Position numbers and translations under genes: made by a program | Source of the DNA: an uncultured Muribaculaceae bacterium | Lineage (GTDB): Bacteria > Bacillota_I > Bacilli_A > RF39 > UBA660 | Length of the DNA stretch: 64,000 nt | Assembly (NCBI GenBank): GCA_964493665.1 | Contig: CAZBOZ010000003.1 | Coordinates: 1,646 to 65,645 of the forward strand | Direction of reading: 5' to 3' | Part shown: positions 1 to 64,000 of the stretch, piece after piece | Numbering within the stretch: the stretch's first letter is position 1 | Layout of the letters: each line of letters starts with the position of its first letter | Notes under the pieces: model-generated | What the model was told of the DNA's origin: nothing | Seen by the model: only the letters and a program-made list of their open reading frames with translations | Databases searched by the model: none

Positions 1-1198
1 TTTCATAACCTCTTAAAATATGTTCTGCATCATCTATTATAGTTGTCCCTTCAGCTATAAGTCCAGCAATTATTAAAGCTGCTCCGGCTCTTAAATCAGT
101 TGATTTAACTTCACAGCCAGTTAGATTTGTTTTTCCGTGAATAATTATATTAGGCATCTTGTTTTCAATTTTAGCACCCATATTATTTAAATATTCAATA
201 TGTCCAACTCTGTTTTCAAATATTGTTTCTTCAAAAAGCGAAATGCCATCACATTGAGTAAGTAAAGCCGTGATTGGCTGGCCCAAATCAGTAGGAAATC
301 CAGGATATATTAGTGATTTTATGTTTATTGGTTTTAAATTTTCGCATTTATTCATAACAATAGAATTTTCATATATTTCCATTTGAACTCCCATTTCTTT
401 TAACTTAGAAGTTAATGATTCAATATGGAAGGGAATTACATCAGATATTTTTAATTTTTCTCCCAAAAGGGCTCCAATTATAACATATGTTCCTGCTTCT
501 ATTCTATCTGGAATAACATCAATTAATCCTTTTGTTAGTTTGTCTACCCCAATTATTTTTATTTCACTGGTTCCAGCCCCAAAAATTTTAGCACCCATAT
601 TATTTAAAAACGTTGCTACATTGACTATTTCTGGCTCTTTAGCAGCATTTGATATATAAGTTTCGCCTTCAGCTTTAGTGGCGGCTAGCATTAAGTTTAT
701 TGTGGCCCCAACACTAGCAAAATCCAAGTATATTCTGACCCCTTTTAATTTCTCGGCAACAATTGTATATCTATCTCCTTCAACATTTATTATAGCTCCC
801 ATTTTTTCAAAACCTTTTAAATGAAGATCTATTGGCCTAGAACCAATTTTACAGCCACCTGGAAAAAACATTTCAACTTTTTTAAATCTACCTAACAATG
901 CGCCCATAAAATAATATGAAGCCCTAAGCTTGGAAGATAGTTTTTCCTCAATTATAGTGTTCAATACTGCCTTGGTGTCTATTATTAAAGATTCGCCCTG
1001 AACGCTACATTGACAATTTAGTTTTTCTAATATTTCAATTAAAGCTTCAGTATCAGAAATTTTTGGCATATTAAAAATACTGGCTCCATCATCACTAAGG
1101 ATTGCCGCTGGTATTAATGCAACAGCACTATTTTTAGCTCCACTTATTTTTATTTCACCAGTTAAGTTTTTTTTACCTTTTATAATTATCTTCTGCAT
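1..1198 (-). CDS. murA: UDP-N-acetylglucosamine 1-carboxyvinyltransferase (MurA), 3-prime end outside window
   Basis: The reverse-strand frame is open from the window edge to the ATG at 1196-1198. My translation starts MQKIIIKGKKNLTGEIKISGAKNSAVALIPAAIL...FFPGGCKIGSRPIDLHLKG, a typical MurA N-terminus and active-site Cys loop. It is absent from the ORF track because it runs off the edge. Confidence 0.85.
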   Translation of the reverse strand, partial: MQKIIIKGKKNLTGEIKISGAKNSAVALIPAAILSDDGASIFNMPKISDTEALIEILEKLNCQCSVQGESLIIDTKAVLNTIIEEKLSSKLRASYYFMGALLGRFKKVEMFFPGGCKIGSRPIDLHLKGFEKMGAIINVEGDRYTIVAEKLKGVRIYLDFASVGATINLMLAATKAEGETYISNAAKEPEIVNVATFLNNMGAKIFGAGTSEIKIIGVDKLTKGLIDVIPDRIEAGTYVIIGALLGEKLKISDVIPFHIESLTSKLKEMGVQMEIYENSIVMNKCENLKPINIKSLIYPGFPTDLGQPITALLTQCDGISLFEETIFENRVGHIEYLNNMGAKIENKMPNIIIHGKTNLTGCEVKSTDLRAGAALIIAGLIAEGTTIIDDAEHILRGYE

Positions 1199-1220
1199 TG
1201 TTACCTTGCCCTCTAATTAA

Positions 1221-1250
1221 ACTATAATATGTTCCATCTGAGATTGTCAA
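1221..1250 (-). promoter_or_regulatory. candidate sigma-A promoter for murA (TTGACA-18-TATAGT on minus strand)
   Basis: Reverse complement of 1245-1250 is TTGACA and of 1221-1226 is TATAGT, with an 18-nt spacer. A GAGGG RBS lies before the ATG. Confidence 0.4.
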
Positions 1251-1267
1251 TTAAAGACATTTCTTAT

Positions 1268-1996
1268 TTACATGTTTTTATTTTTTATAAAAACAAAACG
1301 GTCCTTGCCAGAATAATCTTTTAAGCAGCTAAATTTAGCTTTAGGCATTTCTTTTTTGACTATCTTTTCAATGGCTTGTCTTTGATCAGAGCCAATTTCC
1401 AAAGAAATAATGCCATCTTTATTTAAACTGTTTTTATATAAATTTATTATTTTTTTATAAAAAAACAAACCTTTATCTTTGGCAAATAAAGCTATTTTTG
1501 GCTCATACTTTTTAACTGAAAACATTACCTCTTCCCTTTTTGAAAGATACGGAGGATTGCTAATTATTAAGTCAAAGATTCCCGAGACCTTGTTATTTAT
1601 ATCTTGCTTTAAAAAAGTTATTTCAGCATTAGTATTTTTTTTATTTATATCTGCTACTTTCAATGCTTTAGAAGATTTATCAATAGCTATTATTTCAGCA
1701 TTGGAAAGCTCCTTTTTTAAAGCAATTGATATGCAACCGCTCCCCGTACCTAATTCTAAAATTTTAAGCGGTTTGTTTTTATTTAATAGTTTTAATGTCT
1801 TTTCAACTAACTCTTCTGTTTCAAAACGAGGAATTAAAACATTTTTATTAACCATTATTTCGTAACCAAAAAAATTAACATTACCAATTACGTATTGAAT
1901 TGGATATCCTTTGTTAATTTTTTTTAGATTTTTATTTAGATTTTGCCCACTTACATTTTTTAAAAGTTCATAATCACTTGTTGATATATTAGTCAT
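1268..1996 (-). CDS. prmC: peptide chain release factor N5-glutamine methyltransferase
   Basis: Has the NPPY catalytic motif (IISNPPYLS) and the SAM motif LELGTGSGCI. It overlaps the prfA stop by 8 nt, the classic prfA-prmC pairing. Confidence 0.9.
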   Translation of the reverse strand: MTNISTSDYELLKNVSGQNLNKNLKKINKGYPIQYVIGNVNFFGYEIMVNKNVLIPRFETEELVEKTLKLLNKNKPLKILELGTGSGCISIALKKELSNAEIIAIDKSSKALKVADINKKNTNAEITFLKQDINNKVSGIFDLIISNPPYLSKREEVMFSVKKYEPKIALFAKDKGLFFYKKIINLYKNSLNKDGIISLEIGSDQRQAIEKIVKKEMPKAKFSCLKDYSGKDRFVFIKNKNM

Positions 1997-3053
1997 TTTT
2001 AGCTGTTTCCAAATTTAATTTTTGATTAGCCGCTATAAGAGCCTCTATTAATTCCTCAAGATGTCCTTCCATTATTTTTTCCAAATCCATTGTTGTATAA
2101 TTTATACGATGATCAGTAACTCTATTTTGAGGATAATTATATGTTCTTATTTTTTCAGATCTATCACCAGTACCAATTTTAGATCTTCTTTCGTTTCCTA
2201 TTTGATTTTCCTGCTTTTGAAGTTCATAGTCATAAAGTTTTGTTTTTAGTACTGATAAAGCTCTTTCTTTGTTTTTTAATTGACTTCTTTCGGTTTGGCA
2301 AGTAACAACTATTCCACTAGGAAGATGGGTTAGTCTTACTGCCGAATCACTAGTATTAACGCTTTGACCACCAGCACCACTACTATGGAAAACATCTACC
2401 TTGATATCCGTTTCTTTTAATTCAATACTAACATCCTCAACTTCAGGCATTACTAAAACCGTGGCCGTTGATGTATGAACTCTTCCTTGAGTTTCAGTTT
2501 CTGGAACTCTTTGAACTCTATGGGCCCCACTTTCGAATTTAAGTTTAGAATAAACATTTTCTCCTTTAACCATAAATTCTATCTGAGAATAACCACCAGC
2601 CGTGCCAAGAACTTCATTCAATATTTCTATTTTCCAATTGTTTTTTTCAAAATATTTAGAATACATCTTAAATAAATCTCCTGCAAAAATATTTGCTTCA
2701 TCTCCACCGGCTGCTCCACGAATTTCCATAATTATGTTTTTATCATCATTTTCATCTTTAGGAAGCAATAGAACTTCTAATTCTTTTTTCAAAGATATTT
2801 CTTTGCTTTTTAATATATCTAACTCTTCGTTAGCAATATCTCTAAGTTCTGGATCATTAACAATATTTTTAGTTTCTTCTATTTGGCAGATAACATTCTT
2901 GTACTCACTATATATTTGAACTAATTTTTCTAAGCTTTTTTGCTCTTTTAAAAGAGTTTTCATTAATTCAAAATTACTAACAACTTCTTCAACCACTAGT
3001 TCTTTAGCAATTTGCTGATATCTTAATGTAATATCATCTAATCTATTAAACAT
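1989..3053 (-). CDS. prfA: peptide chain release factor 1
   Basis: Has the GGQ motif (SGAGGQSVNT) and the RF1-type P-x-T tripeptide (RVPETETQGR). Length 354 aa. Confidence 0.95.
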   Translation of the reverse strand: MFNRLDDITLRYQQIAKELVVEEVVSNFELMKTLLKEQKSLEKLVQIYSEYKNVICQIEETKNIVNDPELRDIANEELDILKSKEISLKKELEVLLLPKDENDDKNIIMEIRGAAGGDEANIFAGDLFKMYSKYFEKNNWKIEILNEVLGTAGGYSQIEFMVKGENVYSKLKFESGAHRVQRVPETETQGRVHTSTATVLVMPEVEDVSIELKETDIKVDVFHSSGAGGQSVNTSDSAVRLTHLPSGIVVTCQTERSQLKNKERALSVLKTKLYDYELQKQENQIGNERRSKIGTGDRSEKIRTYNYPQNRVTDHRINYTTMDLEKIMEGHLEELIEALIAANQKLNLETAKND

Positions 3054-3089
3054 ATTTATACCTTCTTTCTAATTACTTATTAACATAAG

Positions 3090-3509
3090 CTACAAGGCAT
3101 CAACATCTTCATCTTCTGGATCAATTATAACTAAATCTTTATATTCATCTTCTAAATCATCTTCATCTTCATTATCATCAAATGAGATATCTTCGTCTTC
3201 ATCATCTTCGTCACCATCCGGAAGTGGATCATCATCTTCATCATCTATTTCAATTTTTTTACTATGATTTATCCTTAAATCCCAATATCCGTTAGGAAGC
3301 ATTACAAATCTTTTATCAGTAGATAAAAGCTCAAAGAAATCAGCTATTTTATCTTCAAAATCTTTTTCAGTCAATCCCAAAAGATCACATATTCTTTTAA
3401 ATAGAGTTTGGATTTTCATCTTTTTTCCATATGATTTTAATATTGAAAAAGCTATATCATCATAAGCTAGTCTTTCTAATTCTTCTTTAGTTAATGTTTT
3501 TATATTCAT
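3090..3509 (-). CDS. rpoE: DNA-directed RNA polymerase delta subunit
   Basis: The N-terminal HARE-HTH-like region (LAYDDIAFSILKSYGKKMKIQTLFKRICDLLGLTEKDF...YWDLR) is followed by a long D/E-rich tail. This is the Firmicute RpoE architecture. Confidence 0.8.
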   Translation of the reverse strand: MNIKTLTKEELERLAYDDIAFSILKSYGKKMKIQTLFKRICDLLGLTEKDFEDKIADFFELLSTDKRFVMLPNGYWDLRINHSKKIEIDDEDDDPLPDGDEDDEDEDISFDDNEDEDDLEDEYKDLVIIDPEDEDVDAL

Positions 3510-3518
3510 TTTATCCTC

Positions 3519-5129
3519 CTACATTTTCTCTGGTGGGATTACCCCAATTAAATTTAAGGCATTGCCAAGAGTTATTTTTACAGCTTGAATTAAATTTAAA
3601 TTTTCAGCAGTTTCTAATGAATCCTCTGTTAATATGCGATGTTTTGAATAATATATATGAAACAAATTAGCTAGTTCATAAGCATAATTAGCTATTAAAT
3701 GTGGTAATTCTTTATTGGCAGCATCTTTTACTATTTCCGGAAAATAATAAATTTTTTCTAATAATTTGTAAGCATCCTCATTTTTTATATTTTTATATTC
3801 CGTTGTGTTAATTGCCGCTTTTGCTTCTTTTAAAACACTACATATTCTAGCATAAGCATAGCTGATATAAAAGACTGGATTTTCATTACTTTCTTTTTTA
3901 GCTAAATCTAGATCAAAATCCATTTGGGTGTCTAAGCTTTTTGAAATAAAAAAGTACCTGGCGGCGTTAACACCAACTTCATCAAGTAATTGTTTTAAAG
4001 TTACACTATTCCCTGCTCTCTTACTCATTCTATATTCTTGGTCGTCTTTTACTAATCTAACAAGTTGTAAGAGTTTAATGTCTATTTTAGAAATATCATG
4101 TCCTAATGCCTTTAAAGTTGATTTTATTACCGGAACATAGCCATGGTGATCAGCCCCTAGAACATTTATTAGTTTATCATAACCATCTTTCAAGGTGTTT
4201 AAATGATGAGCAATATCAGGAAGCACATAGGTATATTTGCCATCTGATTTTATTAAGACAAAATCACGAGGAGCTCCGAAAGATTTCCCTTTAAACCAAA
4301 CTGCTCCTTCACTTAAATAGGTGCTTTCATCATTTTTAAATTTAGTTAATATTTCTTCTATATAAGGCATTTTTTTAATGGCTTTCTCGCTGGTAAAAAC
4401 ATCATATTTTATTCTATAGTCATTCAAATCTGATATTATTCTGTCTAGTAATTTTTTAGTAGCGTATTCCTCAAAATAATCAAAATCATTACTCACTAAT
4501 TTTTGGCCTTCTTTTTCAAATAACTCATTAGCCAGCTTTTTAATGTCATCCCCAAAGTAACCATCCTTTGGCATTTCAGATGGAATACCACAAACCTCTA
4601 AGTAACGAGTTTTTAAAGATCTCCCTAAGTTAGCGATTTGATTACCAGAATCATTAACATAGTATTCCTTATTAACATCATAGCCATTAAAAGTATATAT
4701 CCGTGCTAAGCTATCTCCATAAGCTCCTCCTCTGGCATTGCCAAAATGAACTATTCCAGTCGGATTTGCGCTAACAAATTCAATATTTACTTTATGACCA
4801 GCACCATTTTCATTTGATCCATATTTATCTTTTTGATTTAAAACTTCATTAATATTTTCTAACAAATAGTTATTATTAACAAAGAAATTAATAAAACCAG
4901 GAGCTTTTACTTCTATTTTTTCTAACTCACTAGATGAAATAATTTCACTAATTTTATTAGCTAAATCCATTGGTTTTTGACTATTTTGGCCAGCTAATTT
5001 TAAAGCTATATTGGTTGTATAGTTACCATTATCAATTGATCCAGGAACGCTAACTACTATTTCCTCTTCACTATTTATAGATAATTTTTCTATGGCCGCT
5101 TTTATAGCTTGTCTGATTTTTTCTTTCAT
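3519..5129 (-). CDS. argS: arginine--tRNA ligase
   Basis: 536 aa. Has a class I HIGH-like motif (VHFGNARGG), a KMSKS-like motif (RMSKRAG) and a C-terminal DALR-type anticodon-binding region. Confidence 0.95.
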   Translation of the reverse strand: MKEKIRQAIKAAIEKLSINSEEEIVVSVPGSIDNGNYTTNIALKLAGQNSQKPMDLANKISEIISSSELEKIEVKAPGFINFFVNNNYLLENINEVLNQKDKYGSNENGAGHKVNIEFVSANPTGIVHFGNARGGAYGDSLARIYTFNGYDVNKEYYVNDSGNQIANLGRSLKTRYLEVCGIPSEMPKDGYFGDDIKKLANELFEKEGQKLVSNDFDYFEEYATKKLLDRIISDLNDYRIKYDVFTSEKAIKKMPYIEEILTKFKNDESTYLSEGAVWFKGKSFGAPRDFVLIKSDGKYTYVLPDIAHHLNTLKDGYDKLINVLGADHHGYVPVIKSTLKALGHDISKIDIKLLQLVRLVKDDQEYRMSKRAGNSVTLKQLLDEVGVNAARYFFISKSLDTQMDFDLDLAKKESNENPVFYISYAYARICSVLKEAKAAINTTEYKNIKNEDAYKLLEKIYYFPEIVKDAANKELPHLIANYAYELANLFHIYYSKHRILTEDSLETAENLNLIQAVKITLGNALNLIGVIPPEKM

Positions 5130-5231
5130 ACATTAATTATCCTTTCCCCTTAAATTTATATCTAATTTATTATATTATTTTAAACATCTATTTGCAATTA
5201 TTCTTATATACTTTAAATTAAAAAATGTCAA

Positions 5232-5258
5232 TAAAAAACTGAATATTTTTTATTCAGT
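5232..5258 (-). terminator. intrinsic terminator after the noc-like gene (stem overlaps the stop codon)
   Basis: Minus strand reads ACTGAATA-AAAAA-TATTCAGT followed by TTTTT. The stop codon at 5250-5252 lies inside the hairpin. Confidence 0.5.
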
Positions 5259-6530
5259 CTTCTTATCTATTTTTATTATTATTTGATATAAATTTTCCAA
5301 GTCTATCTCTTCAGTATCAACTAATAAGCCTTTTTCTTCAATAATCTTTACTGTATCTCTTAGCATATTAATAGCACTTTTTAATGAAAACTCCTCCATT
5401 TTTTCTTCTTGAGGTTTTGGTGGAATATACGATGGATCTAAAGTTTCTATTTTAGAAACCGGATCAATCACATTGTCCATGCTTAATGGTACCGATGGAA
5501 GATCAAGAATTTCTACTTCTTTTTCCTCTTTAGGCTCTACTACTGGTATAGAACTTGGTCCAGCTATTGGCTTATCAAGAATATTCATATTAGCTTCTTC
5601 ATCCTCTAAAAAGTTAAAAAACTTGTTAGGGGTTGGTGGGGTCGAAGGGTTTGGCATGCCACTTGCAGGAGCACTTGGAATGTCTGGTATGGCATTTAAG
5701 TTTGGCTCTTCAACAACTGCCTCTGAGACATCTGGTATTAATGGTTCCTCTTTTACTATTGGTTGTTCTGGAATAATAGGATTATTTGGCATTTGTCCTT
5801 CCGTTCTAAGCATTTGTTCTATTCCTAAAGTTTCTTTTTTAGGAGACAAATCTAATGCCGAATTTTTAATTTGATCAACACTAGGAGTTATTTCGACCAA
5901 AGGGGTATTATCCATTTTTTGGTCGTCTGATATTAAACTTTTTATTTCATCATCAAGTTGCCTAACAGTCCATCTTCCCTCTATTACTTTTCTTAATAAT
6001 TCTTTCTGTTTAGCAAAATCCTGGACTTTTAACATACTTCTAGCATGTCTTTCAGATATTTGTTCTTCTAACAAAGCTTTTTGAACTTCTTCGTCTAAAT
6101 TAAGTAGGCGTAGTCTGTTAGCAATAGTCGGCTGAGAAACCCCTATTCGCTTAGCTAGTTCTTCTTGGGTAACATAACCTCTATCCAGTAAAATCTTATA
6201 AGATTTTGCTTCTTCAATCGGAGTCAAAGACTTTCTTTGAACATTTTCAACTAAAGCAACTTCAGCACTACTGTTATCATCTAAACTAGTAATTATTGCT
6301 GGCACTTTTTGTAAACCTGCCATAATAGCAGCTTTATATCTTCTTTCGCCAGCTATTATTTCATACTTATTTCCGACTCTTCTTAAAACAAGCGGTTGTA
6401 TTATGCCGTGTTCTTTTATAGATGCAGCTAGTTCTTCCATAGCTTGCTCGTCAAATGTTAAACGTGGTTGAAACCTATTAGGAATTATTTCCTCGATTCC
6501 AATCTCCATTAATTGTGGCTCAAAATTCAT
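5250..6530 (-). CDS. noc: ParB/Spo0J/Noc-family DNA-binding protein, Noc-like (nucleoid occlusion), with a long Pro-rich internal linker
   Basis: Has the ParB box IIPNRFQPR, the GERRYKAA arginine patch and the HTH QEELAKRIGVSQPTIANRLRLLNL...ISERHARSML. It sits immediately downstream of rsmG, the noc position in B. subtilis. The PNRFQPR, Q-P-T-I-A-N, ERHAR and C-terminal ...LYQIIIKIDKK features resemble B. subtilis Noc rather than Spo0J, as I recall those sequences. Confidence 0.6.
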   Translation of the reverse strand: MNFEPQLMEIGIEEIIPNRFQPRLTFDEQAMEELAASIKEHGIIQPLVLRRVGNKYEIIAGERRYKAAIMAGLQKVPAIITSLDDNSSAEVALVENVQRKSLTPIEEAKSYKILLDRGYVTQEELAKRIGVSQPTIANRLRLLNLDEEVQKALLEEQISERHARSMLKVQDFAKQKELLRKVIEGRWTVRQLDDEIKSLISDDQKMDNTPLVEITPSVDQIKNSALDLSPKKETLGIEQMLRTEGQMPNNPIIPEQPIVKEEPLIPDVSEAVVEEPNLNAIPDIPSAPASGMPNPSTPPTPNKFFNFLEDEEANMNILDKPIAGPSSIPVVEPKEEKEVEILDLPSVPLSMDNVIDPVSKIETLDPSYIPPKPQEEKMEEFSLKSAINMLRDTVKIIEEKGLLVDTEEIDLENLYQIIIKIDKKTE

Positions 6531-6588
6531 AAATACAGCCCCTTTTTATTTTTATTCATTATAATGATATCTTATTTTATAACCTTTT

Positions 6589-7290
6589 TCAATTACTTTT
6601 TAATATTTCATTGTATTTTCTTGGATATCCTTTCGGTGTTTTAGCTCTTTTTTCAATAATTATTAAAGAACGATCATGATCTAAAATTGGAAGTTTATAC
6701 TTTATAACATCAATTGCTTTACCATTTAATAAATTGATTGTTTTCTCACTATTTTGAAGTTCTTCCCCTACTTTACCTTTCATCGCAATAAATAGCCCTT
6801 TTTCTTTTACTAATGGTAAAGATAATTCAGTTAGTATTCTTAAATCCGCTACCGCTCTTGATATAACTAATTCGAATCGATCAACGTTTTTTATAGCAAA
6901 GTCCTCGGCCCTTTCGTTTATGATTTCTACATTAGAAAGGTTCAATTCTTTTGTTATTACTTTTAAAAATTCACATTTTTTAGAATTAGATTCTATTAAA
7001 TATAAATGAAGATCAGGATTAAATATTTTTAACACTAATCCAGGAAACCCTGCCCCTGTACCAATATCTACCAATTCTCGATAATCACTTATATTAAAAT
7101 AATTGCACGGCAGAAGAGAATCACAAAAATGTTTCAAATATATTTCTTTGGTTCCTTCTATGGAAGTTAAATTAAACTTTTTGTTGTATTCTTGTAATAA
7201 AACAACATATTTTTTTAAATCTTCTAGCATTTTTTCAGTACAAGGTATATTGCTAGCTTCTAAAAATTTAATAAATTCTTTTTCAGTCAT
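6589..7290 (-). CDS. rsmG: 16S rRNA (guanine527-N7)-methyltransferase
   Basis: SAM motif DIGTGAGFPGL, 233 aa. Sits in the conserved mnmE-mnmG-rsmG order. Confidence 0.9.
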   Translation of the reverse strand: MTEKEFIKFLEASNIPCTEKMLEDLKKYVVLLQEYNKKFNLTSIEGTKEIYLKHFCDSLLPCNYFNISDYRELVDIGTGAGFPGLVLKIFNPDLHLYLIESNSKKCEFLKVITKELNLSNVEIINERAEDFAIKNVDRFELVISRAVADLRILTELSLPLVKEKGLFIAMKGKVGEELQNSEKTINLLNGKAIDVIKYKLPILDHDRSLIIIEKRAKTPKGYPRKYNEILKSN

Positions 7291-9163
7291 TTTGGGGATA
7301 TTCCTTTCTTAAATAAACTGCTAAAATAGCTATATCACTTGGGTTAACACCACTAATTCTTGAAGCCTGACCTATTGATCTAGGCTTTACTAAATTAAGC
7401 TTTTGCCTAGCTTCGTTAGCTAGGTTTTTCACTTTATTATAATCTAAATTAAGAGGGATAATTTTTTCTTCAGCTTTCAGCATTCTTTCAGCTTCTTTGT
7501 AAGACTTTTCTATATAGCCAGAATATTTTATGCTTATTTCAACCTCTTCCAGTACTTCTTTATCGCTGGGAAGATCTAAAAGCTCGGCTAAAAAATAAAT
7601 ATTTATTTCTGGCCTTTTTAAAAGTTCGGAATATTTTAAACCAGATTTTGGACACGATATATTTTGCATTTTAAACTTTTCGATGTTTTTGGCTGTTAAA
7701 TTCAACCTATTATTATTTAATAAAGCTATTGTAGCATTTATTAGATTTTGCTTTTCTAAAAACTTATCATAAACAGCCGCCGAAACAAGTCCTACTCTGT
7801 AGCCTTTTTCTCTAAGTCTTAAATCAGCATTATCATGGCGAAGAAGAAGTCTAAATTCGGCTCTTGAAGTAAGTAATCGATAAGGTTCTTTAGTTCCCTT
7901 AGTTACTAAATCATCAATTAAAACTCCTATATAAGCCTCATTCCTTTTTAAAATTAAAGGTTCCTTTTTTTCTAATTTTAATGCAGCATTAATACCAGCA
8001 ATTAAGCCCTGAGCTGCTGCTTCTTCGTAGCCACTAGTGCCATTTATTTGACCAGCAGTGTATAATCCTTTGACTAGTTTTGTCTCCAAAGAAGCATTAA
8101 CTTGTAATGGATTTATAGCATCATACTCTATTGCATAAGCGTATTTAGTTATCTTGGCGTTTTCAAGGCCTGGCAAGCTATGAACCATCTTTTCTTGAAT
8201 ATCATGAGGCATACTAGTAGAGAATCCTTGTAAATACCAATCGTCATAATAATTGCTTTCCGGTTCCAAAAAAAGTTGGTGCCTTTCTTTATCGCTAAAT
8301 CTAACTATTTTATCTTCAATAGACGGACAATATCTTGGCCCTACTCCTTCAACGTAGCCACCATACATACTAGATTTGGATAAATTATTATTTATTAATT
8401 CATGAGTTTCTTTTGTTGTATATATTAAATAGCATTTTCTTTGCTCTTCTATTTTATAAAATAGTAAATTATCATGGCTAAAAGTATAATACTCTTTATC
8501 ACCGTATTCTTCTTTCATTTTACTAAAGTCTATAGAAGAATCGGCTATTCTTTGAGGAGTTCCAGTTTTAAGCCTTTGAATTTCAAATCCCAATTCTTTT
8601 AAATTGGCACTTAAAAATGGCGAAGTTTTCTCGCCGTGAGGACCACCAGAAACTTTCTTGTCCCCAGTTAATATATTTGATCTTAAATAAGTGCCTGTAG
8701 TTAGAATAACTGCTTTACTAAATATTTTTCTTTCACTATCGACGATAACGCCTTTAATAAAATTGTCTCCAACAATTAATTCTGTCACCGTTCCTTCTAA
8801 AATATCTAAATTTTTACAATTATTTAAAATCTTAAGCATTTCTTTGGGATAAATGATTTTATCTGCTTGAGCTCTTAAGGATCTCACAGCCAAGCCTTTA
8901 GCAGAATTTAACATTTTTATCTGAAAATGAGATCTATCTGCTACTTTTCCCATTATTCCGCCTAAAGCATCAATTTCTCTAACAACAATTCCTTTAGCTG
9001 TACCACCAATAGAAGGATTACAAGGCATATCAGCAATATTTTTTATATTCATCGTAACTAACAATGTTTTATGTCCTTTGGTGGCAGCGGCATACGCAGC
9101 TTCACAACCAGCATGACCACCACCAACTACTATTGCTTCATATTTTGCTCTCATTTTTTTCAC
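7283..9163 (-). CDS. mnmG: tRNA uridine 5-carboxymethylaminomethyl modification enzyme MnmG (GidA)
   Basis: 626 aa. N-terminal FAD-binding motif VVGGGHAGCEAA and typical GidA length and synteny. Confidence 0.95.
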   Translation of the reverse strand: MKKMRAKYEAIVVGGGHAGCEAAYAAATKGHKTLLVTMNIKNIADMPCNPSIGGTAKGIVVREIDALGGIMGKVADRSHFQIKMLNSAKGLAVRSLRAQADKIIYPKEMLKILNNCKNLDILEGTVTELIVGDNFIKGVIVDSERKIFSKAVILTTGTYLRSNILTGDKKVSGGPHGEKTSPFLSANLKELGFEIQRLKTGTPQRIADSSIDFSKMKEEYGDKEYYTFSHDNLLFYKIEEQRKCYLIYTTKETHELINNNLSKSSMYGGYVEGVGPRYCPSIEDKIVRFSDKERHQLFLEPESNYYDDWYLQGFSTSMPHDIQEKMVHSLPGLENAKITKYAYAIEYDAINPLQVNASLETKLVKGLYTAGQINGTSGYEEAAAQGLIAGINAALKLEKKEPLILKRNEAYIGVLIDDLVTKGTKEPYRLLTSRAEFRLLLRHDNADLRLREKGYRVGLVSAAVYDKFLEKQNLINATIALLNNNRLNLTAKNIEKFKMQNISCPKSGLKYSELLKRPEINIYFLAELLDLPSDKEVLEEVEISIKYSGYIEKSYKEAERMLKAEEKIIPLNLDYNKVKNLANEARQKLNLVKPRSIGQASRISGVNPSDIAILAVYLRKEYPQND

Positions 9164-10516
9164 CTATTTCCCCAAGCAAAAGTTACTAAACAATTCGTCT
9201 AGCAATTCATCATTATAGGTTTCCCCTATTATTTCGCCTAATAAATCCCAAGCCTTCTTAATATCGGAAGCCAAAAAGTCTATCGTGTAACTAGAAATGA
9301 TATTTTTAAGGCAAGTATTTATACAATCAAGTGCCTGAGAGACCAGATTTTTTTGCCTGACATTAGAAATATAATTTGGATTCTGTTGAGTTATTTCTTC
9401 TAAATTAAACAGTTCTTTTATTTTCTCTAGCAATTCTCTAAGTCCATTATCAGTAACTGTATTTCCATAAATTATTGGTAAAGAGACATTTTCTAACTCT
9501 ATTTTACTGGCTAAATCGGTTTTATTTATAAAGACCAAGCCTTTTTTATTTCTTGTTTTTTCAATTAATAACTTATCACTTGCCGATAACTTAGTAGCAC
9601 CATCCAAAACCAAGATTATTAAATCTACTTCATCTAGTTTTTTCTCAGCTTTAAGAACACCTATTCTTTCAATTTTATTTTTAGTATTACGAATTCCAGC
9701 TGTATCAATTAAATTAATTTTTATCCCATCTAAAAGGAATGAACCTTCTACAATATCCCTAGTTGTTCCTGGAATTTCTGTAACAATAGACTTCTCCTCA
9801 TCCAGTAAGCGATTTAAAATACTACTTTTACCAACATTAGGACGACCAATTAAAGCAACATTTATACCTGATTTTATTATTTTGCCACTGCTAGTTGTGC
9901 TAAGTAATTCTTGAAGCGTTTTTTTAATCAGTATTAATTCCTTTTTTAAATAGGATTTTGTCACATCAATGGCGTCATCATATTCAGGATAATCCAAATT
10001 AACTTCAATACTTGCTAAAAGTTTTAATATTTTTGCTCTCGCTTGGGTTATTTTCTTAGAAAGTTCACCTTCTAATTGGTTAAGAGAAAGCTTTCTGGCA
10101 TTTTCAGTTTCTGAGGCTAATAAGTCTTGAACAGCTTCTGCCTCTACTAAATCTATTCTACCATTTAAAAAAGCCCTTTTAGTAAATTCTCCTGGTTCTG
10201 CAAGACGACAACCACTTTTTAAAAGGATTTCTAATATTCTTTCAGCTACCGCTATACTTCCATGGCAATTTATTTCTACAACATCTTCAGCAGTATATGT
10301 TTTAGGGCCTTTCATAAGCATGACAAGGACCTCATCAATAGTTTCCTTATTGTAAACTATATGCCCGTAATTAATGCTATGATCCTTTGCTTTTAAAAGA
10401 TTTTGGCCTCCAAAAATTTTGTTAACATTTTTTATCGCTTCTTTGCCACTAACTCTGATGATAGAAACAGCTCCTACTCCTAGAGCTGATGAAATAGCAC
10501 AAATTGTATCACTCAT
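9164..10516 (-). CDS. mnmE: tRNA modification GTPase MnmE (TrmE)
   Basis: G1 motif GRPNVGKSS, DTAG motif and the C-terminal C-x-G-K (FCLGK). Confidence 0.95.
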   Translation of the reverse strand: MSDTICAISSALGVGAVSIIRVSGKEAIKNVNKIFGGQNLLKAKDHSINYGHIVYNKETIDEVLVMLMKGPKTYTAEDVVEINCHGSIAVAERILEILLKSGCRLAEPGEFTKRAFLNGRIDLVEAEAVQDLLASETENARKLSLNQLEGELSKKITQARAKILKLLASIEVNLDYPEYDDAIDVTKSYLKKELILIKKTLQELLSTTSSGKIIKSGINVALIGRPNVGKSSILNRLLDEEKSIVTEIPGTTRDIVEGSFLLDGIKINLIDTAGIRNTKNKIERIGVLKAEKKLDEVDLIILVLDGATKLSASDKLLIEKTRNKKGLVFINKTDLASKIELENVSLPIIYGNTVTDNGLRELLEKIKELFNLEEITQQNPNYISNVRQKNLVSQALDCINTCLKNIISSYTIDFLASDIKKAWDLLGEIIGETYNDELLDELFSNFCLGK

Positions 10517-10541
10517 AAAACCACTTCCCTGTTTCGGGCAT

Positions 10542-10570
10542 ATTATAACACGAAATTATTTCCCGGGAAA
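10542..10570 (-). promoter_or_regulatory. candidate extended -10 promoter of the mnmE-mnmG-rsmG-noc gene string
   Basis: Minus strand reads TGTTATAAT (TGnTATAAT) with the -10 hexamer at 10542-10547. The -35 position (10565-10570, TTTCCC) is poor and falls inside the NBS palindrome. Confidence 0.4.
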
Positions 10571-10571
10571 T
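10558..10571. promoter_or_regulatory. Noc-binding-site-type palindrome ATTTCCCGGGAAAT (within the 22-nt palindrome 10554-10575)
   Basis: Exact match to the published B. subtilis NBS consensus ATTTCCCGGGAAAT. The flanks extend the palindrome to AATTATTTCCCGGGAAATAATT. Confidence 0.6.
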
Positions 10572-10589
10572 AATTATTTAAAAAGAAGA

Positions 10590-11204
10590 CTATTTGTCTT
10601 CTTTTATTTTAATTACCACTGAACGATTTGGCTCCTCGCCTTCACTTAAAGTATATATTCCCTTAAAATCAGTTAAAACATTATGAACTATTCTTCTCTC
10701 ATAGGAATTCATACTATCAAGTCTAGCTTCCACTTTTGTTCTCAACACTTCCCTAGCTGTATCTTTAGCTAATCTTTCAATTCTTTTTTCTTGCTTCTCT
10801 TTGTAGTTTTCAACATCTAATATTAATATTGGATAAATTCCGATTTTATTATTAATTACCGATTTCATTATATTTTGAAGTGACTCTAACGTTTGCCCAT
10901 TTTTACCAATTAAAATTGGATTGTTATTAGAATACATTTTTATATATAATTGCTTTTCTCTAATACGGCTTTCAAACGAAACTTCTATTCCCATATCATC
11001 TAAAAGGGTTTTTAAGTACTCTTTAATAAAATTTTCAATTTCTGAAATAGATATTACTTTTATTTTAGCTGATGCCGCTTTAAACAGTTTACCTTTTACT
11101 TCCTCAGTGTTATACAAGACTTCTTCTTCGCTTACTTTTAAAGCTTTTAAGGCTTTTTCTAAAGCTTCTGTTTCACTTTTTCCCTCATATATTTTTGCTT
11201 CCAT
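10590..11204 (-). CDS. jag: Jag/KhpB RNA-binding protein (KH + R3H domains)
   Basis: R3H motif (SYERRIVHNVL) and a KH-like middle region. Sits in the conserved yidC-jag pairing. Confidence 0.85.
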   Translation of the reverse strand: MEAKIYEGKSETEALEKALKALKVSEEEVLYNTEEVKGKLFKAASAKIKVISISEIENFIKEYLKTLLDDMGIEVSFESRIREKQLYIKMYSNNNPILIGKNGQTLESLQNIMKSVINNKIGIYPILILDVENYKEKQEKRIERLAKDTAREVLRTKVEARLDSMNSYERRIVHNVLTDFKGIYTLSEGEEPNRSVVIKIKEDK

Positions 11205-11205
11205 A

Positions 11206-12147
11206 CTATACCTTCTTTCTTTTCATTATTATGTTTTGAACAACTGTTAAGGCATTAGTTGTTATCCAATATAGAGCAATAGCCGCCGGTAATGTCAAAG
11301 ATGCCACTGAGATCATAACAAGCATTACTTTGGACATTAATTGGCTTTGCTTTTGAGTGTCAGCTCCACCCATTCCAGAGCTTGCCTGCATAGTGTTTTT
11401 CAACGAAAAATATGTAGTAGCAATTATTAATATTATTAATATTATGTATAAATAATTACCATTCCCTATTCCAACTATTGGATTAGTGCCTAATTGTAAG
11501 CCTAGCAATTTTTCTTCAAAAATAGCTGGCACTCTATTTATAGCTTCAAGAAAAGCAAAGAATATTGGTAATTGAATGAACGCCAGCAAACACCCCGTTA
11601 ATGGATTAATATTGTATTTTTTATATATTGCCATAGTTTCTTGGCTTTTTAGCATCATCGCTTCTTTATCGTTTTTGTCTTTATATTTCTTTTCTAATTT
11701 AGCTATCTCCGGTTGAGCCTTTTTCATATTTTCACTTTGATTAATTGAGCCTTTAGAAAGCGGCAACATTGCTATTCTTATGACAAGACCGACTAGCATA
11801 ACTGATAACCCATAATTTTTTAAGAAGTTGCCAATTTTTAATATTAGCCATGCTAAAGGCTTTACAAATCCTGATTCCCAAAGACTTACATATTTTATAT
11901 CACTGCTCTTAAAAGCATCACAAGCTGGTAAATCTGCAAGTTTTACTGTCATTTTAGTCTCGTTATCAGAATATAGCTTTAAAATATCTGCATTAGTTGG
12001 TTTGCATAAAATATTTGATGGTAATATTTGCCCAGTTGCTTCATATTTAATTCTTTCATTTTGGTCATTTTGCATATATTTAGTGCATCCTGTTGTAGAT
12101 AGTACCAATAGTAGCAAAATAACTAATAATTTATATTTTTTTTTCAT
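11206..12147 (-). CDS. yidC: membrane protein insertase YidC/OxaA (lipoprotein type)
   Basis: Start chosen at MKKKYKLLVILLLLVLSTTGC (lipobox). This ATG overlaps the rnpA stop as ATGA. Multi-TM 60-kDa-IMP core (PLSKGSINQSENMKKAQPEI...). Confidence 0.9.
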   Translation of the reverse strand: MKKKYKLLVILLLLVLSTTGCTKYMQNDQNERIKYEATGQILPSNILCKPTNADILKLYSDNETKMTVKLADLPACDAFKSSDIKYVSLWESGFVKPLAWLILKIGNFLKNYGLSVMLVGLVIRIAMLPLSKGSINQSENMKKAQPEIAKLEKKYKDKNDKEAMMLKSQETMAIYKKYNINPLTGCLLAFIQLPIFFAFLEAINRVPAIFEEKLLGLQLGTNPIVGIGNGNYLYIILIILIIATTYFSLKNTMQASSGMGGADTQKQSQLMSKVMLVMISVASLTLPAAIALYWITTNALTVVQNIIMKRKKV

Positions 12148-12473
12148 TGGATCTCCTTTTTGCAAGCATTTAATAAACTTTCTTCTAACTCTTGATAAGT
12201 TAGTCCTATGCATGCCTTCCTTAACATTATAATATAATCGTACCCATTTTGAAACACTATTTTGTTTTTATCGATTATGTTCTTTGCTCTTCTTTTATAT
12301 TTATTTCTTATAACCGCATTACCAATTTTTGTACCAACAGCTATTCCAAAGCGAGGATAGATTAAATTATTTTCTTTAAAAAAGACATACCAAAATTTAT
12401 TGCTTATCTTTTTACCAGAAAGTATTATATTATTAAAATCTTGTTCTTTTTTTACTATCTCTACTTTTTTCAT
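12144..12473 (-). CDS. rnpA: ribonuclease P protein component
   Basis: 109 aa and basic. Has the RNR-like motif (AVIRNKYKRRAK) and sits next to yidC and oriC. Confidence 0.9.
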   Translation of the reverse strand: MKKVEIVKKEQDFNNIILSGKKISNKFWYVFFKENNLIYPRFGIAVGTKIGNAVIRNKYKRRAKNIIDKNKIVFQNGYDYIIMLRKACIGLTYQELEESLLNACKKEIQ

Positions 12474-12508
12474 CTTAATTCTTTCTAAAAAACCACTTTA
12501 AAAAGTGA

Positions 12509-12806
12509 TGTTTATAACAATGTTAATAACTTTTAAATACTCTTTCATTATATATATAGCCTATTTATAAGTCAAGTTATGAACAGGATGTGGATAACTT
12601 ATAATTTATTTGTTAACAATGTTAATATAACTTTTGTTAATATTGTTGATAACTTTATTTTTTTGCGCTATTATAGTAACTAAATTTAAATTTTATTGTG
12701 AATAACCTGTTGATAATTATTTTTCTGTTTAATTGCTCTTCACTTTTAAATTTTATTAAGTTACAATTAAAACAAGTAGAAGACTGTGAGGTGATATTGT
12801 GGATAA
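12509..12806. promoter_or_regulatory. oriC left part / dnaA upstream DnaA-box cluster
   Basis: Two perfect TGTGGATAA boxes at 12589-12597 and 12798-12806; the second contains the dnaA GTG start. One-mismatch boxes at 12644-12652 (TGTTGATAA), 12697-12705 (TGTGAATAA) and 12708-12716 (TGTTGATAA). Two-mismatch boxes at 12509-12517 and 12521-12529. All are in the same orientation. Confidence 0.8.
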
Positions 12807-14157
12807 AAGCTCTTTATGGAAGCAAATATTAGATGATATTAGCAAAGATTTATCACCAATGTCATTTAACACATGGTTTAAAGACACTGTCTTAATTAGT
12901 TTAGAAAATGATAAAGCCAAGATAAAAGTACCAATGCAAATACATAAAAAATTGCTTGGTGAAAACTACTATGAATTGATTGAAAATCTCTTTGTTAGTA
13001 AAACAAGTCATAATTATGAATTAGAGTTTTTAAGTCAAGATGAATTTGAAAATAAAGAAGAAATTTTAGAAATAAAAGAAGAATTAAAAGAAAATGCAAG
13101 CCCTAAAATATACAACTCTAATTTGATTACTAAATATACTTTTGATAATTTTATAATAGGGGAATCAAATAAATTTGCCCATACTGCCGCTTTAGCAGTT
13201 GCCCAAAACCCTGGCAAAGTTTATAACCCACTTTTTATTCATGGTAAAAGCGGACTGGGTAAAACCCATTTAATGCACGCTATCGGTAATTATGTAGTTA
13301 ACAACCTTAAAAAAACAGCTTTATACATAACAAGTGAAGATTTTATAAGTGATTTTACTAGTTTAAGTAATCCTAATGGCTCAAATAACTTTGATTATGC
13401 CGAAAGATTCAAAGAAAAATACCGTAATGTAGACGTTCTATTAATTGATGATATTCAGTTTTTAGCAGGAGCAGAGAAGACTCAAAGAGAATTTTTCCAT
13501 ACTTTCAACGCTTTGCACTCAGCTAATAAACAAATAGTTATTAGTTCTGACCGTTCTCCTGATGAATTAAAGGTATTAGAAGAAAGACTTAGAACAAGAT
13601 TTGCTTGGGGACTTACAGTTGATATATATCCGCCCGATATAGAACTTAAAAATAGGATTCTCAAAAACAAAATAATAGGCCATCAAGTAGCTAAAATGAT
13701 TGATGAAGATGTGATTGATTTTATGGCTAATTCTTGTGAAAATGACGTTAGACACCTAGAAGGAGCAATAACTAGATTATATGCTTATGCAGCTATTAAT
13801 AATACTCCTAAAATAGATTTAGAATTTGCTCAAGAGGCTTTAAAAGATTTTGTTAATAAATCCATTTATTTTAAAAATGATATTTCTAGGATTCAAAGCG
13901 CTGTTTGTGATTTCTATAAACTTAGTTTAGAAGATTTAAAAAGCAAAAAACGCAGTAATAATATTGCTTATCCTAGACAAATTGGGATGTATTTAAGTAG
14001 AATAATGACTGATGAATCATTACAAAAAATAGGGTTAGAATTTGGGAATAGAGATCATTCTACAGTTCTTCATGCTTATGAAAAAATTATTAAAGATTTA
14101 ATTAACAACAATGAATTGAACAAAATTATTAGTGATATAAAAGATAAAGTTGTTTAG
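12799..14157 (+). CDS. dnaA: chromosomal replication initiator protein DnaA
   Basis: GTG start after a GAGGTGA RBS. Has Walker A (GKSGLGKTHL), Walker B (LLIDDIQFL) and the C-terminal DnaA-box-binding domain (RDHSTVLHAYEKI). Confidence 0.97.
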   Translation: MDKSSLWKQILDDISKDLSPMSFNTWFKDTVLISLENDKAKIKVPMQIHKKLLGENYYELIENLFVSKTSHNYELEFLSQDEFENKEEILEIKEELKENASPKIYNSNLITKYTFDNFIIGESNKFAHTAALAVAQNPGKVYNPLFIHGKSGLGKTHLMHAIGNYVVNNLKKTALYITSEDFISDFTSLSNPNGSNNFDYAERFKEKYRNVDVLLIDDIQFLAGAEKTQREFFHTFNALHSANKQIVISSDRSPDELKVLEERLRTRFAWGLTVDIYPPDIELKNRILKNKIIGHQVAKMIDEDVIDFMANSCENDVRHLEGAITRLYAYAAINNTPKIDLEFAQEALKDFVNKSIYFKNDISRIQSAVCDFYKLSLEDLKSKKRSNNIAYPRQIGMYLSRIMTDESLQKIGLEFGNRDHSTVLHAYEKIIKDLINNNELNKIISDIKDKVV

Positions 14158-14186
14158 TTGTTAATAATATAAATTAAAGGGTGTAA

Positions 14187-14280
14187 TTATTAACAAGTTA
14201 AAATTATAAAATTATTAACAATTTAGAGGTATAATTAAGTTATCAACAATATTAACATTATTATAATTATTATATAAAAA
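14187..14280. promoter_or_regulatory. oriC right part (dnaA-dnaN spacer): inverted-orientation DnaA boxes plus an AT-rich candidate unwinding region
   Basis: TTATCAACA at 14240-14248 has 1 mismatch. TTATTAACA at 14187-14195 and 14212-14220 has 2 mismatches. These are followed by the 3-nt periodic run ATT ATT ATA ATT ATT ATA (14257-14274) and an A-tract. Confidence 0.6.
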
Positions 14281-14295
14281 GAAAGAAGGAATAAT

Positions 14296-15414
14296 ATGAA
14301 ATTTACTATTTCAAAAAATCTATTATTAGAAAATTTAGGATATGTAACAAAAGCTATTTCAACTAAAAATATAATACCTATTCTAAATGGGATTAAGTTT
14401 AATTTAACAGAGGAAGGATTATATTTAGAAGCTACTGATTCAGAATTAACAATTCAAACTTTTATAGAAAAAAAGAAGATTAAAAATATTGAAACAACAG
14501 GACTTATAATTATTCAAAGTAAATATTTAATAGATATAATTAGAAAGATGCCCGAAGAAGATATTAATATTGAAGTAATAGATGGTTTAAAAATAAAAAT
14601 TTATACTAAAAAAAATCAATATTCATTAAATTGTTTAGATCCTAAGGAATATCCCAAATTTAAGATAGAAAGTAGTAAAATAATTTTTACTTTAGAATCA
14701 GATATTTTAAAAAATATTATTAATCAAACTTCTTTTGCTATATCAACCCAAGAATCAAGACCATTATTAACAGGCATTAATTTAAAAATAATAGGTAATA
14801 TATTAGAATTAACAGCTACTGATTCTTATCGCTTAGCTAAAAAAAGCATTTTATTAAAAGATACTATGAACGAAGAAATAAATATAGTTATTCCAGGAAA
14901 AAATCTGGTAGAATTTGATAAAATACTAACTGATAATAAATCAGTAGAAATAAATATATTTGCTAATAAAATATTATTTAAATATGATAACATTTTATTT
15001 CAATCTAATTTATTAAACGGTACATATCCTAATACTTCTAGTTTAATTCCTACAGATTTTGAATTAATAATAGATGTTGATTTAAATGATTATTATGATG
15101 CTATTGATAGAGCGGCTTTGTTAACTCAAAACAAAGATAAAAACATTGTTAAAATGGAAATCTTTAATAATGATATGAAAATAAGTTCTTATGCTTCAGA
15201 GATAGGAAAAGTAGAAGAAAATATTAGTATTAAAAAGAACAATAAAAATAATTTAGAAATATCTTTTAGTGCTAGATATATGTTAGAGGCCTTAAGAACC
15301 ATTAAAGAAGAAAAGATTTTAATCTTACTAAATACCGATATAAAACCAATTATTATAAAGTCTATTAAAGACGAATCATTAATTCAATTAATTTTACCGA
15401 TTAAGACTTATTAA
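14296..15414 (+). CDS. dnaN: DNA polymerase III beta sliding clamp
   Basis: 372 aa, begins MKFTISKNLLLENL. Three-domain clamp length and dnaA-dnaN synteny. Confidence 0.95.
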   Translation: MKFTISKNLLLENLGYVTKAISTKNIIPILNGIKFNLTEEGLYLEATDSELTIQTFIEKKKIKNIETTGLIIIQSKYLIDIIRKMPEEDINIEVIDGLKIKIYTKKNQYSLNCLDPKEYPKFKIESSKIIFTLESDILKNIINQTSFAISTQESRPLLTGINLKIIGNILELTATDSYRLAKKSILLKDTMNEEINIVIPGKNLVEFDKILTDNKSVEINIFANKILFKYDNILFQSNLLNGTYPNTSSLIPTDFELIIDVDLNDYYDAIDRAALLTQNKDKNIVKMEIFNNDMKISSYASEIGKVEENISIKKNNKNNLEISFSARYMLEALRTIKEEKILILLNTDIKPIIIKSIKDESLIQLILPIKTY

Positions 15415-15437
15415 AAACAACTTAAAGTTGTTTTTTT
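15414..15437 (+). terminator. candidate intrinsic terminator after dnaN
   Basis: AAAACAACTT-AA-AGTTGTTTT hairpin followed by a T-run. The stem is AT-rich, so support is moderate. Confidence 0.45.
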
Positions 15438-15519
15438 ATTTTAAAACTAAAATTCGCCATAAATCGTCTTTTAAAAATGCTTTAATAAAAGGCAAATTTA
15501 AAAGAAGGAGGTGGATTTG

Positions 15520-15969
15520 ATGAACGAATATGAAGTTAATTCTAAAACACTGGCGATTGTTTCATTGTCTTCTCAAAAATCAAAAATATACGAAGACTCT
15601 AATATATTTGTTGTTAATAAGTCAGCTACTAAGATAATGGAAGATAGCTGTCAATTTTTTGGAAGTTCTTTGTTGGGGCGTCAGAAGGGAACAAATAATT
15701 TAATAGGAGTTACCCATAAGGCTCCAATAATAGTAGAAGAAAGTAGAGAAATAATCTTTTTTCCGACTTTATCCCCAAGAAAAAACTCTTGTTCCTGGAT
15801 AGCTTTAAAGAATATTGCTAGTTATTATGACAAAGATCAGAATGTTTATATTAAATTTAAAAATAATGTTCAACTAGAATTAGACATTTCTTATGGAGTG
15901 GTAGACAATCAAGTTTTAAGAGCTACGAGATTAGAATCAGTATTAAGAAACAGAAAAATGGAAAAATAG
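15520..15969 (+). CDS. comK: ComK-family competence transcription factor homolog
   Basis: Start moved to the ATG 9 nt after the GGAGG RBS. Motifs shared with B. subtilis ComK as I recall it: YEVN..T.A, SC.FFGSS..GR..GT, HK.PI.V, FPT.S......W, ISY....NQV.R. Short at 149 aa. Confidence 0.7.
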   Translation: MNEYEVNSKTLAIVSLSSQKSKIYEDSNIFVVNKSATKIMEDSCQFFGSSLLGRQKGTNNLIGVTHKAPIIVEESREIIFFPTLSPRKNSCSWIALKNIASYYDKDQNVYIKFKNNVQLELDISYGVVDNQVLRATRLESVLRNRKMEK

Positions 15970-16067
15970 CTGTTTTTTTTACCAAATAATGATATAATAT
16001 ATTTGTGTGTATGGGGATACAACAAATATATTACTTTTTATTATTTGATAGTTTAAGAGGCTTAAAT

Positions 16068-19071
<3,004 letters not shown>

Positions 19072-19085
19072 GGGAGGAATTAAAG

Positions 19086-21503
19086 ATGGATAAACTACAA
19101 AATAGTAATATAGTTAAAGAAATGCAAAAATCATTTTTGGAATATTCTATGAGCGTTATTATATCAAGAGCTATTCCTGATTTAAGAGATGGTTTAAAAC
19201 CTGTTCATAGACGTATACTATATACTATGCTAGAATCTGGGTTTACTCCCGATAAAGGCTATGTAAAATGCGCTAAAACAGTTGGAGCCGTAATTGGTAA
19301 TTACCATCCTCATGGCGATACAGCAGTATATGATGCTATGGTTAGAATGGCTCAAGACTTTAGTTACCGTCATCCATTGATAGATGGTCACGGGAACTTT
19401 GGAGCTATAGATGGCAGTACTGCAGCTGCTTATCGTTATACAGAATCAAGAATATCTAAAATAGCTATGGAAATACTTAGAGATATAAACAAGAACACTG
19501 TTGATTTTGATGATAATTTCGACGCTACAAGAAAAGAACCTGCTGTTTTACCAAGTAGATTTCCTAATATTATAGTTAATGGGACTATGGGAATAGCTGT
19601 TGGTATGGCGACAAATATTCCTCCTCATAATTTGGGCGAAGTAATAGATGGCTGTGTGGCCTATATTGATAATCCGGAAATTGATACCCTGGGGTTAATG
19701 CAACACATAAAAGGCCCAGATTTTCCTACGGGAGGATCGATATTAGGTAATAGTGGTATTAAGAAAGCTTATGATACTGGCAAAGGGTCAATAACTATTA
19801 GAGGAAAAGTAAATACTATAGAAAAAAATGGCAGGTATGAGCTTGTCATAACTGAAGTACCTTATCAAGTAAATACAACCGCTCTGATAACTAAAATCGC
19901 TGAGTTAGTTAGAGATAAAATTATTGATGGCATCGCTGATCTTCGTGAAGAAACATCTTTTAAAGATGGCATGAAAATTGTGATAGAGCTAAAAAAAGAT
20001 GCTAATCCAGGAGTGGTATTAAATAATCTATATAAACATACCCAATTGCAATCTTCTTTTGGTATAAATATGTTGATGTTATACCAAGGGAAACCAGTTA
20101 CTTTGGGCTTAAAAGAGATTATTAGAAACTATATAGATTTCCAAAAAGAAGTTATTTATAGAAGAACCGAGTTTGATTTAGATAAAGCTATCAAAAGAGC
20201 CCATATTTTAGAGGGTTTAAAGATCGCTTTAGATCATATTGATGAGGTTATAAAGATAATAAAAGAAGCCAAAACTGATATTGTAGCTAAAGAAAAATTA
20301 ACTAGTAGATTCGGTTTAGATGATGCTCAAACCGAGGCAATATTAGAAATGAAGTTAAGAAAATTAACCGGTCTAGAAAAAGAAAAAGTAATAGAAGAGT
20401 TAGAGGCGTTGCTGAAACTTATTGATGAGTTAAAATCAATACTAGCAAGTGAAGCAAAAGTTCTAACGATAATAAAAGAAGAAATGTTAGAAATAAAGCA
20501 AAAGTATGCCAACGAAAGAAAGACTACCATTGATATGACATCTATTGAATATATTGAAGATGAATCTTTGATCCCTGAAGAAGAAATTATTATAACCTTA
20601 ACAAATAAAGGGTATATAAAAAGATTGGCTGCTGACGCTTATAAAACTCAAAATAGAGGCGGAGTTGGAGTGAAGGGCATAACCACTAACGAAGAGGACT
20701 TTGTAGAGCATCTAGTTAATCTCTCAACTCACGATTACCTATTGTGTTTTACTAATAAAGGCAAAGTATATCGACTAAAAGGATACGAGATTCCAGAATT
20801 TGGCAAGCAAGCCAAAGGTTTACCAATTGTAAATTTGCTGCAAATAGATAAAGACGAGTGCATAAACTCAATTATCAAGTTATCTAAAGATAACGATTAT
20901 AATTATTTGCTATTTGCTACCAAAAAAGGAATAGTAAAAAGAACAAAAATAGCTGATTTTGATAATATAAGAGCTACTGGCAAGATTTGCATTAGCTTAA
21001 AAGAGGCTGATGAACTAATTGCGGTGAGAAAAACAACTGGAACTGATGAAGTTTTGCTTGGATCATCTTTAGGCAGAATGGCTAAGTTTAACGAAAACGA
21101 TGTAAGAGTTATGGGTAGAACTGCCGGTGGAGTAAGGGGAATAAACCTAGGCCTAGCAGAATGTATAGGAGCGGAGGTTGCAAATAGCAAACAAAGCGTT
21201 CTAATAGTTACCCAAAATGGCTACGGGAAGAAAACTCCGGTCAGTGAGTATAGACTTTCTAAAAGAGGCAGCAAAGGAGTAAAAGCTTTAAGCATAACTG
21301 AAAAAAATGGTCCAATATCATCATTTAAAATAGTTAGAGAAGATGCTGATATTATGATTATAACTGATTTTGGAACTGTAATAAGGCTTCCGCTGGAGCA
21401 AATATCTGAACTAGGAAGAGTTACTCAAGGAGTAAGATTAATAAATTTAAAAGAAAATCAAAAAGTTTCCACAATTAGTATAGTTGATAAAACTGACGAA
21501 TAA
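19086..21503 (+). CDS. gyrA: DNA gyrase subunit A
   Basis: QRDR region ([13 protein letters not shown]), active-site AAYRYTE and C-terminal beta-pinwheel repeats. 805 aa. Confidence 0.97.
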
Positions 21504-21505
21504 TT

Positions 21506-21538
21506 AAAACAATGTTTCACGTGAAACATTGTTTTTTT
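21506..21538 (+). terminator. gyrA terminator hairpin formed by the 30-nt perfect palindrome that contains parS-1
   Basis: AAAACAATGTTTCAC|GTGAAACATTGTTTT is followed by further T residues and begins 3 nt after the gyrA stop. Confidence 0.6.
21513..21528. promoter_or_regulatory. parS site 1 (TGTTTCACGTGAAACA)
   Basis: Perfect 16-bp palindromic match to the Firmicute parS consensus TGTTNCACGTGAAACA. Confidence 0.8.
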
Positions 21539-21549
21539 GTTCGCAAATT

Positions 21550-21563
21550 ATTTCCCGGGAAAT
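21550..21563. promoter_or_regulatory. Noc-binding-site-type palindrome ATTTCCCGGGAAAT (within the 24-nt palindrome 21545-21568)
   Basis: Exact NBS consensus. The same extended core AATTATTTCCCGGGAAATAATT occurs at 10554-10575. Confidence 0.6.
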
Positions 21564-21572
21564 AATTTCTAA

Positions 21573-21588
21573 TGTTTCACGTGAAACA
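21573..21588. promoter_or_regulatory. parS site 2 (TGTTTCACGTGAAACA)
   Basis: Perfect 16-bp match to the parS consensus. Confidence 0.8.
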
Positions 21589-21735
21589 TAACAATTAAAA
21601 AACACATAAATATCGCTATTTCACTTTTTAAAAATTAAAGATTAAATGAGCCACAATTAAATAATTGTATTTAACGCAATTGAAAACTAATAAAAATGTT
21701 TTGAGTTTTGTATAGATGACAAATTATTAAAACAA

Positions 21736-21751
21736 TGTTTCACGTGAAACA
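21736..21751. promoter_or_regulatory. parS site 3 (TGTTTCACGTGAAACA)
   Basis: Perfect 16-bp match. The 31-nt block ATTAAAACAATGTTTCACGTGAAACATTGTT (21726-21756) is identical to 21503-21533. Confidence 0.8.
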
Positions 21752-21754
21752 TTG

Positions 21755-21783
21755 TTGCTAAAAAAACATATAAATGATATTAT
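21755..21783 (+). promoter_or_regulatory. candidate sigma-A promoter of the SRP RNA (TTGCTA-17-TATTAT)
   Basis: -35 at 21755-21760 and -10 at 21778-21783. The RNA 5-prime helix begins about 7 nt downstream. The -35 abuts parS-3. Confidence 0.5.
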
Positions 21784-21789
21784 CTTTTT

Positions 21790-21860
21790 GTGCAACAAGC
21801 CCAGTAGCAATTGGTCAGAATCGGAAGATGGCAGCCAAACTATTTAAAGCTTGTGTGCAC
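21790..21860 (+). ncRNA. ffs: small (4.5S-type) signal recognition particle RNA
   Basis: GGUCAG-AAUC-GGAA-GAUG-GCAGCC matches the universally conserved SRP helix 8 (E. coli GGUCAG-GUCC-GGAA-GGAA-GCAGCC), including the GGAA tetraloop. The terminal helix GUGCA.CAAGC / GCUUG..UGCAC closes the molecule and a T7 run follows. The position near tadA and dnaX resembles the B. subtilis scr locus. Ends are approximate. Confidence 0.85.
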
Positions 21861-21878
21861 TTTTTTTAAGGAGAAACA

Positions 21879-22304
21879 ATGAATAATAGATTTTTTAATG
21901 ATGCTTTGAATGAATCTTTTAAAGCCGAAAAAAAACAAAGTGTTCCAGTAGGAGCAGTGTTAGTAAAAAATAATAAAATAATTTCTAGGGCTCATAATAT
22001 AAACTATAAGTCAAATATGGTAATTGATCATGCCGAAATAATATGTATTAAAAAGGCCGTTAAAAAAAGCAATGATTGGCGATTAGATGATTTTGATATG
22101 TATGTTACATTAGAACCATGTGATATGTGCAAAGAGGTGATAAAGGCTTCAAGAATTAAAAATGTTTTTTATCTTTTACCAAAAAATAGTAAAGTTTGCA
22201 AACAGCAAACAAAATTTATTAAAGCTATAAACGTTACTGATGTTGATACTAAGCTGGGAGAAAATAAACTAAAAAGTTTTTTTAAAAAGCTAAGACAGAA
22301 ATAA
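21879..22304 (+). CDS. tadA: tRNA-specific adenosine deaminase
   Basis: CDA zinc motifs HAE (DHAEIICI) and PCxxC (EPCDMC). 141 aa. Confidence 0.85.
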   Translation: MNNRFFNDALNESFKAEKKQSVPVGAVLVKNNKIISRAHNINYKSNMVIDHAEIICIKKAVKKSNDWRLDDFDMYVTLEPCDMCKEVIKASRIKNVFYLLPKNSKVCKQQTKFIKAINVTDVDTKLGENKLKSFFKKLRQK

Positions 22305-22337
22305 AAAATATGCTATAATAAATATGTAGGTGGGAGC

Positions 22338-23939
22338 ATGGAATATAAAGTTTTATACAGAAAATATCGTCCAACAAATTTTGATCAAATAGTTGGGCAA
22401 GATTATATAATAAACATTTTAAAAAAAGCTGTTGTAAATAATAAGCTTTCACATGCCTATCTTTTTTCTGGCCCTAGAGGAACGGGAAAAACTAGTACTG
22501 CTAAAGTTTTTGCTAAAGCTATTAATTGCGAAGACAATAATTTAGGGAATCCCTGTGATAAGTGCCCTTCTTGTGTAGAATTTGATGGAAGTCCCGATAT
22601 TATTGAAATAGATGCCGCTTCTAATAATGGAGTAGATGAAATAAGGGAATTAAGAAATAATGTTAAACTAGTTCCAGCTTTATCAAAATATAAAGTTTAT
22701 ATAATAGATGAAGTTCACATGTTGTCAATTGGTGCTTTTAACGCCCTTTTAAAAACACTAGAAGAGCCTCCTGCACATGTTATTTTTATTTTAGCTACCA
22801 CTGATGCTCAAAAAATTCCTGTAACAGTAATTTCTAGATGTCAAAGATTTGATTTTCATCAGTTAAGTTCTGATGTAATATCAAATTATTTGCTAGATAT
22901 TTGCCAAGCCGAAGGAATAAAGGCTTCAAAAGAGGCAACTGACGAAATAGCTTATTTAAGTGATGGAGCAATGAGAGATGCTCTAGGACTATTAGATCAA
23001 ATATTAAGTGTTGTTAACAAGGAGTTGAAAACAGTTGATGTCGAAAAAATAATAAAAACTGTTTCTAAGCAAAAATTAGAAGAATTGTATTTAGCAATTG
23101 AAAGCAACGACGCCGAAAAAACATCTAAAATTGTTAATGACTTGGCAAACAGCGGTTATGATTTTACATCTTTTGTTAATAAATTGGTAAAATTTTTAAG
23201 AGATAAAGCAATTTTAGTAAAACAAAACAAAAATAACAGTCAAATGCCCTTTACAAAAATTAAAAATTTGATATTTAATTTAAATAAGATATTATATAAT
23301 AGCAAAACAGAAATAAGCCCCTATTTATTGGCTGAAATAGAATTGTTAGACAATATAGATACTAAAGATACTTTAATAGAAAATAATTCTTTTAAAGAAA
23401 TTCCTTCATCCAACTTAATGGTTGAAAACCCGATTGATTCGAGAGAGCCAGTCAAGCTTAAAAAAGCAGAAAAAGGATTAGATAAAGATTTTAAAAGGAT
23501 TAGAATTAATAATTGTTTTGCTAAAGCCAGCAAAGAAAGGCTAAATGCTAGCAAAAAAAATTGGTTAGAATTTATAAATTATTTATCAGAGGAAAATCAT
23601 AAACTATATGGATTTGCTGTTGATAGTGATTTAGTAGCCGCATCTGATAATTATTTATTATTAAAGTGTAATAGTGAAAGTCAAACATCTTTATTTAATA
23701 AGAATGTTGAAAAAATTGAAAAAGAATATTTGAATTTTTTAAAAGAGGAATATTTAATGGCTTTGCTAACAGAAGAAGAGTGGAAAAATTATAAGAATAA
23801 GTATATTGATGATAAGAAAAAAAATATTACTTATGAAATAATTGAAGAAACAAAGCCCAAAACAAAAAATGTGGCTGAAAATAAATTAAGTAAGATTGCT
23901 TATAAAATATTTGACGAAAAAAATATTAAAGTAGAATGA
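22338..23939 (+). CDS. dnaX: DNA polymerase III subunit tau/gamma
   Basis: Begins YRKYRPTNFDQIVGQ. Walker A GPRGTGKTS, a zinc module (CDKCPSC) and an SRC motif (SRCQRFDF). Confidence 0.95.
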   Translation: MEYKVLYRKYRPTNFDQIVGQDYIINILKKAVVNNKLSHAYLFSGPRGTGKTSTAKVFAKAINCEDNNLGNPCDKCPSCVEFDGSPDIIEIDAASNNGVDEIRELRNNVKLVPALSKYKVYIIDEVHMLSIGAFNALLKTLEEPPAHVIFILATTDAQKIPVTVISRCQRFDFHQLSSDVISNYLLDICQAEGIKASKEATDEIAYLSDGAMRDALGLLDQILSVVNKELKTVDVEKIIKTVSKQKLEELYLAIESNDAEKTSKIVNDLANSGYDFTSFVNKLVKFLRDKAILVKQNKNNSQMPFTKIKNLIFNLNKILYNSKTEISPYLLAEIELLDNIDTKDTLIENNSFKEIPSSNLMVENPIDSREPVKLKKAEKGLDKDFKRIRINNCFAKASKERLNASKKNWLEFINYLSEENHKLYGFAVDSDLVAASDNYLLLKCNSESQTSLFNKNVEKIEKEYLNFLKEEYLMALLTEEEWKNYKNKYIDDKKKNITYEIIEETKPKTKNVAENKLSKIAYKIFDEKNIKVE

Positions 23940-23954
23940 ATGGATGGATGAAAA

Positions 23955-24242
23955 ATGAATATGCAAAATTTAATGGCCCAAGCCCAAAAGATGCAAAAAG
24001 AAATCATGGCTAAGAAAGAAGAAATAAACCAAAAAGAATTTTTGGAAAAAAATGAATATGTTGAAATTGCCATTACTGGTGATAAAAAGCTTAAAAGAAT
24101 TAAAATAAATCCAGATACTTCGAGTGACTTAGAAGCTTTAGAAGACATGATTGCTATCGCTTATAACAATGCTATATCAAAGATAGATAAAGAAATGGAA
24201 AAGGCTTTAGGAGCTTATGGCTCATTGAATGGATTGATTTAA
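23955..24242 (+). CDS. ybaB: YbaB/EbfC family nucleoid-associated protein
   Basis: 95 aa, begins MQNLMAQAQKMQKEI. Sits in the conserved dnaX-ybaB-recR order. Confidence 0.9.
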   Translation: MNMQNLMAQAQKMQKEIMAKKEEINQKEFLEKNEYVEIAITGDKKLKRIKINPDTSSDLEALEDMIAIAYNNAISKIDKEMEKALGAYGSLNGLI

Positions 24243-24245
24243 TAT

Positions 24246-24842
24246 ATGTATTATCCTAAGAGTGTAGAAGAGCTAATACAACATTTTAAAAAATTGCCTG
24301 GAGTAGGCGAAAAGAGTGCTGAAAGATATGTGCTTTCTTTATTAAATGAAACTGAAAAAGATTTAGAAGATTTTGGGAAATCCCTAAAAAACTTAAACAA
24401 AAAGATTAAAAAATGTCAGGTGTGTGGTCATATAACAGAACAAGACGTTTGTGAAGTCTGTTCAAATACGAATCGCAACAAAAAATTAATATGCGTTTTA
24501 GAAGACTATAAAAGTGTTTTTGCTTTCGAAAAAGTTGGTAACTATAAAGGTACTTACCATGTTTTAAATGGATTAATATCGCCAATTGATAACATAGCTC
24601 CAGCAGATTTAAACATATCGTCATTATTGAAGAGAATAGATGAACTAGCTGACTGCGAAGTAATTGTTGCTTTGAATTCTACAATTGAAGGAGAAATGAC
24701 GACTTTATATATTAAAAAAATATTAGAAGATAAAAAAGTGACAGTATCTAGGCTATCTTATGGTATATCCATGGGAGCTGAAATAGATTACTTAGATCCA
24801 ATATCTTTAGATAAGGCTTTAGCTGATCGTAAAAACATATAG
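24246..24842 (+). CDS. recR: recombination protein RecR
   Basis: HhH motif (LPGVGEKSAERY), C4 zinc finger (CQVCGHITEQDVCEVC) and a Toprim domain. Confidence 0.95.
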   Translation: MYYPKSVEELIQHFKKLPGVGEKSAERYVLSLLNETEKDLEDFGKSLKNLNKKIKKCQVCGHITEQDVCEVCSNTNRNKKLICVLEDYKSVFAFEKVGNYKGTYHVLNGLISPIDNIAPADLNISSLLKRIDELADCEVIVALNSTIEGEMTTLYIKKILEDKKVTVSRLSYGISMGAEIDYLDPISLDKALADRKNI

Positions 24843-24857
24843 GGTGGTGATTATGGT

Positions 24858-25706
24858 ATGGAAAATTGTTTTGATAAAATTTATAATTCTTTTTTACTTG
24901 ATAAAATGGGCCATGCTTTTTTAATTGAAACAAATGCTATTAATGATGCTTATATGCAAATTCTAAACTTGGCCAAAAAGCTTAACTGTCCTTCAAATTA
25001 TAATACTAGCTGTCAAGAAGATTGTGATATATGTTTTCAAATAGATAATTTTTGTTTACCATCAATAAGGTGCATTGAGCCTATTGGGCAAATAATAAAA
25101 AAAGAACAAATTATTGAAGTAAAAAATAAATTTAATAGTGATTCTTTAGTAACTTATTATAATATCTATATAGTTAAAAATGCTGAAAAATTAAATTCTT
25201 CATCAGCTAATGTTTTGCTGAAATTTTTAGAAGATCCAGATACTAAAACTTTAGCATTTTTTCTTTTAAATGATAAAAAAAATATAATTCCAACTATTAA
25301 AAGTAGATGCCAAATATATAGTTATAATACTTTAGAAGAAAGTAAAATATTGAAGGAAGAAAAAACAGAACTTTTATCTAAAGTAGAGGAAATATTTAAA
25401 AATTTAAAAGCTGATAAAAGTTCTGCTTTTATTAAAAATAAAGATTTATTCATTTCCTTTAATAAAGATAAAAAAGAACAGGAAAAACTGTTGACGTTTA
25501 TTTTTGAAATGCTTGAAAATGAAATTAAACAAAGGCTTATATATAAGATGGAATCAGTAAACAAGTTCTTAAAAGAATACGATTTGAATCATTTGTTGTC
25601 TTTTACTCAAAAAACTAAAGAAACTATTGAAAAACTTCCATATAATGTTAATATGGAATTATTGCTTGATGATTATTTTATAAAAATGGGAGAATTGATA
25701 AAATGA
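24858..25706 (+). CDS. holB: DNA polymerase III delta-prime subunit
   Basis: Clamp-loader AAA+ fold with a degenerate P-loop region (GHAFLIE), a Cys cluster and SRCQ. Followed by ricT, as in B. subtilis holB-yaaT. Confidence 0.75.
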   Translation: MENCFDKIYNSFLLDKMGHAFLIETNAINDAYMQILNLAKKLNCPSNYNTSCQEDCDICFQIDNFCLPSIRCIEPIGQIIKKEQIIEVKNKFNSDSLVTYYNIYIVKNAEKLNSSSANVLLKFLEDPDTKTLAFFLLNDKKNIIPTIKSRCQIYSYNTLEESKILKEEKTELLSKVEEIFKNLKADKSSAFIKNKDLFISFNKDKKEQEKLLTFIFEMLENEIKQRLIYKMESVNKFLKEYDLNHLLSFTQKTKETIEKLPYNVNMELLLDDYFIKMGELIK

Positions 25707-26488
25707 ATATATATGGAGTATCATTTAAAAAGAATGGTAAAATTTACTGTTTTAATGGCCACAACTTAATTCTTGAAAAAGATGCCAAAGTCATTGTTGA
25801 AACCGAAAAAGGATTACAATATGGTAAAGTGGCTGGTTTTATGAATGACAAAAATTTAAAAGATTTAAAAGATATTATAAGAATAGCTGATGAAAAAGAC
25901 GAGGAAGTATATCAAGATAATTTAAAAGATGCTGATAAGGCTTTAAAAAATGCTCGTAGAATAGCCGATGAATTAGGTTTAGAAATGAATCTTTTAGACG
26001 CAAGTTTTACTTTTGATCGAAGACAACTGCTTTTTAACTTTATTTCAGATGGCAGGGTTGATTTTAGAGAGCTTGCTAAAAGATTAGCTGGGATTTATAG
26101 AACTAGGATTGAATTAAGGCAGATAGGGGCTAGAGATAAAGCTAAAGAAATAGGTGGTTATGGTCAGTGTGGAAGACCTCTTTGCTGCGCAAACCATTTG
26201 GGTCACATAGATGCAGTGACTATTAATATGGCAAAGAATCAAAATATTGCTTTAAATCCTAATAAAATAAATGGCGTCTGCGGAAGATTACTTTGCTGTC
26301 TAGAATATGAAGACAACAATTATTCTTGCTGTCAAAAAGGAATGCCTTATGTCGGGCAAAAAACAAGGTATAAAGGTGAAGAAGGAACAGTAATTGGCGT
26401 TGATATATTAAATAGGTCATATAAGATTCAAGTCAGTAAGGAAAAAGTTGAAGTTTTTTTAGACAAGGACTGTAGTTGTAAGGAGTAA
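25703..26488 (+). CDS. ricT: PSP1-domain regulatory protein RicT (YaaT)
   Basis: N-terminus GVSFKKNGKIYCF...VIVETEKGLQYGKV resembles B. subtilis YaaT. C-terminal Cys cluster (CGRPLCC...CGRLLCC). Confidence 0.85.
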   Translation: MNIYGVSFKKNGKIYCFNGHNLILEKDAKVIVETEKGLQYGKVAGFMNDKNLKDLKDIIRIADEKDEEVYQDNLKDADKALKNARRIADELGLEMNLLDASFTFDRRQLLFNFISDGRVDFRELAKRLAGIYRTRIELRQIGARDKAKEIGGYGQCGRPLCCANHLGHIDAVTINMAKNQNIALNPNKINGVCGRLLCCLEYEDNNYSCCQKGMPYVGQKTRYKGEEGTVIGVDILNRSYKIQVSKEKVEVFLDKDCSCKE

Positions 26489-26494
26489 TGTTTT

Positions 26495-27040
26495 ATGAAA
26501 TTAATTGTTGGACTAGGCAATCCTCTTAAAAAGTATAATAGCACAAGACACAATGTTGGTTTTTGGCTTTTAGATAATATATTAGAAAAGGCTGAATGGA
26601 AGGAAAAATTCTCAGCTTTATATTATGAAGCAATAATTAATAATGAAAAAACGCTTTTTATTAAACCTCAAACTTACATGAATTTATCCGGCAATGCTGT
26701 AATAAAATTTGTGAATTATTTTAATATAAATATAAATGATATTCTAGTTATTCAAGATGATATAGATATGAAATTTGGCAAGATAAAAATTAAAAAATCT
26801 AGTTCTTTTGGTGGCCATAATGGAATATTATCAATTATTAATAACCTTAATAGTGATGATTTTTATCGCTTAAAAATTGGCGTAGGAAATGATCACGAAA
26901 TAGATGCTAAAGATTTTGTTTTAGATAATTTTTCTAATAGTGAAAAAAAACTTTTGCAAAAAGATTTAGAAAAGTATAAAGACATTATTGATTTGTTTAT
27001 AAAAGATGATATAGAATCAGCAATGAATAAATATAACTGA
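26495..27040 (+). CDS. pth: peptidyl-tRNA hydrolase
   Basis: Begins MKLIVGLGNPLKKYNSTRHNVGF. Has the GGHNG motif. Confidence 0.93.
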   Translation: MKLIVGLGNPLKKYNSTRHNVGFWLLDNILEKAEWKEKFSALYYEAIINNEKTLFIKPQTYMNLSGNAVIKFVNYFNININDILVIQDDIDMKFGKIKIKKSSSFGGHNGILSIINNLNSDDFYRLKIGVGNDHEIDAKDFVLDNFSNSEKKLLQKDLEKYKDIIDLFIKDDIESAMNKYN

Positions 27041-27049
27041 GGGGATTTT

Positions 27050-30000
27050 ATGGACTTTTTAGTAGATGCTTTTAATTATGAAGATAATATTTCCATAAGT
27101 GGTTTAACTGATGAGTTAAACATTTTTTATGTTTTTGAAAAATTTAAAAAAACTAATAAAAACATTTTGGTTTTAACTAGTAATGTTTATGAAGCCAATA
27201 AAATATATGAAAAATTAACACTATATTTAAAAGAAGTATATTTATTTCCTATGGATGATTTTATCTCTTCTGTGGCATTAGCTATATCTCCAGAGTTCAA
27301 AATAAAAAGGCTAGAAGTTTTAGAAAAAATTAAGACTGGTAAGAATTGTATAATTGTTACTGACTTAATGGGTTACTTAAGATTTTTGCCAAATATTAAA
27401 GAACAAAAAAGCCTAGAGGCTTTATTAAAAGTAGGCCAAAAAATAAGCCGCCAAGGCTTAATAGATCTATTAGAAAAATATGGATATATTAAAGAATCTT
27501 TAGTTACCTCTAGTGGTGAATATGCAGTTAGAGGATTCATAATAGACCTATTTATTATTCAAGATGAGCATCCTATTAGAATAGAACTTTTTGGTGATGA
27601 AATTGAATCTATAAGATACTTTGATGAAAGTACGCAACTCTCTAATAAAGAGCTTAAAAGCATCAACATTAAACCTTTTAAAGAAGTTATATCAGAAACC
27701 CATAGTTCTCTTTTTGATTGGCTTAATGACCCAATAACCATTTTTTATAATTATAATCAAATAAAAAGTGTTAATTTAAAATTAGAGGCCGAAATATTAG
27801 ATTATAATGAAAGAAATTCCTTAAACAAAAAATATATGTTCACTTTTAATGAGATTATTCCTAATAGGATAAATTATTTAAATAATTTTGATGGCTTTTC
27901 TTTAAGAGGAGTAAAAAACATTAATTATAATACTCAGAAAATTGAAAAGTTTAATATGAATTTCAACTTATTAAAAACTTTTATAGCCAAAAAAATAATT
28001 GAGGGCAAAGAAGTCATTATTTGTCTATCTAAAGATAGGCAAATAACTGAAATAAGATCTTTAATCGATGGTGATTCAGATATATCTAAGGCCAGAATTA
28101 TAAAAAAAGAAATTAATGAAGGATTTGTTTTTGATAATTATGTCGTGATATCAGAATATGATATTGATAGCTCATCATCTAGGAAAGTACAATACTTAAA
28201 CACTTATAAATTTGGCAAAAAAATTAAAAATCTAGAAGAAATAAAATTTGGTGATTATGTGGTCCATTCTATATATGGAATTGGTATATATAATGGTGTT
28301 GTTACTTTAGAAAAAAATGGTTTAAAAAAAGATTATATTCAATTAATATATAAAGATAATGATAAAATATATATTCCAGTGGAAAAAGTAAATAGCTTAT
28401 TTAAATATAGTATAAAAGAAGGATCAAAACCTAGATTGAATAAGCTAGGAAGTACAGCGTGGACTAAATTAAAGCATCAAGTAAGAAAAAAGATTAAAGA
28501 TTTAACTCAAGAGTTATTAAAGCTATATGCTGAAAGAAATCAAATAAAAGGGCCGGCTTTTAAAATGGAAGATGAAATGATATCATTTGCTAAAGATTTT
28601 GAATACCAAGAAACTATAGATCAACAAAAAGCTATAGAAGATGTGCTAAAAGATTTATCTAATTCTAAACCAATGGATAGACTACTATGTGGGGATGTTG
28701 GTTTTGGTAAAACTGAAGTGGCTTTTAGGGCAGCCTTTAAAACTATTGAAAATGGCTATCAAGTAGCTTATTTATGTCCAACCACTATTTTATCAAAGCA
28801 GCATTATCAGAACGCTTTAAAGCGTTTTAAAGAATATCCCGTAAACATTGCTTTATTAAACAGATTTACAACTAATAAAGAGAAGAATAAAATAATTGAA
28901 CAATTAGAAAACGGTCAACTAGATTTTATTATAGGAACTCATAGAATTTTAAGCAAAGATATTTTATTCTCAAAATTAGGGTTATTAATAATTGATGAAG
29001 AACAAAGATTTGGGGTAAGTCATAAAGAGAAAATAAAACAGGCTAAAGCCAATATAAATGTTCTTACTTTATCAGCGACTCCAATTCCAAGGACTTTAAA
29101 ATTTGCTTTATCTGGATTAAGAGATTTAAGTATTATTGATACTCCCCCAGTAAATAGATATCCAATTCAAACATATGTTATTGAAGAAAATGAATCTTTA
29201 ATAAAAGATGCTATATATAAAGAAATTTCTAGAAAAGGCCAAGTGTTTATTCTGTACAACAATATTTCTAAAATAGAAGATAAAAAACAGGCTTTAGAAA
29301 AATTAGTCCCCGATGCTAAAATAAGAATTGCTCATGGGCAAATGTCTAAACAAGAACTAGAAGACGTAATGACTAATTTTATAAATGGTGATTTTGATGT
29401 TTTGCTATGTACTACCATTATTGAAACAGGGATAGATATATCAAACGTTAACACTTTAATAATTTATGATTCCAATTTATTTGGCTTATCCCAGCTTTAT
29501 CAGATAAGAGGAAGAGTAGGTCGAGGAGATAAAATTGCTTATGCTTATTTAATGTACAATAATAAAAAAATATTAAATGAGACTGCTACTAAAAGACTCC
29601 AAGCTATAAAAGAATTTACTGAACTTGGAAGTGGCTATAAGATAGCTATGAGGGATTTGGCTATAAGAGGAGCCGGAGATTTATTAGGTGGCGAACAGGC
29701 GGGGTTTATTGATGCTGTAGGAATAGATATGTATTTAAAAATGATTGATGAGGAGGCAACTGGGCAAAAAGAAGATGAAGAAGAAAATCCTAATATAATT
29801 GAAGTAGAAACCCATATAAACGATAATTATGTAGATGATGAAAGTATCAAAATTGAAATTCATCAAAAAATAAATGAAATATGCGATTATAAAAGTCTTT
29901 TAAAAGTTAAAAAAGAATTAGAAGATCGTTTTGGTAAAGTGGATGAAAAATTACTAATTTATATGTATGAAGAATGGTTTGAAAAACTAGCTAAAAAATA

Positions 30001-30223
30001 CGAGCTTAAAAAAACAAATCAAAATAATTTATTCATAGAGTTAGAATTTAGTAAAAAGATGAGTAGTAAAATTAAAGGTGAAAAATTAATAATCATCGCT
30101 AATAATTTAACTAATAATTTTAAATTTTCTTATAAACACGAAAAAATAAAAATCACACTATATTTTAATAAATTAGAAAAACATTTTATTTTTTACCTTG
30201 TTGATTTACTAAATAAATTATAA
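27050..30223 (+). CDS. mfd: transcription-repair coupling factor
   Basis: 1057 aa. CarD/RID region (GDYVVHSIYGIGIY) and SF2 helicase motifs GDVGFGKTEVA and DEEQRFG. pth-mfd synteny. Confidence 0.95.
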   Translation: MDFLVDAFNYEDNISISGLTDELNIFYVFEKFKKTNKNILVLTSNVYEANKIYEKLTLYLKEVYLFPMDDFISSVALAISPEFKIKRLEVLEKIKTGKNCIIVTDLMGYLRFLPNIKEQKSLEALLKVGQKISRQGLIDLLEKYGYIKESLVTSSGEYAVRGFIIDLFIIQDEHPIRIELFGDEIESIRYFDESTQLSNKELKSINIKPFKEVISETHSSLFDWLNDPITIFYNYNQIKSVNLKLEAEILDYNERNSLNKKYMFTFNEIIPNRINYLNNFDGFSLRGVKNINYNTQKIEKFNMNFNLLKTFIAKKIIEGKEVIICLSKDRQITEIRSLIDGDSDISKARIIKKEINEGFVFDNYVVISEYDIDSSSSRKVQYLNTYKFGKKIKNLEEIKFGDYVVHSIYGIGIYNGVVTLEKNGLKKDYIQLIYKDNDKIYIPVEKVNSLFKYSIKEGSKPRLNKLGSTAWTKLKHQVRKKIKDLTQELLKLYAERNQIKGPAFKMEDEMISFAKDFEYQETIDQQKAIEDVLKDLSNSKPMDRLLCGDVGFGKTEVAFRAAFKTIENGYQVAYLCPTTILSKQHYQNALKRFKEYPVNIALLNRFTTNKEKNKIIEQLENGQLDFIIGTHRILSKDILFSKLGLLIIDEEQRFGVSHKEKIKQAKANINVLTLSATPIPRTLKFALSGLRDLSIIDTPPVNRYPIQTYVIEENESLIKDAIYKEISRKGQVFILYNNISKIEDKKQALEKLVPDAKIRIAHGQMSKQELEDVMTNFINGDFDVLLCTTIIETGIDISNVNTLIIYDSNLFGLSQLYQIRGRVGRGDKIAYAYLMYNNKKILNETATKRLQAIKEFTELGSGYKIAMRDLAIRGAGDLLGGEQAGFIDAVGIDMYLKMIDEEATGQKEDEEENPNIIEVETHINDNYVDDESIKIEIHQKINEICDYKSLLKVKKELEDRFGKVDEKLLIYMYEEWFEKLAKKYELKKTNQNNLFIELEFSKKMSSKIKGEKLIIIANNLTNNFKFSYKHEKIKITLYFNKLEKHFIFYLVDLLNKL

Positions 30224-30241
30224 GATTGGAGATGGTTTTAA

Positions 30242-30988
30242 ATGTTTACTGATTCTCATTGCCATTTATATAAAGAATATTATAGTAATATAGATAATAT
30301 ATTAGTTTCTGCTTATAACGGCGGTATTAATAGAATTATTAATTGTGGCTGCGATTATAATTCTAATTTAGAAGTTTTAGAAACAATTAATAAATATGCT
30401 AATGTTTATGGGGCTTTAGGAATCCATCCAAATGAGATAAAAGATGTTGAAAAAACAATTAAGCAAATTGAAGAAAACATTCAAAACAAAAAAATAATCG
30501 CCATTGGGGAAATCGGATTAGATTATCATTATGAAGGATTTGATAAAGAAAAGCAAATAATGATTTTTAAAAAAATACTTAATTTAGCGGTTAAATACAA
30601 TAAACCAGTAATTATTCATTCTCGAGATGCCAGTGAAGATACTTACGAAATACTAAAAAAAGCCAAAGTGACCGGTATAATTCATTCTTTTTCTGGCGAT
30701 TTAGAGTTGGCCAATAAGTATATAAATTTAGGCTATTTATTAGGAATAAATGGTACTATAACATTTAAAAATTCTAAACTTATTGAGGTTATAAAAAACA
30801 TTCCTATAAACAAAATATTAGTAGAAACTGATTCACCATATTTATCTCCAATTCCTTTTAGAGGTCAAAAAAATGAGCCAAAACGGTTATTAGAAACAGT
30901 TAAATTTTTAAGCGAAAATTTAAATTTAAATTTAAACATTTTAGCCGATATTTTAGAGAAAAATTTACAAACAATTTTTGACATTTAA
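30242..30988 (+). CDS. TatD family metal-dependent hydrolase/DNase
   Basis: DSHCHL metal motif, GEIGLDYH and ETDSPYL. Confidence 0.9.
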   Translation: MFTDSHCHLYKEYYSNIDNILVSAYNGGINRIINCGCDYNSNLEVLETINKYANVYGALGIHPNEIKDVEKTIKQIEENIQNKKIIAIGEIGLDYHYEGFDKEKQIMIFKKILNLAVKYNKPVIIHSRDASEDTYEILKKAKVTGIIHSFSGDLELANKYINLGYLLGINGTITFKNSKLIEVIKNIPINKILVETDSPYLSPIPFRGQKNEPKRLLETVKFLSENLNLNLNILADILEKNLQTIFDI

Positions 30989-31033
30989 TACGCATTATGA
31001 TACAATTTTATTAGTACATAATGAGGTGTTACT

Positions 31034-31579
31034 ATGGTTAAAAAAGTATTTAATTTTTTACAAATTAGCTTAAAAGTTTTTTTAATTTTAACAGCTGTTT
31101 TAATAGTCCAAAATAGTTCTCGAAAAATAGAAAATAAAGTTGAAAACATTAATTTAAATAAAACTCTAGATTTAGCGGCAATGACAAGAGCAAGCTCAAC
31201 AACGTATGAAGCCGAAGAAATACTTAGAGTTATTGTTGGAGATTTAACTGGATATGCCGCTGATTGCCCTAAATGTACTGGCTTTGTAGGCTGCAAGCCG
31301 TATTTAGATGTTAGAGATGGAACAACAACATATAATGACAAAGTATATGGTGAAGTAAGAATTGTGGCTGCTTCTCCTAAAAACTTAAAATGCGGTAGTA
31401 TAATTACATTTGTTTCTTTAAGAATATCAAAAGATCCTGTAATAGCTATAGTTTTAGATAGGGGAGTAACGGGAACTAGCATAGATTTACTAACAGAAAC
31501 CGAAGCTTTTGCTTCCAAGTATGTTGGCCGTAGTGAAATAGCTTACACAGTTTTAAGAGAAGGATGGGAAAGTGAGTAA
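31034..31579 (+). CDS. secreted 3D-domain (MltA-like double-psi barrel) protein, YabE/StlA-like C-terminus
   Basis: N-terminal TM/signal segment. C-terminal region GDLTGYAADCPKCTG...VAASP..LKCGSIITF...IAIVLDRGVTGTSIDLL resembles 3D domains. Its position between tatD and rsmA matches B. subtilis yabE. Confidence 0.6.
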   Translation: MVKKVFNFLQISLKVFLILTAVLIVQNSSRKIENKVENINLNKTLDLAAMTRASSTTYEAEEILRVIVGDLTGYAADCPKCTGFVGCKPYLDVRDGTTTYNDKVYGEVRIVAASPKNLKCGSIITFVSLRISKDPVIAIVLDRGVTGTSIDLLTETEAFASKYVGRSEIAYTVLREGWESE

Positions 31580-31591
31580 ATCTCACTTTTT
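31571..31591 (+). terminator. candidate terminator (AGTGAG-TAAAT-CTCACT + T-run) overlapping the stop codon
   Basis: A 6-bp stem with the stop codon TAA in the loop, followed by TTTT. Confidence 0.4.
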
Positions 31592-31608
31592 AATTGGAGG
31601 GGATATAA

Positions 31609-32382
31609 TTGAAGCCGAAAAAAAAATTAGGTCAAAATTTTCTTGTTGATAACAATGTTTTACAAAAAATAACATCAGCAGTTAATGCTACAAAATCTGA
31701 TATTATTTTAGAAATTGGCCCAGGTCAGGGCACAATGACTAAAGAATTAGTTAAAATGGCTCCAGTAGTTGCTATAGAACTTGATAAAGAGCTTTCTATA
31801 TATTTAGATTCTATAAAAGAAGCCAATATAATTTATGAAGACATTTTAAATATAAATATAGAAACTATATTAGAAGAGTATACTTATAAAGAAGCATTTA
31901 TAGTGGCTAATATTCCATATTATATAACTACTCCTATAATAAAAAAAATTATTAATTCTAAAATACTTTTTAAAGAAATAATTTTAATGGTTCAAAGCGA
32001 AATGGCCAATCGTCTTTCTTCGTTACCTGGAGAGTCAGATTATGGAAGCTTAACGGTTATTTTGAACTATCATTTTAATATTGAAAAACTATTTACAGTT
32101 AATAAAAAATCTTTCTATCCAATTCCAAAAGTTGATTCGGCGGTGATAAAATTAAAGTCCAAAGAGCAAAAGCTACCACTTAAAAATTATGATTTTTTTG
32201 AGAAATTTGTTAAAGAATGTTTCCTTCATAGGAGGAAAACATTAAAAAACAATTTATTAAAATATAATTTAGATGAAATAAATAGCATTCTTCAAAAGCA
32301 TCATGTTTCTGTTCAAAATCGTCCCCAAGAGTTATCACTTGAAGCATATGTGGATTTAGCTAACTTTTTATCTAATAAATAA
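31609..32382 (+). CDS. rsmA: 16S rRNA (adenine1518/1519-N6)-dimethyltransferase
   Basis: TTG start 6 nt after a GGAGGGG RBS. Has KKLGQNFL and the SAM motif LEIGPGQGTMT. Confidence 0.93.
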   Translation: MKPKKKLGQNFLVDNNVLQKITSAVNATKSDIILEIGPGQGTMTKELVKMAPVVAIELDKELSIYLDSIKEANIIYEDILNINIETILEEYTYKEAFIVANIPYYITTPIIKKIINSKILFKEIILMVQSEMANRLSSLPGESDYGSLTVILNYHFNIEKLFTVNKKSFYPIPKVDSAVIKLKSKEQKLPLKNYDFFEKFVKECFLHRRKTLKNNLLKYNLDEINSILQKHHVSVQNRPQELSLEAYVDLANFLSNK

Positions 32383-32405
32383 ATGCAAATTTAATTTGCA
32401 TTTTT
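32381..32405 (+). terminator. intrinsic terminator after rsmA
   Basis: AAATGCAAAT-TTA-ATTTGCATTT followed by T residues. Confidence 0.55.
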
Positions 32406-32455
32406 ATTTAAATTGATATAAACTATAATTAGTAAATGTGAGAAGGAGTGTTACT

Positions 32456-32761
32456 ATGGAAATTACATCAGTCAGCGTTCGTAAGATCGAAAAAGAAGGA
32501 TCTAGGATGAAGGGCATTGCATCTGTCTTGTTAGATGATTCATTTGCAGTTCATGACATTAGAATTATTGAGGGTGATAATGGTTTGTTTATAGCTATGC
32601 CAAGTAGAAAAACAGCTACCGGTGGTTATAGGGATATAGCTCATCCAATAAATCCAGATGTTAGAAAACAGTTTCAAGAAGCTATTCTTGAAGAATATAA
32701 CAACACCGAATTTGTTCCTAGCGAAAAAAAAGAAACCGAAGAAGAAAAAGAAGAAGAATAA
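32456..32761 (+). CDS. spoVG: septation/regulatory protein SpoVG
   Basis: Start at [24 protein letters not shown] after an AAGGAG RBS. Has the conserved [21 protein letters not shown] and RDIAHPIN. Acidic C-terminal tail. Confidence 0.93.
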
Positions 32762-32763
32762 TA

Positions 32764-32787
32764 AAAGCCTTACGGCTTTTTCTTTTT
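32764..32787 (+). terminator. intrinsic terminator after spoVG
   Basis: AAAGCC-TTAC-GGCTTT followed by a T-rich run. Confidence 0.55.
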
Positions 32788-32870
32788 GTAAAATTTTGCC
32801 TGTTTATTTTTAAAAGATTGAAAAAAGCTTTAAATAATAATATAATTACTTATGTAGTAGGTGGTTTATT

Positions 32871-33158
32871 ATGAAAGTTTCAGCTAAAGCAAAAAGAAGA
32901 TTTTTGTTATTACTTGTTTGTTTTTTTGGGTTGCTTACTTATTTAGCTATATCTCTTACCGGTTATTGGGTTAAAATATATAACAACAGTAAAGAGTCCA
33001 AAGAGCTACAAACTAAATATAAAGATTTGCTAGCTGATGAAGAGGCCTTAAAGTCCGAAGTGACAAAGCTTCAAGATCCAGATTATGTGGCAAGGTACGC
33101 TAGCGAAAAATATTTATACTCTAAAGATGGAATGACAATAATTAGAATTATTGAATAA
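32871..33158 (+). CDS. septum formation initiator family protein (FtsB/DivIC-like)
   Basis: 95 aa with a single N-terminal TM, a coiled coil and the C-terminal LQDPDYVARYASEKYLY motif typical of DivIC/FtsB. Confidence 0.75.
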   Translation: MKVSAKAKRRFLLLLVCFFGLLTYLAISLTGYWVKIYNNSKESKELQTKYKDLLADEEALKSEVTKLQDPDYVARYASEKYLYSKDGMTIIRIIE

Positions 33159-33238
33159 AAGTGCTATAAAAGACAAATAGTACTTTTATTTTGCTTAAAA
33201 AAAATATATAATAAAAAACTAAGTGAGGAGGCTTTGTT

Positions 33239-33868
33239 TTGAATAAGTATTATATAGAAGATTTCGAAATAAAAGAAAAAGAAATAACCTCCATAATTGG
33301 CACACATAAGCAAAGCTTAATTAATAAATTAAAAAAAAATTATAATATAGCTGTTGTAGAAGATTTATTTAAACACACCAATAAACTTGTTGATGTTATA
33401 ATTCCTAACTCTAAAAGGAGCCAGAAAATAATAAAGCTTCTTGGACTTGAAAAACTATTAAAAAAAAATTATGAAGATTTAGGAATAGAAGATAAATGTC
33501 TTGTTAAAATTACCAGTTATTTAGCAGTTGAAAAAAACATAATAATATTTAATGATATCTTATCTTATCTAAATAATGAAGAAAAGTCCAAGGTAATAAA
33601 GTATATTAAAAGTGAAAAAACGACTTTATTAAATTTCACTTCTGATATAGAAGAAACCTTGTTAGGCAAAAACATAGCCGTTTTAAATAATAATAAAGTC
33701 GTACTAAAAGGGTTGACAATGGAGATTTTGAAAGCCGAAAAGAAATTAAAAGACTTGGGATTATACTTGCCATTTGTAATAGATTTGTCTATTCAACTTA
33801 ACTTGTACGGATTAATTAAAAAAATCTATTCAGATAGCAAAAAATTAATAGGTGACTTATGGAAATAA
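33239..33868 (+). CDS. EcfA-like ABC ATPase homolog with degenerate nucleotide-binding motifs (short form)
   Basis: TTG start 7 nt after a GAGGAGG RBS. The C-terminus KKLKDLGLYLPFVIDLSIQL...LIGDLWK resembles the EcfA C-terminal region. The P-loop position reads IIGTHKQSL (GSG missing), Walker B reads IIIFNDILS and there is no H-loop His. Confidence 0.55.
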   Translation: MNKYYIEDFEIKEKEITSIIGTHKQSLINKLKKNYNIAVVEDLFKHTNKLVDVIIPNSKRSQKIIKLLGLEKLLKKNYEDLGIEDKCLVKITSYLAVEKNIIIFNDILSYLNNEEKSKVIKYIKSEKTTLLNFTSDIEETLLGKNIAVLNNNKVVLKGLTMEILKAEKKLKDLGLYLPFVIDLSIQLNLYGLIKKIYSDSKKLIGDLWK

Positions 33869-34662
33869 TTTTAGATAATGTGTCTGTGCATAATAAGTTA
33901 AAAGCATTAAATTTAACAATAAATAGTGGTGAAATAACTGTTTTATCTGGTGATAGAACAAAAGAGATGGTTCCTAGATTGCTTATGGGATTTGAAAAAA
34001 TAACAAATGGCAACATTTATACTCTAAATAATGAGATAAATAACACAACAACCAGCTTTGCTTTTTTTCAATCTAAAATAGGCTATTTATTTGCAGAGCC
34101 AAACCAATTTTTAACTAATAAAAAAATAAAAAACGAAGTAGCTTTTGGTTTAAAATATTATGGGTTTAATCAAATAAATGATCGAGTTTCTTATTATATA
34201 AATTTGGTTGGACTAGATGATTCTTATCTAGAAGTAAGGTCTTTAGAAGTCGAAATAAACATTCAAAAGAAAGTTATGTTAGCCTCAGTGTTGGCAATAG
34301 AACCAGAAATATTAATTTTAAATTTTATAGAACATGGTCTTAATATTAAAGAGCAAAAAGATTTAAAAAAACTTCTAACTAATTTAAAGAAGAAAAATAA
34401 CATAACAATTATCTTAGTAAGTAATAATTCTAATTTCTTTTTTGATATTGCTGATCGAGTAGTTTTATTTAATAATAATAAAATTAAGCTCGATTCTGGC
34501 ACTAATATATTTTATGAAAAAGATATTACTAAATATTTAGATCTTCCCCCAATAATTAATTTTATTAAATTAGCCAATAAAAGCAAAAAAGGTTTATTAA
34601 AAACTAACGATATAAAAGAATTAATGAAAGATATTTATAGAAATGTAAACGAAAAGCGTTAA
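33859..34662 (+). CDS. EcfA-like ABC ATPase homolog with degenerate nucleotide-binding motifs
   Basis: Overlaps the previous gene by 10 nt and has an ABC fold register. Walker A position reads LSGDRTKEM, the Q-loop FAEPNQF, the signature LEVEINIQKK, Walker B ILILNFIEHGLN and the H-loop LVSNN. EcfA-like C-terminus (LDLPPIINFIKLA...IKELMKDIY). Confidence 0.6.
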   Translation: MEIILDNVSVHNKLKALNLTINSGEITVLSGDRTKEMVPRLLMGFEKITNGNIYTLNNEINNTTTSFAFFQSKIGYLFAEPNQFLTNKKIKNEVAFGLKYYGFNQINDRVSYYINLVGLDDSYLEVRSLEVEINIQKKVMLASVLAIEPEILILNFIEHGLNIKEQKDLKKLLTNLKKKNNITIILVSNNSNFFFDIADRVVLFNNNKIKLDSGTNIFYEKDITKYLDLPPIINFIKLANKSKKGLLKTNDIKELMKDIYRNVNEKR

Positions 34663-34677
34663 ACATGGCGATTTTCA

Positions 34678-34706
34678 TTGACTTTTTTAATTAATTTAAA
34701 TATAAT
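34678..34706 (+). promoter_or_regulatory. sigma-A promoter of rplM-rpsI (TTGACT-17-TATAAT)
   Basis: -35 at 34678-34683, an exact 17-nt spacer and a consensus -10 at 34701-34706. Confidence 0.6.
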
Positions 34707-34785
34707 TTTTACTGGTACATTTATTTACTGTTTTTTTATTCGCCGTGGGAAGGTTTGATAAAAGAAGGTAAAGGAAGGAATTAAT

Positions 34786-35217
34786 ATGAATACATTTATG
34801 CAAAAAAAAGAAACAGTTGAACGTAAATGGTATGTGATTGATGCTGAAGGTAAAAGTTTAGGAAGAGTAGCTTCTAAAGCTGCTAATATTCTACGTGGTA
34901 AACACAAGCCTACTTTCACTCCACATATCGATTGTGGTGATTATGTAATTATAATCAATGCTGAAAAAGTTAATTTAACTGGAGATAAACTAAATAAGAA
35001 AGTTTATTATAACCATAGTGGTTACACTGGTGGGTTAAGAGAAAGAACAGCCAAAATAATGGTAGAAAAATATCCAGAAGAAATGGTTGAGAGAGCTGTA
35101 AAAGGAATGCTTCCAAAAGGAAGGCTTGGTAGACAAACTTATAAAAAATTATTTGTTTATAAAGGAAACGAACATAACCACGAAGCTCAAAAGCCAGAAG
35201 TTTTAGAAGTTAATTAG
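34786..35217 (+). CDS. rplM: 50S ribosomal protein L13
   Basis: 143 aa, begins [25 protein letters not shown]. Confidence 0.97.
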
Positions 35218-35225
35218 GAGGATTT

Positions 35226-35645
35226 ATGAGTAAAGTTGAAAGTTATTATGCTACAGGTCGCCGTAAACGCTCAGTAGCTCAAGTAAAATTAACTCCAGGC
35301 AAAGGCAATATAATAGTTAATGGCAAGCCTGTTGGTGAATATATGCCATTTGCCGTATTAGTTATGGATTTAAAACAACCTTTAGTAGCAACAAAAACAG
35401 AGAATAAATTTGATGTTGAAGTTACTGTTAAAGGCGGAGGCTTTTCTGGCCAAACAGGAGCAATTAGATTAGGTATAACGAGAGCCTTAATGGTATATGA
35501 CGCTGACACTGATCAAAGCAGTGATAGTGCCTATCGTAAGATACTTAAAGTAAATGGTTTTGTTACTAGAGATCCTAGGATTAAAGAACGTAAAAAATAT
35601 GGTCTTAAAAAAGCTCGTAGAGCTCCACAATTTAGTAAACGTTAA
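35226..35645 (+). CDS. rpsI: 30S ribosomal protein S9
   Basis: 139 aa. Begins [14 protein letters not shown] and ends ...[12 protein letters not shown]. Confidence 0.97.
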
Positions 35646-35653
35646 TTTTTATA

Positions 35654-35677
35654 CCTTGCAAAATTGCAAGGTTTTTT
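35654..35677 (+). terminator. intrinsic terminator after rpsI
   Basis: CCTTGCAA-AA-TTGCAAGG perfect stem followed by TTTTTT. Confidence 0.7.
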
Positions 35678-35701
35678 GTTGCTAATTAGCACTATGTATT
35701 T

Positions 35702-35730
35702 TTGATTTTATTATATTAATTTGTTATAAT
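35702..35730 (+). promoter_or_regulatory. candidate promoter (TTGATT-17-TGtTATAAT) for the DHH-rplI-dnaB string
   Basis: -35 at 35702-35707 and an extended -10 TGTTATAAT ending at 35730. Confidence 0.5.
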
Positions 35731-35749
35731 AATTTTAGTAGGTGGAGAT

Positions 35750-36706
35750 ATGATCAGCTATAATAAAATCGCCAAAAGAATTAAAAAAAGTGATAATGTA
35801 TTTGTTATGGGTCATAAAGCTATCGACTTTGATGCTTTTGGGGCAGCTTTAGCTGTCAACGAGGTCTGCGAAAGACTAAAGAAGAAATGTTATATCATTC
35901 TTGAAGATAGTAAATTAGAAGAAGGAATTAAAAAAAGCTTTGAATATTTAAATGATAATGAAATCAGACCTAAAATTGGCAAATACATTGATTATGCTGA
36001 TAAAATAAAAGAAAATTCTTTGCTAGTTATTGTTGATACTTACTCAGAAAAAAGAGTTCAATCAACTAAACTTTGCTCTTTAATAGATAATAAAATATTT
36101 GTTGACCATCATTTATTTGGATCGCCGATAAATAGTGATTATTTTATTGATGCTAAAACATCTAGTACATGTGAGATGCTAGCCCATATGTTTATAAATA
36201 AAAACATGAGATTAAATAAATATGTGGCAACAATACTGCTAACTGGGATAAATATTGATAGCAATAATTTTAGTATTAAAACAACTAGCAAGACTCATGA
36301 GGCAGCAGCTTATCTATATCGTTGTGGAGCTGAGTTAAATACTTCTAATAATTTTTCAAAAACTAGACTTTCTGATTACATGAGGATTCAAAAGATAATT
36401 TTTAAAACCAAATTTTATAAAAAGAAATATGCGATAGTTTTAGGTAATCGTGATACAATATATGAAAGAAAAAACCTTGCGGTTATTTCTGATACTCTAC
36501 TTATGTTTGATAACGTAATAATGTCTGTAGCTATAGGCTATATTGGCAAGAAAATAGTTGGAGTAAGCGCCAGAAGTGTTTCTTACAATGTTGAAGAGCT
36601 AATGAAAAAATTTGGCGGCGGTGGAACTAAAACTAATGCTGCTTGCCAGATAGAGGGAAAAACCATAAAAGAAGTATATAGTTTGATCAAGGGGGAATTG
36701 AAATGA
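35750..36706 (+). CDS. stand-alone DHH/DHHA1 family phosphoesterase (GdpP catalytic-module-like)
   Basis: DHH motifs (GHKAIDFDAFGA, IVDTY, FVDHHLF) and a DHHA1 glycine motif (FGGGGTKTNAA). Sits directly upstream of rplI, where gdpP (yybT) lies in B. subtilis. Only 318 aa, with no TM/PAS/GGDEF part. Confidence 0.75.
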   Translation: MISYNKIAKRIKKSDNVFVMGHKAIDFDAFGAALAVNEVCERLKKKCYIILEDSKLEEGIKKSFEYLNDNEIRPKIGKYIDYADKIKENSLLVIVDTYSEKRVQSTKLCSLIDNKIFVDHHLFGSPINSDYFIDAKTSSTCEMLAHMFINKNMRLNKYVATILLTGINIDSNNFSIKTTSKTHEAAAYLYRCGAELNTSNNFSKTRLSDYMRIQKIIFKTKFYKKKYAIVLGNRDTIYERKNLAVISDTLLMFDNVIMSVAIGYIGKKIVGVSARSVSYNVEELMKKFGGGGTKTNAACQIEGKTIKEVYSLIKGELK

Positions 36707-37143
36707 GAGTAATACTTTTACAAGATGTTCCTAAACAAGGTAAGAAGAATCAGGTAATAAGTGTTAGTGATGGTTATGCTCATAATTATTTACTAAAAAA
36801 CAATTTAGCAATATTGGCAAATGACAGTAACCTGGCTAAGCTTGAAAAAGATCTAGATCAAAGAAAACAAGATGAAGCAAGTTTTACTGCTGAGATGATT
36901 GTTTTAAAAGAAAAACTAGAGAAAGAAGAATTTGTCTTTAAAGCTAAAGTTGGCAAAAAAGATAAAATGTTTGGAAGTATTTCTAATAAGCAAATTTTTG
37001 AGGTATTAAAAGAAAAAGGATATAATATAAAAAAAGATCAAATAGAAATTATTGAACCTATTAACTCTTTGGGAAGTCATAGAGCAAATGTACATCTTCA
37101 TAAAGAAGTAATGGCCAAATTAATAGTGATAGTAGAAAAATAA
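36703..37143 (+). CDS. rplI: 50S ribosomal protein L9
   Basis: Begins MRVILLQDVPKQGKKNQVISVSDGYAHNYL. Confidence 0.95.
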   Translation: MRVILLQDVPKQGKKNQVISVSDGYAHNYLLKNNLAILANDSNLAKLEKDLDQRKQDEASFTAEMIVLKEKLEKEEFVFKAKVGKKDKMFGSISNKQIFEVLKEKGYNIKKDQIEIIEPINSLGSHRANVHLHKEVMAKLIVIVEK

Positions 37144-37155
37144 GGAAGTGAAATT

Positions 37156-38505
37156 ATGGCAATTCGTCAAATACCACAAAATACAGAAGCAGAAATGGCT
37201 GCCTTAGGGTCAGCTTTTCTTTCCACAAGCGCTAAAGACAAAATATGTGAAGAATTATTAACCGAAATGTTTTATTTAGATAGCCACAAAAGAATATTTG
37301 ATGCTATCAAAGATTTATATGATGAAGGAATTCCTCTTGATATAACTACAATAAAAGAAAAATTATCTAAGAAAAAAGAACTGGATGCAGCTGGTGGTAT
37401 AGAATACTTAACAGAAATAATCGATTCAGTCGCAACCGCAAGTAATATAGAACATTATATAAATATTATTAAGGACAAATATTTATTAAGAAGTATTATT
37501 GAAGTATCAACTAATATTATAACTAATGCTTATGAGTCTAAGGAAAATATCAATGAAATAGTTGATAAGGCTGATAAAGATTTTTCTAATGTTATAAAAA
37601 ACAGGAGAACTGGAGAATTTGTTAAGATTAGTGAAATTTTAAGAAAAACTCAAGATAACTTAGAAAGACTGGCTAAAAATAAAAGTGATATTACAGGGTT
37701 AGCAACTGGATTTTATGGATTGGATAAAATAACTAGTGGTCTTCAACCCCATGATTTAATTATTTTAGCAGCCAGACCGGCAATGGGGAAAACAGCGCTT
37801 GGTTTAAATATTGCCACTAATGTAGCTTTAACTAGTAATAAATCAGTAGCTGTATTTAGTTTAGAAATGGGCGCTGAACAACTAGTAATAAGAATGCTGG
37901 CTTCAGTAGGTGGAATTGAAATAAATAAACTTCGTACGGGAAGGCTTGAACATGATGATTGGAAAAGGCTTAATGAAGCAATTAGTGAGTTAGCTGATGC
38001 AAAGCTTTATATTGAGGATGCTTCTGGTATGACTGTGTCAGAAATTAGAGCAAAATGCCGTAGATTAGCTAACTCGTCAGATGGCCTATCTTTGGTAGTA
38101 ATAGATTACTTACAGTTGATTGCTGGAAGTGCTAGATATGCCGGTCAAAGGCAACAAGAAGTATCAGAAATTTCTCGAGCTTTAAAAACTTTAGCTATGG
38201 AACTACATATTCCAATTGTAGCCTTAGCTCAATTATCAAGAAGTCCGGAATTAAGAGAAAATAAAAGACCTAATTTGAGCGATTTAAGAGAAAGTGGCTC
38301 TATTGAGCAAGATGCCGATATAGTGGCTTTCTTATATCGTGATGATTATTACAATAAAACTAGTGAAATGAGTAATAACTCAGTTACGGAGTTAATAATT
38401 GGCAAACACCGTAACGGAGCAACCGGAACGATTAATTTGTTGTTTGAAAAAAACATGAGTAATTTCAGAAATTACATGGATACTGAACTTAAAGAAGGAG
38501 AATAA
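37156..38505 (+). CDS. dnaB: replicative DNA helicase (DnaB family; DnaC in B. subtilis nomenclature)
   Basis: Begins IPQNTEAEMAALGS. Walker A ARPAMGKTA and the RecA-like C-terminal domain. rplI-dnaB synteny. Confidence 0.95.
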   Translation: MAIRQIPQNTEAEMAALGSAFLSTSAKDKICEELLTEMFYLDSHKRIFDAIKDLYDEGIPLDITTIKEKLSKKKELDAAGGIEYLTEIIDSVATASNIEHYINIIKDKYLLRSIIEVSTNIITNAYESKENINEIVDKADKDFSNVIKNRRTGEFVKISEILRKTQDNLERLAKNKSDITGLATGFYGLDKITSGLQPHDLIILAARPAMGKTALGLNIATNVALTSNKSVAVFSLEMGAEQLVIRMLASVGGIEINKLRTGRLEHDDWKRLNEAISELADAKLYIEDASGMTVSEIRAKCRRLANSSDGLSLVVIDYLQLIAGSARYAGQRQQEVSEISRALKTLAMELHIPIVALAQLSRSPELRENKRPNLSDLRESGSIEQDADIVAFLYRDDYYNKTSEMSNNSVTELIIGKHRNGATGTINLLFEKNMSNFRNYMDTELKEGE

Positions 38506-38506
38506 G

Positions 38507-39955
38507 ATGTCATTTAAAAATATCTTGGTAACAATTTTAATAACAATCTTTGTGGCTACATTGGTGTTTTTAGTTGGATTTTCTAAAGAAACAAATTTAG
38601 AGCCAAAAGAAGTATACCAAGTTTATTTAGATGGCGAAAAAATAGGATTAATAAATGATAAAAATGAATTATATGAACTTATTAATCAAGAAGGGCAAGA
38701 TATTAAAAAAGAATATGGTGTAGATCAAGTTTATCCTCCTAATGGGTTAAAAATAACTAAATATGTTACTTATAATGAAAAAATATCAAGTGTAGAAGAA
38801 ATATATAAGAAAATAAAAACTGAAGAAACTTTTACAATTATTGCTTATACTATTACAATTAAGCCAACTAATGAAGAAGAAATAAAAATATATGTTTTAA
38901 ATGAAGAGGACTTTGAATCGGCTGTTAATTCCTTAATATATGCCTTTATTCCTAAAGAAGAATATGACAATTTTGTAAATAATACTCAATCTGAAATTGA
39001 AACAACCGGAGAGATAATAAATTCTATGTATTTTGGAGAGACAGTAACAATTAAAAAGTCATATGTTAATGCTGAAGAAAAAATTTTTACTAACTCTAGC
39101 GATTTAACTCAGTATTTATTGTTTAGTACTACTGAAAAGCAAAAAACATATATTGTTAAATCTGGTGAAGATATTGCTACTATAGCTTATGATCATCAAC
39201 TTAATACACAAGAATTTTTAATAGCTAATCCAACCTTTACTAGTGAAACTCAACTTTTATCTCCTGGTCAGATAGTTAATATTGGCCTCATAGATCCTTT
39301 AATAAGCTTATATTATTCAAAACATGTCGTTGCCGACGAAGAACTAGCTTATGAAACTGAGACTGAATATAGTGCTGGATTATCAGCAGGCACCAAATAT
39401 GTTAAACAAAATGGTGAAAACGGTATTAGTAGAAACACTCAAGATGTTCTTTATAAAGATGGAGAGATCCAATCAGTAGAATTTATTACATCGACTGAAA
39501 TAAAGCCAGCGGTTCCAAAAATAGTTGTTAGAGGATTACAAGGAACTGTAACACCAAATGATAATGGTTCATGGAAATGGCCAACTATATCACCATATAC
39601 AATAACCAGCCCTTATGGTTATCGTTGGGGGAAATTACACAAAGCAATAGATATCGCTTCTAGATTTAATTCACCAATAATGGCTATTGAAAGTGGAGTT
39701 GTTATATTTTCAGGATGGATGGGATCTGGTGGTAATGTTATTGAAATAGATCATTTAAATGGTTACTTCTCAGAGTATGCCCATCTTAATGAAAGATATG
39801 CTAAGGCTGGGGATTCAGTAAAAAGAGGAAGCGTTATAGGGACGATGGGTAAAACTGGATATGTTACTGGGACTCACCTTCATTTTAGTATCTGGATTGG
39901 AAAGCCTTGGGCAAGCGGAAGTTATACAATTAATCCCTTAAAACTATATCAATAA
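38507..39955 (+). CDS. membrane-anchored M23 family metallopeptidase with LysM-like and G5-like modules
   Basis: N-terminal TM, a LysM-like segment (YIVKSGEDIATIAYDHQLNTQEFLIANP...LSPGQIVNI) and a G5-like segment (...YVKQNGENGISRNTQDVLYKDGEI...). M23 motifs HKAIDIA and GTHLHFS. Confidence 0.75.
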   Translation: MSFKNILVTILITIFVATLVFLVGFSKETNLEPKEVYQVYLDGEKIGLINDKNELYELINQEGQDIKKEYGVDQVYPPNGLKITKYVTYNEKISSVEEIYKKIKTEETFTIIAYTITIKPTNEEEIKIYVLNEEDFESAVNSLIYAFIPKEEYDNFVNNTQSEIETTGEIINSMYFGETVTIKKSYVNAEEKIFTNSSDLTQYLLFSTTEKQKTYIVKSGEDIATIAYDHQLNTQEFLIANPTFTSETQLLSPGQIVNIGLIDPLISLYYSKHVVADEELAYETETEYSAGLSAGTKYVKQNGENGISRNTQDVLYKDGEIQSVEFITSTEIKPAVPKIVVRGLQGTVTPNDNGSWKWPTISPYTITSPYGYRWGKLHKAIDIASRFNSPIMAIESGVVIFSGWMGSGGNVIEIDHLNGYFSEYAHLNERYAKAGDSVKRGSVIGTMGKTGYVTGTHLHFSIWIGKPWASGSYTINPLKLYQ

Positions 39956-40719
39956 TGAAAGTAATAGTTTTGGCAAGTGGCTCTAAAGGCAATGCTACAT
40001 ATATAGAAACCCAAAAATATAAGATACTAATAGATTTGGGAGTAAGCGTAAAATACATAAATTTACAATTAAAAAAAATAAAAAGAACAGTAGACGATAT
40101 TGATTATGTTTTAATATCTCATCTTCATACTGACCATATAAAGTATATTGAAACCTTTGGTAAAGAAAGAAAAACGGAAATTTGTGTTACTCCTAAAATG
40201 CACAAAGAATTAAGAAAACTAAATCCGGATTTGAATTATCTTATATATGAAGGAGATTTGTTTTTTGATAATTTAAGTATTGAAATTATAAATACCAGTC
40301 ATGATAGTATAGATTCAAGGGGGTTTTTAATTACTGAAGACAAATCATCTTTAGTTTATATAACAGATACTGGTTATTTAAATCAAAAATATTTTAATAA
40401 GATAAAAAACAAAAATATGTATATAATGGAAAGCAATCATGACATTCAGATGCTAAGAGAAGGTAAATATCCCTTATGGCTTCAAAGAAGGATATTATCT
40501 TCAGAGGGACATTTATGTAATGAAGACTCATCTACTTACTTAGCAAAGCTAATTGGTAATGATACTAAAAAGGTTTTTCTAGCTCATTTAAGCGAAGAAA
40601 ATAATTGTGAAGAATTGGCTTTAGAAGCTTTTAAAGAAAAAATGCAAAGCAATGACATAAGCTTTAAAAATGTTTCTTGTGTTAAACAAAATGAAATGAG
40701 TGAAATAGTAATAATATGA
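39955..40719 (+). CDS. MBL-fold metallo-hydrolase (YycJ/WalJ-like)
   Basis: HLHTDH metallo-beta-lactamase motif. 254 aa. Followed by rlmH, as walJ...rlmH in B. subtilis. Confidence 0.8.
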   Translation: MKVIVLASGSKGNATYIETQKYKILIDLGVSVKYINLQLKKIKRTVDDIDYVLISHLHTDHIKYIETFGKERKTEICVTPKMHKELRKLNPDLNYLIYEGDLFFDNLSIEIINTSHDSIDSRGFLITEDKSSLVYITDTGYLNQKYFNKIKNKNMYIMESNHDIQMLREGKYPLWLQRRILSSEGHLCNEDSSTYLAKLIGNDTKKVFLAHLSEENNCEELALEAFKEKMQSNDISFKNVSCVKQNEMSEIVII

Positions 40720-41150
40720 TAAAAATATTGTGTGTTGGAAAAATAAAAAAAGAATATTTAAATTATTTAATAGATGATTATTTAAAAAGAATACAAAAAT
40801 ATCATAAAATAGAGATTCAGATTCTAAAAGATTCAGATATTGATACTGAAAGTAAGGATTTAATTGCTAAAATAAATAAAAAAGATTTTAATATTTTACT
40901 TGATATAAAAGGCGAAGAAATGGACTCTAAATCATTTAGTGAACTAATAAGTGATGTTTTTAATTTTAATAGTAATATAACCTTTATTATAGGTGGATCT
41001 AACGGTGTTGCAGAGAAAGTTAAAAATGTGGTTAATAAGAAAATATCTTTTTCCAAAATGACTTTTCCACATGGATTATTTAGAGGAATATTGTTAGAAC
41101 AAATATATAGAGCGTTTAAGATAAGTAATAATGAAACTTATCATAAGTGA
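40716..41150 (+). CDS. rlmH: 23S rRNA (pseudouridine1915-N3)-methyltransferase
   Basis: SPOUT fold, 144 aa. Has IGGSNGV...FPHGLFRGILLEQIYRAF. Confidence 0.85.
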   Translation: MIKILCVGKIKKEYLNYLIDDYLKRIQKYHKIEIQILKDSDIDTESKDLIAKINKKDFNILLDIKGEEMDSKSFSELISDVFNFNSNITFIIGGSNGVAEKVKNVVNKKISFSKMTFPHGLFRGILLEQIYRAFKISNNETYHK

Positions 41151-41156
41151 GGTAAA

Positions 41157-41822
41157 ATGATTGGCAATAGTTGGGATGAAAAATTAAAAGTAATTTGGGA
41201 TAGTGAGGGATTTCATAAGTTTTATGATAATGTTTTAGATATGTATAAAACAAAGCCAATATTTCCTTCTCAAAATAATATTTTTAATGCTTTAAAACTA
41301 ACACCTTATGAAAATGTAAAAGTAGTTATTATAGGCCAGGATCCGTATTTTAATCCTGGGAAAGCAGACGGTCTTTCTTTTTCGGTCCCAAATGATTTTC
41401 CTTTACCCCCATCTTTGCAAAATATTTATAAAGAGTTAGAAACAGATCTTAATATAAAACCATTTAAATCTGGTAATTTAACGAAATGGGCCAAAGAAGG
41501 GGTTCTTCTTTTAAATGCTATTTTGACTGTCGAAAAAGATAAACCGGCCAGTCATAAAAATATTGGCTGGGAATTATTGACAGATTATATAATTAAATTG
41601 ATAAACCAAAAAGAAGAGCCAGTCGTTTTTATATTATGGGGTAATTTTGCTAGAGCTAAGAAAGTTTTTGTTACAAATAAAAAGCATTTGATTATTGAAT
41701 CTACTCACCCATCTCCATTTGCATGCCATAATGGCTTCTTTGGTAGTAAACCTTTTTCTAAAACAAATGCTTTTTTAATAAAAAACCATTTAAATCCAAT
41801 AGACTGGGATTTATCAAAATAA
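41157..41822 (+). CDS. ung: uracil-DNA glycosylase
   Basis: Family 1 motifs GQDPY and HPSP. Confidence 0.93.
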   Translation: MIGNSWDEKLKVIWDSEGFHKFYDNVLDMYKTKPIFPSQNNIFNALKLTPYENVKVVIIGQDPYFNPGKADGLSFSVPNDFPLPPSLQNIYKELETDLNIKPFKSGNLTKWAKEGVLLLNAILTVEKDKPASHKNIGWELLTDYIIKLINQKEEPVVFILWGNFARAKKVFVTNKKHLIIESTHPSPFACHNGFFGSKPFSKTNAFLIKNHLNPIDWDLSK

Positions 41823-42365
41823 TTATAATTTAAAATCGTTTATATCATCGTCATTTAAGTTTTTTCCATCAAAATATGGTCTAATTTTAACGTTATGAAT
41901 TCTAGCCACAATGATTGCTGGGAAAGTTCTTACTAACTCGTTTAACTTAGAAGTATTCATATTAAAATAAGCCTTAGCAGCTTCTAGTTTTTCTTCACTA
42001 GTTTTTAAATTTAAATCTACTTCTTTTAGATCATTACTATCTTCTAATTTCCTATTATCATTTTTAAGTGTTTCGTATAAAGAAATACTTTCAGTAATTT
42101 TTCGATCCATATCAAAATTACTAATTTTTTTATTTTTAAGACTTTCTAAATCTTTAAAATATTCTTTATTTAAATCTTTAAAAATTATTTCACTAGCTTT
42201 TAGCATTTGGTCATATCTAAATCTTAATTTATCATCGATAATGGTCTCAGCTTCATCAATCCTAATCTTTATTTTTTGGATTTTGTTATAAATAATTAAA
42301 TAAAGAATGGCTATGATGCCAAAAAACACAATTAAACTTAAAAATAAATAGAAAACTAAATCCAT
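41823..42365 (-). CDS. lemA: LemA family membrane protein
   Basis: N-terminal TM then LemA-like helices (YN.IQ...IRIDEA...; AKAYFNMNTSKLNELVRTFPAIIVA). The only minus-strand gene right of oriC. Confidence 0.75.
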   Translation of the reverse strand: MDLVFYLFLSLIVFFGIIAILYLIIYNKIQKIKIRIDEAETIIDDKLRFRYDQMLKASEIIFKDLNKEYFKDLESLKNKKISNFDMDRKITESISLYETLKNDNRKLEDSNDLKEVDLNLKTSEEKLEAAKAYFNMNTSKLNELVRTFPAIIVARIHNVKIRPYFDGKNLNDDDINDFKL

Positions 42366-42470
42366 GTTTAAACCTTCTTACCATAAAAATTATAACATAA
42401 AATAAATTACAATTATAGTTTTAATTTATTTTTAAAATATAGTATAATCTTAATAGTAGGAGTATTAATA

Positions 42471-43334
42471 ATGAAAAAAAAGAGAAGATTATTGTTTAGA
42501 TCATTTTTGTTTTTGGTAGGAATATTTTTAGTAACTTTAAATTATAATATGTTTTTATTACCTAATAACTTGGTTATTGGTGGAGTATCAGGATTAGCTA
42601 TAATATTAAAAAAAATATTGTATGTTGATCCAGTATTATTTATTTATTTAGTTAATACTTTGTTACTGTTAGTAAGTTTCTTTGTTCTAGGATGGAAAAA
42701 GACATCTAAATCAGTTATTGGATCTCTTTTATTTCCATTTTTCATTACTCTGACAGCTCCTTTAGCTACAAAATTAAACATTCAGTTTGAAAGTGATATA
42801 ATAATGGTTCTAATATCAGGATTGATGTTAGGTGTTGGTAGTGGGTTAATATATAAGACGGGATTTACTACTGGTGGCACAGATATTTTAGGCCAAATAT
42901 TTGGCGAAAGGAAAAAACTTTCTTTTGGTACCATAATGCTTATTATAAACGCTTCAATTGTTTTAGGTGGTGGATACTTCTTTGGTTATGAAAAAGTTGT
43001 TTATGCCATTATGATTTTATTCTTAAATTCAACTATAGTAGATAGAATCCTTTTAGGAATATCGGATAGTAAAATGTTCTTTATATATACTAAAAAAATA
43101 AAGTCTATTAAAAAGTATATTATTGAAGATATGAATGCTGGAATTACCGTTTTAAATATTGAAGGTGGGTATTCGTCTGAAAAAGCTAAAATGCTAATGT
43201 GTGTTGTAAGAACTAGAGATTATTTTTTATTTAAAGAAACTATTTTAGAGATAGACCCTAACGCCTTTATGGTTATAAATGATTGTTATGAGGTAATGGG
43301 CGGTGTAAAGAGAGCTTCTTTGCCTTTCTTATAG
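42471..43334 (+). CDS. YitT family membrane protein (DUF2179 C-terminal domain)
   Basis: Multi-TM N-terminal half with GGTD, and a C-terminal DUF2179-like segment (AGITVLNIEGGYS...MLMCVV). Confidence 0.75.
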   Translation: MKKKRRLLFRSFLFLVGIFLVTLNYNMFLLPNNLVIGGVSGLAIILKKILYVDPVLFIYLVNTLLLLVSFFVLGWKKTSKSVIGSLLFPFFITLTAPLATKLNIQFESDIIMVLISGLMLGVGSGLIYKTGFTTGGTDILGQIFGERKKLSFGTIMLIINASIVLGGGYFFGYEKVVYAIMILFLNSTIVDRILLGISDSKMFFIYTKKIKSIKKYIIEDMNAGITVLNIEGGYSSEKAKMLMCVVRTRDYFLFKETILEIDPNAFMVINDCYEVMGGVKRASLPFL

Positions 43335-43374
43335 TAGGCATTTAATGATATAATCTTATTAAGGTGGTATAGTA

Positions 43375-44076
43375 GTGAAACTTATTGAAATCAAGAATTG
43401 TTATAAAATATACAAAAACGGTGTAACTGCCTTGGCCAATTTCAACTTAGAAATTGAAAAAGGGGAATTTGTATTTGTAATCGGAGCAAGTGGAAGCGGC
43501 AAATCTTCCTTAATTAAAATGCTATATAGAGAAGAAAAACCAACAAAAGGGGAAGTTATAGTTGGTGGTGTCAATGTTGCTAGATTAAGAAACCGAAAAG
43601 TTTATAAATTTAGAAGGAAAATTGGAATAGTTTTCCAAGATTTTAAATTGCTTCCTAAATTAACAGTATACGAAAACGTTTCTTTTGGGTTGGAAAATAT
43701 AGGCATGAAAGAAACTGAAATAAAAGAAAAAGTCAACAAAGCTTTAGTAAGAGTTGGTCTAAAAGAAAAAACTCGCTGTTTTCCAAACCAATTGTCAGGC
43801 GGAGAGCAACAAAGAGTTTGCATAGCGAGAGCAATAGTTAACGAACCGAAAATTTTAATATGCGATGAACCTACTGGGAATTTAGATCCCGAATTATCTA
43901 AAGAAATAGTTGATATAATTGATGATATTAATAAAAGTATGGGTACAACTATTATAATGGCTACTCACGATAAAGAAATAGTTAATAAAATGAAGAAAAG
44001 AGTAATTTTAATTGAGAATGGTATCCTAACAGGTGACTATCTGAAAGGAAGGTACAAAGCTCATGAAAATATTTAG
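43375..44076 (+). CDS. ftsE: cell division ATP-binding protein FtsE
   Basis: GTG start after AAGGTGG. Intact Walker A (GASGSGKSS), signature LSGGEQQR and Walker B (ILICDEPTGNLD). Confidence 0.92.
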   Translation: MKLIEIKNCYKIYKNGVTALANFNLEIEKGEFVFVIGASGSGKSSLIKMLYREEKPTKGEVIVGGVNVARLRNRKVYKFRRKIGIVFQDFKLLPKLTVYENVSFGLENIGMKETEIKEKVNKALVRVGLKEKTRCFPNQLSGGEQQRVCIARAIVNEPKILICDEPTGNLDPELSKEIVDIIDDINKSMGTTIIMATHDKEIVNKMKKRVILIENGILTGDYLKGRYKAHENI

Positions 44077-44968
44077 AATATTAAAAAGTAATATAAAAGA
44101 TGCCTTTAGGAGTGTTTTTCGAAACTTTAGTTTAAGTTTTGCTTCTATTACGTGTACTACTATTACTTTAATATTAGTTTCAGTAGCTATTATTCTTTCG
44201 GCTAATGTAAATTCATTTACTAAAGACTTAGAAGCAGATTTAACAATCGTAGTATTTATGGATAGAGATTCTACTGTAGAAGAGGCAGATAGCCTAGCTG
44301 ATATCTTAAAAAGTAAAAATAATGTAATTGCTTCAGAAGTGGTTTTTAAAACTAAAGAAGAAGTAAAAGAAGATATGCAAAATGAATCGTCAGTTTTTAA
44401 TTCTATAATGGCTTCCTGGACTGAAGAAGAAAATCCCTTGCAAAATGAATTTCTAATAAAAGTATTAGATGTTAGGAAAATAAGCGATACTGCCAAAGAA
44501 ATAGCTGAACTTCCAAAAGTTGATACAGTTAAATATGGTGAAGAAATGGTTGATAAATTAGTTATGGTTTTTGGAGCTGTAAAACAAGCTTCAATCTTAA
44601 TAGTTGCTTCACTTATTTTGGTAACAGCATTTCTAATTAGCAATACTATAAAACTAACTATTATATCTCGTAAGACAGAAATTGAAATAATGAGGCTTAT
44701 TGGTACCAGTAACTTAGTGATAAAGCTTCCCTTCTTAATAGAAGGATTCGTTCTTGGAATAATTGGTTCTATAATACCTATAATATTTACAATATATGGA
44801 TATATAATTATGTACGACAAATTAGGCGGATATTTGCTTTCTAAAATTATTAAGTTAATTAATCCTAATTATTTCATTTTCTATGTTTCTTTAATACTTC
44901 TAGCTATTGGCAGCGTTGTAGGCATAATAGGTAGTTACCGAGCAGTTAGGAAATATTTAAAAGTATGA
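44063..44968 (+). CDS. ftsX: cell division permease-like protein FtsX
   Basis: 301 aa. TM1, an extracellular loop domain, then three TMs with the FtsX-type RKTEIEIMRLIG motif. Overlaps ftsE. Confidence 0.9.
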   Translation: MKIFRILKSNIKDAFRSVFRNFSLSFASITCTTITLILVSVAIILSANVNSFTKDLEADLTIVVFMDRDSTVEEADSLADILKSKNNVIASEVVFKTKEEVKEDMQNESSVFNSIMASWTEEENPLQNEFLIKVLDVRKISDTAKEIAELPKVDTVKYGEEMVDKLVMVFGAVKQASILIVASLILVTAFLISNTIKLTIISRKTEIEIMRLIGTSNLVIKLPFLIEGFVLGIIGSIIPIIFTIYGYIIMYDKLGGYLLSKIIKLINPNYFIFYVSLILLAIGSVVGIIGSYRAVRKYLKV

Positions 44969-46185
44969 AAAAAACAATAAAATATATTTCATTTCTAACG
45001 TTGTTTATCGCTATTTTATTATCGATGTTTCTTAATCCGACATCTACTTTTGGAGCAGCCAAAGAAGCGGACACTATATTAGATTTAAAAGATCAATTAG
45101 CGGCTTTAAAACAAGAAAAGAAAGATAATGAAAATTCCAAGAGTCAGACAACTTCTCAAATTAATTCTAAAAAAACTGCTATATATAATGCTTATAAAGA
45201 ACAAGAAGAAATAGAAGTTCAAGTTTTAGAAGCTGAGAATAAAATAGTTGAAAGTAACGAAGAAATAACTAAATCTAAAAAAGAAATAGATGAATTATTA
45301 AGATTTTTACAACTATCTAATGGCGATAGTGCTTACCTAGAATATATTTCTGGAGCTTCTAGTACTACTGATTTGATAATGAGGACAGCTATAGTTGAAC
45401 AACTTTCTTCTTATAATAAAGAAGTAGTTCAAAACATGGAAGCTTTAATAGCTGAAAATGAACAATTAAAGCTTGATTTAGAGGCGAGAAGTTTAGAACT
45501 TGAAAATATGAAAGAACAGTATAATCAAGCTATAAAAAGTCTTGGTAATAGACTTTCAGAGCTAAATGAATTAAATGAAGATATAGATGATCAAATTAAA
45601 AACCAAGAAGCCTTAATAGATTACTACAAAACTGTTTGTGATAGCGAAACTCAAAAATTAAGTGATTGTGTTAAAATTGGTTCAGCAACTGGCTTTATAA
45701 GACCAACAGTTAAAGGCAGAATAACTAGTTATTGGGGATACAGAACAAGTCCTTTAACAGGAAGAATATCTTTTCATAATGCCATTGATATTGGTGGTAA
45801 TAAAGAAGGAACTCCAGTTTATGCAGCAGCCTTAGGTATGGTGGCAGCTATTACTAAAAAATCTAGTTGTGGCGGAAATGTTATTTATATTCATCATAAT
45901 GTTTTAGGTAAGGCCTATACTACCCAGTATGCTCACTTGCTTACCTATAATGTCAAAGTAGGCGATATAGTATCAGCTGGGGATCAGATTGGTACTGTAG
46001 GTGGTGGATCTAAATCAACCTGGGATCATTGTTCTACAGGAGCTCATCTTCATTTCGGCATATCTACTGGCCATTACTTAGGGGCTGGAATAAGTGGATA
46101 TTCTTCATGGAGTAAATTTATTGCCAGTAGTGTTAATCCAATGAAATATTTGCCTTCAGAGGCCAAATGGAGCACTAGGTATTAA
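44965..46185 (+). CDS. secreted coiled-coil M23 peptidoglycan hydrolase (PcsB/EnvC-type FtsEX partner)
   Basis: ATGA overlap with the ftsX stop. Signal peptide, a coiled coil of about 200 aa, then an M23 domain with intact HNAIDIG and GAHLHFG. Confidence 0.8.
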   Translation: MKKTIKYISFLTLFIAILLSMFLNPTSTFGAAKEADTILDLKDQLAALKQEKKDNENSKSQTTSQINSKKTAIYNAYKEQEEIEVQVLEAENKIVESNEEITKSKKEIDELLRFLQLSNGDSAYLEYISGASSTTDLIMRTAIVEQLSSYNKEVVQNMEALIAENEQLKLDLEARSLELENMKEQYNQAIKSLGNRLSELNELNEDIDDQIKNQEALIDYYKTVCDSETQKLSDCVKIGSATGFIRPTVKGRITSYWGYRTSPLTGRISFHNAIDIGGNKEGTPVYAAALGMVAAITKKSSCGGNVIYIHHNVLGKAYTTQYAHLLTYNVKVGDIVSAGDQIGTVGGGSKSTWDHCSTGAHLHFGISTGHYLGAGISGYSSWSKFIASSVNPMKYLPSEAKWSTRY

Positions 46186-46204
46186 GCACGAAAGTGCTTT
46201 TTTA
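46184..46204 (+). terminator. intrinsic terminator (AAGCAC-GAAA-GTGCTT + T5)
   Basis: GNRA-looped hairpin immediately after the stop codon, followed by TTTTT. Confidence 0.7.
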
Positions 46205-46230
46205 TGTTATACTAAATAGCGGAGATAAAT

Positions 46231-47127
46231 ATGACATTTACCACAAAAGTAAAAGAAGAATTAGCTTTAATAGATCTTGAACCAATAGAAGCAAGAATTT
46301 TTTTGGCAGCATATTTAAATGTAACGGGTAAGATAAATAAAAATAGTATAATTTTTGTAATTGAAAACGCCAAGGTAGCAAGAAGAATATATAAAATAAT
46401 TAAAGAAACATATAATATAAATATAAATATAATAATCAGAACTCAAAAGCGTTTTAGAATAAAACAAATATATATATTAAAAACAGTTCAAAAAATAAAC
46501 ATAATATTAAATGATTTAAAAACTGTTAAAGATAATTTAGTTTCTAATGAAGAAAAAATTGCTTATTTAAAAGGAGCCTTTTTAGGATCTGGCAATATAA
46601 GTGATCCTTCTACTAGTGGTTACCATTTTGAGATACTAACTAATAAAAAATCAGAAGCAGCATTTATAAATAATTTATTTTTGTTTTTTAATTTAACAAG
46701 TAAGATAATTATCAGAGATAATGGGTACATGATATATATAAAATCCTCAGAAAATATTAGTGACATTTTAAAGATGTTTGGAGCTATAAATGAGTTGTTT
46801 TATTTTGAAGATGTTAGAATATATAAAGATCATAAAAACATGGTTAATAGGCTTAATAATTGCGAGCTAGCTAATCAAGAAAAAACTATTAATACCGGTC
46901 TTAAACAAATGGAAAATATAAAATACTTACAGAAGAACAAATTATTAGATTTATTAGATGTTAAAACTAAAGAAGTTATTAAATATCGTTTGTTATATCC
47001 AGAAACATCTTACGAAGAGCTTGCTAATATTATAAGCTTAGAAACTGAAAAAAAAGTTTCTAAATCATATGTTAACCATCATTTTATAAAAATGAATGAA
47101 TTATTAAAAAAGCATCAAAAAGATTAA
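46231..47127 (+). CDS. whiA: DNA-binding sporulation/cell-division regulator WhiA
   Basis: 298 aa. Begins FTTKVKEEL, has a degenerate LAGLIDADG region (LKGAFLGSGNISDP) and a C-terminal HTH (YEELANIISLE...SKSYVNHHF). Confidence 0.88.
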   Translation: MTFTTKVKEELALIDLEPIEARIFLAAYLNVTGKINKNSIIFVIENAKVARRIYKIIKETYNININIIIRTQKRFRIKQIYILKTVQKINIILNDLKTVKDNLVSNEEKIAYLKGAFLGSGNISDPSTSGYHFEILTNKKSEAAFINNLFLFFNLTSKIIIRDNGYMIYIKSSENISDILKMFGAINELFYFEDVRIYKDHKNMVNRLNNCELANQEKTINTGLKQMENIKYLQKNKLLDLLDVKTKEVIKYRLLYPETSYEELANIISLETEKKVSKSYVNHHFIKMNELLKKHQKD

Positions 47128-47181
47128 TTGAAATAATACTATATATTTAGTATAATTACTTATAGAATAAGAGGGATAACA

Positions 47182-48846
47182 TTGAATAATAGCATTCAGT
47201 TAAAAATAAATGGTGTAACAAATAGTTATCCAACAGGTATAACCCTTTTTGAATTAAGCAAATATTTTCAAGATAAAATGCCAAATCCTATAATAGCAGC
47301 AAAGCTGAATAATATTGTTGCCCCTCTTTATAATACAGTCAAAAAAAGTTGTGAAATAAGTTTTATTGATGTTAATGATATAAATGGTCAGTCAATGTAT
47401 TTGGCGGGGTTAAAATTCATTCTTTTAGTAGCTGTAAAAGAATTATTTGGTTCTTCTGCTGATGTAGAATATTTAAATTCTTTAGACAAAGGCATATATG
47501 CCGAAGCTAAAATAGGACAACAATTGACCAAAGAAATTATTGAAAAAATAATGGCTAAAATGAATGAATTAATTGAATCAAACCTATTGTTTGAAAAAAT
47601 AATAGTAAATAAAAAAGAAGCTATTAATTTTTTATTCCAAAATGGTGAAATTGAAAAAGCTAAAAATATTCAGAATCTATCTAATAGTACAGTTGTATTT
47701 TTTAAATTAAAAAATTATTTTAATTATTTTTATACTGAACTGCCATATAGTACTAAAGCAATAAATAAATATGCAATAGATATTGATGACAACAATCATT
47801 TAATATTAAGATTCCCAACAGCTAGGAGCAATAATCAAATACCAGAATTTAGCCATTGTTATAAAACTCTTCAATGTTTCTGCCAATATCGAGATTGGTT
47901 AAATGAAGTTAAAGTTCCTTTTGTGGCCAATTTAAATGATTTGGTTTCTGAAAACAAAATAAAAGAGTTTATGCAAATAAGCGAAATATATTCTAATAAT
48001 CAGTTCCAAGATTTGGCTAGAAAGATCAAAGAAAGAAAGAATGTAAAAATCATTTTAATGGCTGGGCCATCATCTTCTGGTAAGACAACTAGCGCCCATA
48101 AATTGGCTTTATACTTAAAATACAATGGTCTTGATTCAATTATAATATCTGCTGATAATTATTACAAAGAAAAAGAAAATTATGAGAAAAACGAAGATGG
48201 TGAAATTGATTTTGAATCACCAAATAATGTAGATGCTAAGCTTCTTGATGAACAAATTTTAGATATGTTAAATGGTAAAGAAGTATCTTTACCAAAGTTT
48301 AATTTCTTTACAGGTAGCAAAGAATATAAAGGCAAAGTTGCTAAGCTAAAAGAAGATACCATTATAATATTAGAAGGTATTCATTGTTTAAATGGATACT
48401 TTGCCTCCCAAATTCCAGAGGAAAATAAATATAGGGTATATGTTAGTCCTTTTATGCCACTTAGAATAGATAAACACAATCATATTTCAACTGTCGATCT
48501 TAGATTGCTTAGAAGAATAGTGAGAGATGCTGTTTTTAGAGGGTATAATGTTGATGATACCATAGCTGGATGGGAAAGGGTTCGTAAGGGTGAAGAAAAA
48601 TATATATTCCCTTACCAAGAAGATGTTGATTTTACTTTAAACACTTCTTTAGCATTTGAATTAGGATTATTAAAGGTATATGCAGAACCGCTTCTTTATT
48701 CAGTTCCAGTTAATTCAATATATTATGATGAAGCAAGAAGATTACTTGGGTATTTAAGAATATATTTACCCATAACTAGTGAATATTTAGCTGATAATTC
48801 TATATTAAGAGAATTTACTGGTGGCAGTATGTTTAATCCTTATTAG
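47182..48846 (+). CDS. TGS-like N-terminal domain fused to a uridine kinase/PRK-family nucleoside kinase
   Basis: 554 aa with a TTG start. P-loop GPSSSGKTT at about residue 295 and a udk-like C-terminal half (ILEGIHCLN...RRIVRD). The N-terminal half resembles the ThrRS-type TGS/second-additional-domain region. Confidence 0.65.
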   Translation: MNNSIQLKINGVTNSYPTGITLFELSKYFQDKMPNPIIAAKLNNIVAPLYNTVKKSCEISFIDVNDINGQSMYLAGLKFILLVAVKELFGSSADVEYLNSLDKGIYAEAKIGQQLTKEIIEKIMAKMNELIESNLLFEKIIVNKKEAINFLFQNGEIEKAKNIQNLSNSTVVFFKLKNYFNYFYTELPYSTKAINKYAIDIDDNNHLILRFPTARSNNQIPEFSHCYKTLQCFCQYRDWLNEVKVPFVANLNDLVSENKIKEFMQISEIYSNNQFQDLARKIKERKNVKIILMAGPSSSGKTTSAHKLALYLKYNGLDSIIISADNYYKEKENYEKNEDGEIDFESPNNVDAKLLDEQILDMLNGKEVSLPKFNFFTGSKEYKGKVAKLKEDTIIILEGIHCLNGYFASQIPEENKYRVYVSPFMPLRIDKHNHISTVDLRLLRRIVRDAVFRGYNVDDTIAGWERVRKGEEKYIFPYQEDVDFTLNTSLAFELGLLKVYAEPLLYSVPVNSIYYDEARRLLGYLRIYLPITSEYLADNSILREFTGGSMFNPY

Positions 48847-48861
48847 AAAGAAGGAATAAAA

Positions 48862-49869
48862 ATGATAAAAGTTGCTATTAATGGTTTTGGCAGAATAGGT
48901 AGGCTGGCTTTTAGAGAATTGATTTTAAATAAAGATTATCAAGTAGTTGCTATTAATGATTTAACTAGTGCTAGTGATTTGGCTTATTATTTAAAATATG
49001 ATACTAATCATCGTTCTTTTTATCCAAATTATATAACCAGTGACGCAGATGGAATAATTTTTAATGGAACCAAAACTAAAGTATTTAATGAAACAGATCC
49101 ATCTAATTTACCATGGCGAGATTTAGAAGTAGATGTGGTTTTAGAGTGCACGGGTAAATTCACTGACTATGAAGCTGCCATGAAACATATTAATGCTGGA
49201 GCCAAAAAAGTTTTAATAAGTGCCCCAGGCAAAGGTGATATGAAAACCATTGTTTATAATGTTAATGATAATATTTTGGATGGTAGTGAGCAAATTATTT
49301 CAGCAGCCAGTTGTACCACTAATTGTTTGGCGCCAGTATTAAAAATAATTAATGATAATATTGGTATAGTAAAAGGCTTTATGAGTACTATTCACGCCTA
49401 TACAAATGATCAAGAAACACTAGATATACCTCATAAAAAAGGAATAGAATCAAGAAGAGGAAGAGCGGCGGCCCAAAATATTATTCCTACCTCCACTGGC
49501 GCTGCCAGTTCCATTGGTTTAGTTATACCAGACTTAAAGGGAAAGCTTGATGGTTGTGCTTACCGAGTTCCTGTTAGTGATGGCTCACTTATTGATGTTA
49601 CTTTAGAACTAAAAAGAAATACTAGTATCGAAGAAATAAATGGGCTATTCAAAAGTAATCAAAATGATACCGTAATGTACACTGAAGATCCTATTGTATC
49701 AAGTGATATATTGGGAAAAAGAATTGGAGCTTTAGTCGATGGCTTATCTACTAATATAGTAGAGGTTGATGGCAAACAACTTGTTAAAATAGTTGCTTGG
49801 TATGATAATGAAGTCGGTTATACAGTTCAAATGATAAAGACATTTAGTAAATTATTTAAGCAACTTTAA
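48862..49869 (+). CDS. gap: type I glyceraldehyde-3-phosphate dehydrogenase
   Basis: Begins INGFGRIGR. Catalytic ASCTTNC and WYDNE. Confidence 0.96.
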   Translation: MIKVAINGFGRIGRLAFRELILNKDYQVVAINDLTSASDLAYYLKYDTNHRSFYPNYITSDADGIIFNGTKTKVFNETDPSNLPWRDLEVDVVLECTGKFTDYEAAMKHINAGAKKVLISAPGKGDMKTIVYNVNDNILDGSEQIISAASCTTNCLAPVLKIINDNIGIVKGFMSTIHAYTNDQETLDIPHKKGIESRRGRAAAQNIIPTSTGAASSIGLVIPDLKGKLDGCAYRVPVSDGSLIDVTLELKRNTSIEEINGLFKSNQNDTVMYTEDPIVSSDILGKRIGALVDGLSTNIVEVDGKQLVKIVAWYDNEVGYTVQMIKTFSKLFKQL

Positions 49870-49883
49870 AAAAGTTGTTTTTT
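49861..49883 (+). terminator. intrinsic terminator after gap (stem includes the stop codon)
   Basis: CAACTTT-AAA-AAAGTTG followed by TTTTTT. Confidence 0.55.
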
Positions 49884-49943
49884 CTTGTAAAAAAACTAAA
49901 AATGTATTATTCTTATATTAGAAAAGATAGGTGAGTTTTTTTA

Positions 49944-52900
49944 ATGAGAAGAAAAGTTTGGAATCTGGTATGTATTTTAGGATTTACAGTTTTAGCCTGT
50001 GGCCTTTACCTTTTCGCAGGTAATAATTTACCACAAAGTTGGGCAATGACTGATGGCGGCTGTGGTGGTTATTATTCTTATCCGCCTAGATGTAGCGAAG
50101 GATATTATTCTTCAACGCTATATTATAATGGTAGAACTTGCTACAGAGCTTGTACTAAAAAGCCAACATCGGGAAGCGGCTGTGGCAGTTATTATTCTTA
50201 TCCTCCTAGATGTAGCGAAGGCTATTCTTCATCTTCGGTAACATATAATGGTTTAACTTGTTACACAGCGTGTACTAAAACGGCAACGGCCGGATGTGGC
50301 AGTTATTATTCTTATCCTCCTAGATGTAGCGAAGGGTATAGTACAGAAACAGTTGCTTACGGCGGAAGAATTTGCTATACAGCATGTGCAAAAAAAACAA
50401 TACCTACGAATACATCAGACTTTTGTGAACACGGCTATGCTTTCAGCACACTAGATTCGGCGTCAGCTTTTTGTAGTGAATTAGGATATTTAGACTATGC
50501 ACAAATAAGTGTGACTACAAGCGGGAAATATTGTGTTTCTTGTACGGGATCGAGTTCTACTTGTCAAAGTGTTTATGGCGAGTTAGATGATCAAGCAGCA
50601 GCTATTGAAAAATGTGGTGGAGCCAAATACGTATCTATAAATAAAAGGCAATTAACCCAATATAAACAAGCGACGTGTTATAGTTGTATTTCAAGGGACT
50701 TGCGTTATGAAGTTTTGAGATGCGAACCAGATACCGTTAATGCATGCGAAACCAAGGCTGCTTGTGAAGCTGTTGGTGGAAAATGGGATTCTGGCATTTG
50801 CAAAAAAAGCTATGAAACTTATTATGCTTTTTGTCAATCAAAAGGTTATACAAATGAAAGGCCAACTTGTCCGGATGGATATGATTATGATTATATTTCA
50901 GATAAAGCGTTTGATAGTGAAGGCGAAACGTATGTTTGGGTTTGCTACTCTCAATGTAAATGGCGAGAAAGAAATTCTGATGATGACTTCTGTGAAAAAT
51001 ATGGATTGTTAGCAGATAGACCTCAATGTGACGACGGATACTATTCTGCTGGTAGTAGCTTTTTAATACCAGACGATGATAGTTATCATAAGGGTATGTG
51101 CTTTACTCCATGTACTAAAGCTGATGGTGAATTAGATGTCGAACTTAAATACATTATAACTTCCGAATATGAGGATATGCTCGCTTTTGTAAAAATTTAT
51201 ACTAAAGCTGGATGGCGTTATAAAATATTAACAGATCCGGTTACTCCCGATGAAATTTCAGATGAAGGATGGAAATCGGGGAATAGTGAAAATGAGATGA
51301 CACTTAGTGTTGATTCGGACGATGGAACCGTTTACATATATAATCAAACGCCAGAGGGAGACGTGTATTTAAGTGGGGACATAGCAATAATAGTTCCTGC
51401 GAGCAATGCTATTAAAGGAATAGTTACATCATATGATGTTGGGTCCGAAATTTTAGCAAAGTATTATAGTGGCGAATCAATGACTTTGGAAGAAATATAT
51501 GAATTGGCTGGTTATAACATTATGGAGCCAAATTCTTCAAGAAGGTATTCGGTAAAATCGGGAATAGTTAGTTTGGGATTATCAAATCAACATACAATAC
51601 TAAAATTAGAAAATACATCTGAAAAAACATTGACGGTTGATCCTGATACGGGGCTATTGTTATATACATTGACTGATGCAGAAAAAGCCGCTTTAGGAAT
51701 AACTACTGAGAAAGTTTATGTTGTGGCATCTAAACCAGAAGCAAGACTATCTCGAAATGATGATGGCACATTTGTGAAAGATTCAGAAGGAGATGTTGTT
51801 GCAGCCGCTAAAAATGAATTAGGAACATTATATAAAATTATGCCCACAGATCTTATACCTACAATGAAAGAAACAGTTTTCTATGCTATTAATTTAACTT
51901 ATCTAGAAGATGCTGATTATGCTGATCCTAATACTTGGAACGATTTAAAGCTATTAAGTTATAATAGTGAAGCAAGTATTGATACAGATTTTAGATTTGA
52001 AATAGTAAGAAATGGTTGGGATGATATAGTAAAACAAATAAGTAATTATAAAGAATCGTATGAAATAGTCCCACTAGCAAGTTCTACTACTGAAAACTTA
52101 GGAACCTTTTATGTCGATTTTGAATCAGACGTTAATCAGTATGAATTCTCGGTATATGCTGACCAAATAGCGTTAAATCCAGTTTTGGTTTATACGGATT
52201 CAGAATTTGTTGATGGCTACGGGCCAAGAACAGTAGATTTGGAATACGGTTTAAATGTTGAATATATAAAAGTTGAAAGTGCCAAAGGAAGTATTAGAAC
52301 TTACACATTATTAATAACAAGGTTGGATGATAGAAGTAGTGATAACACATTAAAATCACTAGTAGCTAGAGATGTTTCCTTAACTCCTTCCTTCGCAAGA
52401 TATACTAATGAATATTATGGAACGGTTGCAAATGATGTTTCAGAAGTAGAAATAGCTGCTGAAAAAAATGATAGTAGCGCAACATTTGTAGAAGGTTATG
52501 GATCTAGAACAGAAGAATTAAAAGTAGGCGAAAACACTATTTTAGTAAAAGTTAAAAGTGAAACTGGATCTGAAAGAATATATAAAGTCATAATAACCAG
52601 AGCAGGAACTCCAGAACCAGTAGTGGTCGATGAAACAAAGAGTTCTAACAATGATTTAAGTGAAGTTACTATTAGTTCAGGCAACTTAATGTTTGAGCCA
52701 GATGTAACAGATTATAACTTATATGTATCAAACGATATTACGAGTATCCTAGTAACTCCAACGGCAGATGATGAAAATGCGACAGTTGAAATAATTGGTG
52801 GAGATGATTTACAAATTGGTTCAAATAAAATTGAAACAATAGTAACTGCCGAAAGCGGCGAAACCCAAACATACACAATAAACGTAATAAGAAAAGAAGC

Positions 52901-53303
52901 TGGCTATGCAATTTCGACAGATTCAACTTTAAGTACATTAAATATAGCAGGTGAAAAAATATCATTTGATCCATTAAACTACTTGTATAATGTTGTTATA
53001 TTCTCTGGAACAGAAGAATTAGCATTTGACTTAGCGGCGTCAAACAGCAATGCCCAAATAGAAGTTATTGGCAACATGGAATTGTCTGACTTTACTACCG
53101 TAAAAATAAAAGTTATTGCAGAGGATGGCAGTTACTCAATATATGATATTAATGTAAGAGTAGAAACCATTACAATTGGTGAAATAATTGCGTTCGTAGT
53201 TTGCTCAATCTTAGTTACTGGCTTAATAGTATATGGAACGATAACTAGAAACAGAAAACAAAAAGAATTAAAATTAAAAGAAAAAGAAGATCTTATAAAT
53301 TAA
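49944..53303 (+). CDS. large membrane-anchored surface protein: N-terminal Cys-rich repeat region plus four C-terminal cadherin-like beta-sandwich domains
   Basis: 1119 aa with an N-terminal signal/TM. There are 32 Cys between residues 40 and about 392, including 3 tandem CG.YYSYPPRCSEGY...CY.AC.K units. The C-terminal part has repeats of the L..L.....L.P.F......Y...V...........A.......V.......L..G.N.I...V.AE.G....Y.I.V.R type. A C-terminal TM is followed by a basic tail (TRNRKQKELKLKEKE). Confidence 0.8.
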   Translation: MRRKVWNLVCILGFTVLACGLYLFAGNNLPQSWAMTDGGCGGYYSYPPRCSEGYYSSTLYYNGRTCYRACTKKPTSGSGCGSYYSYPPRCSEGYSSSSVTYNGLTCYTACTKTATAGCGSYYSYPPRCSEGYSTETVAYGGRICYTACAKKTIPTNTSDFCEHGYAFSTLDSASAFCSELGYLDYAQISVTTSGKYCVSCTGSSSTCQSVYGELDDQAAAIEKCGGAKYVSINKRQLTQYKQATCYSCISRDLRYEVLRCEPDTVNACETKAACEAVGGKWDSGICKKSYETYYAFCQSKGYTNERPTCPDGYDYDYISDKAFDSEGETYVWVCYSQCKWRERNSDDDFCEKYGLLADRPQCDDGYYSAGSSFLIPDDDSYHKGMCFTPCTKADGELDVELKYIITSEYEDMLAFVKIYTKAGWRYKILTDPVTPDEISDEGWKSGNSENEMTLSVDSDDGTVYIYNQTPEGDVYLSGDIAIIVPASNAIKGIVTSYDVGSEILAKYYSGESMTLEEIYELAGYNIMEPNSSRRYSVKSGIVSLGLSNQHTILKLENTSEKTLTVDPDTGLLLYTLTDAEKAALGITTEKVYVVASKPEARLSRNDDGTFVKDSEGDVVAAAKNELGTLYKIMPTDLIPTMKETVFYAINLTYLEDADYADPNTWNDLKLLSYNSEASIDTDFRFEIVRNGWDDIVKQISNYKESYEIVPLASSTTENLGTFYVDFESDVNQYEFSVYADQIALNPVLVYTDSEFVDGYGPRTVDLEYGLNVEYIKVESAKGSIRTYTLLITRLDDRSSDNTLKSLVARDVSLTPSFARYTNEYYGTVANDVSEVEIAAEKNDSSATFVEGYGSRTEELKVGENTILVKVKSETGSERIYKVIITRAGTPEPVVVDETKSSNNDLSEVTISSGNLMFEPDVTDYNLYVSNDITSILVTPTADDENATVEIIGGDDLQIGSNKIETIVTAESGETQTYTINVIRKEAGYAISTDSTLSTLNIAGEKISFDPLNYLYNVVIFSGTEELAFDLAASNSNAQIEVIGNMELSDFTTVKIKVIAEDGSYSIYDINVRVETITIGEIIAFVVCSILVTGLIVYGTITRNRKQKELKLKEKEDLIN
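50058..50393 (+). repeat. in-frame tandem DNA repeat (three units, periods about 120 and 114 nt) encoding the CG.YYSYPPRCSEGY module
   Basis: Near-identical stretches GGCTGTGGCAGTTATTATTCTTATCCTCCTAGATGTAGCGAAGG start near 50058, 50178 and 50292. Confidence 0.85.
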
Positions 53304-53313
53304 GATCTTTTTT
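53287..53313 (+). terminator. intrinsic terminator after the surface protein gene (stop codon inside the stem)
   Basis: AAGATCTTA-TAAAT-TAAGATCTT perfect 9-bp stem followed by TTTT. Confidence 0.65.
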
Positions 53314-53338
53314 ATTGCAAAAAAATTGTATTTACCCC

Positions 53339-53367
53339 TAGACAAAAGCCTTTTATATTGCTATAAT
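53339..53367 (+). promoter_or_regulatory. candidate promoter of the S10 operon (TAGACA-17-TGcTATAAT)
   Basis: -35-like TAGACA at 53339-53344 and an extended -10 TGCTATAAT ending at 53367. Confidence 0.5.
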
Positions 53368-53499
53368 CTAGTTCGTATGACTGCTAAGATGTGCGAGGTT
53401 GTTGATACACTAGGCGAGGTTGTTAAATAAATTGCCTTTTATCAGGTTATTTGCACGGAGCGAGTCTGTACTAGATATAGACGAAGGGAGGACATGAAA

Positions 53500-53808
53500 A
53501 TGTCAAAGGAGAAAGTTCGAATTAGACTAAAAGCTTATGATCATAGAACGTTAGATCAAGCGGCTATTAGAATAATTGAAACAGTAAAAAGAACTGGAGG
53601 AATTGTATCAGGTCCAGTACCTCTTCCAACTGAAATCGAAAAGGTAACAGTTTTAAGAGCGGTACATAAGTACAAAGATTCAAGAGAACAATTTGAAATG
53701 CGTACTCATAAAAGACTTATCGATATAAAAGAACCTAGTAAAGAAACAATTGATGCTTTATCACATTTGGATTTACCAAGCGGAGTAGACATCGAAATTA
53801 AATTATAA
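53500..53808 (+). CDS. rpsJ: 30S ribosomal protein S10
   Basis: Start at the second ATG, 8 nt after GGGAGG. Begins [20 protein letters not shown]. Confidence 0.97.
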
Positions 53809-53826
53809 TAATTGGAGGAAAAAATT

Positions 53827-54648
53827 ATGAAAGGAATCTTAGGACGTAAAATCGGGATGACCGAAGTATTTACGAAAAATGGAAAATTAATTCCAGTCAC
53901 AGTAGTTGAAGTGACTCCTAATGTAGTTACTCAAGTTAAAACAACTGAAAAAGATGGCTATGATAGTATTCAATTAGCTTTCTGTGATAAGAAAGAAAAA
54001 AATGCTAGTAAAGCTAGTATAGGACATACTAAAAAAGCTAACACCACTCCTAAGCGCTTCTTAAAAGAAATAAGAAATATGGAAGGCGCTTATACAGTAG
54101 GAGATCAAATAGGAGCAAATTTATTTGCTGCTGGAGAAGCAATCGATGTAACAGGAACAAGTAAAGGAAAAGGTTTCCAAGGCGTTATAAAGCGTTATAA
54201 TCAAACTCGTGGACCAATGACTCATGGATCTAGATATCATAGAGGACCTGGTTCATTAGGAACTATGAGACCGATGAGAGTATTTAAAGCTAAAAAATTA
54301 CCTGGTCATATGGGTAGTGAAACTGTTACTATTCAAAACCTAGAAATAATAGAAATTAATGCTAATGAAAATTATATTTTAGTAAGCGGTAATATACCTG
54401 GGCCTAAAAATGGTTTGGTATTAATAAGATCAGCAGCTAAAACTACTAAAAACAATACTCCTGCTGAATTAGTTAATTATGATGAAGAAACTGTTACTGA
54501 TGAAGTAATAGAAGAAGTTATAACAGAAGAAACATCTTCTGAAGCTATTGAAGATGCTACTGAAGCCGTTGAAGAAGAACCGATACAGGAAGAAACTACT
54601 GAAGAATCAACTGTTGAAGCAACAGCAGAAGAAGGAGCAGGTGAATAA
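53827..54648 (+). CDS. rplC: 50S ribosomal protein L3 with an acidic C-terminal extension of about 65 aa
   Basis: Start at [12 protein letters not shown] after GGAGG. The L3 core runs through ...[14 protein letters not shown] and is followed by an E/T-rich tail. Confidence 0.95.
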
Positions 54649-54650
54649 TA

Positions 54651-55274
54651 ATGGCAAAAATTAATATAATAAAATTAAATGGTGAAAAAGTTAAAGACTT
54701 GACTTTAGAAGATAGCATTTGGAATGTTGAAATTAACAAAGATATTCTAAGTAATGCTATAAGATTAGCTCTTGCTTCACTAAGACAAGGAACAAAGAAA
54801 ACCAAAACTCGTGGCGAAGTAAGTGGTAGTGGTAAAAAACCATGGAAGCAAAAAGGAACAGGACGTGCTCGTGCTGGCCAAAAAAGAAGTCCAATATGGA
54901 CTGGTGGAGGACATACATTTGCTTTAACAAATAGAGACTTCACATTTAAAATGAATAAAAAGGAAAGAACTACAGCTCTTAAGAGTGCGTTATCAAGCAA
55001 ATATCAAAATAAAGAATTAGTTGTTGTTGATGAAATTAAATTGTCAGAATTAAAAACTAAAACTTTAAATAATATTTTGAATACACTAAAACTAAATAAA
55101 AAAGTGTTATTTGTTACATCTGATGAAAATGAAAATTTATATATGGCGAGCAGAAATTTAAAAAATGTTGGTCATATTATGGCTAATGAAATAAATGTAC
55201 TAGATATTACTAATACTGATACTTTAGTTCTTGATGAAGCCGCTGTAAAATTTATTGAGGAGGTGCTTAAATAA
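54651..55274 (+). CDS. rplD: 50S ribosomal protein L4
   Basis: 207 aa. Has SGSGKKPWKQKGTGRARAG. Confidence 0.97.
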   Translation: MAKINIIKLNGEKVKDLTLEDSIWNVEINKDILSNAIRLALASLRQGTKKTKTRGEVSGSGKKPWKQKGTGRARAGQKRSPIWTGGGHTFALTNRDFTFKMNKKERTTALKSALSSKYQNKELVVVDEIKLSELKTKTLNNILNTLKLNKKVLFVTSDENENLYMASRNLKNVGHIMANEINVLDITNTDTLVLDEAAVKFIEEVLK

Positions 55275-55543
55275 TGAAAGATATTATTATTGCACCATTA
55301 ATAACTGAAAAAGTTAGCTCTCTTGCTAAAGATGGAAAAACTTATGTTTTTAAAGTAAGTAAGAAAGCTAATAAATATGAAATTAAAAAAGCAATCGAAG
55401 AATCTTTTGGCGTAAAAGTAGCTAGTGTTAATACTTCTATTACTAAACCAAAAGCTAAAAGAGTCGGAAAACATACCGGTCAAACTAAAACATTTAAAAA
55501 AGCAATCATCACTTTAGTTGATGGGCAAAGAATAGATGTTTAG
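55274..55543 (+). CDS. rplW: 50S ribosomal protein L23
   Basis: 89 aa. Begins IIIAPLITEK and has the FKV.K.ANK.EIK.A.E pattern. Confidence 0.95.
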   Translation: MKDIIIAPLITEKVSSLAKDGKTYVFKVSKKANKYEIKKAIEESFGVKVASVNTSITKPKAKRVGKHTGQTKTFKKAIITLVDGQRIDV

Positions 55544-55558
55544 AGAGGATGATTAGAA

Positions 55559-56395
55559 ATGCCAGTAAAGAATTATAAGCCTACTACAAATGGTAGAAGA
55601 GGCATGTCTACTTTGATAAATAGTGAAATCACCGCTAAAAAACCTGAAAAAAGTTTAACAGTATCTAAAAATAAAAGTGGTGGTCGAAACAATCAAGGCA
55701 GAATGACCGTAAGACATATTGGTGGTGGAGCAAAGCAAAAGTATCGTATCATTGACTTTAAACGTGATAAGTTTGATGTCGCCGGAAGAGTTGTATCAAT
55801 AGAGTATGATCCAAATAGAAATGCTAATATAGCTTTAATAGCTTATAAAGATGGTGAAAAAAGGTATATTTTAGCTCCTAAAGATTTGAAAGTTGATATG
55901 ATAATTTCTAGTGGCGATGCTGCCGATATAAAAGTAGGAAATGCGTTGCCTTTAAGAAGTATCCCGGTAGGTACTGTAGTTCATAATGTTGAACTAAAAC
56001 CTAAAAAAGGCGGAGAATTGTGTAGAGCCGCTGGAACAAGTGCTCAAATTCTCGGCAAAGAAGGCAAATATGTAATGTTAAGACTTCAAAGTGGTGAAAT
56101 GCGTAATATATTAGAAACGTGTATGGCTACAGTTGGAGCTGTTGGCAATGAAGATGCTGAACTTGTTAATTTAGGTAAAGCCGGACGTAAACGTCACATG
56201 GGCATTCGTCCAACTAATAGAGGTTCAGTTATGAACCCTAACGACCATCCACATGGTGGCGGCGAAGGTAGAGCACCTATAGGTAGAAAAGGGCCAGTTA
56301 CTCCTTGGGGTAAACCAGCTCTTGGATATAAAACTAGAAAATCTAAAAACAAATCAGACAAGCTTATTGTAAGTAGAAAGAAACCTAGGAGGTAA
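55559..56395 (+). CDS. rplB: 50S ribosomal protein L2
   Basis: 278 aa. Has [12 protein letters not shown]. Confidence 0.98.
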
Positions 56396-56400
56396 TTGAT

Positions 56401-56673
56401 ATGGCTAGAAGTTTAAAAAAAGGTCCTTATGTATTTGATAGATTATTAAATAGAATAAGAAAAAACAATGAAAACAACAAAAAAGAAGTTATAAAAACTT
56501 GGTCAAGAAGATCAACTATTTTTCCAGACTTCGTTGGACATACAATAGCGGTTCATAATGGTAAAGAATTTATTCCTGTTTATATTACAGAAGATATGGT
56601 AGGACATAAATTAGGCGAATTTGCTTTAACACGTAAATTTGGTGGCCATGCAGGAAATAGAAAAGAAAGTTAG
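56401..56673 (+). CDS. rpsS: 30S ribosomal protein S19
   Basis: Begins [11 protein letters not shown] and has [23 protein letters not shown]. Confidence 0.98.
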
Positions 56674-56683
56674 GAGGTAGCTA

Positions 56684-57028
56684 ATGGAAACTTATGCAAC
56701 ACATAAAAGCGCTATGATAAAACCTAGAAAAGCAAGAATGACTTTAGATCTTGTTAGAGGTAAAAAAATAGCTGAAGCTGAAAGTATTTTAGAAGCAACT
56801 AATACTTTGGCAAGTCGTTTAATTATTAAAGTTTTAAAATCAGCTACTGCTAATGCGACAAATAATTTAGGGTTAAATAAAGAAGATTTAGTAATATCTG
56901 AATGTTTTATTAATCCAGGACCTGTTTATAAGAGAATTAAATTTGGTTCTCGTACTAAGGTAGATAGACGTGATAAAAGAACGAGTCATATTACTATAAA
57001 AGTAAGTGATGGAAAGGTTGGTGCTTAA
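56684..57028 (+). CDS. rplV: 50S ribosomal protein L22
   Basis: 114 aa. Matches by position and the KPRKARMTLDLVRGK pattern. Confidence 0.95.
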   Translation: METYATHKSAMIKPRKARMTLDLVRGKKIAEAESILEATNTLASRLIIKVLKSATANATNNLGLNKEDLVISECFINPGPVYKRIKFGSRTKVDRRDKRTSHITIKVSDGKVGA

Positions 57029-57031
57029 CAT

Positions 57032-57709
57032 ATGGGTCAAAAAGTAAATCCAATAAGTTATAGAATTGGTGTAAACAAAACTTGGGATTCAAAGTGGTAT
57101 GCATCAAAAAATTATGCAGAATATTTAAATAAAGATATTAAGATTCGTGAATTTCTTGATAAAAAATTAAAAGATGCTGCAGTAGCTTCTATAATTATTG
57201 AAAGAAATAAGAAAAGAACCGATATAACAATTAATACCGCTAAGCCTGGTATGATAATTGGTCGTGGTGGCGAAGATATTGATAAATTGAGAAAAGCCAT
57301 CAACAAACTAGTTGGTGAAGAAATATATATTTCTATAGTAGAAGTAAAACAACCAGACTTAAATGCTAAATTAGTTGCAGATACTATTGCTTATCAAATT
57401 GAAAATAGAGGACCATTTAGATCGGCTCAAAAAAGAGCGATTAGAAATACCATGAAAGCTGGAGCTAAAGGAATAAAAACTTCTGTTTCAGGAAGACTTG
57501 GTGGTTCTGAAATGGCTCGTACCGAATGGTATGTAGAAGGAACAGTTCCTCTTCATACTTTAAGAGCTAATATTGATTATGCAACTAGTACTGCTCATAC
57601 CAATACTGGTAAAGTAGGAGTAAAAGTATGGATATATACTGGCGAAGTATTAAATAACAAAAAACAAATTAAGGGAGTTGATACTAATGTTGATACCAAA
57701 AAAGACTAA
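57032..57709 (+). CDS. rpsC: 30S ribosomal protein S3
   Basis: Begins [15 protein letters not shown] domain with [11 protein letters not shown]. Confidence 0.98.
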
Positions 57710-58121
57710 GTACAAAAAATCCCATAGAGTTAGTTATGATGGCCATGCTAGAGGAAACATTAAATTAAATCAAGGCGAATATGGCTTAATGGCTAAAGAA
57801 GGAGCATGGATAAGTGCTCGCCAAATTGAAGCTGCTCGTATAGCTATGACTCGTTATATGAAACGTGGCGGTAAAGTATGGATAAATATATTTCCACACT
57901 TGCCATTAACAAAGAAACCTTTAGAAACCAGACAAGGTAAAGGAAAAGGTTCTGTTGAAGAATGGGTAGCAGTAGTAAAAGAAGGCAAAATCATGTTTGA
58001 AATAGGAGATATTGATGAGGCTACAGCAAGAGAAGCACTTAGATTAGCAATGCACAAATTACCTATTAGATGTAAATTTGTAAAAAAAGGTGAAGAGGGT
58101 GGTGACAGCAATGAAGATTAA
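57687..58121 (+). CDS. rplP: 50S ribosomal protein L16
   Basis: Start at [11 protein letters not shown] after AAGGGAG. Overlaps the rpsC end. Confidence 0.96.
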
Positions 58122-58311
58122 TGAAATTAGAAAATTAAGTGATGAAGAATTAGCAAAGAAGATTGAAGAATCAAAGAAAAACTTATTTGATCTTAGAATG
58201 AAACATGCAACTGGAACGCTTGATAAACCATCTGATTTAAAAAACACTCGCAAAGCTGTTGCTAGAATGAAAACTGTCTTGAAAGAAAGACAAAATGGAA
58301 AGGTGGATTAA
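58111..58311 (+). CDS. rpmC: 50S ribosomal protein L29
   Basis: Start at [14 protein letters not shown]. Overlaps the rplP end. Confidence 0.93.
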
Positions 58312-58312
58312 T

Positions 58313-58570
58313 ATGGAAAGCAAAAAAACTGAATTAATTGGTAAAGTAGGAAGTGCTAAATGTGATAAAACAATCACAGTTTTAGTTGAAACTCACCGTA
58401 AACATCCCCTTTATAAAAAACGTGTAAAATATTCTAAAAAATATTATGCACATGACGAAAAAAATGTCGCTAAAGAAGGAGATACAGTTTTAATAGCTAG
58501 TACTAGACCATTATCTAAAACTAAAAGATATGAATTAGTAAAAGTTATGGAAAAAGCTGTTATCTTATAA
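58313..58570 (+). CDS. rpsQ: 30S ribosomal protein S17
   Basis: Start at the ATG 58313, right after the rpmC stop. Has [17 protein letters not shown]...HPLYKK. Confidence 0.93.
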
Positions 58571-58581
58571 GGAGGGTTATC

Positions 58582-58950
58582 ATGGTTCAACAAGAAAGTA
58601 GATTAAAAGTTGCTGATAACTCAGGAGCTAGAGAAGTTCTAGTAATTAGAGTTCTTGGTGGCAGTAAAGTTAAAACAGCTAACATTGGTGATGTTGTCGT
58701 TGCTACAGTTAAAAAAGCTATTCCTAATAGCGCAACACCAAAAGGCAAAGTAGTAAAAGCTGTTATAGTAAGAAGTGTTCAAGGAGTTAGAAGAGCTGAT
58801 GGCTCATATATTAAATTTGATGATAACGCTTGCGTTTTAATCAGAGATGATAAAACTCCGATTGGAACTAGAGTTTTAGGGCCTGTTGCTCGTGAGCTTC
58901 GTGATAAAGATTACATGAAGATTGTATCACTAGCTACAGAAGTATTGTAG
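58582..58950 (+). CDS. rplN: 50S ribosomal protein L14
   Basis: Begins [19 protein letters not shown]. Confidence 0.98.
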
Positions 58951-58959
58951 GTGAAAAAT

Positions 58960-59235
58960 ATGTTTGTAAAAGTTGGAGATAAAGTAAAAGTTATTGCTGG
59001 AGCTTCTAAAGGCAAAGAAGGCAAAGTAACCAAAACTTTTAAAAATGAAAATAGAGTAATAGTTGAAGGTGTTAATATAATTAAAAAACATCAAAAACCA
59101 ACAACTACTAATGATAAGGGTGGCATAATCGAAAGAGAAGCACCTATTCACGCATCAAATGTAAAAGTTTTAAAAGAAAAAGCTGAAACTAAAAAAGAAC
59201 CTGCAAAAAAGAAAACTGAAAAGAAAGCTAAATAG
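58960..59235 (+). CDS. rplX: 50S ribosomal protein L24
   Basis: Start at [21 protein letters not shown]. The GTG at 58951 is a possible alternative start. Confidence 0.93.
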
Positions 59236-59244
59236 GGTGATAAA

Positions 59245-59784
59245 ATGAGTACATTTAAAAAATTATATGATGAAAAAATTAAATCAGAATTAGCTAAAGA
59301 ATATAAATACAAATCATCTATGGAAATCCCTAAGTTAGAAAAAATAGTAATCAACATGGGAGTTGGAGAAGCTAGTCAAGATTCAAAGTATATTGAAGCA
59401 GCTGCTAAAGATTTAGAAATTATAGCTGGTCAAAAACCAGTTGTAACTAAAGCAAAGAAATCAATTGCAGGGTTCAAACTACGTGCTGGATCAGCAATTG
59501 GTGTAAAAGTAACTCTTCGTGGTGAAAACATGTATAATTTCTTAGAAAAATTAATTAAAGTAGCAATTCCTCGTGTAAGAGACTTTAGAGGACTAAGTAG
59601 TAAAGCTTATGATGGTAAAGGCAACTATACAATGGGAGTCAAAGAACAATTAATATTTTCAGAAATTGATTATGATAATGTATTAAAAATAAGAGGTATG
59701 GATATCGTATTTGTAACAACAGCAGAGACAAATGAAGAAGCACATTCTTTATTAAGTGCATTCGGTATGCCATTTAGAAAGTAG
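59245..59784 (+). CDS. rplE: 50S ribosomal protein L5
   Basis: 179 aa. Has the [13 protein letters not shown] pattern. Confidence 0.97.
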
Positions 59785-59795
59785 GGAAGAAAATT

Positions 59796-59981
59796 ATGGC
59801 AAGAAAAAGTTTAGTAATAAAATCTAATCGTCCACCAAAATTTTCAACTCGTGCTTATACTAGATGTAAAAGATGTGGCCGTCCTCATGGCGTATTAAGA
59901 AAATATGGATTATGTCGTATTTGCTTTAGAGAATTAGCAAGTAAGGGACAAATACCTGGCGTAAAGAAATCAAGTTGGTAA
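59796..59981 (+). CDS. rpsZ: 30S ribosomal protein S14 type Z (zinc-binding)
   Basis: 61 aa with CKRCGRP...CRIC. Confidence 0.96.
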
Positions 59982-59993
59982 GGAGAAGATAAT

Positions 59994-60389
59994 ATGGTAA
60001 GCGATTATATAGCAGACATGCTAACAAGAATTCGTAATGCTAATACTATGAAGTATAAAAGTGTTACAGTGTTAGGATCTAAAATGACATTAGGAATTGC
60101 TGAAATTCTTAAAAAAGAAGGATATATAACTGACTATAAATATAATAAAGATACTAAAGGTGATACTTTAGATATTGATTTAAAGTATGGCCCAAAAAAA
60201 GAAAGAGTTATAATCGGATTAAAAAGAATTAGTAAACCAGGATTAAGAGTATATGCAAAAAGTGATGAACTTCCTCATGTACTAAACAATTTAGGTATAG
60301 CAATCATATCAACTTCTAAAGGATTACTAACTGATAAAGAAGCAAGAGCCAAAGGCTTAGGAGGAGAAGTACTTGCCTATATTTGGTAA
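59994..60389 (+). CDS. rpsH: 30S ribosomal protein S8
   Basis: Begins [13 protein letters not shown] and ends ...GGEVLAYIW. Confidence 0.97.
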
Positions 60390-60401
60390 GGAAAATTTAT
60401 T

Positions 60402-60938
60402 ATGAGTCGTATTGGTAAAAGAGAATTAATTATACCTGAAGGAGTTACAGTAACAATCAATCCTAGTGAAGTAATTGTTAAAGGACCTAAAGGTGAATTA
60501 AAAGAAAATTATGATAAAAGAATAACTGTTAAAGAAGTAGAAGGTAAAATACTTACTGAAAGATCTAGTGAGATGAAACATGTTAAACAATTACACGGGA
60601 CTACTAATGCTTTAATTAATAATATGATTATAGGTGTTACAAAAGGATTTCAAAAAGATCTAGAAGCAGTTGGTGTAGGTTATAGATTTAATTTACAAGG
60701 TAATAAAATAATAATCTCAGCTGGATTTAGCCATCCAGTTGAAGTAATAGTTCCAAGCGATATTAAAGTAGAATCACCTAGTAATACTGAGCTATCATTA
60801 ACAGGAATTAATAAACAAAAATTAATGGAATTTGCGGCTAATGTTCGTAAAATAAGAAAACCAGAACCTTATAAAGGTAAAGGAATTCGTTATAAAGGCG
60901 AATATGTAAGACGCAAAGAAGGAAAGAAAGCGGCATAG
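60402..60938 (+). CDS. rplF: 50S ribosomal protein L6
   Basis: Begins MSRIGKRELIIPEGV. Confidence 0.97.
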   Translation: MSRIGKRELIIPEGVTVTINPSEVIVKGPKGELKENYDKRITVKEVEGKILTERSSEMKHVKQLHGTTNALINNMIIGVTKGFQKDLEAVGVGYRFNLQGNKIIISAGFSHPVEVIVPSDIKVESPSNTELSLTGINKQKLMEFAANVRKIRKPEPYKGKGIRYKGEYVRRKEGKKAA

Positions 60939-60949
60939 GAGGTTAGAAT

Positions 60950-61306
60950 ATGATAAAAAAAGAATCAAGTAATGTATCTAGAGTAAGAAGACATAAACGT
61001 ATTAGAGAAACATTATCTGGAACGAATACTATACCAAGATTAAATGTTTTTAGATCAAATTCTAATATCTTTGCTCAAGTTATTGATGATGAAAAAGGAG
61101 TTACTTTGGTTTCATCTTCATCATTATCTTTAAAATTAAAAAATGGTGGCAACACTGAAGGAGCAAAATTAATAGGTAAAGATATTGCTCTTAAATGCAA
61201 AGCTAAAAAAATAAAGAAAGTAACCTTTGATCGTGGTGGGTATTTATATCATGGTCGTGTTAAAGCGTTAGCAGAAGCTGCACGTGAAACCGGGTTAGAC
61301 TTTTAA
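60950..61306 (+). CDS. rplR: 50S ribosomal protein L18
   Basis: Has RVRRHKRIR...L.VFRSN..I.AQVIDD and [24 protein letters not shown]. Confidence 0.97.
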
Positions 61307-61317
61307 GGAGGGTAATA

Positions 61318-61842
61318 ATGAGACAAGAAAATGATCCAAAGAAAAAACTTTTAGAAGAAAAAGTTATTAATATAGGACGTATTACCAAAGTAGTAAAAGG
61401 TGGCCGTCGTTTTAGATTTTCAGCTACTGTTGTAGTTGGAAATAGAAAAGGATTAGTAGGTATTGGTAGTGGCAAAGCTAAAGAAATAGCTGATGCTGTT
61501 AATAAAGCAATTCAAATGGCTAATAAAAATGTTGTTAAAGTTGCAATAGTCAATGATAGAACTATTCCTCATGAAGCAATAGGCAAATGTGGTAGAGCTG
61601 AAGTTTTAATAAAGCCTGCTAAAGAAGGTCGTGGAATTGTAGCTGGTGGAGCTGCAAGGGCAGTTCTTGAACTAGCTGGAGTAAAAGATATTGTTTCTAA
61701 ATCTCTAGGAGCAAATATTAAAGTTAATGTTGCTAAGGCAACTTTAGAAGCTTTGAAGTCTCAAAGAACTCCCGCCAGAATAAATGCTTTACGTGGTAAA
61801 GCTGAAGCTATAAAAGAAGCGGCAGAAGAGGTTGGTGAATAG
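61318..61842 (+). CDS. rpsE: 30S ribosomal protein S5
   Basis: Has RITKVVKGGRRFRFSATVVVGN and GSGKAKE. Confidence 0.97.
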   Translation: MRQENDPKKKLLEEKVINIGRITKVVKGGRRFRFSATVVVGNRKGLVGIGSGKAKEIADAVNKAIQMANKNVVKVAIVNDRTIPHEAIGKCGRAEVLIKPAKEGRGIVAGGAARAVLELAGVKDIVSKSLGANIKVNVAKATLEALKSQRTPARINALRGKAEAIKEAAEEVGE

Positions 61843-61843
61843 T

Positions 61844-62284
61844 ATGAAATTACACGAATTAACATCATCACCTACAAAAAAAAGTCGTAAAATAGTAGGC
61901 CGTGGTCCAGGAAGTGGAATGGGTAAAACATCTACTCGTGGTGAAAATGGTCAAAAATCAAGAAGTGGAGCAGGAATTCCGGCTTGGTTCCAAGGTGGGC
62001 AATCACCACTTTATAGAAGAATACCTAAAAGGGGATTTAACAACAATAGATTTACAAAAAGATATCAAGTTTTAAACTTAAATGATTTCGATAGATTTAA
62101 TGATGGAGAAATAATTACTCCAGAAAAGTTAAAAGAAATGGGAATTATTAAAAAAGAATTAACTGGTATAAAAGTATTAGCTTATGGAGAATTAACTAAA
62201 AAAGTTACAATCAAAGCTCATAGATTTTCTTCAAAAGCTATAGCAAAAATAGAGAGCGCCGGTGGCAAAGCTGAGGTGATTTAG
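61844..62284 (+). CDS. rplO: 50S ribosomal protein L15
   Basis: Start at MKLHEL, 2 nt after the rpsE stop. Has GRGPGSGMGKTSTRG. Confidence 0.95.
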   Translation: MKLHELTSSPTKKSRKIVGRGPGSGMGKTSTRGENGQKSRSGAGIPAWFQGGQSPLYRRIPKRGFNNNRFTKRYQVLNLNDFDRFNDGEIITPEKLKEMGIIKKELTGIKVLAYGELTKKVTIKAHRFSSKAIAKIESAGGKAEVI

Positions 62285-63556
62285 ATGTTCCAAAGTCTAA
62301 AGCAAATATTTTCTCCAATTAATAAAGATTTAAGAAAAAGAATTTATTTTACTTTGCTAGTTTTAACAATCTTTTGTATTGGAACTAACATAACTGTTCC
62401 AGGAGCAGCAGCAATAACTAAAGAACTAGGGTTTTTAGAATTACTTAACTTAATGGCTGGAGGAAGTTTAAAGAATTTTTCCATATTCGCCTTAGGAGTA
62501 ACCCCTTATATTACAGCCTCCATTATTACGCAAATATTAACAATGGATGCTATAGCAATACCTTATTTCAAAGATTTAAAAGAAGAAGGTTATACTGGTA
62601 AACAAAAGATTAATAAAATAACTAGATATTTAGGTATATTCTTTGCTTTTGTTCAAGGATATGCATTTTCAGTAGCATTTTTGGGGTCAACATCAACAAT
62701 ATTGATTCTAAAAACATCATTAATATTAACTGCTGGGACAGCTTTCCTATTATGGCTTGGTGATCAAGTAACAACTAAAGGAATAGGTAATGGAGTATCA
62801 CTACTTATTATGGCTGGTATTATACTTACTATGCCAAATATGTTTTTAACCGCCTTTAAAGGGTTAGTTCCTATAGATGGAACAGGTAATTTATATTTAG
62901 GCATCTTATATTTCGCGCTCTTTGTAATTTTATATTTAGGAATAGTTGTCAGCGTTATTTTTATTCAAGAAGCTGAGCGAAGAATAGCTGTTCAATATTC
63001 CAATAGAACAAATAGTGCATATGGAGCAAGACAATCATTTTTACCGATTAAGATAAACTCAGCAAGTGTTATTCCGGTAATATTTGCTTCAACACTTATT
63101 TCAATACCAACTACGATTGCGCAATTAACTGGCAAAGAATCATTTGCTAATTTTGTAAATAATTATATAAATTATACTACTCCAACTGGGTTTGCATTAT
63201 ATGTAGTGCTTATATTCTTCTTTGGCTATTTTTGGACATTTATGTCTTTAAATCCAGATGAAATGAGCAAAAATTTGAATAATAATGGTGGTTATATACC
63301 GGGTATAAGACCTGGTAGTGAAACATCTACCTATATAAGTGGGGTTTTATCAAAATTAACAACTGTCGGAACATCATTCCTAGTTGTTATAGCATCTCTT
63401 CCTATTATATTCTCTAAACTATCAAATTTAGGAAACACAGTAACTATAGGAGGGACCGGATTACTTATAGTTGTTGGTGTAGCAATTGAAACATATAAAC
63501 AATTGGAAAGTAGTTTAGTTAGTAGAAGTTACAAAAGGAGACCAAAGAAAATATGA
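62285..63556 (+). CDS. secY: preprotein translocase subunit SecY
   Basis: 423 aa, 10-TM pattern. Has ITVPG and GV.PYITASII. Confidence 0.97.
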   Translation: MFQSLKQIFSPINKDLRKRIYFTLLVLTIFCIGTNITVPGAAAITKELGFLELLNLMAGGSLKNFSIFALGVTPYITASIITQILTMDAIAIPYFKDLKEEGYTGKQKINKITRYLGIFFAFVQGYAFSVAFLGSTSTILILKTSLILTAGTAFLLWLGDQVTTKGIGNGVSLLIMAGIILTMPNMFLTAFKGLVPIDGTGNLYLGILYFALFVILYLGIVVSVIFIQEAERRIAVQYSNRTNSAYGARQSFLPIKINSASVIPVIFASTLISIPTTIAQLTGKESFANFVNNYINYTTPTGFALYVVLIFFFGYFWTFMSLNPDEMSKNLNNNGGYIPGIRPGSETSTYISGVLSKLTTVGTSFLVVIASLPIIFSKLSNLGNTVTIGGTGLLIVVGVAIETYKQLESSLVSRSYKRRPKKI

Positions 63557-64000
63557 AAAACATAATTTTTATCGCCCCACCAGCAGCTGGTAAGGGAACA
63601 ATGAGCGAAATGCTAAAAGACAGATATGGATATGACCATATTTCAACTGGAGACTTAATTAGAGCTGAAGTAAAAGCCGGCAATAAGGAGTTAGAAGAAA
63701 TAATTAGCAAAGGTAATTTAGTATCAGATGAAATAATATTTGCAATGTTAAAAAAGAAGTTAGCAACTATTAGTGGACCATTTATATTAGATGGGTTTCC
63801 AAGAACTATCAATCAATGCTATTTATATACTGAATTAGTAAAAGAAATGGGACTTGATTTAGGAGTAGCGGCTTATTTAACAATTGATAAAGAAGAAGCT
63901 ATGAGAAGAGTTCTAGGAAGGCTAACGTGCAAGAATTGTAAAGTGTGCTTTAATAAATTCTTTAAAGAGAAAATGCCTAAAGAAGAAGGTAAATGTGATA
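63553..64000 (+). CDS. adk: adenylate kinase (3-prime end outside window)
   Basis: ATGA overlap with the secY stop. My translation: MKNIIFIAPPAAGKGTMSEMLKDRYGYDHISTGDLIRAE...LDGFPRT...CKNCKVCFN (zinc-lid type). Confidence 0.93.
   Translation, partial: MKNIIFIAPPAAGKGTMSEMLKDRYGYDHISTGDLIRAEVKAGNKELEEIISKGNLVSDEIIFAMLKKKLATISGPFILDGFPRTINQCYLYTELVKEMGLDLGVAAYLTIDKEEAMRRVLGRLTCKNCKVCFNKFFKEKMPKEEGKCD

Follow-up and report, generated by a model that had tools for sequence, protein, structure and literature searches.

[quoted passage not shown] The locus described here raises the question whether a ParB-fold protein that stands in the position of Noc and has no such helix is a Noc protein at all, and what could take over the role of the missing part. 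The noc-like gene lies at 5250..6530 on the minus strand of the window (the whole 64-kb stretch of DNA that was analysed; coordinates given below for parts of this gene refer to the same strand). It starts with ATG, and the ORF of 426 codons plus the stop codon is maximal; its product scored 280 bits with the TIGR04285 (nucleoid_noc) and 174 bits with the parB_part model, and contained all motifs quoted in the first-pass annotation, which had reported a 426-aa ParB-fold ORF. Only 16 residues precede the ParB box. Because the ORF is maximal, with in-frame TAA stops directly before the ATG and its ribosome-binding site AAAGGGG, the protein truly lacks an N-terminal extension, and the choice of the start codon is excluded as an explanation. 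The absence of the membrane-targeting helix, which the same annotation had claimed, is shared by the relatives: the N-terminal amphipathic helix was absent in 262 of 262 relatives examined, and these proteins, apart from a few with probably mis-called starts, begin 13-20 residues before the ParB box.

The gene is flanked by rsmG (6589-7290) on the upstream and by argS (3519-5129) on the downstream side. In the relatives, too, the gene occupies this slot at the origin, immediately behind rsmG (gidB). Gene order and tblastn searches of the 64-kb window agreed with the description of a noc slot that is followed by argS and has no soj-spo0J neighbours: neither Soj nor a second ParB had a match anywhere in the window. 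The search for these two genes, which had been suggested along with that description, was equally negative in 86 related loci, covered over 10 kb around the gene, in 120 contigs bearing the site arrays described below, and in one further assembly of the same locus.

The order of the domains was deduced from profile matches and structure prediction. Residues 6-98 (6237..6515) correspond to the ParB N-terminal CTP-binding domain (Pfam PF02195, ParB_N, E = 1.6e-33; pLDDT ~90) and contain the motifs IIPNRFQPR (15-23), GERRYKAA (61-68) and ENVQR, which are kept across the family; the top Foldseek match of this domain was Noc of G. thermoleovorans (7NFU). Residues 101-199 (5934..6230) form a ParB-type HTH DNA-binding domain (Pfam PF17762, HTH_ParB) with the motifs VSQPTIANRLRLLNL (131-145) and ISERHARSML (158-167). 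The C-terminal domain, noticed before as a short terminal unit, comprises residues 378-426 (5253..5399); it is of the Noc-like dimerisation type, consists of one helix and two strands (pLDDT 91-96), and its end, ...YQIIIKIDKKTE, aligns to the C-terminus of B. subtilis Noc.

Several comparisons bear on the lineage of the protein. Among proteins of solved structure, the best sequence matches were Noc of G. thermoleovorans (196 bits), Noc of B. subtilis (171 bits) and Spo0J of B. subtilis (166 bits), and the best Foldseek match was again the Noc structure 7NFU (E = 9e-21). When the linker was removed, the TIGR04285 score (see above) rose to 293 bits and the protein spanned positions 2-255 of the 255-position model; both scores are below the NCBIfam cut-off of 315, with B. 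subtilis Noc and Spo0J as controls scoring 373 and 257, respectively. The difference between the TIGR04285 and the parB_part scores was +106 to +117, compared to +154 for B. subtilis Noc and +30 for B. subtilis Spo0J. A neighbour-joining tree was built from 205 columns, with a reference set limited to two Noc and three ParB sequences. The proteins of this architecture (hereafter long forms) formed one clade in it (100%), whose sister group was the pair of Noc references (99% bootstrap). Such a phylogeny might have placed the protein within canonical ParB; this small tree put it with Noc. Profile scores, structure matches, the tree and the C-terminal domain thus agree with the initial proposal of a Noc-like rather than Spo0J-like protein, and these sequence comparisons strongly support its assignment to the Noc lineage and not to ParB/Spo0J. 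On this basis the gene is the Noc counterpart of an RF39-type gut Bacillus.

The protein could also be taken for an ordinary chromosomal ParB/Spo0J without its ParA partner, as NCBI labels the relatives 'ParB/RepB/Spo0J family partition protein', perfect parS sites are present in the window, and identity over the first 200 residues is the same to B. subtilis Spo0J (45-46%) as to B. subtilis Noc. The Spo0J/ParB proteins of Firmicutes (PDB 6SDK, 5NOC) share with the long form the fold and the CTP motifs, and approximately 45% of the residues are identical in the N-terminal and HTH domains. However, they are characterized by R...G specificity residues, a ParA-interacting N-terminal peptide, an adjacent soj gene and a different C-terminal domain, none of which was found in the long form: Q133 and R161 occupy the positions of the ParB-type R173 and G201, the ParA-stimulating peptide is absent, and the C-terminal domain fits Noc, not Spo0J. 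Taking into account also that the long forms grouped with Spo0J in only 1% of the bootstrap replicates compared to 99% for the Noc grouping, we consider this explanation extremely improbable.

The HTH domain carries the specificity residues Q133, R139, N144 and R161, as mapped against QKKR of B. subtilis Noc and RHTG of Spo0J. Three of the four NBS-specificity classes (Q173, K179, K184, R201) are therefore matched, and the position of K184 is occupied by asparagine; the two departures pointed out in the first-pass annotation, R for K and N for K, are R139 and N144. The signature Q-K-N-R was found in 207 of 242 members of the long-form family, Q173 being universal and R201 present in all but one. 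For NBS binding, one K/R at either 179 or 184 was shown to be enough alongside Q173 and R201 (Jalal et al. 2020, PMC7383237), and binding to NBS is therefore predicted for the noc-like protein. In the accessible part of the supplementary data of Jalal et al. 2020 (PMC7383237) the variants QKNR, QRNR and QKAR were not found.

Sites of the expected kind were present on the DNA. With TATTTCCCGGGAAATA as the cognate NBS, the 64-kb window was found to contain two perfect canonical sites. One, with the core ATTTCCCGGGAAAT and the extended sequence AATTATTTCCCGGGAAATAATT, lies at 10558..10571 in the jag-mnmE intergenic region, and 18 of 54 related loci have this site between the same two genes. The other is part of a parS/NBS array (21513..21751) between gyrA and SRP RNA/tadA, in which parS sites at 21513-21528, 21573-21588 and 21736-21751 accompany the NBS at 21550-21563. 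The related loci, 1.39 Mb in all, contained 30 perfect NBS, of which 19 were located in the jag-mnmE region; the expected number was 0.003. The loci of the first relatives collected (~50% identity) had neither parS nor NBS, whereas closer relatives and 80 GTDB loci had NBS and no parS, the latter because these loci end before gyrA. At the same syntenic position, parS/NBS arrays occurred in more than 80 metagenomic contigs. Of 688 sites, 390 belonged purely to the parS class and 288 purely to the NBS class; hybrid half-sites were virtually absent. NBS-to-parS distances showed preferred spacings of 26-29 and 35-37 bp. No description of interleaved parS and NBS beside the origin was found in the literature searched.

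Since the two kinds of sites are discrete and hybrids are virtually missing, two separate readers appear to be at work rather than one tolerant reader. A separately encoded canonical ParB, located outside the regions covered, would presumably bind parS. If, on the contrary, the noc-like protein were the sole ParB-family member of these reduced genomes, it would have to load at parS as well as at NBS, and the functions of ParB (in SMC loading and origin organisation) and of Noc would be united in one dual-specific protein. The failure to detect a second ParB or Soj in the 64-kb origin window, in the 10-kb surroundings of 86 loci and in 120 array contigs would fit such a merger, as would the tight interleaving of parS and NBS in conserved arrays and the presence of a residue other than the Noc lysine at position 184. 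On the other hand, in a deep mutational scan all parS binders had an invariable R173, and dual-specific variants mostly carried S or T at 201 (PMC7383237), whereas the long-form family has Q173 and R201; the division of the 688 sites into two pure classes also speaks against a single tolerant protein. We regard dual specificity as highly unlikely. The shifted or broadened specificity suggested on first inspection of the HTH residues was likewise not borne out, considering that one K/R suffices, that Q-K-N-R is typical of the family, that perfect canonical NBS have been kept, and that parS and NBS form two discrete classes.

The most conspicuous feature of the protein is the acidic Pro/Glu-rich linker between the HTH and the C-terminal domains. 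The insertion, estimated at about 170 aa in the first-pass annotation, was located to residues 206-376 (5403..5915); it contains 17% Pro and 12% Glu and was disordered in two AlphaFold predictions (pLDDT mostly <55). There were no tandem repeats in the linker DNA. Between relatives the linker could not be aligned except for short islands. Island 1, NTPLVEITPSVDQIKNSALDL (residues 208-228; 5847..5909), has P210 and D227 invariant and P216, I221 and A225 nearly invariant in 29 homologues, and is predicted by AlphaFold to contain a short helix at 218-224 (pLDDT ~70). A further island, DPVSKIETLDPSY (residues 356-368; 5427..5465), precedes the C-terminal domain; D356 and P357 are conserved and pLDDT is 61-70. 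The linkers of the family are uniformly acidic, with a mean charge of -0.16 per residue.

The insertion is not peculiar to this sequence. Close relatives, whose lack of it might have pointed to an inconsequential expansion, retain it, and at least 150 clusters at 50% identity (336-678 aa) share the architecture, nearly all proteins of the best 150 clusters being 340-678 aa long. The long forms come from RF39-type gut Bacilli and represent a large family of uncultured gut bacteria that had not been described; judged by its relatives, the noc-like protein of this window is no oddity, its architecture being family-wide.

Across the family, the most conserved element of the linker is a peptide, NKFFNFLEDEEANMN (residues 302-316; 5583..5627), a candidate effector element in which F304, F305, N306 and E311 are invariant over 29 homologues. 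The look-alike of the Noc helix noticed earlier, NKFFNFLEDEE, forms residues 302-312 of the noc-like protein; its conservation in the family shows that the likeness is not due to chance. The family form of the peptide is [N/G]-[K/R]-F-F-N-F-L-E-D-E-E-x-N-M-N, at times with a second N-K-F-F copy, and two or three FF copies were present in 30 of 257 proteins. The shorter motif [KR]FF occurred in 77% of the linkers versus 2% of shuffled sequences. The full FF motif was missing in approximately 90 of the 257 proteins, which were distant long forms, and 59 were without any [KR]FF. Some subfamilies have a proline inside the peptide (KFFNPLESEP, RFIPLFEDEE). Among the ORFs encoded in 2.1 Mb of related loci, only the Noc-like ones carried the FF motif.

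These data bear on the possibility that the linker is a neutral low-complexity expansion of AT-rich, reduced genomes and that the protein is a membrane-independent clamp or local regulator without nucleoid-occlusion activity. The length and the sequence of the linker vary widely (the total lengths of 336-678 aa reflect this), it is predicted to be disordered, and [KR]FF is missing altogether from about a quarter of the long forms, which speaks for this view. Yet all full-length proteins of the at least 150 diverged clusters have kept a linker of more than 130 residues, several linker islands are conserved far beyond background, and net acidity stays within -0.05 to -0.25 per residue. Taken together, these properties make neutral expansion very unlikely.

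The FF peptide of the linker could be the membrane tether of Noc, moved to an internal position. The peptide resembles SRFFGLGEKE of Noc, and its 10-residue hydrophobic moment (0.59-0.70) is the maximum of the linker and is comparable to that of residues 1-10 of B. subtilis Noc (0.56). The SepF membrane helix (residues 1-12) ends in F10-F11, with MEDEE coming next. Both this helix and that of Noc (MKHSFSRFFG) share with the FF peptide a basic residue, FF, a hydrophobic residue and then an acidic run, as well as a similar hydrophobic moment. They differ in that they are N-terminal, are net positive and have their basic residues upstream of FF, whereas the peptide of the long form is internal, follows prolines and continues downstream into a conserved and acidic extension. 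Membrane helices of MinD and FtsA are also net positive. The FF peptide, with a single basic residue, is net negative (-2 to -3), and added negative charge was reported to abolish membrane binding by the Noc helix (Adams et al. 2015, PMC4331003). With a 29-sequence alignment AlphaFold predicted a four-residue helix (307-310; pLDDT ~53), whereas with 64 sequences neither a helix nor docking was predicted at the FF peptide (pLDDT ~50), so that the monomer predictions do not favour a peptide that is stable or docked. Of the idea that the tether had been moved to an internal loop, the amphipathicity thus stood up to analysis, while the charge, the AlphaFold predictions, the prolines inside the peptide in some subfamilies and the long forms without the full FF motif spoke against it. 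Because the peptide is amphipathic over ten residues but net acidic and not helical in the latter prediction, a relocated tether is plausible yet unproven, and we hold it only tentatively.

Nearly as likely, the peptide serves to dock a partner. It would then be a short linear motif that binds a protein and not lipid, presented by the acidic spacer as by a long flexible arm, with loading of the protein on DNA unaltered; FtsA, SepF, FtsZ, DnaN, SMC, canonical ParB or the protein's own N-terminal domain might be the partner. An island of 10-15 near-identical residues in a disordered, fast-evolving acidic linker is what such a motif would look like, and the invariant polar residues N306, E311 and N314 bear a closer resemblance to a sequence-specific protein interface. 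The net negative charge, the tolerance of proline within the peptide in some clades and the lack of an autonomous helix in the predictions are also consistent with docking, and the interleaving of NBS and parS at 26-29 and 35-37 bp would suit a contact with ParB-bound complexes. Mimicry of the FtsZ C-terminal tail or of beta-clamp-binding peptides was considered, but the peptide does not appear to fit those consensus motifs, having no Q and being acidic, not basic, after FL. On the other hand, the confinement of the motif to the Noc-like ORFs in the 2.1 Mb searched gives no shared-motif clue to a partner, the core of the broadest set is just [N/G][K/R]FF, sometimes repeated, which is nearer to a generic interfacial anchor, and no protein partner of B. 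subtilis Noc is known despite searches (PMC4331003). Docking to a partner is therefore a possibility of somewhat limited probability. For comparison, the N-terminus of canonical Noc is extremely conserved and can nevertheless be replaced by a foreign helix (PMC4331003).

Compared with the Noc proteins of B. subtilis and G. thermoleovorans (TIGR04285; PDB 7NFU, 7NG0, 7OL9, 6Y93), the long form shares the slot after rsmG, the CTP domain, the HTH residues Q173, K/R179 and R201, canonical NBS in the genome, the Noc-type C-terminal domain and, in the tree, a sister position. In contrast, it has neither the amphipathic alpha1 nor the acidic alpha2 of Noc and starts approximately where NocNdelta26 starts; residue 184 is N instead of K; and the basic linker of ~20 residues between the DNA-binding and C-terminal domains of Noc is replaced by an acidic disordered one of ~170 residues (130-400 in the family). 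The internal NKFFNFLEDE peptide, the clustering of NBS with parS at the origin and a score below the NCBIfam cut-off are further differences. The comparison shows or strongly supports, at the sequence level, that the noc-like protein has kept the motifs of the CTP-binding domain (GERRYKA, ENVQR), Q133 and R161 with a permissive R139, and the Noc-like C-terminal domain.

We give about even chances to the view that the long form as a whole is a Noc-lineage protein of the CTP-clamp type in which an FF peptide effector replaces the lost N-terminal module. By analogy with the family, it would be a CTP-dependent sliding clamp that loads on NBS and spreads along the flanking DNA. The FF peptide might, with the reservation expressed above for the tether, stand in for the lost module: K-F-F-x-F-L would be an in-plane membrane anchor, weak by itself but gaining avidity from many clamps on one DNA, and the acidic part of the peptide could be the counterpart of the acidic segment that follows the Noc helix (SRFFGLGEKEQE). 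The docking site of alpha1 and alpha2 in apo-Noc is on the N-terminal domain, at Q66 and R86 (PMC8429893); the acidic part may dock in a similar way on the basic CTP-pocket face. The NBS of this clade are concentrated beside oriC, where they alternate with parS, so that it would mainly be the origin region, along with the separately encoded ParB at parS, that is brought to the envelope.

A bolder extension is that the alternating parS and NBS beside oriC form a composite centromere co-loading two CTP clamps, the ParB encoded elsewhere and the long-linker Noc. The Noc clamp would then be an origin tether, attached through the FF peptide to the membrane, to a division protein or to a pole protein, and would serve possibly ParA-independent anchoring and segregation of the origin rather than genome-wide nucleoid occlusion. 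We rate this model as rather doubtful. In KorB of plasmid RK2, too, the DNA-binding and dimerisation domains are separated by a long flexible region. KorB (PDB 8QA8) is likewise a ParB-family CTP clamp and provides a precedent for jobs other than partition; it is distant (24% identity by Foldseek) and has a different DNA site and different partners.

Whichever role applies, a large natural family has dropped the N-terminal module of Noc and has a look-alike peptide within its long, disordered arm. Should the peptide bind membrane, the family would show how much rewiring the switch tolerates; if it binds a protein, this would be the first member of the Noc lineage with a dedicated partner. Thousands of database entries from RF39 gut bacteria, which are abundant and uncultured, bear just the generic name of ParB partition proteins and could be assigned to the Noc lineage instead, and the conserved interleaving of parS and NBS suggests functional coupling of two paralogous clamps.

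Downstream of the array, the N-terminus of TadA, MNNRFFND, is similar to the FF motif; TadA is an ordinary deaminase, and the similarity was treated as coincidence.

The noc-like ORF at 5250-6530 (minus strand) encodes a 426-aa protein, in whose translation all motifs quoted in the first-pass annotation are present. It represents a Noc-lineage subfamily that is widespread in RF39-type gut Bacilli, has a rewired effector region and is associated with composite parS/NBS origin arrays. Pfam recognises ParB_N (residues 6-98) and HTH_ParB (residues 101-199). The ATG has an AAAGGGG ribosome-binding site, and the ORF cannot be extended because of in-frame TAA codons just upstream; the N-terminal helix, reported as missing, is indeed absent. 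The Pro/Glu-rich residues 206-376 were disordered in two AlphaFold runs, and the N-terminal, HTH and C-terminal domains were modelled with confidence. The absence of a neighbouring Soj or second ParB was borne out by tblastn queries with Soj, Spo0J and Noc of B. subtilis, which hit a single locus in the 64 kb. These reference sequences were checked against the PDB where covered (Spo0J residues 21-282 identical to 6SDK and 5NOC, Noc residues 28-230 identical to 7OL9). The sequence used for Noc residues 1-27 is consistent with the mutants K2, S4 and F5 named in PMC8429893.

The window spans a Firmicute-type replication origin, with a sign change of the GC skew at about 12-14 kb. The Pfam-confirmed order on the minus strand is prmC, prfA, the gene of a 139-aa acidic protein, argS, the noc-like gene, rsmG, mnmG, mnmE, jag, yidC and rnpA, followed on the plus strand by dnaA, dnaN, comK, recF, gyrB, gyrA, SRP RNA, tadA, dnaX, recR, holB and onward. 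The ComK-family gene (15511-15969, plus strand) is flanked by dnaN and recF at the origin, with the same placement in the related loci L001, L003 and L006. The 139-aa protein (3090-3509, minus strand), encoded in the argS-prfA gap, is extremely acidic (Asp/Glu) in its C-terminal half and matches no Pfam family at E <= 1e-5; its positional counterparts in relatives are unannotated genes of 139-146 aa, and it may be RNA polymerase delta-subunit-like. A 181-aa ORF after tatD (31034-31579, plus strand) had no Pfam match at the same threshold.

The proposal that the protein is Noc-like rather than Spo0J-like is favoured by structure matches, Foldseek and tree alike. Among solved structures its sequence matched G. 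thermoleovorans Noc (196 bits) better than B. subtilis Noc (171) and B. subtilis Spo0J (166), and the top Foldseek match of the predicted model was apo-Noc 7NFU. On the NCBIfam Noc model it scored 280 bits, or 293 without the linker, in which form it matched the full length of the model, C-terminal domain included. With B. subtilis Noc at 373, B. subtilis Spo0J at 257 and the curated cut-off at 315, these scores place it between both controls and formally under the NCBI membership threshold. When the first 205 residues were used for a neighbour-joining tree with a small reference set, 26 diverse long forms (homologues without the N-terminal helix and with a long acidic linker) were monophyletic (100%) and sister to two Noc references (99%), Spo0J/ParB falling outside. 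Assignment to the Noc lineage, not to ParB, is supported by these comparisons.

The long-linker proteins are a large family, not a one-off. The best 120 homologues listed are all 385-617 aa long. For clusters at 50% identity, the 150 top-ranking representatives are almost all 340-678 aa, and the ParB box lies 13-20 residues from the start in every cluster representative, a few probable mis-called starts excepted. The noc-like gene follows rsmG in 86 loci taken from assemblies and GTDB genomes, with no Soj or second ParB within 10 kb of it. Taxon labels among the relatives include uncultured Bacilli, Tenericutes and Mycoplasma sp., Ca. Coprovivens, which belongs to GTDB order RF39 (PMC8035907), Ca. 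Onthocola, Ca. Ventrenecus, Firmicutes CAG:460 and others. Their genes include PBPs, MurA-type genes, SpoIIR and ComK, so these bacteria have a cell wall.

Four residues determine specificity (Jalal et al. 2020, PMC7383237): R173, T179, A184 and G201 in ParB, and Q, K, K and R in Noc. According to the same work, the two bases distinguishing NBS (the Noc-binding site) from parS are read by Q173 and R201, the permissive role needs just one K/R, at either 179 or 184, R173 is always kept among parS binders, and most dual-specific variants have S/T at 201. The corresponding residues of the window protein are Q133, R139, N144 and R161; Q-K-N-R occurs in 207 of 242 relatives, Q being universal and R present in all but one. 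The two HTH residues singled out earlier as non-Noc are real, but predict no change of target, since one permissive K/R suffices (PMC7383237). The altered specificity suggested from them is not supported, as Q and R are near-universal in the family and the window and related loci keep perfect NBS sites. Both perfect sites of the window are extended to AATTATTTCCCGGGAAATAATT, and the related loci (1.39 Mb) contain 30 perfect sites versus 0.003 expected. The jag-mnmE intergenic region holds 19 of these 30 and also the window's first site (10558-10571); of 54 related loci, 18 have this site at the equivalent position, for example L005 (at 3181) and L006 (at 5967).

The second NBS lies between the first two of three perfect parS sites, TGTTTCACGTGAAACA, at 21513, 21573 and 21736, in a composite array (21513-21751) within the 280-bp gap from gyrA to the SRP RNA. 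Searching metagenomes for NBS sites with a parS 5-35 bp away gave at least 120 contigs. Among the matches listed, almost all array-bearing contigs had 19-31% GC, the array was mostly in the same syntenic position as in the window, and mixed clusters held a median of 5 and a maximum of 16 sites; a GyrA homologue was present on at least 82 contigs and TadA on at least 88, these being 50-80% identical to the corresponding proteins of the window. The 688 general-form sites among these matches included 390 that were pure parS and 288 that were pure NBS, with essentially no hybrids, and parS-NBS centre distances peaked at 26-29 and 35-37 bp within the 20-50 bp to which seeding limited the pairs. Contigs L145 and L200, where parS adjoins NBS, have a GC content of 0.38 and 0.48, much above the rest, so the juxtaposition may also exist outside the RF39-like clade.

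Two discrete site classes, together with Q133 and R161 in the window protein, are arguments for a distinct ParB that reads parS and would be encoded elsewhere in the genome. Neither a parS-binding ParB nor Soj/ParA was found in the 64-kb window, within 10 kb in the 86 loci or on the at least 120 array contigs, and a ParB missing from these regions is not thereby missing from the genome. The perfect parS sites are maintained despite the lack of ParB/Soj in the regions searched. Neither parS/NBS interleaving nor the long-linker Noc form was found described in the literature searched, which lay outside subscription journals.

The linkers of the relatives are unalignable apart from a few islands. 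They are uniformly acidic (median charge -0.16 per residue), in contrast to the short B. subtilis Noc linker with +0.25 per residue (sequence checked against 7OL9). One island, the FF peptide (residues 302-316), contains NKFFNFLEDEEANMN, in which F304, F305, N306 and E311 are invariant in 29 homologues of 50-73% identity. Its conservation was confirmed by the occurrence of [KR]FF in 77% of 257 linkers versus 2% of shuffles; among 50%-identity representatives the frequency is 58%. The family logo is [N/G][K/R]FF[N/T/S][F/P/L][L/F]E[D/E]E..NMN, a second or third N-K-F-F copy is present in 30 proteins, and in about 90 distant members the motif is partial or missing. Three further islands are conserved, all on the minus strand: PLV..P.ID.IK..A.D (residues 208-228, 5847-5909), VEILD (residues 339-343, 5502-5516) and DPVSKIETLDPSY (residues 356-368, 5427-5465), the first and the last with pLDDT of about 60-75.

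That the FF peptide is a relocated membrane tether, as first proposed, is reasonable yet unproven, and we consider it somewhat short of an even chance. The peptide is conserved and amphipathic, the N-terminal helix is lost in all long forms, and the function of the ancestor needs membrane contact. Its 10-residue hydrophobic moment (0.59-0.70) is the linker maximum (mean 0.29, sd 0.15) and comparable to the 0.56 of B. subtilis Noc 1-10, and its sequence parallels Noc SRFFGLGEKEQE and the SepF helix with its terminal F10-F11. In SepF an acidic stretch comes after F10-F11. However, Noc and SepF have basic residues and a helix upstream of FF, whereas the FF peptide has prolines upstream and a conserved acidic extension downstream, which counts against an anchor, as do its net charge of -2 to -3 with a single lysine, the Pro inside the motif in some clades, and AlphaFold with 64 sequences, which gave pLDDT of about 50 and no helix. 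Also against an anchor, negative charges abolish membrane binding of Noc (Adams et al. 2015, PMC4331003). The same study showed that the canonical Noc N-terminus is extremely conserved yet exchangeable for a foreign helix; a lipid anchor can thus be strongly conserved. On the CTP-pocket residues Q66 and R86 of apo-Noc, alpha1 docks together with the alpha2 that follows it (PMC8429893), which by analogy would suggest what the acidic, conserved part of the peptide may do. The FF peptide may instead be a protein-docking motif, which we consider only somewhat less likely than the tether. Downstream of the array, the TadA-like deaminase starts with MNNRFFND (21879-21920, plus strand), which resembles the linker N-[K/R]-F-F-N motif; this likeness was judged a coincidence.

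Follow-up and report, generated by a model that had tools for sequence, protein, structure and literature searches.

The spacer between gyrA and the small SRP RNA gene of this genome holds several perfect palindromes, raising the question of which DNA-binding proteins they serve. The original prediction saw in it the likely main ParB loading and SMC recruitment hub, marked by three perfect parS 16-mers. In the whole stretch of DNA that we analysed (the window, 64 kb), we found exactly three perfect copies of the parS sequence TGTTTCACGTGAAACA, at the predicted positions (Table 1). An exact and mismatch scan of the 64 kb returned only these three, with no further match at up to two mismatches (chance expectation 0.01) or at up to three. 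All three are 16-bp palindromes matching TGTTNCACGTGAAACA and, as is characteristic of chromosomal parS, they are origin-proximal, with the DnaA-box cluster and dnaA some 7-9 kb away (DnaA boxes also lie at 14240), in agreement with the roughly 9 kb from oriC proposed earlier. The 31-nt blocks around copies 1 and 3 (21503-21533 and 21726-21756) are identical, as had been noted, and are nested in a 40-nt direct repeat of 95% identity. We considered whether the block is a dispersed repeat and ruled this out, since each of the four genomes carrying it has it at one locus. The spacer is also reproduced independently by unitigs of a bioreactor metagenome.

Table 1. Features of the 64-kb window that bear on the gyrA-SRP RNA spacer and its candidate DNA-binding protein.
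Feature	Coordinates	Strand	Description
rsmG-linked ParB-family CTPase, Noc type	5250..6530	-	426 aa; GERR and ENVQR CTP motifs; Q-R-N-R
Second NBS	10557..10572	no strand	Perfect; mnmE-jag spacer; sole other parS/NBS site in the window
DnaA-box cluster upstream of dnaA (oriC)	12589..12806	no strand	Reference for origin-proximal
gyrA	19086..21503	+	NF004043, 1157 bits; stop codon 9 nt before parS-1
parS-1	21513..21528	no strand	Perfect TGTTTCACGTGAAACA; centre of 30-nt perfect palindrome 21506-21535, then T-run
NBS	21549..21564	no strand	Perfect 16-bp TATTTCCCGGGAAATA; sequence as in PMC7383237, PMC8429893
parS-2	21573..21588	no strand	Perfect
parS-3	21736..21751	no strand	Perfect; inside 31-nt block 21726-21756
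Sigma-70-like promoter of SRP RNA gene	21755..21783	+	TTGCTA-17-(TG)n-TATTAT, predicted
Small SRP RNA gene (ffs)	21786..21866	+	Rfam match
tadA-like deaminase	21879..22304	+	Right-hand spacer boundary; 75.2 bits, below curated cut-off 150

Between parS-1 and parS-2 lies a perfect NBS that the original prediction had overlooked. With its flanks it forms a 24-nt palindrome (21545-21568), and it starts 36 bp after the start of parS-1 and 24 bp before that of parS-2. The NBS palindrome ATTTCCCGGGAAAT, in its 16-bp form TATTTCCCGGGAAATA, occurs both here and in the mnmE-jag spacer, so that a 240-bp segment holds three perfect parS and one perfect NBS, with a single further site in the rest of the 64 kb. 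Outside the array, NBS are correspondingly sparse, with one in the 64 kb and none in ~42 kb of noc-gene regions from two relatives (L129 and L132). In some relatives, NBS are found inside dnaX and elsewhere, whereas parS are confined to spacers, which fits two different systems.

Next, we asked whether the palindromes work chiefly through hairpin formation in nucleic acid (as terminators, gyrA/ffs insulators or REP-like elements) and not as protein loading sites. The palindrome around parS-1 runs into TTTTTTTG and its RNA fold of -18.7 kcal/mol (z = -5.6) is called terminator-like; judged by its letters, it would make a good intrinsic terminator and is likely that of gyrA, and across 103 relatives the first site follows the gyrA stop codon at a median of 23 nt. 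The earlier claim that copy 1 forms the gyrA terminator is thus plausible by fold in this genome, but it does not generalise, as an extended palindrome with a T-run just after gyrA is present in only 19 of the 103 relatives. Furthermore, the hairpin of the NBS folds weakly (-5.9 kcal/mol, z = -1.3), the 16-mers exactly match two consensus sequences that were each established independently as protein-binding sites, and hairpin function needs no exact sequence conservation, whereas in relatives the cores are invariant and no compensatory stem mutations were seen. We consider a mainly hairpin role highly improbable. At the other end of the spacer, parS-3 ends 3 nt before the -35 of the SRP RNA promoter-like element, so its proposed abutment with that promoter is plausible, and the SRP RNA gene lies directly upstream of tadA in 17/17 relatives checked.

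We then examined the same spacer in related genomes. Among seven relatives found via the parS block or DnaN, without reference to NBS (L001-L007), five carry an NBS inside the parS cluster. A composite-pattern scan for NBS-parS pairs returned at least 119 stretches with interleaved perfect parS and NBS, all of them from species-representative MAGs of uncultured low-GC Bacilli type. Array-bearing MAGs include SVAJ01, CAKOXO01, JBMNEQ01, CAOJEH01, DVKE01, DVKF01 and Clostridium sp. CAG:710. The loci L011-L128 were chosen for having at least one such pair, and frequencies derived from them are therefore biased. Together, the arrays of the relatives contain at least 399 perfect parS and at least 293 perfect NBS, with 2-14 sites per array, differing between species. 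Every locus with visible flanks is syntenic, in the order gyrB-gyrA-[array]-SRP RNA-tadA-dnaX-ybaB-recR, with GyrA 55-77% identical. The comparison across related genomes that had been suggested thus finds a multi-copy cluster whose syntenic position is shared by more than 100 related species, as would be expected of a centromere or ParB loading hub; the description of the spacer as a parS cluster stands in this respect but has to be amended, because parS and NBS alternate. We found no such interleaving in the literature that was searched.

The sites fall into two discrete classes. In L001-L007 and the window, we counted 31 parS, 14 NBS and a single site with one mismatch, with no hybrid class, which argues for two specificities. 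The NBS flanks are also kept, with the AAAT-NBS-ATTT arrangement at 74-88%. Neighbouring NBS and parS are at most 60 bp apart in 201 of 346 cases, in contrast to 20 of 155 parS-parS neighbours, and their spacing peaks at about 25, 36 and 48 bp, with a period of ~11 bp (p-value < 0.001 against a jittered null, a simple and weak model). As controls, 119 parB loci of other bacteria contained no NBS-parS pairs, while three parS within 250 bp occurred in two of them. Tight clustering of two to three parS alone is not exceptional, with a Clostridia MAG (L170) carrying three perfect parS within 136 bp. Clustered parS near oriC or parB act as one centromere in Caulobacter, Myxococcus, Corynebacterium and Mycobacterium. 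The clusters of other bacteria, however, consist of parS only and usually lie beside parAB.

These distributions bear on the possibility that two functionally unrelated systems share the intergenic space, with a canonical ParB on parS and NBS having hitch-hiked in local duplications. The arrays do evolve by local duplication, as seen in the 31-40-nt duplicated block of the window, copy number ranges from 2 to 14 between species, and long stretches of non-coding DNA near oriC are few, the gyrA-tadA spacer being one of them. On the other hand, NBS density in the array is at least 50-fold above the one per ~64 kb elsewhere in the window, NBS-parS pairs show ~11-bp phasing and are much closer than parS-parS pairs, and the association holds down to ~55% GyrA identity with a different arrangement in each species. 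Independent systems are, in our assessment, quite unlikely. That a large lineage keeps both kinds of perfect site adjacent and in phase at one locus implies selection for co-recruiting the two ParB-family clamps.

To identify candidate readers, we turned to the ParB family. The window has one ParB-family gene, with rsmG and argS as its neighbours. Its product matches PF02195 and PF17762, its GERR and ENVQR motifs align to Noc structures, and AlphaFold models the N-terminal and DNA-binding domains at pLDDT 85-95. Its best PDB matches favour Noc (196 bits) over Spo0J (166), and against it Bacillaceae Noc proteins reach 197-215 bits, compared with 154-168 for ParB of the same genomes. The cut-off of the Noc NCBIfam equivalog TIGR04285 (315 bits) is not reached (280), in a model that discriminates weakly, as a true R/G ParB scores 236 bits. 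At the specificity positions 173/179/184/201 the protein has Q-R-N-R (R-T-A-G in ParB), and Q173 together with R201 is present in 230/230 readable homologues among the 240 listed, the other ten being truncated or unreadable at the helix-turn-helix; position 184 is N, not K, in all family members. In the work of Jalal et al. 2020 (PMC7383237), Q173 reads A1 and R201 reads C6:G provided that position 179 or 184 is basic, and Q173 cannot reach the guanine of parS. By its residues, the window protein has the combination of an NBS reader (Q173, R201 and a basic residue at 179). From these Noc-type residues and the published structural and mutagenesis work, it is expected to read NBS rather than parS, and we predict that it is the reader of the NBS sites. 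Conversely, it departs from canonical ParB/Spo0J in having Q/R in place of R173/G201, no LG(R/K)GL ParA-activating peptide and no adjacent parA.

If the spacer were a pure ParB (Spo0J)/SMC hub, this rsmG-linked protein would be the Spo0J that binds the three parS. Such a reading accommodates perfect and origin-proximal parS sites and a protein whose ParB_N and HTH_ParB domains and CTP motifs are intact, whose gene is the sole ParB-family one observed near oriC, and which has no Noc membrane helix. It is contradicted by the Noc state of every readable homologue listed, by the inability of Q173 to contact the parS guanine in published structures and mutagenesis, and by the conserved presence, in the same spacer, of a perfect NBS matching this very protein. 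We regard it as very unlikely. The proposed hub therefore survives as a conserved, origin-proximal cluster of perfect parS, but not in its simple form, as NBS are interleaved with the parS and the nearby protein is Noc-type. By the same token, where an rsmG-linked gene of these MAGs is annotated as "ParB/RepB/Spo0J family partition protein", its product is not to be taken for the parS-binding Spo0J.

The protein also differs from characterised Noc. Nucleoid occlusion by Noc and NBS is described in B. subtilis and S. aureus (Adams 2015, PMC4331003; Pang 2017, PMC5540599; Jalal 2021, PMC8429893; also Wu 2009), and it requires an N-terminal 10-aa amphipathic membrane-targeting helix (PMC4331003, PMC8429893). 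The NBS core is identical here and the protein is nearest to Noc, adjoins rsmG and shares its CTP motifs, Q173, R201 and a basic residue at 179. In contrast, the N-terminal amphipathic helix is absent: the protein starts 16 residues before PNRFQPR, and upstream there are five codons and then a stop. The helix is likewise absent from the N-terminus in 120/120 homologues. In this the protein resembles the engineered Noc N-delta-26, and it further departs from Noc by the N at 184 and by a disordered linker of ~170 aa with the conserved motif NKFFNFLEDEE (residues ~296-316 hold the motif), inserted before a Noc-like C-terminal domain. AlphaFold gives no confident structure for the motif. A relocated membrane helix is disfavoured, on inspection only, by the acidic run after the motif and by its little amphipathic length.

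The original prediction depended on a canonical ParB orthologue in this genome, and this dependence is not discharged by the window, whose sole ParB-family gene is the Noc-type one. A phmmer search with its product against all window ORFs returned only itself, and no ParB-family gene was found by phmmer among the ORFs of 128 related array loci (~1 Mb). Beside the noc-type genes on long contigs of relatives there is no parAB, the order always being mnmG-rsmG-noc-type-(PBP)-argS. Among 120 random AT-rich matches to a ParB-type helix-turn-helix pattern, which span many phyla, no parS-type ParB of the array clade was found, the only "Bacilli MAG" match being the L178 protein described below; this negative is weak because ParBs with LGLL instead of LRLL escape the pattern. 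Using Spiroplasma ParB as bait, we observed canonical parA-parB operons in low-GC gut MAGs, which could not be linked to the array clade, no shared marker gene or assembly being found. Two further matches to this bait belong to different lineages.

In one relative, the L178 orthologue has a Noc scaffold with ParB-type residues, reached via two single-nucleotide changes. It corresponds to the RKAG variant of Jalal et al. 2020 (PMC7383237), and the window protein to the QK(A)R-type NBS reader of that study. As in those ParB-to-Noc switch variants, the same four positions set both specificities, with the difference that the variants were built on a Caulobacter ParB scaffold, whereas the natural proteins here have a Noc scaffold; in the experiments of that study, RKAG proved promiscuous. 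A natural reversion from Noc type to ParB type is absent from the literature searched, making the L178 orthologue a natural counterpart of the laboratory specificity-switch experiments.

Together with the searches, L178 bears on whether a separate ParB is needed at all, or whether one Noc-type protein can load at parS and at NBS alike. In favour of such dual specificity, the origin regions and array tiles that we examined show no second ParB-family gene, none of the clade is among the 120 sampled ParB-type matches, the acquisition of ParB-type residues in L178 by two single-nucleotide changes indicates that the scaffold can serve parS, and the whole family has N, not K, at 184. Against it, a relaxed reader would tolerate G1/C6 or A1/A6 hybrids, and the two site classes are sharply discrete without any; in the deep mutational scan, dual variants mostly have T/S at 201 and parS binders have an invariant R173; and the L178 switch would be needless if the Q/R form already bound parS. 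Taken together, dual specificity appears unlikely.

The reading that we prefer, and hold to be rather probable, is that two paralogous CTP-gated clamps of the ParB family load on the gyrA-SRP RNA spacer, which would serve them as a composite platform resembling a centromere. The perfect parS sites would nucleate a parS-specific ParB encoded outside the window, which would then spread and recruit SMC by analogy with Spo0J, while the perfect NBS between them would nucleate the rsmG-linked Noc-type protein. The parS and NBS stand side by side at the preferred centre-to-centre distances, which correspond to roughly n + 0.45 helical turns; the two dimers would thereby load on faces of the helix that are fixed relative to each other, and would spread along the same DNA near the origin. 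In the window genome, parS-1 would double as the gyrA terminator hairpin. With its defining membrane helix absent, the role of the Noc-type protein is a guess: it is probably an origin-marking adaptor recruiting a partner and not a membrane tether, in which the long disordered linker with its conserved FF-x-FL acidic motif may stand in place of the helix.

Compared with B. subtilis parS/Spo0J, the 16-bp palindrome is the symmetric form of the same consensus and is origin-proximal in both, and CTP-gated clamp loading and spreading would by analogy be expected here likewise. In B. subtilis, however, parS are dispersed and soj-spo0J follows rsmG-noc, whereas here the parS are packed into one spacer, interleaved with NBS, and no such operon is present at the rsmG-linked locus.

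More broadly, we tentatively propose, at a little under an even chance, that in an order-level uncultured Bacilli lineage phased parS-NBS dyads co-load ParB and a helix-less Noc paralogue, forming one origin-proximal two-clamp centromere. In a sharper variant, the lineage may have lost its canonical ParB entirely, and its parS may have another reader or be read by a Noc scaffold that toggles in specificity, as L178 illustrates. The systems parS/ParB and NBS/Noc are the textbook case of paralogous DNA-binding systems that diverged against cross-talk, with different jobs at different chromosomal places. If the two-clamp centromere holds true, a protein known only as a division or replication regulator would become part of a centromere, and the two clamps may be functionally coupled there. 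The composite array would provide a natural test case for two CTP-gated sliding clamps sharing DNA. Finally, the anchor-less protein raises the question of how Noc functions without a membrane anchor, and its linker motif may signal a new interaction partner.

We found that the perfect ParB (Spo0J) site TGTTTCACGTGAAACA occurs three times in the window, in the spacer bounded by gyrA and tadA (parS-1 to parS-3), with no further parS at up to two mismatches (chance expectation 0.01) and none at three. The original prediction of three parS sites is confirmed, since the sites and the identical 31-nt blocks, which are a portion of a 40-nt direct repeat, were verified and the spacer was recovered with consistent coverage in Logan unitigs from a bioreactor metagenome, a single unitig spanning both blocks. 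Its placing of parS-1 in a terminator hairpin and of parS-3 against the SRP RNA promoter is also plausible for the window: a 30-nt perfect palindrome centred on parS-1 and followed by a T-run folds as RNA at −18.7 kcal/mol (z = −5.6) and was scored terminator-like on both strands in a terminator scan, and a gap of 3 nt separates the end of parS-3 from a promoter-like element with the SRP RNA behind it. Overlooked there was TATTTCCCGGGAAATA, between parS-1 and parS-2, which matches exactly the 16-bp Noc-binding site (NBS) of the literature on Noc, a ParB paralogue, and differs from parS at just two positions per half-site. A second perfect NBS lies between mnmE and jag, roughly 2 kb away from the DnaA-box cluster, and is the sole parS or NBS in the window beyond the gyrA spacer. 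The gene order around oriC is prmC-prfA-rpoE-argS-[ParB-family]-rsmG-mnmG-mnmE-jag-yidC-rnpA, DnaA boxes, dnaA-dnaN-comK-like-recF-gyrB-gyrA. The ComK-family gene is arranged in the same way in two relatives (L129, L132), and in B. subtilis this position is taken by yaaA.

Coordinates of features in the window and of the L178 orthologue
Feature	Position	Strand	Remarks
ParB-family ORF	5250-6530	-	426 aa; ParB_N and HTH_ParB domains
NBS, mnmE-jag spacer	10557-10572
ComK-family ORF	15511-15969	+	PF06338, 143 bits; between dnaN and recF
31-nt block, first copy	21503-21533
parS-1	21513 (start)
NBS, gyrA spacer	21549-21564
parS-2	21573 (start)
31-nt block, second copy	21726-21756
parS-3	21736 (start)
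Small SRP RNA	21786-21866		Rfam match; 3' of promoter-like TTGCTA-17-TGnTATTAT
1119-aa ORF	49944-53303	+	just upstream of S10/spc ribosomal protein operon; only Pfam match, Cadherin-like beta-sandwich domain
L178 orthologue of Noc-type protein	4369-6180	-	CANRLQ010000012.1, uncultured Bacilli MAG Lapin-011__bin79

Seven relatives, found via the parS block (L001-L004) or DnaN (L005-L007), all carry two to six perfect parS just downstream of gyrA, with a perfect NBS inside the cluster in five. Together with the window they hold 31 parS, 14 NBS and one single-mismatch site, and no G1/C6 or A1/A6 hybrids. Scanning species-representative genomes for NBS-N{5,35}-parS matched at least 119 stretches; all those listed come from MAGs labelled uncultured Bacilli, Erysipelotrichaceae, Mycoplasma, Tenericutes, Clostridium sp. 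CAG:710, Ca. Scybalousia or Ca. Onthousia, the last placed by NCBI in Bacilli incertae sedis. These interleaved arrays comprise 2-14 sites, in all at least 399 perfect parS and at least 293 perfect NBS. The order gyrB-gyrA-[array]-tadA-dnaX-ybaB-recR was observed at all listed loci with visible flanking genes, GyrA is 55-77% identical to that of the window, and an SRP RNA gene lies directly upstream of tadA at all 17 loci checked. At the listed loci parS is restricted to the gyrA-tadA and tadA-dnaX spacers (1/391 intragenic), and perfect NBS also occur within the coding sequence of dnaX (25) and within ybaB (3; L011-L128, e.g. L012, L029). The relatives with arrays are mostly MAGs from animal or human guts, unlike the window organism, which appears in metagenomes of bioreactors, sludge, wastewater and biofilms (runs X1-X17, matched with window 20900-22400). 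Run X1 also holds a 36-kb contig of a different organism with a near-identical parS terminator palindrome.

Next, we investigated the spacing of the two site classes. In the listed arrays 201 of 346 NBS-parS neighbours lie within 60 bp of each other, and parS-parS neighbours this close are rare (20/155). The distances between NBS and parS show maxima at 25-26, 36 and 47-48 bp, with a Fourier amplitude that is largest near 11 bp (p < 0.001 relative to a jittered null), and the window's 36 + 24 bp unit matches the 35 + 23 bp of its closest relative, L005. A/T flanks are found on 98% of parS, and the extended form AAAT-NBS-ATTT at 74-88% of NBS. Of 119 parB-containing 8-kb control tiles, all from other AT-rich bacteria, 35 carry parS; two sites lie within 40 bp of each other in several, and two tiles (L170, L175) hold three within 250 bp. 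Close packing of parS is thus ordinary in itself. No NBS-parS pair was found in these 119 tiles, which contain a single NBS in 856 kb. We regard a coincidental co-location through duplication as quite improbable. Across 103 species the first site downstream of gyrA, a parS in 59 and an NBS in 44, lies a median of 23 nt beyond the stop codon; a palindrome plus T-run accompanies this first site in just 19, and therefore the terminator role of parS-1 is local, not general, and a function of the sites as hairpins only is hardly credible.

The sole ParB-family gene near the origin encodes a Noc-type protein. Its top solved-structure relatives are Noc (7ng0, 196 bits) and then Spo0J (6sdk, 166 bits), Bacillaceae Noc score 197-215 bits against it and ParB of the same genomes 154-168, and its top NCBIfam match is the noc model at 280 bits, under the 315 cut-off of a model that discriminates weakly, since a true ParB reaches 236. 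Stronger evidence for the predicted Noc-type assignment comes from the specificity residues. Specificity is determined at four positions, which are R173/T179/A184/G201 in parS readers and Q/K/K/R in NBS readers; adenine 1 is recognised by Q173, and the C6:G pair by R201 if 179 or 184 is basic (Jalal et al. 2020, PMC7383237). In an alignment with Noc and Spo0J of B. subtilis, the window protein has Q-R-N-R, and Q173 and R201 recur in 230/230 readable homologues of the 240 among the matches listed, ten being truncated or unreadable at the helix-turn-helix and left out. The original prediction of a pure-ParB hub, with this protein as Spo0J, is thus very improbable, glutamine being too short for the guanine of parS (PMC7383237); the protein also departs from ParB in lacking the ParA-activating peptide and in having no ParA neighbour. 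It is not a canonical Noc either: predicted to work like Noc in DNA recognition, it differs in the curated NCBIfam score and in lacking the membrane-targeting helix, which nucleoid occlusion needs (PMC8429893), and helix alpha-2, because its start lies 16 residues ahead of PNRFQPR. An insert of some 170 aa is disordered (AlphaFold pLDDT below 50) and contains the motif N-K-F-F-N-F-L-E-D-E (residues ~302-311), kept in 114/120 homologues with F304 and F305 invariant; it has no confident AlphaFold structure and may be a partner-binding motif.

The window and array sites are, as judged by sequence, bona fide parS and NBS. One dual-specificity protein reading both is unlikely, since the sites form two separate classes, each perfectly conserved, which points to two readers; a parS-specific ParB should therefore exist in the lineage. 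None was found in the window, in array tiles totalling about 1 Mb or beside the noc-type gene on relatives' long contigs, and no array-clade ParB was among 120 sampled AT-rich matches to a ParB-type helix-turn-helix pattern unable to match LGLL variants. The lone 'Bacilli MAG' match of that scan, L178, encodes an rsmG-linked protein on the same Noc-type scaffold (PNRFQPR, short N-terminus, long linker, Noc-like C-terminal domain; 276 bits against the noc model) with the ParB-type residues R173 (CGA) and G201 (GGA), each codon one nucleotide from the relatives' Q and R codons. This R/G state is absent from its 120 closest listed homologues (61-87% identical; 110 readable, all Q/R), and L178 alone carries it in a family whose readable remainder is Q/R. 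In L178, Noc-type residues appear to have reverted naturally to the ParB type; the laboratory counterpart, variant RKAG, is promiscuous (Jalal et al. 2020, PMC7383237).

Canonical parA-parB operons are present in low-GC gut MAGs, in the context tilS-ftsH-x-parA-parB-mscS-DUF951-abgT-ychF-rpsF-ssb-rpsR, and a link between them and the array clade was sought and not found. Their ParB proteins (L255-L262, L265; P0317-P0359), from MAGs of 25-29% GC, several from human-gut metagenome assemblies, have LGLL in place of the near-universal LRLL beside the recognition helix, with no parS within 10 kb either side of parB.

The literature searched describes neither arrays that interleave parS with NBS nor a Noc without membrane helix. 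Overall, the array is probably a composite platform on which two paralogous CTP clamps load, the best-supported reading: the parS sites would serve a putative parS-specific ParB, the NBS would serve the membrane-helix-less Noc-type protein, and both clamps would be co-recruited, in helical phase, to a single origin-proximal locus.

Follow-up and report, generated by a model that had tools for sequence, protein, structure and literature searches.

The stretch of DNA analysed here, a 64-kb window with a G+C content of about 30%, is the origin region of an organism that is present in bioreactor, sludge, and wastewater metagenomes. The sign of the GC skew flips at about 12-13 kb, and this change, together with dnaA (12799-14157, plus strand), places oriC about 9 kb from a cluster of parS sites and a Noc-binding site (NBS), the subject of this analysis. 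The genes of the minus strand follow the order prmC, prfA, orf139, argS, noc-like, rsmG, mnmG, mnmE, jag, yidC, and rnpA, and those of the plus strand the order dnaA, dnaN, orf152, recF, gyrB, gyrA, a spacer that holds the sites and an SRP RNA gene, tadA, dnaX, ybaB, and recR. Two small genes of the region deserve a remark. The product of orf139 (3090-3509, between argS and prfA) has 139 aa and no Pfam match, and unannotated genes of similar size (145-146 aa) occupy this position in the distant relatives L120 and L122. The other, orf152 (15511-15969, between dnaN and recF), has a counterpart gene in relatives with a ComK domain (PF06338); in Bacillus, the dnaN-recF position is taken by the small S4-like gene yaaA.

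The spacer that carries the sites is bordered on the left by gyrA (19086-21503, plus strand) and on the right by a tadA-like deaminase gene (21879-22304, plus strand), and also contains the SRP RNA gene (21786-21866, plus strand; RF00169, 43.1 bits). Three exact copies of the 16-bp parS sequence TGTTTCACGTGAAACA lie in it: parS-1 at 21513-21528, parS-2 at 21573-21588, and parS-3 at 21736-21751, the last with the same 26-nt extended palindrome as parS-1. Degenerate parS sites, searched in the window at up to three mismatches to TGTTTCACGTGAAACA, were not found, and none of 100 shuffles of the window reached three parS matches. Sandwiched between parS-1 and parS-2 is AAATTATTTCCCGGGAAATAATTT (21545-21568), a perfect palindrome of 24 nt. 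Inside it lie an exact 16-bp NBS, TATTTCCCGGGAAATA (21549-21564), and the exact 14-bp NBS core, ATTTCCCGGGAAAT (21550-21563), which is the consensus published for B. subtilis (Jalal 2020, PMC7383237; Jalal 2021, PMC8429893). An earlier sequence-only reading of this DNA had described the palindrome, the identity of its core with the published site, and a parS-NBS-parS arrangement within 76 bp, and all three are exact in the sequence, the 76 bp running from the start of parS-1 to the end of parS-2. Its distances of 22 and 10 nt between the palindrome and the flanking parS sites need correcting: the gaps to the parS 16-mers are 16 and 4 nt when measured from the 24-mer, and 21 and 9 nt when measured from the 14-bp core. 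The third parS comes 163 bp further along.

The same reading had noted that 22 nt of the palindrome recur at 10554-10575, and this second NBS is indeed a perfect palindrome (16-bp site at 10557-10572, core at 10558-10571, all exact), with 23 nt shared between 10553-10575 and 21545-21567. It sits in the 73-bp spacer between jag and mnmE, with no parS nearby; two distant relatives lack an NBS at that position, and no claim is made for it. The 64 kb contain no third site of this kind: the core ATTTCCCGGGAAAT has exactly two matches even when up to two mismatches are allowed (0.28 expected), and the 16-mer TATTTCCCGGGAAATA has the same two matches alone at up to three mismatches. The window's own case is a modest one, namely one NBS among three parS sites in a spacer.

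Several further features of the spacer may be recorded beside the sites themselves. The extended palindrome of parS-1, AAAACAATGTTTCACGTGAAACATTGTTTT (21506-21535), is followed by a T-run and scores as an intrinsic terminator directly 3' of the gyrA stop codon, so that a centromere site may double as the terminator of gyrA. The RNA of 21495-21600 folds into three hairpins (z = -7.1). At the other end of the spacer, a promoter-like site (21755-21783; TTGCTA, 17 nt, TATTAT, with a TG) starts 4 nt past parS-3 and ends 3 nt ahead of the SRP RNA gene; ParB, if bound to parS-3, would cover its -35 region. In public sequencing runs, the strain is essentially identical and covered at low depth, and the sites show no informative substitutions. 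One 45-nt contig of run X4 (21544-21589) spans the NBS and parS-2, has a 1-nt deletion at 21569, and reaches a depth of 49, about ten times that of neighbouring pieces; the depth and the deletion suggest a more abundant relative with the same NBS-parS module in that bioreactor.

The candidate binder of the NBS is the product of the single ParB-family gene of the window, a noc-like CTP-clamp gene (5250-6530, minus strand; 426 aa; Pfam ParB_N, PF02195, and HTH_ParB, PF17762) about 15 kb from the cluster. As with noc in B. subtilis, this ParB paralogue is encoded near oriC and directly downstream of rsmG (gidB; 6589-7290, minus strand). The same order, rsmG then noc-like, is found in relatives; unlike in B. 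subtilis, soj and spo0J do not follow. The best relatives in the PDB are Noc structures (7ng0 and 7nfu at 1e-56; 7ol9 at 5e-49), with B. subtilis ParB (6sdk, 1e-47) behind them. Like B. subtilis Noc, the protein has a ParB_N domain, an HTH domain, and a C-terminal dimerisation domain, and both CTP-clamp motifs, GERR and ENxQR, are present. Judged by its sequence, it is closer to Noc than to ParB, which agrees with what the sequence-only reading had proposed for this gene. It is not, however, a canonical Noc: the N-terminal amphipathic membrane helix of B. subtilis Noc (aa 1-14; K2, F5, R7, F8, F9) is missing, and its score of 280 bits against the NCBIfam Noc model TIGR04285 falls under the cut-off of 315 bits (parB_part gives 174 bits). 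In Bacillus, Noc function requires this helix (Adams 2015, PMC4331003). The window protein starts MNFEPQLMEIGIEEIIPNRFQPR and is about 23 residues shorter than B. subtilis Noc, and an upstream extension of its reading frame is impossible. Among the best 120 family members, the box PNRFQPR lies 14-16 residues from the N terminus in 108.

The residues that read the DNA point more directly to the NBS. In the numbering of the Caulobacter protein, the specificity set of ParB is R173, T179, A184, and G201, and that of Noc is Q173, K179, K184, and R201; Q173 contacts adenine 1 of the NBS and R201 cytosine 6, a single K or R at 179 or 184 suffices for reading the NBS, and R173 is invariable among parS binders (Jalal 2020, PMC7383237). 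The window protein has Q-R-N-R at positions 173/179/184/201 (SQPTIANRLRLLNL...SERHAR). Measured against the Noc set, Q173 and R201 are thus exact and the basic R179 is permissive, and the residue at 184 is N, not K. The best 120 homologues carry QKNR (114), QRNR (5), or QKTR (1), that is, Q-K/R-N-R in 119/120. With the rules of Jalal 2020, these residues lead us to predict that the family is NBS-specific and does not bind parS.

A further difference from B. subtilis Noc lies in the middle of the protein. AlphaFold2 (AF2) predicts a folded part at residues 7-205, disorder at 205-355, and a folded C-terminal domain at 380-421, with pLDDT below 50 over most of 246-349, which amounts to a disordered linker of about 150 residues. 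Within this linker, at residues of about 301-315, lies an acidic motif, [KR]FFNFLEDExxNM, that is kept in 115/120 of the members compared, some of which have a second, weaker copy. By its sequence, FFNFLEDE could be a short linear motif for partner binding, and it is the obvious candidate for a partner-binding element of the Noc-like protein. We also considered the motif as a relocated membrane helix and dropped the idea; with a net charge of about -3 and a low-confidence prediction of disorder, it does not resemble a typical cationic membrane helix, and no membrane-targeting role is claimed for it.

The arrangement seen in the window recurs in other genomes. We scanned one genome per species, 185,579 species in all, for a parS followed by an NBS core within 0-30 nt, a pattern with a chance expectation of about 5e-4 (a rough estimate from the size of the collection and the length of the pattern). 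At least 119 stretches with a parS no more than 30 bp from an NBS were found among the species-representative genomes, and all of the matches listed come from uncultured, Bacilli-type metagenome-assembled genomes (MAGs). Because the NCBI lineage of one named MAG genus proved inconsistent, the clade is named here from the MAG record labels alone, which read Bacilli, Tenericutes/Mycoplasmatota, Erysipelotrichaceae, Clostridium sp. CAG:710, CAG:417, and CAG:1000, with a few implausible ones. A Bacilli-type gyrB-gyrA-tadA-dnaX locus also sits in contigs whose bins were assigned to Muribaculaceae, Bacteroides helcogenes, or Clostridium (L004, L005, L011, L023, L029, L039, and others), and the labels on such MAG records cannot be relied upon. 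All of the matches listed (119/119) are syntenic with the window, the mixed cluster lying between gyrA and tadA, and their GyrA proteins are 62-73% identical to that of the window. Among these same matches, an 8-kb locus has a median of 4 parS and 2 NBS, the parS-NBS-parS sandwich of the window is found in at least 31 loci, and three or more adjacent parS/NBS pairs are found in at least 16. The distance from parS to NBS in the relatives, again among the matches listed, ranges between 16 and about 50 bp, without a constant phase. This span rules out a fixed helical phasing of the two sites, and the variable spacing argues against a rigid joint complex. The NBS logo of the clade extends over about 24 bp, aAAAtT-ATTTCCCGGGAAAT-AaTTTt, which is exactly the palindrome of the window.

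Isolated NBS also occur in the relatives, every few kb near the origin. An exact 16-bp NBS lies inside dnaX, at about DnaX residues 342-394, in at least 28 relatives (L002, L003, L005, and L080 among them) and is read there in two frames (ISREI and YFPGN), an indication that selection acts on the DNA site, not on the peptide; dnaX of the window has no NBS. As for the organisms themselves, the neighbourhood of the noc-like gene in L120 and L122 includes SpoIIR-domain and class A PBP genes. With these genes in view, these reduced-genome uncultured Bacilli appear to be walled and may have kept parts of the sporulation programme.

In some relatives, the two sites have been amplified into strictly alternating arrays of up to 9-11 parS+NBS units. 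Tandem Repeats Finder reports repeats of 75 bp in 8.8 copies (L064), 64 bp in 7.8 copies (L010), and 172/334 bp (L047), and each repeat unit in these three loci holds one parS and one NBS. Across seven arrays, the deviation from the unit consensus is 1.9% in parS, 3.8% in NBS, and 11.4% in the spacers (Fisher p against spacers of 2e-18 and 6e-11 for the two sites), where the anchoring of the copies on parS favours the parS figure and leaves the NBS figure unaffected. This sequence comparison indicates that parS and NBS within the arrays are both under purifying selection.

A pattern scan yields positives only, and the frequency of the arrangement is given by an unbiased sample of 80 metagenome loci chosen by GyrA similarity alone. 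Where GyrA is at least 61% identical and enough downstream DNA is available, a parS follows gyrA in 41/46 loci, an exact NBS lies within 2.5 kb in 21/46, and parS and NBS are no more than 60 bp apart in 14/46; the outgroup (GyrA 52-55%) has parS in 3/22 and NBS in 0/22. After removal of identical spacers, parS is found in the gyrA-tadA spacer of 30/36 loci and NBS in that of 11/36. The density of NBS is 0.62 per kb in the spacer versus 0.037 per kb outside, a 17-fold difference. Of the 16 NBS in the spacers, 13 are no more than 50 bp away from a parS, where random placement predicts 5.7, and none of 2000 simulations of such placement reaches 13, a result whose P value, like the others of this sample, is optimistic because near-duplicate lineages are retained. 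In the two relatives nearest to the window (GyrA 73-74%), the spacer carries parS and lacks an NBS. The parS cluster is nearly universal in the clade, and the embedded NBS is frequent, non-random, and, being missing from the nearest relatives and present in a minority of loci only, dispensable. The sequence-only reading had raised the conservation of the arrangement in relatives as a check on its proposal. The interleaving itself stands up, since at least 119 related genomes show it at this very locus; a conservation of NBS on a par with that of parS does not (11/36 versus 30/36 of the unbiased loci, with parS and no NBS in the two nearest relatives).

Our preferred reading of these observations is that the palindrome is a genuine NBS within the origin parS cluster and that the two kinds of site would form a composite ParB/Noc loading zone at the origin, to which, working from sequence, we give a probability of roughly 0.58. 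A dimer of the Noc-like protein would nucleate on the NBS, and a canonical ParB, presumably encoded outside the window, would nucleate on parS. Both would then close into CTP clamps and slide over the same flanking origin DNA, as is known for B. subtilis Noc and for ParB (PMC7053999 for ParB), so that the centromere would come to be coated by both paralogues. The likeliest purpose would be to concentrate a nucleoid-occlusion or anchoring activity on the origin and centromere: division would be blocked over unsegregated origins and released after the origins separate. As a possible secondary effect, the protein on the NBS may form a roadblock and so influence how ParB spreads. An occlusion focused on the origin agrees with findings in B. 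subtilis, where Spo0J and Noc are needed together to keep Z rings off the nucleoid (PMC6852036). With the N-terminal amphipathic helix missing, a membrane-based mechanism of occlusion is not supported.

The two sites may, on the other hand, share the spacer with no functional coupling. An AT-rich, non-coding spacer near oriC that tolerates insertions would then have accumulated NBS, copied along with parS through tandem duplication, and Noc and ParB would act independently. The absence of NBS from the spacer in about two thirds of the unbiased loci, including those of the nearest relatives, is what one would expect here, as are the variable parS-NBS spacing, the origin of the arrays by duplication of whole units, and the isolated NBS, both the one at 10557 in the window and those that relatives have inside dnaX. 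This explanation does less well with the 17-fold higher density of NBS in the spacer than outside, with the placement of 13/16 spacer NBS within 50 bp of a parS where 5.7 would be expected, with the roughly 3-fold better conservation of the array NBS copies than of the spacers, and with the recurrence of the arrangement in at least 119 species. We consider it rather unlikely.

A composite loading zone requires two clamps, and here the sites themselves are informative. The loci listed, at least 119 in number, contain 783 sites that fit the ParB-family palindrome with the halves TNTTNCNC and GNGNAANA, and these fall into 472 pure parS (both halves G1/A6), 298 pure NBS (both halves A1/C6), and 13 others, where 119 parS and 119 NBS of the 783 are present by construction of the search. 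Swapped palindromes (G1/C6 or A1/A6) and sites made of a parS half and an NBS half number 0/783. A ParB-Noc heterodimer on a hybrid site, which we had considered, is ruled out by the lack of half-parS/half-NBS sites among the 783. The sharp separation is what would be expected from two strictly specific homodimers, and the lack of hybrid sites speaks for two distinct binders and against both one tolerant reader and heterodimers.

The second clamp partner is assumed, since searches of the window and of origin-proximal loci in relatives turned up no canonical ParB or ParA. A six-frame motif scan of the 64-kb window found neither a canonical ParB nor a ParA-type Walker A protein; tblastn with the N-terminal and HTH region of ParB and with B. 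subtilis Soj, run on 119 + 84 = 203 origin-proximal loci, found noc-like genes only; and the neighbourhoods of two distant family members have no soj and no spo0J. The Logan contigs at both ends of the window are short and carry ribosomal and housekeeping genes only. These results can also be taken to mean that the clade has no ParB-family protein other than the Noc-like one, which would bind parS as well as NBS, a two-site centromere served by a single clamp. In its favour are the single ParB-family gene and the lack of a ParA-type Walker A protein in a 64-kb origin window, the rsmG-noc-like order with no soj or spo0J in relatives too, the failure to find ParB across the 203 origin-proximal loci, and the dual-specificity variants contained in a library of Caulobacter ParB (Jalal 2020, PMC7383237). 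Those variants, however, mostly have T or S at 201, and parS binders always have R173, whereas the family has Q173 and R201 (PMC7383237); QKAR-type variants fall outside the promiscuous and hybrid classes. A tolerant reader should, moreover, permit G1/C6 or A1/A6 palindromes, of which there are none among the 783, and the search for ParB covered origin-proximal DNA, so that a ParB may be encoded elsewhere. A single protein with two codes therefore seems improbable to us. We hold it equally doubtful that the clade does without any canonical ParB and that the Noc-like protein, alone or with an unrecognised partner, uses alternating parS and NBS as a two-code centromere; if this were true, segregation of the chromosome and control of division would be united at the origin in a single CTP clamp.

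Within a zone loaded by two clamps, the NBS might serve as a roadblock or insulator and not for the delivery of occlusion: it would limit or direct the sliding of ParB, which would, for example, be kept off the SRP RNA and tadA promoters or trapped between sites. It is known both in vitro and in vivo that DNA-bound proteins stop ParB from sliding in one direction (PMC7053999), and the NBS is flanked by parS sites and precedes the promoter-like site of the SRP RNA gene. Yet parS-3 lies beyond the NBS, right at that promoter, and would be left unshielded, and Noc with CTP departs from its own site as a sliding clamp. Alternating arrays of 8-11 units are likewise hard to reconcile with insulators, and we regard such a role, in place of occlusion, as very improbable. 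Hardly credible, finally, is the proposal that the palindrome is no Noc site at all but the operator of an unrelated regulator, a gyrA 3' terminator or RNA hairpin, or a target of restriction-modification: the RNA of the region does fold into three strong hairpins (z = -7.1), parS-1 does score as a terminator, and CCCGGG is a known restriction site, but the NBS hairpin lacks a T-run and does not score as a terminator, the identical 16-mer stands in the jag-mnmE spacer and, in relatives, in two frames inside dnaX, the conservation covers the full 16-24 bp of the NBS and extends beyond CCCGGG, and the site co-occurs with a protein that bears NBS-reading residues.

The composite loading zone that we favour may be compared with several known systems. 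Relative to Noc and its sites in B. subtilis (Wu 2009; PMC4331003; PMC7383237; PMC8429893), the 14/16-bp site TATTTCCCGGGAAATA is identical here. Unlike in B. subtilis, where NBS are scattered, it lies within the parS cluster, the relatives amplify the two sites into alternating arrays, and the clade consensus reaches 24 bp. The protein differs from B. subtilis Noc in the features described above, that is, the lack of the N-terminal amphipathic helix, N at 184, the linker of about 150 residues with its conserved acidic FFNFLEDE, the score under the NCBIfam Noc cut-off, and the lack of an adjacent soj and spo0J. Like the origin parS clusters of ParB/Spo0J (Firmicutes consensus TGTTNCACGTGNAACA), the cluster consists of exact 16-bp palindromes, several within a few hundred bp, near oriC and at one conserved locus (30/36 unbiased loci). 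Unlike the usual clusters of this kind, it lies in a gyrA-SRP RNA-tadA spacer and not in or near parB, has no parAB operon within -21/+42 kb, and is interspersed with the sites of a paralogous clamp.

For Spo0J and Noc in B. subtilis, their joint need provides a functional reason for having both on the same DNA (Hajduk 2019, PMC6852036). Their cooperation is genetic and works via the shape of the nucleoid, and the study describes no loading sites that are shared or interleaved (PMC6852036). In mParSpot, parS and NBS likewise serve to load two paralogous clamps without cross-reaction; unlike that system, which is engineered, uses separate loci, and works in eukaryotic cells, the alternation within 16-50 bp described here is natural (PMC11109969). 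The literature we searched contains no description of a natural interleaving of parS and NBS at 16-50 bp, in line with the statement of the sequence-only reading that the NBS of B. subtilis are not known to be interleaved with parS. Neither did we find in it a one-locus conservation at the origin over more than 100 species with amplification into alternating arrays, or a large Noc-like subfamily that lacks the N-terminal helix and has a long, motif-bearing linker. NBS, parS, and the Noc-like and ParB clamps are all known; what appears to be new is their interleaving, its conservation at one locus with the arrays, and the helix-less, long-linker subfamily.

ParB and Noc, the textbook example of paralogous CTP-dependent DNA clamps, have diverged to recognise sites that differ by two bases per half-site and have so far been treated as spatially separate systems. 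A clade in which the loading sites of both lie 16-50 bp apart at the origin opens questions about these clamps to direct test: whether two sliding clamps share, compete for, or cooperate on one DNA track, whether nucleoid occlusion can be focused on the centromere, and how a Noc without its membrane helix signals. For work on clamp cross-talk in vitro, the clade supplies natural DNA substrates and a large protein family of hundreds of sequences.
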